Source of the DNA: a virus
Lineage: Duplodnaviria > Heunggongvirae > Uroviricota > Caudoviricetes
Reading direction: 5' to 3' (one strand)
Virus record (IMG/VR): IMGVR_UViG_2778261619_000010
Location: 1-21,065 of that record
DNA length: 21,065 bases
Shown: positions 1 through 21,065 of the stretch, piece after piece
How the letters are laid out: each line of letters starts with the position of its first letter
Position numbering within the stretch: position 1 is the first letter of the stretch
Program-made: the position numbers and the translations under genes
The notes under the pieces: generated by a model
The model's database searches: none
Told to the model about the DNA's origin: nothing
What the model saw: only the letters and a program-made list of their open reading frames with translations

Positions 1-1017
1 ATGAGCAGTGTAAGGACAGACAAGTTCATTAGGTATGGTTTTGCGGTTGTGGCGATAGTTGCCATACTCATTACTACTATCACAACCCCCAATCCCACAC
101 CTTATCAATATATAGTTTACCGAATAGTTCTGGCTCTGGCTGCCGGATGTATTGGTGCAGTTCTGCCTGGTTTCCTTGAAGTAAAATTTAATGGGTGGTT
201 AAGAGCATCTGGCGCAGTGGCGATCTTCGCTATAGTGTTTTTCATAAGCCCAGATTTGCTTCAACAAAATCCTGAATCTGCAAGTAAACCTGTACCGCCT
301 ACTGTGATTGATGCATATGCCGTTAATAGTTCCAATCGCGACAGATACCTCGAATTATTTCGAACAGGACAGTTCGGTCAGCGGGACAAGCTGCGCATCG
401 GTTGTGTTGAGTGGAGTGAATCATCGTGCGTGGCTGCTGGTAATTTTTTGCGATTGTTAAGCGAAGCTGGCTGGGAAATCGATTCTGACGCTGTATTCAG
501 AATGCAACCATCCGTGCCAGTTGAGGGGGTATCGATTGTAAGCCGTGGCGATGATCTGGTCGGTTTGCCAAAAGTACCACCCCACATGGGCCGTTGGAGT
601 CGATCAGACATTAGTTATGAAATTTTGACAGCGGCATTTAAATTGATGGGAGTTCCGGTTTATTTTTCCAGTGACCCGACATTACAACCAGGTACTACCG
701 GAGTGTACTTTGGACCGAAACCGAAACTGGATGCACCAGTCATGCAAAAAGATGAGAATGTGCGACGTGAGCTTCTCCGCTACGTCGGTTTGGGAATGAC
801 TATTCAGCGAGCCTGCTCTCAGCAGCCCGTCGAACTTTGTGGGGGTGAAATCTTTTCCTGGGAAACGTCGGTATCTTCGTTCCTAAGGCAGCAGAGATTC
901 AACTCCGATGCCGTAAACAGATGGCTTGCCTTGCCGCAGGTTAATGCGGCTTCGGCAACTGCAGACATGAAAATAAAGCTAGATTTGTTAATGTCATTTG
1001 TTCTGGGCATCGAGTAA
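1..1017 (+). CDS. membrane-anchored protein of unknown function (about three N-terminal TM helices, then a ~250-aa soluble domain)
   Basis: 338-aa ORF with ATG at position 1, so the true start may lie upstream of the window. Three hydrophobic stretches at roughly residues 12-29, 37-59 and 67-84, followed by a non-hydrophobic C-terminal region with no motif I recognise. Confidence 0.5.
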   Translation: MSSVRTDKFIRYGFAVVAIVAILITTITTPNPTPYQYIVYRIVLALAAGCIGAVLPGFLEVKFNGWLRASGAVAIFAIVFFISPDLLQQNPESASKPVPPTVIDAYAVNSSNRDRYLELFRTGQFGQRDKLRIGCVEWSESSCVAAGNFLRLLSEAGWEIDSDAVFRMQPSVPVEGVSIVSRGDDLVGLPKVPPHMGRWSRSDISYEILTAAFKLMGVPVYFSSDPTLQPGTTGVYFGPKPKLDAPVMQKDENVRRELLRYVGLGMTIQRACSQQPVELCGGEIFSWETSVSSFLRQQRFNSDAVNRWLALPQVNAASATADMKIKLDLLMSFVLGIE

Positions 1018-1660
1018 CTATACCTCTTGCGAGGATGATTGAGCGTCTAATGGACCAGCTTAGCCGTTAGCGCTATTTGTTTACGTAAGCCTGTGGAATC
1101 CAACTAGTGCTTCTACGATGCGTTGTTTGGTGAAAAAAAAGTGTTGAAGCACTGGTTTTAGACAACTAAAGCCACGATTTGCTCATGCGTCGAAAATGTA
1201 GTCGTCTACTGTGTAGCACGGAGGCGATATTCGTACGCTTACACTTGCCGATAGGCCACTGGGGAGTGTTCTTGGCACTAAGCTGCCAGGCCCGAAGGTC
1301 TGCTATGAGCGAGGGGCTGACATTCCTATTGGCATTCGGTGTGAGTTATCGGGGGCGGTCATGCGGCATACTTCCGATACAGGCGTTTCCAGCTCTGCCT
1401 GTTTCAGGGTTATATTAATCTGCTTTAGAATTAATCGTGGCTTTAGCATCTGCACATCGTGCTGGAGAAACCTGAGTGAACTAAATCATATTCCCTTTCT
1501 TCAGCTAATCAATTGATAGTTATGCGGAAAAAGTTACTTTGCTTGTCAATAATCCATTTCACATCCGTTAATCCAATGCTATGCGTCTTCGCATTAATCT
1601 GGAAAGGTAGTAAGTGAAATAAAAACTTAGCCAATGACTAATATCTGAGGATACTTTGTC

Positions 1661-4021
1661 ATGAAAAGTATGCAATCAAAAACGGGCTCTCCACTCGTTC
1701 GAACTGAAGCCGAGCTAGAAAGCCGGCTTACTTCAGCACTAAACATAGCATTTCCTAACATTCCTCGCGAAGATCTTATCGAACAGCGCCATTTTACCGT
1801 TCGGCTAGGCCATGGAACTTACAAAATAGATAGCGCCGCACACTGGAAAAAATACGGGCGAGCGGATGTTTTGATCTTTCATCGGGAGAGACCACTTGCG
1901 GTTATTGAACTGAAACGTGAAGACCTGACACTGACCCATGATGATTATGAACAGGCTCAAAGCTACGCTAACCAGTTAACACCACGTCCGCCTCTCGTTG
2001 TAGTTACGAACGGTAAAGATACGCGCGTTTATGACTCAAGTAATGGACAACAGTGGTCGGGTGGACAGGATGCCTCGGCAGCGGTAAACAAGATGCTCGC
2101 CAATTCTGCAAAGTTGGCGGCGGCTGACATGCGCTGGGCTATTGAAGCCTTGATGGGGCGAGAAACTAATGCTTGGGTGCCAGCTGTGCGAGAAGAAACA
2201 GCCCGGCTGCTGATTGATATAACTGATCAGCCTGGGCATTCAGAACATCCATTTGCCAACAACCTACTTTTTCCTCGCAAAATCACGTCTCTTGTAATTG
2301 AATCTGCTGTGATGGGTACAGCTTTCACTATCATTGAGGGTGATGCACAAAGCGGAAAAAGCAGTTGCCTCCGTGAAATTTCGCTAAAAACGGAAAGTAG
2401 CGATCTTTTGGCTGTCCTGATGTTACGAGGTTCCGGACCAGGACTATTTCAGGCTCTGGCCAATCTTTTTGCAGCTGAATTTGAATGGAATTTAACCTCA
2501 AATGATGCACGTAACTGGTTAAGACGAATGTCTAACTGCACTGAAGGTCCATCGCTTATGCTTGCTATCGACGACGTTGAACCAGGCTCCCAAATGGCTA
2601 CTGATCTTGAGGAACTTGCGGGTATACGTTTTGGCAACAGGCTGGTGGTTGTTCTGACGACCTATCATGCCAACGCGTTACTGAAAAATCCAAACGGACG
2701 AACTCCGTCTGCAATTGGTAGCCGGTCGAAGGTATTTAAAACATCGCCTATGTCCCTAGATGAATTTAAGCTGGCGCAACAGATTCTCTCGGACCAGCGG
2801 ATAGTTTTTCAACAGGGAGCAGAATACGCCGATGACTACCGCTCGCCTTGGGTTCTTCGCACTATTTATGATGACATTGTGCGCAATCATCAATACCAGA
2901 AAACGGATCTTATCGCCTATCTTCCTCCATCACCCGGTATGGAACTTATAGATGCTGCGCAAAAGAGCTATGAGAGTCAGTATGATCTTCTTCGTTATTA
3001 TCGGGTTCTTGCACGCTGCGCACTAGCTGACACAAACTCCCACTCAGTAGAATTAATGTTTGCTAAAGCGAATGGATTTGTCGTGCGGTATGACGCACTT
3101 TCTGACGAAGCTCGTGGTGTAGTGAATGAGTTAAAACATATGGGGGCAGTTCGTATTTTTCGCCTTTCAGGATGGGAAGATGTTGTGGTGCCGACAGTTC
3201 CCGCAGCTTACCTTCTGGAACTGTCGGATGCTGTTTGTGATGAACTGGTTTTACGGGCAGAACAAGACCCTCAAGACGCCGGGGCTTGGCTTGGCGAACG
3301 GCTAGATGCCACTTATCTTGGAGATATGATCGGTGCTCAAGCCATACGCCGTATGGCAGCTAAAGAGAGATATTTCAGCTTTGGAATTATTCAGGGCCTT
3401 CTCAGCATTGAGCCATATAAAGAACCTATAAAAAACGGATTGTTTACTTTAGCCATGCCAGACAACCAACAAGTCAATCTAAAGATTGAGGATGGATTAG
3501 CGTGGATTTCTAAACACGGGGATGATGCAAAGAGTGTTCTGGTGAATTTAGAGGATCAAATCCCAAAGGTCATTTCTAAATCAACCAGTTGGATGATACT
3601 CGGGCAACTAGCGAAACTGCCGTCAGCAGAGGTGGGTGACGATGATCAGCGTATAGACGCCTATATTTTACTGAGCATTGGGCGCTGCCCATTTCCTCTA
3701 ATTCGCACGAATATAGAAGGATTGCCTTACTTTGAGCATAATTTTGGCGATCAGGGTGATGTTCTTTGCCTAGAAAAAGCGTCTATTGAAGTTGCTACTC
3801 AGGCGATGGCTGATTTATTTTCAGCCCCATGGCTCTATGCGGACCAGTGGGTGGATACAGCTATCGCGACCGGTTCTATACATTTACTGCATCGTTTGTT
3901 TGCTGCTTTAAACACAGTGATATTGCGTAGAATACCCGTGCAATCCGACTGGGCTAATGAAGCACTTAATCAACGTGTCTCACCAGCCCTTAAGGAAGCC
4001 ATACGATCATTATCTTCGTGA
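1661..4021 (+). CDS. multidomain protein: N-terminal HsdR_N/Mrr-like PD-(D/E)xK nuclease-like domain, central P-loop NTPase, large uncharacterised C-terminal region; candidate phage-defence protein
   Basis: 786-aa uninterrupted ORF, ATG preceded by GAGGA about 9 nt upstream. Residues 66-88 GRADVLIFHRERPLAVIELKRED give a D69...E83-x-K85 motif, followed by VVVTNGKDTRVYD as in HsdR N-terminal domains. Walker A GDAQSGKS (227-234) and Walker B LMLAIDDVE (299-307). No helicase DEAD/DExH motif seen. Confidence 0.6.
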   Translation: MKSMQSKTGSPLVRTEAELESRLTSALNIAFPNIPREDLIEQRHFTVRLGHGTYKIDSAAHWKKYGRADVLIFHRERPLAVIELKREDLTLTHDDYEQAQSYANQLTPRPPLVVVTNGKDTRVYDSSNGQQWSGGQDASAAVNKMLANSAKLAAADMRWAIEALMGRETNAWVPAVREETARLLIDITDQPGHSEHPFANNLLFPRKITSLVIESAVMGTAFTIIEGDAQSGKSSCLREISLKTESSDLLAVLMLRGSGPGLFQALANLFAAEFEWNLTSNDARNWLRRMSNCTEGPSLMLAIDDVEPGSQMATDLEELAGIRFGNRLVVVLTTYHANALLKNPNGRTPSAIGSRSKVFKTSPMSLDEFKLAQQILSDQRIVFQQGAEYADDYRSPWVLRTIYDDIVRNHQYQKTDLIAYLPPSPGMELIDAAQKSYESQYDLLRYYRVLARCALADTNSHSVELMFAKANGFVVRYDALSDEARGVVNELKHMGAVRIFRLSGWEDVVVPTVPAAYLLELSDAVCDELVLRAEQDPQDAGAWLGERLDATYLGDMIGAQAIRRMAAKERYFSFGIIQGLLSIEPYKEPIKNGLFTLAMPDNQQVNLKIEDGLAWISKHGDDAKSVLVNLEDQIPKVISKSTSWMILGQLAKLPSAEVGDDDQRIDAYILLSIGRCPFPLIRTNIEGLPYFEHNFGDQGDVLCLEKASIEVATQAMADLFSAPWLYADQWVDTAIATGSIHLLHRLFAALNTVILRRIPVQSDWANEALNQRVSPALKEAIRSLSS

Positions 4022-4197
4022 CTAAGCAATGGGATTTTAATACATAACGAGCATCTGTCCACGCAAGTTAACAATTGCCTTGGCTCGATATTTTGGTTTC
4101 TAGTGCATATATGCTGATCTTCTCTTCGTTGATCTGATCTTACCCACCAATAGTGGACACAGGACTAAGTGAGTAAACTCTCAACCAGAGGTGACTC

Positions 4198-4497
4198 ATG
4201 ACAAAACCAGTATCAATCAGCAAGAAGCCCCGTGAACAACATTCGCCTGAATTTCGTAACGAAGCCCTGAAACTCGCTGAACGCATCGGTGTGGCCGCCG
4301 CAGCCCGTGAACTCAGCCTTTATGAATCTCAGCTTTATGCCTGGCGCAGTAAACAGCAGCAACAAATGAGTTCGTCAGAGCGCGAAAGCGAACTGGCCGC
4401 TGAAAATGTCCGCCTTAAACGACAACTGGCGGAGCAGGCTGAGGAACTGGCCATCCTCCAAAAGGCCGCGACATACTTCGCGAATCGCCTGAAATGA
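4198..4497 (+). CDS. insE: IS3 transposase OrfA (HTH and leucine-zipper part)
   Basis: 99-aa product [31 protein letters not shown]...[16 protein letters not shown], near-identical in pattern to IS3 OrfA as I recall it. Confidence 0.85.
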
Positions 4498-5337
4498 AGT
4501 ATGTCTTCATCGAAAATCATCGGGCAGAGTTCTGCATCAAAGCGATGTGTCGTGTACTTCGGGTTGCCCGCAGCGGCTGGTATGTCTGGCTCAGGCGTCG
4601 TCACCAGATGAGCCTTCGCCAACAGTTTCGGCTCACCTGCGATGCCGCTGTCCATAAGGCATTCTTTGAGGCAAAGCAGCGGTACGGTGCTCCCCGCCTT
4701 GCTGACGAACTGCCGGAGTTCAATATTAAAACCATTGCCGCCAGCCTGCGTCGTCAGGGGCTGCGGGCGAAAGTTCAGCCCGGTCAGCTACCGTGCACAT
4801 GGCCTGCCCGTATTGGAGAATCTGCTGGAGCAGGACTTCAGCGCCAGAGGCCCGAACCAGAAGTGGGCGGGTGACATCACGTACTTGCGTACCGATGAGG
4901 GCTGGTTGTATCTCGCAGTAGTCATCGACCTGTGGTCACGCGCCGTCATTGGCTGGTCGATGTCACCGCGAATGACAGCACAACTGGCCTGTGATGCACT
5001 ACAAATGGCGTTGTGGCGGAGAAGACGCCCGGAAAGCGTCATTGTTCATACGGACCGTGGTGGTCAATACTGTTCAGGGGATTATCAGGCGCTGCTGAAG
5101 CGACACAACCTGCGTGGCAGTATGAGTGCGAAAGGCTACTGTTATGACAATGCCTGTGTGGAAAGCTTCTTTCATTCGCTGAAGGTGGAATGTATCCACG
5201 GGGAACGCTTTAGCAGCCGGGAAATAATGCGGGCAACGGTGTTTAATTATATCGAGTGTGATTACAATCGCTGGCGTCGTCACAGTGCCTGTGGCGGTCT
5301 CAGCCCGGAACAATTTGAAAACCATAATCTCGCTTAG
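4494..5337 (+). pseudogene. insF: IS3 transposase OrfB (DDE catalytic domain), split by an internal frameshift
   Basis: OrfB begins in the -1 frame overlapping the orfA stop (ATGA) as expected, but the reading frame changes again near 4760-4780. Two overlapping ORFs (4494-4874 and 4642-5337) together carry OrfB sequence (...[10 protein letters not shown] then [14 protein letters not shown]...DRGGQYCS...). Consistent with a short deletion inside orfB, so this IS copy is probably transposition-defective by itself. Confidence 0.65.
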
Positions 5338-5367
5338 GGCCGTGTCCACATTACGTGGGTAGGTTCA

Positions 5368-5490
5368 ATTTTCCTGATGACCCCATCGACATAGTATTTT
5401 TTCAAAGCAAGAATTGCCTTCTCGCTATGTATTCCTGATAGCTTGATCAGGATATCAAAGTCTCTTTCAGATATATTCCCCTTTGTCATG
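5368..5490 (-). pseudogene. 5' part of a small minus-strand ORF interrupted by the IS3 insertion
   Basis: ATG at 5490 with GGAG 5 nt upstream on the minus strand. 41 codons (MTKGNISERDFDILIKLSGIHSEKAILALKKYYVDGVIRK...) run directly into the IS3 right terminus. An in-frame continuation exists on the other side of IS3 (minus strand, about 3965-4134) if a 3-bp target duplication is assumed. Confidence 0.35.
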
Positions 5491-6058
5491 TGTCACTCCA
5501 TGAATCAAATTTCATAGTAATCAATCTTTCTTTGATCGACTTATAGATAATAAGATCAGAAATGATAAAAAAGTAACGTATATTTCTTCTCGTCATGTCT
5601 ACTTATAAAATTCAAATGAACTAACCTGAACTACTTACACTGGAATATCATTATATTGGAATAATTATAAAACTGAACAAAATGGTCAATGTAATCTGGT
5701 TAATTTATAAATATTTACATTGCGTGATGATATTTAATTCCAGTGTTAAGTAATGTCACATGCCTATTATTGGTTACTACTTTGTAGGTGTTTTGGTTCG
5801 GCGTTAATATCATTGGTCATAATCACCTGTGAAAGTTTATTCTTGAAATGTAATAGGTATATTACTTGCAATTAAAAATGAGAAATTTATTATTATTGTG
5901 TTTTGCAAATATAATAATTAAAAATTTATTATAAATTATGATTAGAATTGACAATATAAAAGAATAATAAAACTCAATATGAAAATAATTATCATCTGGT
6001 TTGATACTTTTGCTGTTGATTACAGGAATAAAGTGTCAGAATAATATTGTTATTGGGT

Positions 6059-6086
6059 AAAAAAAGCCTCCACTATATGTGGAGGC
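6059..6086 (-). terminator. rho-independent terminator-like hairpin (minus strand)
   Basis: Perfect 8-bp stem GCCTCCAC/GTGGAGGC with a 5-nt loop; on the minus strand it is followed by a run of 7 T. Confidence 0.5.
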
Positions 6087-6678
6087 AAACCCTTAGATAG
6101 TTCTATTGAGGCAAGTATGTTATAAATCTGCCTTATCTTTTATAGCATATAAAGATATGTATGCTATATTTTTTTTGAAGAAATTTTTCCAGAAATTACA
6201 GTAATACAAGAAATATTAACTGGTGTGATTTTTGGATGTTTAATAAGTACAGTGTACTTATATTTTTGTAATAAAGATGAACGCCTCCTTTAGATAAACT
6301 GAAAAATATTAAGCATGTCTCATGTGGTTTTCTGAATCAAAACTCTTTTCAGTCTTTGATTTTTTGTTAAAAACAGGTTTATTGCAAGGGTGTTGTTGTG
6401 AAATGTGTTTTGGTGTCGTTGTGATTTTATGGTGATAATGTGAATTTTTATCCTTTCAAGATGGCTCCCTGGACGTTAAATACAGTGGAAATTTATATTA
6501 AGATATAAATATAACTATTGCGTTATTTAAATTATTGTCTATTACAGCTCCAGTTAATAGAGCCTGAAGTAATTTCTTAGTATTTCATCATAAGCGTTTA
6601 TCTATCGTCTCTTTCTAAATTAACCGGTCGTATTACAAGGTGCTGAATCTGATTAAGGAATGATACTTAGGGGATTAT

Positions 6679-6739
6679 GGCTGACTTAATAATTAGATAA
6701 CTGATAAATGACTATCAGGGGGATATCGTTAAGTCAGCC
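6679..6739. repeat. nested inverted repeat immediately downstream of the integrase stop
   Basis: Perfect 11-bp arms GGCTGACTTAA (6679-6689) and TTAAGTCAGCC (6729-6739) enclosing an inner palindrome CTGATA...TATCAG (6701-6718). No adjacent T-run. Confidence 0.55.
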
Positions 6740-6754
6740 TTTAAAATCAAGCGA

Positions 6755-7945
6755 TTATATAGCTGGTGACTCTTTTCGAAGAGCATCAAGGTAGTCAGCG
6801 TACCATTGCATCATTTCTCGTCTTCCTTCAAGGTAACGAGCATGGTTGTATGTACCACGAATGCTGTTTTTGTCCGTATGTGCAAGTTGCATTTCAATCC
6901 ATGCACTATTGAATCCTTGCTCGTGTAGAACAGTACTCATTGTATGACGAAATCCATGCCCGGTAGCTTTTTTGTCATAGCCAATCTTCTTCAAAACCAT
7001 ATTGACGCTTGCATCGCTGATAGGCCTGTTAACATCATTTCTTCCGGCAAAGATGTATCTGTATCTTCCAGTCAGTTCTTTGAGGATTTGCAGAGACTGG
7101 ATTGCCTGATCTGACAGAGGGACGATATGCTCCTTCCTCATTTTCATCCGGGTCGGAGGAACTTCCCATATCTTTTGGGTAAAATCGATCTCACACCATT
7201 CCCCCATACGTAATTCTACTGTTCTCAGCCCTGTGAGCATCAACAATTTTGTAGCTTCACGGGTTACAATACTGCCGGTGTAGTTTTCGAGTTTGTATAA
7301 AAACTCTGGTAGTTCAGGAGGAAGCAGGAAAGGGTAATGTGTTCGCTTATAGCTTTTCATTGCTATAACCAGATCAGAAGCTGGATTGTATCGTGCCCGA
7401 CCTGTAACAATGGCATACCGAAACACTTCACCACATCGTTGGCGAACTTTATTAGCTAGCTCGCAGGCTCCTCGGCTTTCGATACGCTGAAGAACTGCGA
7501 GAAGTTCAAGAGGTTCGATTTCACTAATGGGTCTGTTTCCAATGTAGGGAAACACATTATTTTTGAATGCTCTGTCGACATAATCAGCGTAGCTGGCAGA
7601 CCAGCCTGAAACTTTTGCGTTGTACCACTCGGTGGCGATTGCGGCAAAAGTTCTTCCTTCGGAAAGGTTTTTCTCAAGATTTTCAGCTTTCTTGACTTCA
7701 CCGGGATCTTTACCATCGGCATGTATTTTCTTGGCTTCATCCCGACGTTTGCGAGCTTCAGCCAATGTAATAGTTGGATAGGTGCCAAATGATAGTTTCT
7801 TTTCCTTCCCCGCATAGTGGTACTTCATTCGCCAGTACTTTGAGCCGTTAGGATTGACCTGAAGGTAGAGCCCACCACCATCGGCAATCTTATAAATTTT
7901 ATCTTTGGGTTTGGCTGTTTCAACTTGTCGAGCTGTCAGTGGCAT
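6755..7945 (-). CDS. int: P4-family (IntS/CP4-57-like) tyrosine integrase
   Basis: N-terminus MPLTARQVETAKPKDKIYKIADGGGLYLQVNPNGSKYWRMKY... is typical of P4-type integrases. C-terminal HGFRHT and IRGTYNHARYLEGRREMMQW supply the HxxR and catalytic Tyr. The ORF-track start at 7972 is a TTG; the ATG at 7945 is the more likely start. Confidence 0.9.
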   Translation of the reverse strand: MPLTARQVETAKPKDKIYKIADGGGLYLQVNPNGSKYWRMKYHYAGKEKKLSFGTYPTITLAEARKRRDEAKKIHADGKDPGEVKKAENLEKNLSEGRTFAAIATEWYNAKVSGWSASYADYVDRAFKNNVFPYIGNRPISEIEPLELLAVLQRIESRGACELANKVRQRCGEVFRYAIVTGRARYNPASDLVIAMKSYKRTHYPFLLPPELPEFLYKLENYTGSIVTREATKLLMLTGLRTVELRMGEWCEIDFTQKIWEVPPTRMKMRKEHIVPLSDQAIQSLQILKELTGRYRYIFAGRNDVNRPISDASVNMVLKKIGYDKKATGHGFRHTMSTVLHEQGFNSAWIEMQLAHTDKNSIRGTYNHARYLEGRREMMQWYADYLDALRKESPAI

Positions 7946-8120
7946 CTGGGGGCCTCGCAATAGATTGACCAAGATGTGCCCCTAAATAGGCCCCCAAATG
8001 TGACTTGATTTACGTTCCCCTGAGGAGAATTAAGGCGACTATTTGAGTAACATAAGTAAGGGTATGTGCTGATTATAAAGGCTTTTTGTGGGGTATGGTA
8101 GATTTCAGGAGAGGTGTGCA

Positions 8121-8160
8121 TGGTGTCCGAATAGGGAATCGAACCTGCAAATCAGGCAAG
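8121..8160 (-). other. tRNA 3'-end-like sequence (candidate att core or remnant), not a functional tRNA
   Basis: Minus strand reads ...TTGCAGGTTCGATTCCCTATTCGGACACCA: a T-loop motif GGTTCGATTCC and a terminal CCA resembling the 3' end of tRNA-Arg/Thr genes as I recall them, but the T-stem cannot pair and no D or anticodon arm lies upstream. Confidence 0.4.
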
Positions 8161-8181
8161 AAAAAACCGCCATCAGGCGGC
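8161..8181 (-). terminator. rho-independent terminator-like hairpin (minus strand) between early-left genes and att/int
   Basis: Minus strand CCGCC-TGAT-GGCGG followed by TTTTTT. Confidence 0.45.
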
Positions 8182-8352
8182 TTGGTGTTCTTTCAGTTCT
8201 TCAATTCGAATATTGGTTACTTCTGCATGTGCTATCTGCGCCCATATCATCCAGTGGTTATAGCAGTCGTTGATGTCCTCTGCTTCGATAACCCTGTTGA
8301 ATGGTTCTCCATTCCATTCACCTGTGACTCGGAAGTGCATTTATCATCTCCA

Positions 8353-8377
8353 TAAAACAAAACTCGCCGTAGCGAGT
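8353..8377 (-). terminator. terminator-like hairpin downstream of the 181-aa early gene (minus strand)
   Basis: Minus strand ACTCGC-TACG-GCGAGT followed by TTTTGTTTTA. Confidence 0.4.
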
Positions 8378-8440
8378 TCAGATAAAAGAAATCCCCGCGA
8401 ATGCGAGGATTGTTATTCACCTTTGACGGCAAGTTGCAGG

Positions 8441-17070: not shown

Positions 17071-17763
17071 ATGTTATATGCATTTAAGCTGGGCAGAAAA
17101 CTGCGCGGCGAGGAACCTTATTGCCCTGAAAAGGGTGGGAAAGGTGGCAGTTCTGATAAAAGCGCAAAGTATGCCGCAGAAGCTCAGAAGTATGCAGCAG
17201 ACCTGCAAAATCAGCAGTGGCAGACGATCATGAAAAACCTTGCTCCGTTCACGCCTCTTGCGGAGCAGTATGTTAACCAGTTGCAGAATCTTTCCAGTTT
17301 AGAAGGTCAGGGGCAGGCACTTAATCAGTATTACAACTCTCAGCAGTATAAAGACCTTGCAGGTCAGGCGCGTTACCAGAGTCTTGCTGCTGCGGAGGCG
17401 ACGGGTGGACTTGGTTCGACAGCCACAAGCAATCAACTGGCTACGATCGCGCCGACTCTCGGTCAGTCTTGGTTATCAAACCAGATGAGCAATTACAACA
17501 ATCTGGCAAACGTTGGGCTTGGTGCTCTGCAAGGTCAGGCAAACGCCGGGCAGACGTACGCCAACAACATGAGCAGCATTGCACAGCAAAGCGCAGCTCT
17601 TGCCGCTGCTAATGCCAACAAACCATCAAGTCTTCAGACAGCAATTAGCGGCGGAACGTCCGGTGCGATTGCCGGTGCAGGTCTTGCCAGCCTTTTGGGA
17701 ACATCAACGCCTTGGGGCGCTGGCATTGGTGCTGGTATCGGATTGCTTGGCTCGTTGTTTTAA
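17071..17763 (+). CDS. ejection (DNA-injection) protein, P22 gp7-like
   Basis: 230 aa; MLYAFKLGRKLRGEEPYCPEKGGKGGSSDKSAKYAAEAQKYAADLQNQQW..., Gln/Ala/Gly-rich, hydrophobic Gly-rich C-terminus; matches the P22 gp7 pattern and position. Confidence 0.8.
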   Translation: MLYAFKLGRKLRGEEPYCPEKGGKGGSSDKSAKYAAEAQKYAADLQNQQWQTIMKNLAPFTPLAEQYVNQLQNLSSLEGQGQALNQYYNSQQYKDLAGQARYQSLAAAEATGGLGSTATSNQLATIAPTLGQSWLSNQMSNYNNLANVGLGALQGQANAGQTYANNMSSIAQQSAALAAANANKPSSLQTAISGGTSGAIAGAGLASLLGTSTPWGAGIGAGIGLLGSLF

Positions 17764-17772
17764 GGGGTAATC

Positions 17773-19068
17773 ATGGCTACTTGGCAAGGAACAAACGGCG
17801 GATTGTTGGCTGGTATCGGCGGCGTCAACTCAAACGCTCCGAGCGTAAATGACATCGGCAATACGCTTCAGCTTATCAGGCAGAACAATGATATTGAGCG
17901 TTCAGGCGCTAACAATGTTGGGCTGACTGCTTTGCAAGGCCTTTCAGGTATTGCAGGGGTGTTTCAGCAGGAAAAGCAGGCTCAGCGGCAGAAAGAATTT
18001 CAGCAGGCGTACGCTAATGCTTATGCGTCTGGTGATCGCGGTGCTTTGCGTCAGTTGGCTACTCAATATCCAGACCAGATTGAATCCGTTCGTAAAGGCA
18101 TGGGATTCATTGATGAAGACCAGCGTAATTCTATCGGCACCTTAGCGGCTGGCGCACGCCTTGCGTCATCGTCTCCAGAAGCAATGCAATCATGGCTGCA
18201 AAACAACGCCAAGGAACTGAATCGCGTCGGTGTTGACCCTAATAACGTTGCTCAGATGTATCAGCAGAATCCTTCAGGATTTGGTGAGTTTGTTGATCAC
18301 CTTGGAATGGCTGCGCTTGGTCCGATTGATTACTTCAATGTTCAGGACAAGATGGCTGGTCGTGAAATTGACCGAGGCAGGCTGGCAGAGACAATCCGCA
18401 GCAATCAGGCAGGTGAAGCACTAACAGCTCGAGGTCAGGACATCCAGATACGTGGACAGAACATCAGCGCACAGAATGCTGCTCTTTCCCGAGAAATACA
18501 AAGAGCAGAATTACAAGAAAAGGCTCTGGACAGACAGATAGCCAGAGAAAGCAATCAGTTAAAGCTTGAAGAGCTAAAACAGAAACAGGCAGATGTTCGG
18601 CAAAAGGCTGACATAGCCCGCGCTGACAGGCAGGCCGCCGCTCAGGGTGCAGTTGATACGTTCAGCACCGCGCTTGATTCTCTCAACGAGATAGAGCAAA
18701 GCCCCGGCCTTTCAAAAGCAGTAGGAATTCGCTCAGCGTTTCCGACAGTTCCTGGCTCTGATGCGGCTAACTTTGAAGCAAGGCTCGACACCTTTAAAGC
18801 TCAAACATTCCTTCCTATGGTGCAGTCCCTGAAGGGTATGGGTGCTCTTTCAGATGCTGAGGGTAAAAAATTATCCGATGCGGTTGGTGCCCTAAGCCCC
18901 AAAATGAGTGAAAAGGCTTTTCGTGACTCTATCGGAAAGATTAGAAATCAGCTTGAAAGCAAGTTGAGCACTGTTAAAAAACAGTTTGATTATCAGGAGC
19001 CAGTACAGAATACGCCAGCGCAACAACCTACTACTGGCAGTAATTTTTCTTCACTATGGGGTGATTAA
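17773..19068 (+). CDS. ejection protein, P22 gp20-like
   Basis: 431 aa, Gln/Ala-rich with coiled-coil-like segments; position between gp7-like and gp16-like genes. Confidence 0.7.
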   Translation: MATWQGTNGGLLAGIGGVNSNAPSVNDIGNTLQLIRQNNDIERSGANNVGLTALQGLSGIAGVFQQEKQAQRQKEFQQAYANAYASGDRGALRQLATQYPDQIESVRKGMGFIDEDQRNSIGTLAAGARLASSSPEAMQSWLQNNAKELNRVGVDPNNVAQMYQQNPSGFGEFVDHLGMAALGPIDYFNVQDKMAGREIDRGRLAETIRSNQAGEALTARGQDIQIRGQNISAQNAALSREIQRAELQEKALDRQIARESNQLKLEELKQKQADVRQKADIARADRQAAAQGAVDTFSTALDSLNEIEQSPGLSKAVGIRSAFPTVPGSDAANFEARLDTFKAQTFLPMVQSLKGMGALSDAEGKKLSDAVGALSPKMSEKAFRDSIGKIRNQLESKLSTVKKQFDYQEPVQNTPAQQPTTGSNFSSLWGD

Positions 19069-21065
19069 TGGCTAAAGCATGGAAAGATGTTATCGCCTCT
19101 CCACAGTATCAGGCGTTAGCACCAGAACAAAAAGCGCAAGCTCAGGAGCAATACTTCAATGAAGTCGTGGCCCCGCAAGCCGGAGAAAATGCAGAGCAGG
19201 CTAAGCAAGCTTTCTATGCTGCCTATCCATTGCCATCTGTACAGCCAGTGGAGACACAGCAACCAGTAGCACAGCAACAACCACAGCAAAGTGGATTTAT
19301 GTCTGATCTTGGCGAAGCAGTAAAAGAGACTGGTCGCGGACTGGTGCAGGCTGGCGTGAACGTGGCAAATATACCTGCATCAGTTGCCGATGCTGTAACA
19401 AGCGCGGCGGCTTGGGCTGGCGGTAAACTCGGCATTGGCGATGGTACATATCAACCAGCGCCACGAGTAACAACGCAGGGATTAGAGCAGGACTTTGGCC
19501 TTCAGCAAGGCGCGCTGACTCCACAAACGACAGAGGGAAGGGTATTTGCTGAAGCATTGCCTTACCTCACTCCTGCTGGCGTTGAGAGAGCGGCGGTACA
19601 GGCACCAACACTTGCTGGTCGAATTGCTCAGGGGGCAACTCGCCTTCTAGCAGAAAACGCAGTTGGATCACTTGCTGCAAATAGTGCGAAAGATGATGCG
19701 GAAGCACTCGCCACCGATTTAGGCGTTGGTGTACTTGCTGGCGGTGCTATTAACGCTGCTGGACGTGGATTAGGTGCTGCTTATCGTGGCGTTCGTGGTG
19801 CTATCGCGCCAGAAGCGCAGCAGGCTATCAGATTTGCAGAGCGTGAAGGAGTTCCTCTGCACACCACAGACCTGTTACAACCAACTTCCCGCGTCGGAAA
19901 AATGGCGCAGACTACAGCAGAAAATATCCCCCTGGCTGGCACAAGCGGAATGAGAGCAACGCAACAGGAAGCGAGAAGCCAGTTGGTGCAGAGATTTGCT
20001 GATAAATTCGGTGAGTATGATCCAGCTGTTGTTATTGACAGCCTTAAAGCGAAAACATCAGGAATTCGTCGTGCCGCCGGTAATCGACTGGAGCAGGTTC
20101 AGAATGCTATGGCTGGAGTAAACATTCAGCCTGCGCGAGCAATTCAGCAGATTGATACAGAAATATCTAACCTGCAGAAGCTTGGTAAGGTTGCTGATAA
20201 CGAGACTATTTCAAAACTTCAGTCCTATCGTGATGAGCTTGTTCGCAATGCTAGTCCTGATGGTCCGGTAAATCTGGATTTGAAGCAATTAAGCGATCTG
20301 CGCAGCCAGTTCAGAATGGACGTGAAGGGGGAACGACCAGTGTTACCAAACCGTTCCGATGCTGCCATTCAGCGCGTTTACAAGGCGATGACAGACGATA
20401 TCAATGGTGCCATTGGTCAGAATCTTGGCAACGATACTCTCCGTAAATATCAGCAGGCCAATGCCGTCTACGCTGACGAAGCGGCGAAACTAAAGAATAC
20501 CAGGATGAAGAATGTTCTCATGAAAGGCGACCTGACGCCGGAAGTTGTCAACAACATGCTATTCAGCAAGAACAAATCGGAAATTAAGACGCTGTATAAC
20601 TCAGTTGGTCGTGTTGGTAGGGCGCAAATGCGCAATGGCATCATTGGAAAGGCGATGGAGAAATCTGGCGGATCCCCTGACCAGTTCCTTCGGCAGCTTA
20701 ACATCCTGCAAAACCAGACTGGCATCACATTTAAGGGGCAGGACGCTGCTTATCTGAAAGGATTAAAAAACTACCTGCAATCCACGCAGCAGGCTGCAAA
20801 AGCGGCAGTAACAACACCTACAGGGCAGCAAACTATCCCGTTCATTATCGGGTATGGGACGGCAATGAACCCGGCGACAACTGGCGCAGCGGTAAGCTAC
20901 GGACTTCTTACTCGCGCCTATGAGAGCGAGCCATTCAGAAATGCAATGCTCCGAATGGCAAACACCCCACGCGGATCAACAGCGTTTGAGAAAGCCATGC
21001 AGCAGGCGCAAAAGGCCATTAACGCCCTGACGCAGGGGGCTAAGTCTGATGCGTTGTCAGAATAG
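19068..21065 (+). CDS. ejection protein, P22 gp16-like
   Basis: 665 aa; start overlaps the previous stop (TAATG); Ala/Gln/Gly-rich; last gene of the ejection module, ending at the window edge with a TAG stop. Confidence 0.7.
   Translation: MAKAWKDVIASPQYQALAPEQKAQAQEQYFNEVVAPQAGENAEQAKQAFYAAYPLPSVQPVETQQPVAQQQPQQSGFMSDLGEAVKETGRGLVQAGVNVANIPASVADAVTSAAAWAGGKLGIGDGTYQPAPRVTTQGLEQDFGLQQGALTPQTTEGRVFAEALPYLTPAGVERAAVQAPTLAGRIAQGATRLLAENAVGSLAANSAKDDAEALATDLGVGVLAGGAINAAGRGLGAAYRGVRGAIAPEAQQAIRFAEREGVPLHTTDLLQPTSRVGKMAQTTAENIPLAGTSGMRATQQEARSQLVQRFADKFGEYDPAVVIDSLKAKTSGIRRAAGNRLEQVQNAMAGVNIQPARAIQQIDTEISNLQKLGKVADNETISKLQSYRDELVRNASPDGPVNLDLKQLSDLRSQFRMDVKGERPVLPNRSDAAIQRVYKAMTDDINGAIGQNLGNDTLRKYQQANAVYADEAAKLKNTRMKNVLMKGDLTPEVVNNMLFSKNKSEIKTLYNSVGRVGRAQMRNGIIGKAMEKSGGSPDQFLRQLNILQNQTGITFKGQDAAYLKGLKNYLQSTQQAAKAAVTTPTGQQTIPFIIGYGTAMNPATTGAAVSYGLLTRAYESEPFRNAMLRMANTPRGSTAFEKAMQQAQKAINALTQGAKSDALSE

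Follow-up and report, generated by a model that had tools for sequence, protein, structure and literature searches.

Adjacent deletion mediated by insertion sequences (ISs), homologous recombination between IS copies and the ‘nearly precise excision’ of transposable elements are textbook phenomena. Of the described elements, the closest to the one considered here are ISEc16, which belongs to the IS3 group of the IS3 family and is represented by the intact copy of Escherichia coli 4FM (L006, positions 1501–2744, 1,244 bp; element name as in the RefSeq annotation), and the canonical IS3 of E. coli K-12 (1,258 bp). Next to it lies the remnant of a gene of the PapB/FocB/TosR family of small adhesin regulators (Pfam PF03333; FocB structure 3M8J), a family that includes members with no link to fimbrial operons (PMC12388093).

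Here we describe the junction at which these two features meet in a DNA stretch of 21,065 nucleotides (the window, to which all coordinates refer unless stated otherwise). Both the IS and the PapB-like remnant are already annotated in RefSeq. The explanation that we favour, giving the full history a probability of roughly 85%, is that the ISEc16 copy occupies a rearrangement breakpoint that joins two unrelated modules of an E. coli island integrated at argW.

A defective ISEc16-like element

At the junction is a defective ISEc16-like insertion sequence of 1,233 bp (positions 4135–5367, plus strand), and the IS3-family element proposed in the initial annotation is thus real. Its inverted repeats, one on the left (IRL, 4135–4173, plus strand, starting TGATCTTACCC) and one on the right (IRR, 5329–5367, plus strand), are 39 nt long and imperfect, with 74% complementarity, and end 5′-TG...CA-3′ (TGATC... 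and ...GTTCA), as is characteristic of the IS3 family. The tip of IRR carries an A-to-T substitution at 5364 and reads GGTTCA, whereas most other island copies of the IS carry GGATCA. Also typical of the family is the layout of the coding region, in which an HTH-type orfA is overlapped in the −1 frame by an orfB that encodes an rve (DDE) domain. The intact orfA (4198–4497, plus strand) encodes 99 aa (HTH_Tnp_1, PF01527, E=1.2e-9). The 5′ part of orfB (4494–4874, plus strand) loses its frame where 11 bp are deleted between 4770 and 4771, and terminates at 4874; the 3′ part (4642–5337, plus strand), in a frame that differs from that of the orfB start, encodes the catalytic domain (PF00665, E=1.2e-28, with PF13333 and PF13683 also matched on this segment). 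An AAAAG stretch (4460–4464), in the region of which the RefSeq coding sequences of IS3 and ISEc16 annotate a programmed frameshift, is unchanged in the alignment with both elements.

Inverted repeats, orfA/orfB layout, AAAAG stretch and, bar 11 bp, length are all shared with ISEc16. Apart from the 11-bp deletion, where intact ISEc16 reads AAGCCAGCCGG, the two sequences differ by 13 substitutions and are 98.9% identical, exceeding the 95% full-length threshold; the window copy is set apart by this orfB deletion, the substitution at 5364 and the lack of a matching 3-bp duplication. Canonical IS3 shares the family architecture and is about 90% identical over the last ~200 bp, but only about 79% identical over the first 1,016 nt, with length differences of 2, 12 and 11 bp. 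The earlier label ‘IS3 copy’ is therefore right as to the family and wrong as to the element, which is ISEc16 rather than canonical IS3.

The continuous OrfAB transposase of an autonomous element is absent, and RefSeq marks the window copy as ‘frameshifted’. With its DDE domain cut off from the OrfAB fusion by the 11-bp deletion, the IS can produce no transposase of its own, and on its sequence it is to be regarded as a non-autonomous copy of ISEc16. The extra frameshift that had been proposed within orfB is borne out, the alignment to the reference copy defining the lesion. The same deletion junction is common to all copies examined at the locus (window, L001, L024 and L025).

A truncated PapB-like gene

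Abutting the right end of the IS is the remnant of a PapB/FocB-family regulator gene on the minus strand (5368–5489), the native part of which amounts to 122 nt. Its ATG (5489–5487) has a GGAG 7 nt upstream, in agreement with the good ribosome-binding site noted previously, and opens a run of 40 codons and 2 further nt that reaches the IS; the start at 5490 and the 41 codons first given for this ORF are to be corrected accordingly. A conserved 36-codon upstream ORF at 5486–5596 overlaps the start of the remnant. The match to the Pfam PapB profile (E=1.1e-10, 41.8 bits against a cut-off of 29.4) indicates that the small ORF is more than a chance reading frame. It covers profile positions 19–57 of 91, the C-terminal half of the domain (approximately positions 58–88) being missing: the N-terminal half is matched by the 40 native residues, which end at the position equivalent to PapB K62/E63, with the rest of the domain absent. 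Residues 61–70 of PapB are reportedly needed for DNA binding. RefSeq annotates the remnant as a 51-aa protein (5334–5489) that reads on into the IS, and this product, devoid of the C-terminal half of the PapB domain, is most likely non-functional.

How the gene once continued can be seen from an intact relative, the 76-aa protein P0014, which spans PapB profile positions 19–88 of 91 and continues ...VIRKI|ACFDSNLSQSYFSIAARKF... past the point where the window enters the IS. No part of the window matches the last 35 residues of P0014, and nucleotide homology between the two loci (L007, positions 7751–8122, corresponding to window positions 5739–5368) ends exactly at the IS end. In related argW islands the P0014 gene occupies the same integrase-proximal place, after yfdC, tRNA-Arg, integrase and spacer. 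Being only about 84% identical at the nucleotide level, it is a cousin allele and not the direct ancestor. Beside it lie an AraC-type regulator gene and the decayed gene of a SPATE-like autotransporter.

The left flank and the 3-bp repeats

To the left of the IS is gene B (1661–4021, plus strand), which encodes 786 aa with an HSDR_N domain and is a convergent neighbour untouched by the IS. Between gene B and the IS is downstream DNA (4022–4134) that does not correspond to the missing 3′ half of the PapB gene and is probably non-coding. In three other E. coli genomes (L029, L030 and L002) the left-flank DNA runs on without an IS into unrelated sequence; L029 and L030 match window positions 1–4136 at about 98%, and then contain 2,070 bp of other DNA followed by an ISEc16-like copy in the same orientation. 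A reading of the left flank as the end of another gene was dropped, the homologue search with the 43-aa ORF of L002 returning a single 43-aa protein; the left-flank reading frame itself has no Pfam match. PADLOC gave weak HSDR_N-type matches on gene B only, with none for gene A or the PapB-like proteins; an Rfam search of positions 1–12,000 gave no match, a promoter and terminator scan of 3900–6800 did not rise above the shuffled expectation, and a hairpin at the left junction was not significant (z = 0.61). Relatives of gene B in other taxa are 44–66% identical; their downstream DNA is not alignable, and they are therefore uninformative on the junction.

Flanking the IS are the trinucleotides ATC on the left (4132–4134) and ATT on the right (5368–5370), which differ as initially stated. 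They agree at two of the three positions, and do not form the direct target duplication of a simple insertion. The right flank is part of the PapB-like gene (AAA AT. on the minus strand), L007 reading AGA AAA ATA at the matching point, and the left flank occurs once at the uninterrupted L029-type site GTTGATC|TGCATAG. The control copy of IS3 in K-12 is flanked by a perfect duplication, ATC/ATC; none of three other distinct ISEc16 insertions is (CCG/AGT, GAT/GTT and TTT/TAT), so that a missing duplication is, on its own, weak evidence. An alternative IS boundary at the tandem TGATC-TGATC (4130–4139) likewise yields no duplication and was therefore rejected. Of the two origins suggested for the unlike flanks, decay and IS-mediated rearrangement, the comparisons of both flanks favour the second: an IS that marks an IS-associated deletion or recombination would explain ATC versus ATT.

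With one 3-bp flank removed, the small ORF continues in frame on the left of the IS for 21 codons (INEEKISIYALETKISSQGNC), 61 aa in total, to a stop at 4068–4070, 46 nt short of the gene B stop (4019–4021). The initial annotation had it continue for about 55 codons and overlap the 3′ end of gene B; because the ATG is at 5489 and the native part is 122 nt, this 54-codon frame (stop 3970–3972) is off by one and out of register in the window. The IS does truncate a small gene beside gene B, as was proposed, but the gene has no continuation beyond the IS and cannot be rebuilt by removing it, the PapB 3′ half being absent from the window and the left flank natively continuing elsewhere.

IS-free alleles

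A synthetic query joining 300 bp of each flank found the flanks contiguous in 0 of 244 flank-bearing genomes among 5,426 complete E. coli genomes, and exact-pattern scans for an empty site, with 0–6 nt between the flanks, gave no match in genome and metagenome contigs. With the window-type PapB allele, an uninterrupted junction would read ...AGGAAAAT straight into CAACGAAGAG.... IS-free alleles come from short-read Logan assemblies only (three runs, SRR10207506, SRR5438292 and SRR30008579), in which three rare contigs contain two different junction scars, equal to the window flanks minus 6 nt (L004 and L005) or minus 8 nt (L013). Relative to L004, the occupied allele keeps 3 nt (AAT) more of the ancestral PapB reading. 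Spanning the junction is an ORF of 60 aa in L004 and L005 and of 92 aa in L013, the latter in the frame first proposed; an ORF across IS-free junctions was thus found as anticipated, in the form of mutually different chimeras rather than the original gene.

At ten SNP sites compared in seven sequences, L013 shares the haplotype of the IS-bearing L025, and L004 and L005 are on another, placing the IS-free contigs on haplotypes mixed among IS-bearing ones, to the extent that seven sequences can tell. From these comparisons we infer that the IS-free alleles are secondary losses of the IS that created the chimeric 60-aa and 92-aa ORFs. The 92-aa ORF of L013 overlaps the 3′ end of gene B by 52 nt and could affect gene B expression. 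A truncated PapB-like product might also still be made in IS-bearing strains, and might act as a dominant-negative partner of other PapB/FocB/TosR regulators, since it keeps the N-terminal, oligomerization-side half of the protein without the DNA-binding half; that this and the effect on gene B both apply seems to us a long shot.

Proposed history of the junction

To the right of the IS is a conserved integrase-proximal backbone, comprising integrase, AT-rich spacer and the first 122 nt of the PapB-type gene, and to the left is a cargo module of gene B and gene A, to which related loci add a DEAD helicase, an ATPase and a TerB protein. In the history that we favour, ISEc16 would first have inserted into an intact PapB-like gene of ~76 codons, after nucleotide 122. 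The outcome of the rearrangement that followed is visible in the window: the 3′ half of this gene is gone, together with all DNA as far as a point 113 bp beyond gene B, and the unlike flanks ATC and ATT are left. The route would have been a deletion beside the IS or else homologous recombination between it and another ISEc16 copy. An intermediate in which ISEc16 interrupts an otherwise complete PapB-like gene and is flanked by an ATT/ATT duplication was not seen. The 11-bp deletion in orfB then disconnected the DDE domain, and in the window the tip of the right inverted repeat changed as well.

In other strains the IS subsequently served as portable homology, as in strain 6EVA, where an IS3/ISEc16 hybrid has a new left flank; the identity of about 90% over the last ~200 bp is enough for such a hybrid. 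Recombination at the IS is directly seen in L003, in which the element is of the K-12 IS3 type to alignment column 1048 and of the ISEc16 type from column 1075, with the same right flank as the window and a different left flank. Finally, imprecise deletion of the IS in a few strains would have given rise to the chimeric ORFs.

The best surviving alternative, although improbable, is that an earlier event not involving an IS fused the truncated PapB-like gene to the DNA downstream of gene B, the 60-aa allele being ancestral and ISEc16 inserting later. The occurrence of IS-free alleles in three independent sequencing runs is compatible with this order of events, but the IS would have had to land within 0–3 nt of the older breakpoint in an island of >10 kb, and insertion into CGTTG|TTCCTG cannot yield the six extra nucleotides, of which ATT matches the intact PapB gene and ATC the uninterrupted L029 site. 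The differing IS-free junctions on different haplotypes, interleaved with IS-bearing ones, place the IS-free alleles inside IS-bearing diversity (in a small sample of seven sequences), and repeated identical insertions would be needed, because the examined IS copies share both the 11-bp deletion and the junctions.

Harder still to sustain is a simple insertion, followed by mutation of its 3-bp duplication, in which the two halves of the gene flank the IS and its removal restores the original. That the frame is open for 61 aa, that a 60-aa ORF spans the junction in two of the IS-free contigs and that a single transition separates ATC from ATT would all suit such an insertion. The restored tail, however, lifts the PapB score merely from 41.8 to 42.5 bits, with the alignment ending at profile position 62 of 91; the true C terminus of the family, as in P0014 and FocB, is different and absent from the window, the native continuation of the left flank is unrelated DNA, and the two junctions of the three IS-free contigs are at odds with one another and with the predicted empty site. 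Equally doubtful is that the IS-free junctions are artefacts of short-read de Bruijn assembly and that no natural IS-free allele exists: although they are confined to Logan contigs, with none in the complete E. coli genomes or the genome and metagenome pattern scans, L004 and L005, from independent runs, have one scar in common and L013, from a third, has another, a junction k-mer should have to occur in reads to be assembled, and the main conclusion on the IS breakpoint is unchanged either way.

Implications and comparison with known rearrangements

The importance of a breakpoint at the IS is mainly one of housekeeping. No small partner gene is there to be restored beside the candidate defence gene B, and a ‘repaired’ small ORF from this locus is unsuitable for cloning in tests of gene B. 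By marking where the cargo (gene B, gene A and the helicase, ATPase and TerB genes) gives way to the integrase backbone, the IS helps to delimit the candidate defence system, the same cargo occurring elsewhere in E. coli without the window junction (L029 and L030). More generally, an IS-free sequence may itself be a scar of secondary excision, and such scars can yield plausible-looking but chimeric ORFs.

Nothing at the junction is mechanistically new, and it represents ordinary island decay. As after adjacent deletion or inter-IS recombination, a single IS without a target duplication lies between sequences that are elsewhere non-contiguous; and as in nearly precise excision, the scars attributed to subsequent IS loss are small, with 0–2 nt of microhomology.

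The insertion sequence and its lesion

Beside the candidate defence gene B (1661–4021, plus strand) is an IS3-family element of 1,233 bp (4135–5367), bounded by 39-nt imperfect terminal inverted repeats ending TG…CA. The initial annotation placed it in the right family but took it for IS3 itself; canonical IS3 matches its first 1,016 nt at only ~79% identity, whereas copies named ISEc16 by RefSeq are 97–98% identical to it. Its orfA (4198–4497; 99 aa, HTH_Tnp_1) is intact, the 5′ part of orfB runs from 4494 to a stop at 4874, and the rve/DDE domain (4642–5337) lies in its own frame, apart from the orfB start.

Against an intact ISEc16 of 1,244 bp (E. coli 4FM, L006:1501–2744; CDS annotated with a programmed frameshift), the window copy differs by 13 substitutions and one 11-bp deletion between 4770 and 4771, where ISEc16 carries AAGCCAGCCGG. 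Because this changes the reading frame ahead of the DDE domain, orfB is not intact and the element cannot encode an OrfAB transposase. The AAAAG stretch in the orfA–orfB overlap (4460–4464) is unaltered, and this lesion therefore comes on top of the programmed frameshift, bearing out the extra orfB frameshift proposed initially. The identical deletion junction occurs in all three other IS-bearing loci examined (L001, L024 and L025), and RefSeq labels the copy ‘frameshifted’. Four bases from the right tip, at 5364, the window carries an A-to-T change; most other island copies retain GGATCA. Continued production of the intact OrfA is a matter of speculation.

A truncated PapB-like gene

Running into the right end of the IS is a small minus-strand ORF with, as first noted, a good ribosome-binding site (GGAG, 7 nt upstream). 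Its ATG is at 5489–5487, one base left of the 5490 originally assigned, and 122 nt (40 codons plus 2 nt, not 41 codons) lead to the IS end, within which a stop at 5334–5336 gives a total of 51 aa. The ORF's 40 native residues score above the curated cut-off for Pfam PapB (PF03333; E=1.1e-10), spanning just profile positions 19–57 of 91; RefSeq names the 51-aa ORF ‘PapB/FocB family fimbrial expression transcriptional regulator’.

Scanning 1.8 billion representative proteins in full retrieved an intact relative, P0014 (76 aa). This protein is common, being listed in 266 index blocks, and its first 40 residues are 92% identical to the window ORF. Past the junction point it reads ...VIRKI-ACFDSNLSQSYFSIAARKFEFTLMLINELSARVYQ, covers PapB positions 19–88 and also aligns to the FocB structure 3M8J; nothing in the window matches its last 35 residues. 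Its locus (yfdC, tRNA-Arg, integrase, spacer, PapB-like gene) places it as in the window island, followed 3′ by an AraC-type regulator and a decayed SPATE-like autotransporter, and nucleotide homology with the window (83.7%) breaks off precisely at the IS end (5368). The gene beside gene B is truncated by the IS, as had been suggested, and its C-terminal half is missing; any residual activity of the 51-aa remnant is speculative.

Overlapping the PapB-like start codon by ATGA is a 36-codon minus-strand ORF (5486–5596; MTRRNIRYFFIISDLIIYKSIKERLITMKFDSWSDT). It is open in two loci with the intact 76-aa gene (L007 and L010), with 30 of 36 residues identical and DNA identity of just ~84%, and may represent a conserved leader, or a small gene coupled to the regulator.

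Left of the IS, the initial annotation had the ORF continuing for about 55 codons into gene B. The corresponding 54-codon frame (stop 3970–3972) is out of register, because the ATG was misplaced and 41 codons were counted. Once the ATG is corrected and one 3-bp flank taken out, 21 further codons are open (INEEKISIYALETKISSQGNC), stopping at 4068–4070, 46 nt short of the gene B stop. Adding this tail lifts the PapB score just from 41.8 to 42.5 bits, the alignment ending at position 62, and the left-flank frame has no homologues except one 43-aa ORF. A restorable ORF across the IS is rejected, since the tail is not PapB-like, the intact relative continues differently and the left flank continues elsewhere; we treat 4022–4134 as non-coding DNA downstream of gene B.

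The junction as a rearrangement breakpoint

Both IS flanks have different uninterrupted continuations elsewhere, the homology of each ending at the IS end, and the IS therefore bridges sequences that were not formerly neighbours. In E. coli EC476 (L029) and Z1323MEC0001 (L030), the same cargo set (ATPase, DEAD helicase, gene A and gene B; 98.4% identical to window 1–4136) occupies another chromosomal position. Beyond the equivalent of 4134 it continues IS-free (GTTGATC/TGCATAGACTG...) for 2,070 bp containing two small minus-strand genes and an IS3 fragment, followed by an ISEc16-like copy in the same orientation without the 11-bp deletion; a third E. coli locus, L002, is a further-deleted derivative. 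Both flanks occur in 244 of 5,426 complete E. coli genomes, always separated and contiguous in none.

Probably the IS first inserted into the PapB-like gene; a deletion adjacent to it, or recombination with a second ISEc16 copy, came next, and the 11-bp deletion last. Either route explains the unequal flanking triplets, ATC (4132–4134) on the left and ATT (5368–5370) on the right, so that of the two causes first offered for them, IS-mediated rearrangement stands and decay of a duplication is not needed. The mismatch alone would be unconvincing, as perfect duplications are also missing from the three other distinct ISEc16 insertions that we checked (a K-12 IS3 control has a perfect ATC/ATC).

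The IS has acted as a recombination substrate in relatives: strain 6EVA (L003) carries a hybrid that switches from K-12-type IS3 to ISEc16-type between alignment columns 1048 and 1075, with the window's right junction and a different left flank. Protein variants P0001, P0003 and P0005 diverge at the same codon into other sequences, the P0003 tail being, on our reading, an inverted IS3 left end.

IS-free alleles

ORFs across the junction do exist in IS-free loci: P0006 (60 aa; Logan contigs L004 and L005, word-indexed protein search) and P0013 (92 aa; contig L013, representative protein search), the latter in the frame of the initial annotation and overlapping gene B by 52 nt. Both loci have the order argW, integrase, spacer, ORF, gene B, gene A. 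In the papB sense (minus strand), the window reads AGGAAAAT/IS/GATCAACGAAG, L004 and L005 read AGGAA/CAACGAAG (AAT, IS and GAT gone), and L013 reads AGGAAA/CGAAGAG (AT, IS and GATCAA gone, with AA microhomology), both IS-free junctions being subsets of the window flanks. The additional AAT of the IS-bearing allele agrees with the intact PapB gene (AAA ATA in L007) and its additional GAT with the uninterrupted L029 site. At ten variable flank sites, L013 has the haplotype of the IS-bearing L025; L004 and L005 have a third, between those of L013/L025 and window/L001.

Were the IS-free state ancestral, an already-deleted IS would have to have inserted identically and repeatedly. These alleles are consistent with one gain and two later, independent losses, each imprecise, and the 60-aa and 92-aa ORFs would therefore be chimaeras, not the original gene. 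The losses probably came about through host-mediated illegitimate deletion spanning the inverted repeats. Decay of the L004 island copy extends to its integrase, which is broken into two ORFs of 221 and 161 aa (5545–6735; SRR10207506).

Island context and adjoining prophage

E. coli 13TMH22 shares 8,150 bp at 99.9% identity with the window, in the order yfdC, tRNA-Arg(CCU), integrase, AT-rich spacer, PapB remnant, IS, gene B, gene A and DEAD/DEAH helicase; in L013 an ATPase and a TerB protein come after the helicase. From this gene order, the locus lies in an argW-integrated island.

Gene A (338 aa) has no Pfam or PADLOC match, and HSDR_N is the sole domain of gene B (786 aa), relatives of which (44–66% identity) are found in Alphaproteobacteria and one other Enterobacteriaceae genome. 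The two (window 1–4021) always accompany a DEAD/DEAH helicase, a BrxC/BrxD-like ATPase and a TerB_N/TerB_C protein (L013:12730–16279; L029:1–7011), a trio that we take to resemble a Shango-type defence system. Gene B in the second-site block of L029 and L030 has been broken in two by a deletion of ~45 bp.

E. coli AGR6128 (L024, 5729–8278) has an extra ISEc23 (IS66 family) in the PapB remnant, just right of ISEc16, and an IS5 slightly beyond; this small region has therefore been struck repeatedly by insertion sequences. Between the remnant and the integrase gene is a 1.2-kb spacer (5500–6750; 23–33% G+C) with no ORF >40 aa, no Rfam family match and only patchy conservation in the related island L007. 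It contains a strong terminator-like hairpin on the minus strand (6086–6066; GCCTCCAC...GTGGAGGC, then a T run).

The chromosomal match ends inside the 3′ part of tRNA-Arg(CCU); 8121–8150 is a degenerate partial tRNA end, with GAATAG replacing CCTGCA at 8129–8134, and ARAGORN found no tRNA in the window. Past it (8151–21065) is an Sf6-like prophage, in which 12700–21065 matches the late genes of Shigella phage Sf6 at 97% identity. Sf6 integrates at argW, and island and prophage are probably in tandem there. The prophage appears internally deleted, as a cI-like repressor gene (11009–11725) directly adjoins an apparent partial terminase gene (11774–12631).

Relation to known elements

The gain lies in corrections: the ATG, frame and IS identity are revised, there is no ORF to restore, and the cargo/backbone boundary beside gene B is now clearly delimited. 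RefSeq annotation of both the IS and the 51-aa ORF exists in hundreds of genomes, and nothing here falls outside established categories: the IS and the regulator family already have names, and both IS-mediated rearrangement and excision scars are textbook phenomena.

Follow-up and report, generated by a model that had tools for sequence, protein, structure and literature searches.

What lies in the 1.3 kb between an IS3-family element and an integrase gene, where no gene is apparent? The stretch of DNA analysed here (21,065 nt, hereafter the window) contains such a region at positions 5491-6754, which we call the spacer. The original prediction had entertained decayed cargo or silenced foreign DNA. 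Comparison with related islands leads us to favour, with a probability of roughly 55%, a different answer: the spacer would be an ancestral non-coding control region between the integrase gene and the first cargo operon, now orphaned, and holding a terminator module under selection.

A gene-free spacer in an argW island

The AT-richness reported for this region was confirmed, the GC content of the spacer being 28.0% as compared to 46.9% across the whole window. The description as ORF-free also held in that no ORF of at least 60 aa is present (the longest listed is 40 aa), but this is no more than expected by chance at such base composition: dinucleotide shuffles have a longest run without stops of 68.7 ± 12.6 codons, and the spacer itself reaches 57. 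Neither Pfam nor NCBIfam, searched in six frames, gave any match besides a PapB fragment, and a tRNA scan found none. No similarity of the spacer DNA to plasmids or phages was detected, the lone 'plasmid' match being an E. coli replicon of 1.4 Mb that carries this same locus, and neither blastn nor nhmmer matched it to 79 related-integrase loci of other species. Complete E. coli genomes gave 237 full-length matches, every one a collinear single piece.

The spacer sits where it had been placed, with an IS3-family pseudogene to its left and the integrase gene to its right. Identical loci in RefSeq are annotated 'IS3 family transposase, frameshifted', and homology to intact islands ends at window position 5368. 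The PapB/FocB-family gene at this junction matches Pfam PapB over positions 9-57 of 91 (E = 3e-10, 40.4 bits, cut-off 29.4), and the IS3 end supplies its last 11 codons. A word-indexed protein search with this fragment gave truncated copies only, with all 12 close relatives ending at about residue 40; the intact gene was found by exhaustive HMMER search, in 76-aa relatives (P0014 and P0018). The PapB-like gene alone was cut: the IS3-family element took away everything past its codon 40, and the control region is therefore orphaned.

The integrase (WP_001131472) carries the Pfam domains Arm-DNA-bind_3 and Phage_integrase, and adjoins tRNA-Arg (argW) in strains without the prophage. In strain E10, argW and the integrase are separated by a P22-like prophage that has an intS and gtrABS of its own. 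Window positions 7900-8128 are identical to the DNA upstream of the island's integrase, and a partial argW 3' end follows at 8135-8150. Both integrase and spacer belong to an argW genomic island and not to the neighbouring P22-like prophage, with which the island stands in tandem. The prophage context initially assumed is hereby corrected, whilst the suspicion of foreign DNA was justified, the spacer lying inside a genomic island.

In intact islands of E. coli (loci L103-L114 and L119) and of Salmonella enterica (L090-L094), the integrase and the PapB-like gene are likewise separated by 1.2-1.27 kb in which no gene is called. Their cargo operon runs from a 36-codon ORF through the 76-aa PapB-like regulator to a Rob/AraC-like regulator, beyond which lie a serine-protease autotransporter and then K88-like fimbrial genes. 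Among 55 loci of other species with related integrases, the median distance from the integrase to the start of the next ORF is 208 bp, and only one locus has a gap of at least 1 kb. Because intact E. coli and Salmonella islands share the ~1.2 kb without ORFs, the spacer is read as ancestral and not as decayed cargo.

Three lineages (A, that of this window, B and C) stand apart by dS ~0.3; the spacer is ORF-free in all of them, and most of it is unalignable (39-49% identity). The features of the locus, in window coordinates, are as follows.

4198-5367, plus strand: IS3-family element, transposase frameshifted, its right end cutting into the PapB-like gene
5334-5489, minus strand: truncated PapB/FocB-family regulator gene (native codons 1-40 at 5489-5368)
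5486-5596, minus strand: 36-codon upstream ORF, its stop overlapping the PapB-like ATG (ATGA)
5597-5741, minus strand: predicted conserved promoter/leader region of the PapB-like operon (identity 72% A-B, 92% B-C)
5742-6058, no strand: variable, extremely AT-rich segment 2, ~24% GC (46-49% identity, essentially unalignable)
6059-6086, minus strand: predicted intrinsic terminator, GCCTCCAC-ATATA-GTGGAGGC then T7
6087-6143, minus strand: conserved non-coding block e, directly upstream of the terminator
6176-6218, minus strand: conserved block d, 43 nt, starting with a -10-like TAATAT at 6218-6213
6219-6671, no strand: variable AT-rich segment 1, including the GT/CA tract (38-39% identity, lineage A versus B and C)
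6375-6451, no strand: low-complexity tract, GT-rich on the plus and CA-rich on the minus strand, previously described as 'degenerate repeats'
6635-6754, minus strand: integrase-gene 3' flank common to sister islands (89% identical, 29 further E. coli genomes)
6755-7945, minus strand: P4-type tyrosine integrase of the argW island, 396 aa

Conserved modules in a fast-evolving matrix

Across the three lineages, the spacer reads as a fast-evolving AT-rich matrix carrying four conserved modules: a hairpin 3' of the integrase gene, a block of ~85 nt with the terminator, the PapB-like promoter/leader and the 36-codon ORF. The first of these lies in the flank shared with 29 further E. coli genomes, which carry different cargo; such sister islands are wholly without the spacer, which is therefore dispensable for the integrase. 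The hairpin (6739-6679) has an 11-bp stem, GGCTGACTTAA/TTAAGTCAGCC, and an inner hairpin, lacks a U-tract, and folds as RNA with z = -4.9; one compensatory pair, C-G to U-A, distinguishes the lineages. Related islands usually show a structured 3' end right after the integrase stop (z < -2 in 25 of 47 loci), and the hairpin at 6679-6739 fills that position here.

At the other end of the spacer, the predicted leader contains two invariant TATAAT hexamers (5669-5664 and 5655-5650) and an invariant AATGTAAATATTTATAAATTA around 5722-5701. Lineage A has TTGACC at 5689-5684, giving the promoter-like match TTGACC-17-AATTAT. The predicted 36-codon ORF is intact in all three lineages, with dN/dS of 0.24-0.45 (synonymous versus non-synonymous changes, Fisher P = 0.03), and a tblastn search of plasmids with its 36-aa peptide found no relatives.

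The GT-rich tract behaves differently from these modules. Its base bias is real, G and T making up 49 of the 60 bases at 6381-6440 as compared to 42.6 ± 1.8 in shuffles, but the TGTGA-type repeats attributed to it did not hold up: TGTGA occurs five times against 2.3 ± 1.4 expected (P = 0.08), and neither Tandem Repeats Finder nor a second repeat search reported any repeat in this interval. In lineage A the tract is a polymorphism hot spot (12 sites versus 4.8 expected, P = 0.004), and Salmonella relatives carry (CCAAA)n, in 4-10 copies, at the same offset from the integrase stop. It is best described from these comparisons as a hypervariable low-complexity patch, the fastest-evolving part of the spacer, and not as a set of binding sites. 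A CRP-type or iteron reading of the TGTGA motifs was discarded, the motifs being not above chance and the tract a hot spot of polymorphism. By eye, three loose units of ~21 nt (GGTG...TGTGA) can be seen at 6389, 6412 and 6431.

The terminator module and its possible transcript

The strong minus-strand terminator proposed at 6059-6086, some 700 bp past the integrase stop, was well founded. It lies 669 nt past that stop, and its 8-bp stem (6086-6079 / 6073-6066; 6 G-C pairs, 5-nt loop, -14.6 kcal/mol) is followed by T7 at 6065-6059. All three lineages have the same stem, with a loop of ATATA or ATCTT and a T-run kept at 6-8 T. Because this identity persists across three lineages whose flanks have diverged past alignment, the predicted terminator is clearly beyond chance. 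It is very probably functional.

Conservation continues upstream of the stem. As neutral yardstick we used the synonymous difference of the integrase gene (pS = 0.246, ~75% identity). Block e is 90-91% identical between lineage A and lineages B and C, and 97% between B and C; together with the terminator the values are 0.89, 0.90 and 0.98, and 10 differences in 87 columns stand against 24.6% expected (binomial P = 0.002-0.003). Block d, ~35 nt further upstream, is 84% identical between A and the other two and 95% between B and C. The terminator and the ~60 nt upstream are thus more conserved than integrase synonymous sites, which fits a minus-strand transcript ending there. Within lineage A, block e has 2 polymorphic sites versus 5.2 expected, a non-significant depletion. 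Some 160 nt apparently under selection could in this way be singled out of 1.26 kb.

This conservation does not appear to be coding. All three minus-strand frames of block e are closed by stops, and neither strand holds a conserved ORF. Two short candidates were rejected: a plus-strand 33-aa ORF from the terminator loop in Salmonella, in which lineage A has a nonsense change and an indel, and a minus-strand 29-aa ORF at 6120-6209, in which lineage B has TGA in place of a TGG. When exact 18-21-mers of block e were looked up in contigs of metagenomes and viruses, the same E. coli locus alone came back, and the terminator module was found only in this island family, with one copy per genome.

We tentatively propose that blocks d and e with the terminator (~6059-6218, minus strand) may code for a small RNA of the island that has not been described before and that is under purifying selection in both E. 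coli and Salmonella. Block e and the terminator would mark, at ~6059-6063, the 3' terminus of a short non-coding transcript from the minus strand, with a 5' end somewhere between ~6205 and ~6109 and hence a length of 50-150 nt; such a transcript could be a stand-alone small RNA or the tail left when integrase read-through is processed. The terminator of intact islands would in addition keep argW and integrase transcription away from the PapB-like promoter. Despite replacement of the virulence cargo, the element is kept in ~4.5% of the complete E. coli genomes, and for a small RNA this retention would imply a trans function on the core genome or on the integrase.

Several results count against this reading. 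No minus-strand sigma-70 promoter with at least 9 of 12 matches is conserved across lineages upstream of block e; what the lineages do share there are weak -10-like hexamers, TAATAT at 6218 and TAACAT at 6122, whose -35 elements are poor. Rfam 15, searched at gathering and permissive thresholds with the window and the Salmonella spacer, yielded no family at threshold, the best match being Arrc14 (31 bits versus a gathering score of 99), driven by the terminator. Covariation in block e is not possible because the block is nearly invariant. The 147-150-nt candidate has no common fold in the three lineages save the terminator, its opposite strand folds equally well or better, and an RNA duplex search against neighbouring 5' UTRs found nothing above shuffles. 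Were a small RNA encoded here, it would be a new island-encoded regulator common to E. coli and Salmonella enterica, adjoining the PapB-like/Rob-like regulator pair that precedes the autotransporter protease and fimbriae; if only a terminator is present, the finding is ordinary.

It is also possible, though again we would not presume it, that the element merely insulates, or serves the integrase mRNA as a distal terminator, stopping read-through from argW and the integrase gene ahead of the PapB-like promoter, with no separate small RNA and with the upstream ~60 nt conserved as DNA sites for island regulators or nucleoid proteins. The terminator does share its strand with the integrase gene and the PapB-like gene, between which it lies, and lacks a conserved promoter upstream; read-through into it is plausible, since the hairpin after the integrase gene is without a U-tract. 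Yet a stem and U-run suffice for a terminator, leaving 57 nt at 90% identity and a second block unexplained, and related integrase genes usually end in a structure of their own after the stop, as in the 25 loci above.

Less probably, block e would be the promoter or operator of a plus-strand transcript antisense to integrase read-through, with the adjacent terminator coincidental. In lineages B and C, block e contains a promoter-like TAGACA-17-TATGTT on that strand (TAGATA-16-TATGTT in lineage A), so the block could act at the DNA level. We consider this improbable: the variable positions hit the -35 hexamer and the length of the gap between the hexamers whilst the sequence of that gap is invariant, the opposite of promoter-only constraint; further downstream, that strand offers no conserved ORF or element; and promoter-like matches in this DNA are no commoner than in shuffles.

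That the spacer comprises the remains of one or more decayed genes is very unlikely. Related integrase islands usually have a gene within ~200 bp, and a Shine-Dalgarno-like AAGGAGG, without a start codon, occurs at 6291-6285 on the minus strand. This motif was rejected as not conserved, however, reading AAGGACG in most other copies; moreover, ORFs are missing from the spacer in three lineages at dS ~0.3, domain signal in six frames is limited to the PapB fragment, and the DNA resembles nothing in plasmids, phages or the loci of related integrases. Rather than debris, a long AT-rich stretch devoid of genes can represent a control region that was inherited.

A phase-variation switch for the fimbrial/adhesin cargo (Pap-type Dam/Lrp, fimS-type invertible or repeat-length) is barely credible and, as far as this window goes, already refuted in large part. 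In its favour are the PapB-family gene downstream, GATC sites at 5534 and 5554, a 14-nt inverted repeat (5698-5711 / 6612-6625) that flanks 900 bp, and a (CCAAA)4-10 repeat of varying length in Salmonella relatives. Against it, the two GATC sites fall within the 36-codon ORF at a distance of 20 bp and are not kept in lineages B and C, an invertible element is rejected because no inverted copies exist among the 237 full-length collinear matches, both this window and lineage C are without a tandem repeat, and the operon to be controlled is destroyed here. Of the Pap-type features, the PapB-family gene was found, whereas the divergent PapI-like gene (sought in the ORF list and by six-frame Pfam) and a conserved GATC pair ~100 bp apart were not.

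As for H-NS, the AT-rich matrix probably binds it, by analogy with pap-type regulatory regions. The silencing suggested earlier is argued by AT-richness alone; matches to the high-affinity motif TCGATAAATT with up to 2 mismatches are not enriched in the spacer, which holds 4 of the 32 in the window.

Relation to known control regions and small RNAs

The upstream regions of pap (papI-papB) and fae/K88 (faeA-faeB) have a PapB-family regulator as their first gene, often with IS elements nearby. The spacer resembles them in both the leading PapB-family regulator and the very AT-rich upstream DNA, and the ~400 bp upstream of FaeB-like genes at two plasmid loci, with 23-29% GC, show that AT-rich DNA ahead of a PapB-type gene has a precedent. 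The closest intact plasmid relatives are only 50-57% identical. Unlike pap and fae, the spacer is without a PapI/FaeA-like gene and without a conserved GATC pair, is ~3 times longer, and has a terminator within it as well as a 36-codon ORF that is coupled to the regulator gene.

Island- and prophage-borne small RNAs of Salmonella and enterohaemorrhagic E. coli include the Isr RNAs, AsxR/AgvB and Esr41. The candidate shares with them a short conserved non-coding intergenic element in AT-rich acquired DNA, with a strong terminator and a U7 tail; it differs in matching none of them in Rfam 15, in being known here from sequence alone and in having no predicted target. A further parallel is the tI/sib element of lambda, which lies downstream of int and acts in retroregulation. 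Both loci have, downstream of a gene for a tyrosine integrase and on the same strand as that gene, a conserved hairpin/terminator. Here, in contrast, the integrase is of the P4 type and belongs to an island, and the terminator lies 669 nt off beyond unconserved DNA, with no attachment site in between and no sign of an extended RNase III hairpin.

At the level of the whole island, the nearest counterpart is E. coli's variable island at argW-dsdCXA (Moritz and Welch 2006, cited in PMC7545054 and PMC3032704). In the review, the contents given for it are IpuA/IpuB, DsdA and GtrABV, and the P4-type integrase, PapB-like/Rob-like regulators, autotransporter and K88-like fimbriae of the present island fall outside that list. 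The two occupy the same chromosomal hot spot, whose content differs greatly among strains.

Gene content and surroundings of an argW island

The spacer between the truncated PapB-like gene and the integrase gene (window 5491-6754) is an orphaned island control region, not debris. As first noted, it is AT-rich and ORF-free: GC content is 28.0%, against 46.9% for the whole window, and no ORF reaches 60 aa, the longest one listed being 40 aa. ORF absence is in itself uninformative, since dinucleotide-shuffled versions of the spacer have a longest stop-free run of 68.7 ± 12.6 codons, as compared to 57 in the spacer itself. The 1.46 kb around the spacer was found in 242 of 5426 complete E. coli genomes, as a single, chromosomal copy in every case and with at least 99% identity in 225 of them. 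tRNA-Arg (argW) and yfdC directly adjoin the integrase gene in strains AMSCJX02, 488 and R1, and strain E10 carries a P22-like prophage, with its own intS and gtrABS, between argW and the integrase. Window 7900-8128 is identical to island DNA upstream of the integrase; next come a partial argW 3' end (8135-8150) and, after it, phage DNA. Taken together, these arrangements place the integrase, spacer and PapB fragment in an argW genomic island: they are island parts, not prophage parts, and the island stands in tandem with a prophage.

Several further observations concern the surroundings of the island. From 7973-8150 rightwards, the window reads as a tandem array at argW, comprising the island attachment side, the partial argW 3' end and the P22-like prophage. 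In the reference strain E. coli O26:H11 11368 (locus L002:10416-11606) the annotation treats the integrase gene of the island as a pseudogene carrying an internal stop, and the gene differs from that of the window at one position, 7280 G>T. Window 1-4021 (also L001:1-7682 and L004:5695-16020, in two compared loci) holds cargo replacing virulence genes that looks like a defence island, encoding a TerB-family protein, an ATPase, a DEAD/DEAH helicase, a hypothetical protein and a 786-aa protein with an HsdR N-terminal domain.

The short ORF at 5334-5489 (minus) joins the first 40 codons of a gene for a PapB/FocB-family regulator (Pfam E = 3e-10) to the end of an IS3-family element. Queried with this fragment, a word-indexed protein search returned truncated copies only; an exhaustive HMMER search identified an intact 76-aa relative (P0014), encoded on Salmonella enterica contigs whose core genes flanking the island are 80-85% identical to those of E. 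coli. The order there is yfdC, argW, integrase (90% nucleotide identity), a 1.2-kb ORF-free spacer, the PapB-like gene and an AraC-family regulator. Intact PapB-like genes also occur in E. coli (P0018, P0019), and the whole island is visible in one complete genome, Eco_23-2667 (L119:13424-33341), making the intact form rare (1/5426). Its integrase, spacer and PapB-like gene are followed by a Rob-like HTH regulator, a 1311-aa serine-protease autotransporter on the opposite strand and K88-like fimbrial genes. A second PapB-family gene lies inside this K88-like cluster, and no description of this argW island variant was found in the literature searched.

Since intact Salmonella and E. coli islands have the same spacer, the long gene-free stretch is ancestral. 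This answers what normally occupies the position in relatives, namely a 1.2-kb ORF-free spacer, and the suggestion of decayed cargo is not borne out; it was cargo that the IS3 removed, and not anything from within the spacer. The original prediction was largely correct as an observation and partly right as an interpretation. No relatives of the spacer were found in plasmids or phages, nor near 79 related integrases of other species, at whose loci the next gene starts a median of 208 bp after the integrase and the gap is at least 1 kb in 1 of 55. A sister island with different cargo shares only the last ~120 bp (6635-6754, 89% identity). Directly past the integrase stop, this end holds a hairpin (6679-6739, minus; z = -4.9) with an 11-bp stem and without a U-tract, common to sister islands and displaying one compensatory C-G to U-A change between lineages. 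Related islands, with integrase genes from other species, often have an obvious terminator in the first 90 nt past the integrase gene (z below -2 in 25 of 47 loci).

Conservation of the spacer across three lineages

Whole-spacer identity between the window type (A), Salmonella (B) and a second E. coli type (C) is 0.57 (A-B), 0.55 (A-C) and 0.79 (B-C). Comparisons were calibrated on integrase synonymous sites between A and B (pS = 0.246; dS 0.30, dN 0.024).

Spacer segments from the integrase side, with identity for A-B, A-C and B-C
6754-6672, integrase 3' flank: 0.70, 0.65, 0.82
6671-6219, variable segment 1: 0.39, 0.38, 0.71
6218-6176, block d: 0.84, 0.84, 0.95
6143-6059, block e plus terminator: 0.89, 0.90, 0.98
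6058-5742, variable segment 2: 0.49, 0.46, 0.68
5741-5597, PapB promoter region: 0.72, 0.72, 0.92
5596-5490, 36-codon ORF: 0.90, 0.92, 0.94

Both variable segments are at or near the identity of unrelated AT-rich DNA. The PapB-type promoter and leader are conserved, with two invariant TATAAT hexamers, and block e plus terminator (10 differences in 87 columns) is conserved above integrase synonymous sites (binomial P = 0.002). The spacer is thus shown to be an inherited control region holding a selected terminator module. The 36-codon ORF (5486-5596, minus; MTRRNIRYFFIISDLIIYKSIKERLITMKFDSWSDT), unannotated in RefSeq and without relatives found in plasmids, is conserved and uninterrupted in each of the three lineages, with a stop codon that overlaps the start of the PapB-like gene (ATGA). 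Its dN/dS of 0.24-0.45 (Fisher's test, P = 0.03) is no more than suggestive, given the small counts.

Compared with the window, strain 488 (L007) has 14 changed positions in the spacer and none in the 1.2 kb of the integrase gene (6755-7972 compared); evolution, or recombination, is faster in the AT-rich matrix than in the gene next to it. Binding by H-NS, whose silencing of this DNA had been raised as a possibility, is plausible judging from AT content alone; a motif search revealed no enrichment of the high-affinity H-NS motif in the spacer.

The terminator module as a candidate small RNA

The strong minus-strand terminator predicted some 700 bp past the integrase stop is present 669 nt after it: GCCTCCAC-ATATA-GTGGAGGC at 6086-6066, then T7 at 6065-6059 (-14.6 kcal/mol). 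The three lineages have identical stems and retain the T-run, with a difference in the loop. Block e (6143-6087) is non-coding, all three minus-strand frames being closed by stops; a plus-strand 33-aa ORF at this position in Salmonella was discarded, as a nonsense change and an indel break it in lineage A. Between blocks d and e (6140-6165; ~7290-7303 in the Salmonella locus L090) each lineage has its own palindrome, ATAGCATA-N10-TATGCTAT followed by T8 on the plus strand in A and AATTGATATCAATT in B and C, and a hairpin or binding site may here be conserved in form rather than in sequence.

A short non-coding minus-strand transcript would end at 6059-6063. Candidate 5' ends would be set by the conserved -10-like hexamers TAATAT (6218-6213) and TAACAT (6122-6117), both with poor -35 elements, the former predicting an RNA of ~146 nt and the latter one of ~50 nt. 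A further effect of the terminator in intact islands would be to bar transcription from argW and the integrase gene from the regulator operon. Several results count against the small-RNA reading: the three lineages share no promoter of consensus grade, Rfam gave no match, block e displays no covariation, the lineages share no fold beyond the terminator (the opposite strand folds equally well), no target was predicted among neighbouring genes, and a promoter-like site lies on the other strand of block e in lineages B and C. No RNA or regulatory element has been described for the spacer in the literature searched. As a new island-encoded small RNA, the conserved non-coding stretch of ~85-160 nt that the terminator closes is a reasonable, if unproven, candidate, and it is the one spacer feature worth follow-up.

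The GT-rich tract and comparison with known systems

The predicted GT-rich stretch has a genuine base bias (G or T at 49 of 60 bases, as compared to 42.6 ± 1.8 in shuffles), but its TGTGA repeats are weak (5 occurrences against 2.3 expected, P = 0.08), and neither Tandem Repeats Finder nor a repeat finder reported any. Read on the integrase strand it is CA-rich, and Salmonella displays (CCAAA)n at the same offset, ~310-350 nt from the integrase stop and corresponding to about window 6375-6451. Five Salmonella enterica genomes, which otherwise differ by two SNPs only in 2.6 kb, carry 7, 10, 5, 4 and 5 copies (L090:7105-7139; same place in L091-L094); this may be a repeat of contingency type. 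No repeat stands at this position in lineage C, and within lineage A polymorphic sites concentrate in the tract (12, against 4.8 expected, P = 0.004). The tract is best read as slippage-prone low-complexity DNA, degenerate in the window, and not as a series of conserved binding sites.

The spacer is not a fimS-type invertible element, because no inverted copies occur among 237 genomes. A Pap-type Dam/Lrp switch was likewise rejected: a PapI-like gene is missing, and the GATC sites lie 20 bp apart and lack conservation. The terminator module, a member of no curated family, is similar to small RNAs encoded by islands in Salmonella and enterohaemorrhagic E. coli and, more loosely, to lambda tI/sib. 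The spacer as a whole would work in the manner of the AT-rich DNA upstream of PapB/FaeB-type operons; at two FaeB-like loci on plasmids, GC content is 23-29% in the ~400 bp upstream.

Follow-up and report, generated by a model that had tools for sequence, protein, structure and literature searches.

The DNA analyzed (referred to as the window; 21,065 nt) is Escherichia coli DNA from contig NLTW01000048.1 of the draft assembly GCA_002233105.1. It comprises the left part of a defective P22-like (Lederbergvirus) prophage and the integrase end of a separate island. The features on both sides of the contact between these elements are as follows, with positions in window coordinates.

1..5489, no strand assigned: island cargo, comprising a hypothetical gene, a gene for a 786-aa HsdR_N-domain protein, a frameshifted IS3 and a PapB/FocB-like regulator gene
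6755..7945, minus strand: int2, an intact gene for a 396-aa tyrosine integrase of P4/IntS-type architecture, with its ATG at 7945
7946..8119, minus strand: region upstream of int2 (174 bp), the attL arm of the island and int2 promoter region
8120..8128, minus strand: remnant of the att core, 9 nt GGACACCAT, consisting of the last 8 nt of argW plus 1 nt as judged from the O26 alignment
8129..8134, minus strand: CTATTC, all that is left of the 5' leader of torI/xis, immediately adjoining the 294-bp deletion
8135..8150, minus strand: 16-nt box TTGCAGGTTCGATTCC, a fixed part of the phage TorI module and not att core
8164..8183, minus strand, with a T run to ~8158: intrinsic-terminator-like hairpin that ends the early-left operon
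8173..8340, minus strand: conserved 55-aa early-left ORF, the last gene before the terminator
8441..8986, minus strand: DUF551 early-left gene of the defective P22-like prophage
11009..11725, minus strand: gene for a cI/c2-type repressor (HTH plus S24 peptidase) of the prophage
11774..13653, plus strand: truncated genes for the terminase large subunit and the P22 coat protein, both with partial profile matches

The contig stops ~190 nt past the end of the window, and the argW-intS end of the prophage is therefore visible in close relatives only. The closest complete genome is that of strain E10, which is 99.98 to 100% identical across the shared segments.

Between the int2 start codon (7945, minus strand) and the early-left terminator (8164 to 8183, minus strand) lies a fragment that resembles the 3' end of a tRNA gene. 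Read on the minus strand from 8150 to 8121, it corresponds to TTGCAGGTTCGATTCC-CTATTC-GGACACCA; the final 30 nt of argW, the gene for tRNA-Arg(CCU), are TTGCAGGTTCGATTCC-TGCAGG-GGACACCA (sequence from strain E10). The two are thus identical in register at 24 of 30 positions, namely, 16 nt at 8135 to 8150 and 8 nt at 8121 to 8128, with none of the 6 nt at 8129 to 8134 matching. As these six positions replace the 3' half of the T stem, the fragment cannot form a T arm. In accordance, ARAGORN returned neither a tRNA nor a tmRNA (0 and 0) for the 21,065-nt window, and Rfam detected no family at the gathering score in the whole window and no tRNA at 7900 to 8500 even at an E value of ≤10; an intact T arm with the acceptor 3' strand, or a cloverleaf, is absent from the fragment. 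The chance expectation for the 16-mer TTGCAGGTTCGATTCC is 0.01 per window, as estimated from shuffled sequences. An earlier, sequence-only reading of this DNA had described a tRNA 3'-end-like sequence at 8121 to 8160 on the minus strand that is unable to fold as a tRNA, in a stretch devoid of a complete tRNA gene and situated between the integrase start and the end of the early-left operon, beside a terminator. Our data bear out this description for 8121 to 8150, whereas no tRNA likeness was found at 8151 to 8160; the absence of a folding or complete tRNA, the location, and the adjacency of the integrase to the early-left operon with only an att-like fragment in between all stand.

The complete E10 genome has the same junction with an additional C, and the junction is also found in the source contig of the window, which is present in 6 samples; it is therefore not an assembly artefact. 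The exact junction had no match among the species-representative genomes. To our knowledge, the hybrid T stem/acceptor sequence CCCTA / TTCGGAC fits no E. coli tRNA 3' end. Another E. coli tRNA was considered as the source of the fragment and was dropped once the alignment with the O26 junction had revealed a chimera created by deletion. According to this alignment, the two argW-matching blocks of the fragment come from different sources.

The integrase encoded by int2 contains the Pfam domains Arm-DNA-bind_3, Phage_int_M, and Phage_integrase and shares 48% identity with IntS. Its best match among 50,697 phage records reached 49% identity, and none of these records contained an integrase above that value. 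The 174 bp upstream of int2 (7946 to 8119) are 53% identical to the IntS arm of phage N7, compared with 52% for shuffled controls, and 100% identical to the argW-int2 interval of genomes that contain the island only. As query for the island-alone state we used a synthetic junction composed of window positions 7600 to 8119, an intact argW and the yfdC side, and this construct was found in real genomes at 100% identity and coverage (in the 30 matches listed). In 210 of 5,426 complete genomes, int2 is joined to an intact argW with the same upstream 174 bp, and in these genomes it is located at the head of a ~40-kb island. This is illustrated by strain 2013C-4187, which has no prophage at this site and in which the order is yfdC - argW - int2 - PapB - IS3 - HsdR_N - ... 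- Ag43. At the far end of the island in E10, ~40 kb away and adjoining csc/dsdA, there is a 19-nt direct copy of the argW 3' end. Taken with the island-alone state, this far-end copy identifies int2 and its 174 bp as the attL side of the argW island. Judged from these comparisons, int2 is part of the argW genomic island on its left and not of the prophage.

Several further observations were made on the island. The int2 gene is intact in the window and in E10; the annotations of 97-3250 and 06_3235, both of which carry the tandem arrangement described below, and of strain 2013C-4187, which has the island only, list it as a pseudogene interrupted by an internal stop. Searches of PADLOC and NCBIfam with the two large island proteins yielded no more than weak matches of the HsdR_N type. 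At the far end of the island in E10 (28120 to 28190 of the extracted segment), the flank beyond the 19-nt argW copy, GGGGTGAAGGTAGATTTCGTTTGAAGGGTATC, is similar to the int2 arm in its core-proximal part, GGGGTATGGTAGATTTCAGGAGAGGTGTGCA. This likeness suggests that a relic of another int2-type element may lie beside the csc sucrose genes and a truncated dsdX. Downstream of int2, between this gene and that for the 51-aa PapB/FocB-like regulator, a stretch of 1.27 kb (5490 to 6754) has a G+C content of 28%, compared with 47% for the window, and contains no ORF of at least 50 aa; the gap is kept in all relatives inspected.

On the other side of the fragment, the early-left terminator is common to lambda and HK022, and it is all that lambda has in common with the junction side of phages that carry a TorI module. 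In E10, N7, and Kapi1, the 55-aa ORF that precedes the terminator carries the annotation "hypothetical protein", and it had no family match in Pfam and NCBIfam. In the region 7800 to 8600, 5 terminator-like sites were found, against 0.6 expected. Two additional terminator-like hairpins are located on the minus strand between the DUF551 gene and the 55-aa ORF (8360 to 8379 and 8390 to 8411), and O26 strains harbor at this site (8360 to 8411) an extra 300-nt gene flanked by repeated CATCTCCATAAAACA. The prophage is defective because of internal deletions (11774 to 13653). The terminase match covers only the C terminus of the profile and the coat match profile positions 124 to 423, so that the cI-type repressor gene is immediately followed by the coding sequences of a C-terminal terminase fragment and of a coat protein without residues 1 to ~123. 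Genes for replication, lysis, the portal, and the scaffold are lacking. The prophage of E10 has a different, larger set of deletions.

The recombination module to which this side belongs has been described as the IntS-TorI module (PMC2951348 and PMC3509656), with the 16-nt att core CTGCAGGGGACACCAT (PMC2951348). In phages N7, Kapi1, and Sf6 and in KplE1/CPS-53 of strain K-12, the order is early-left terminator, short leader, torI/xis, a P arm of ~70 bp, the 16-nt core CTGCAGGGGACACCAT, the P' arm and intS. A true attP of this phage family thus contains the 16-nt core and the xis/torI gene. In E10 and 06_3235, the order from the tRNA side is yfdC - argW - intS - O-antigen-modification genes (gtr or acyltransferase) - tailspike - P22-type structural genes - early-left - [torI - core] - int2 - PapB/FocB-like - IS3 - HsdR_N - IS66 - Ag43, with [torI - core] absent from E10, which shares the 294-bp loss of the window. 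The prophage's own intS is consequently located in these relatives at the far prophage end, adjoining argW.

Both halves of the junction were found in 65 complete genomes, mostly of the O26 type, and in these genomes a P22-like prophage with the KplE1/HK620/Sf6 IntS-TorI module lies between argW and the island. In all those inspected save E10, the junction consists of int2, the 16-nt core, torI, and the terminator; among the ten matches listed it spans 455 bp, that is, 161 plus 294 bp. The segment from core to box in the O26 genomes is 96 to 97% identical to the attP or attR of N7, Kapi1, Sf6, and KplE1, whereas the int2 arm resembles the IntS arm only at the level of shuffled sequences, so that the two sides of the junction are unrelated recombination modules. 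For this reason the intact junction is a composite of prophage attR and island attL. Such a composite is what would be expected to arise when a phage integrates into a tRNA gene that already holds an island.

Compared with O26 strain 97-3250, the window lacks exactly 294 bases, between ATGGTG[TCC and TATC]TCCGAATAGGG. In the O26 alignment, these bases correspond to 7 nt of the core, the P arm, and torI. TCC occurs at both break points, as a deletion microhomology, and is retained at 8126 to 8128. Among complete genomes, the loss was found in E10 only, in addition to the window. A full 16-nt core had no match in the window when up to 3 mismatches were allowed, and the 9-nt remnant is followed directly by CTATTC, the leader leftover; intact modules read ...GATTCCCTATTCGGAGATAGCACTCATG(torI). 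Through the deletion, conserved phage sequence from upstream of torI now abuts 8 nt that truly derive from the 3' end of argW, and the product looks like the 30-nt end of a tRNA gene because the two blocks happen to be spaced as in the real tRNA. It is the conserved torI-upstream phage sequence, not the att core, that accounts for two thirds of this resemblance. Comparison between genomes establishes, at the level of sequence, the tandem architecture of the relatives, the island-alone state, the intact junction and the exact end points of the deletion.

At the junction (8126 to 8129; ~20227 to 20231 of the extracted E10 segment), E10 reads TCCC where the window reads TCC. This extra C, one of only two differences across 9.8 kb, is possibly a homopolymer slip, a sequencing error, or the trace of a separate event; the register is hence not conserved. 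At the attR of strain UTI89, too, the C run of the core has lost one base, and the instability of this run in UTI89 and E10 points to a slippage-prone sequence.

Considering these data, we assign a probability of about 0.9 to the reading that the window contains part of a tandem array at argW and that the tRNA-like fragment is the scar of a 294-bp deletion, a chimeric and dead attR/attL junction rather than an attP. The ~40-kb island with int2 would have been resident first, directly downstream of argW. A P22-like (Lederbergvirus) phage with an IntS-TorI module would then have integrated into the same tRNA gene and displaced the island, which would have formed the composite junction early-left - terminator - torI(xis) - P arm - 16-nt core - int2 arm - int2. 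We infer this order of the two integrations, first the island and then the phage. A subsequent deletion of 294 bp through the TCC microhomology, by illegitimate recombination or replication slippage, would have eliminated torI and the P arm together with 7 nt of the core and fused the last 8 nt of argW to the torI-upstream sequence that carries 16 nt of T-arm identity.

An alternative retains the tandem array and ascribes the 294-bp loss to an integrase that aberrantly recombined the core with a pseudo-site close to the box. P4-type integrases recognise the T-arm kind of tRNA sequence, and one break lies inside the att core and the other 6 nt from the sequence identical to the argW T arm. The surroundings of the break points, however, have only TCC in common, the right break shows no sign of inverted core-type sites, and the core C run is independently unstable, with a 1-nt loss in UTI89 and a 1-nt difference in E10, which points to slippage. 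We consider an integrase error very unlikely.

A different explanation is that the junction never possessed torI or a full core and arose from an xis-less P22-like phage at a secondary site or in one illegitimate event. The GenBank record of phage CUS-3 ends at the box and lacks an xis, which could suggest that xis-less relatives exist, and the phage side of the window differs from the O26 prophage at a few bases. Nevertheless, the CUS-3-type prophage of UTI89 has torI and a core with a 1-nt deletion past the end of that record, and the order box - torI - core was present in all 80 TorI-module loci surveyed and all free phages inspected. Furthermore, 9 nt of the true core are kept exactly beside the int2 arm, as a deletion after integration predicts. 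Very little credence can be given to an origin without torI.

The sequence-only reading itself, in which int2, the fragment, and the early-left operon form a single phage module in an attP-like, uninterrupted configuration (episomal, in tandem copies, or at a secondary site), has next to no probability. In its favor, int2 does adjoin the early-left operon with the tRNA-like fragment and the terminator in between, in the gene order of the free phages N7, Sf6, and Kapi1. However, int2 is not the integrase of the phage: to its left is island DNA (AT-rich spacer, PapB, IS3, HsdR_N) where N7 and Sf6 have tailspike and O-antigen-modification genes, it occurs with its arm phage-free beside intact argW in the 210 genomes, no phage-record integrase is closer to it than 49%, the core is cut to 9 nt, xis (torI) is absent, and intS is found at the other prophage end in relatives. 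In accordance, the window has none of the four features that define an IntS-TorI attP. Instead of a complete 16-nt core there are the 9 nt GGACACCAT at 8120 to 8128; torI/xis/hkaC and the P arm, present between terminator and core in O26, N7, Kapi1, Sf6, and K-12, are missing; the integrase is not of the IntS type with its own P' arm (48% identity, and 53%, i.e., the shuffle level, for the arm); and beyond it island genes occupy the place of the late and conversion genes (tailspike, gtr/oac). Two of the options that had been named alongside the attP claim came close, namely, tandem elements and a degenerate att remnant, with the qualification that the elements are a prophage and an island and that the core is truncated. 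The search for a cognate intact tRNA gene and direct repeats that had been recommended with it was run in the relatives and located both an intact argW and copies of the core.

The features of a tandem junction, by contrast with those of an attP, are present. The distal element occurs alone at the intact tRNA gene in 210 genomes, and the proximal integrase adjoins an intact tRNA gene, as seen through the relatives E10 and 06_3235 only. Direct repeats are provided by the cores at argW and at the junction in 06_3235 and by the 19-nt far-end copy in E10, the junction copy of the window being truncated. We thus consider the locus to be a known kind of structure: tandem integrative elements at a tRNA gene, in a region known to be variable and with a lineage-specific scar. 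The variability of the argW-dsdCXA region is credited to Moritz & Welch 2006, as cited in PMC7545054. As in tRNA tandem arrays of this region, three argW 3'-end copies in the same orientation bound the prophage and the island, and the integrase of each element is located at its tRNA-proximal repeat; the window differs in that half of the middle repeat has been deleted along with the phage excisionase gene.

A similar comparison was made for the KplE1 (CPS-53)/HK620/Sf6 module at argW. The window has the same terminator and the same torI-upstream box, and its relatives also contain the same torI, P arm, and core CTGCAGGGGACACCAT at 96 to 97% identity. The attR of this module in K-12 includes pawZ, an annotated 15-nt argW remnant. 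In contrast to this module, the window has lost torI and the P arm as well as 7 nt of the core, and the adjacent integrase is not IntS; in the prophage state of the KplE1/HK620/Sf6 type, intS and torI are at opposite prophage ends. Phage CUS-3 (CP000711) has the same 16-nt TTGCAGGTTCGATTCC in the same place after the early-left terminator, where it is annotated as att core. In CUS-3-type lysogens, torI and the core lie between the box and dsdC, whereas the box of the window continues directly into what is left of the core.

If the deletion scar has been interpreted correctly, it should be recombinationally dead, and neither the prophage nor the island would be able to excise here: the prophage because its attR core, P arm, and excisionase are lost, the island because its attL core is lost. 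The outer sites would be mismatched, with argW carrying the IntS arm and the far end of the island an int2-type arm. The array would consequently be fixed in place, with prophage and island fused. In addition, read-through from the early-left operon is predicted to run directly into the int2 leader, and the putative promoter pI, annotated in Sf6, would likewise feed this leader; in the window, its putative -35 and -10 elements are at 8159 to 8154 and 8136 to 8131, respectively.

For annotation, the lesson is that a tRNA-like fragment beside an integrase need not be the att site of the neighboring phage. Here, the fragment marks the boundary between two elements, which programs that call the limits of prophages and islands would wrongly merge, and in the CUS-3 GenBank record the 16-nt box has already led to a wrong att annotation. 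The locus also illustrates that the loss of a short segment can lock a prophage to an island when the att site they share and the excisionase gene are destroyed by it. The knowledge of tRNA-targeted integration is left unchanged by this scar, and the one remaining point with some novelty is the T-arm-like box that precedes torI.

The 16 nt of this box are identical to the argW T arm from the 5' half of the stem through the loop and up to the second base of the 3' stem half. It is found 23 nt upstream of torI/xis in KplE1 of K-12, Sf6, HK633, N7, Kapi1, UTI89, and O26, and it is exact in 79 of the 80 TorI-module loci retrieved from IMG/VR, one base being changed in the remaining locus. The box region is annotated as the putative promoter pI in the Sf6 record and as attL/attR core in the CUS-3 record (CP000711), which ends there. 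In UTI89, a CUS-3-type lysogen, torI and the true core follow past the end of that record, before dsdC (3690 to 4016 of the extracted segment), and the core carries a 1-nt deletion, ATGGTGTCC-CTGCAG. The CUS-3 record thus seems to stop short of the excisionase gene and of the true attR, and the presence of torI and the 1-nt-deleted core in UTI89 ruled out that the box is the att core of CUS-3-type phages. The Erwinia phage phiEt88 has a 13-nt version, AGGTTCGATTCCC, in the same place upstream of a distant xis. Klebsiella phage Chronis and Erwinia phage Eho49, the TorI proteins of which are 82 to 86% identical, lack the box, as do six phiEt88-like xis loci, and the idea of a family-wide conserved element was rejected on these grounds. 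The simple model of a formerly contiguous argW block that was split was contradicted by phiEt88, since its box carries its own 3' stem half. No occurrence of the box sequence was found in the literature searched.

We regard it as doubtful that the identity between the box and the argW T arm is more than accidental, reflecting either an older attP fossil or a functional site. As a fossil, the box could derive from an ancestral attP with a contiguous tRNA block, in which the T arm was joined to the acceptor end. As a functional site, it could be a putative core-type binding site for the integrase or a leader element that controls the expression of the excisionase. Were the identity non-accidental, the deletion in the window would have nearly restored the ancestral contiguous block and would illustrate one route by which integrase modules may be swapped inside tandem arrays.
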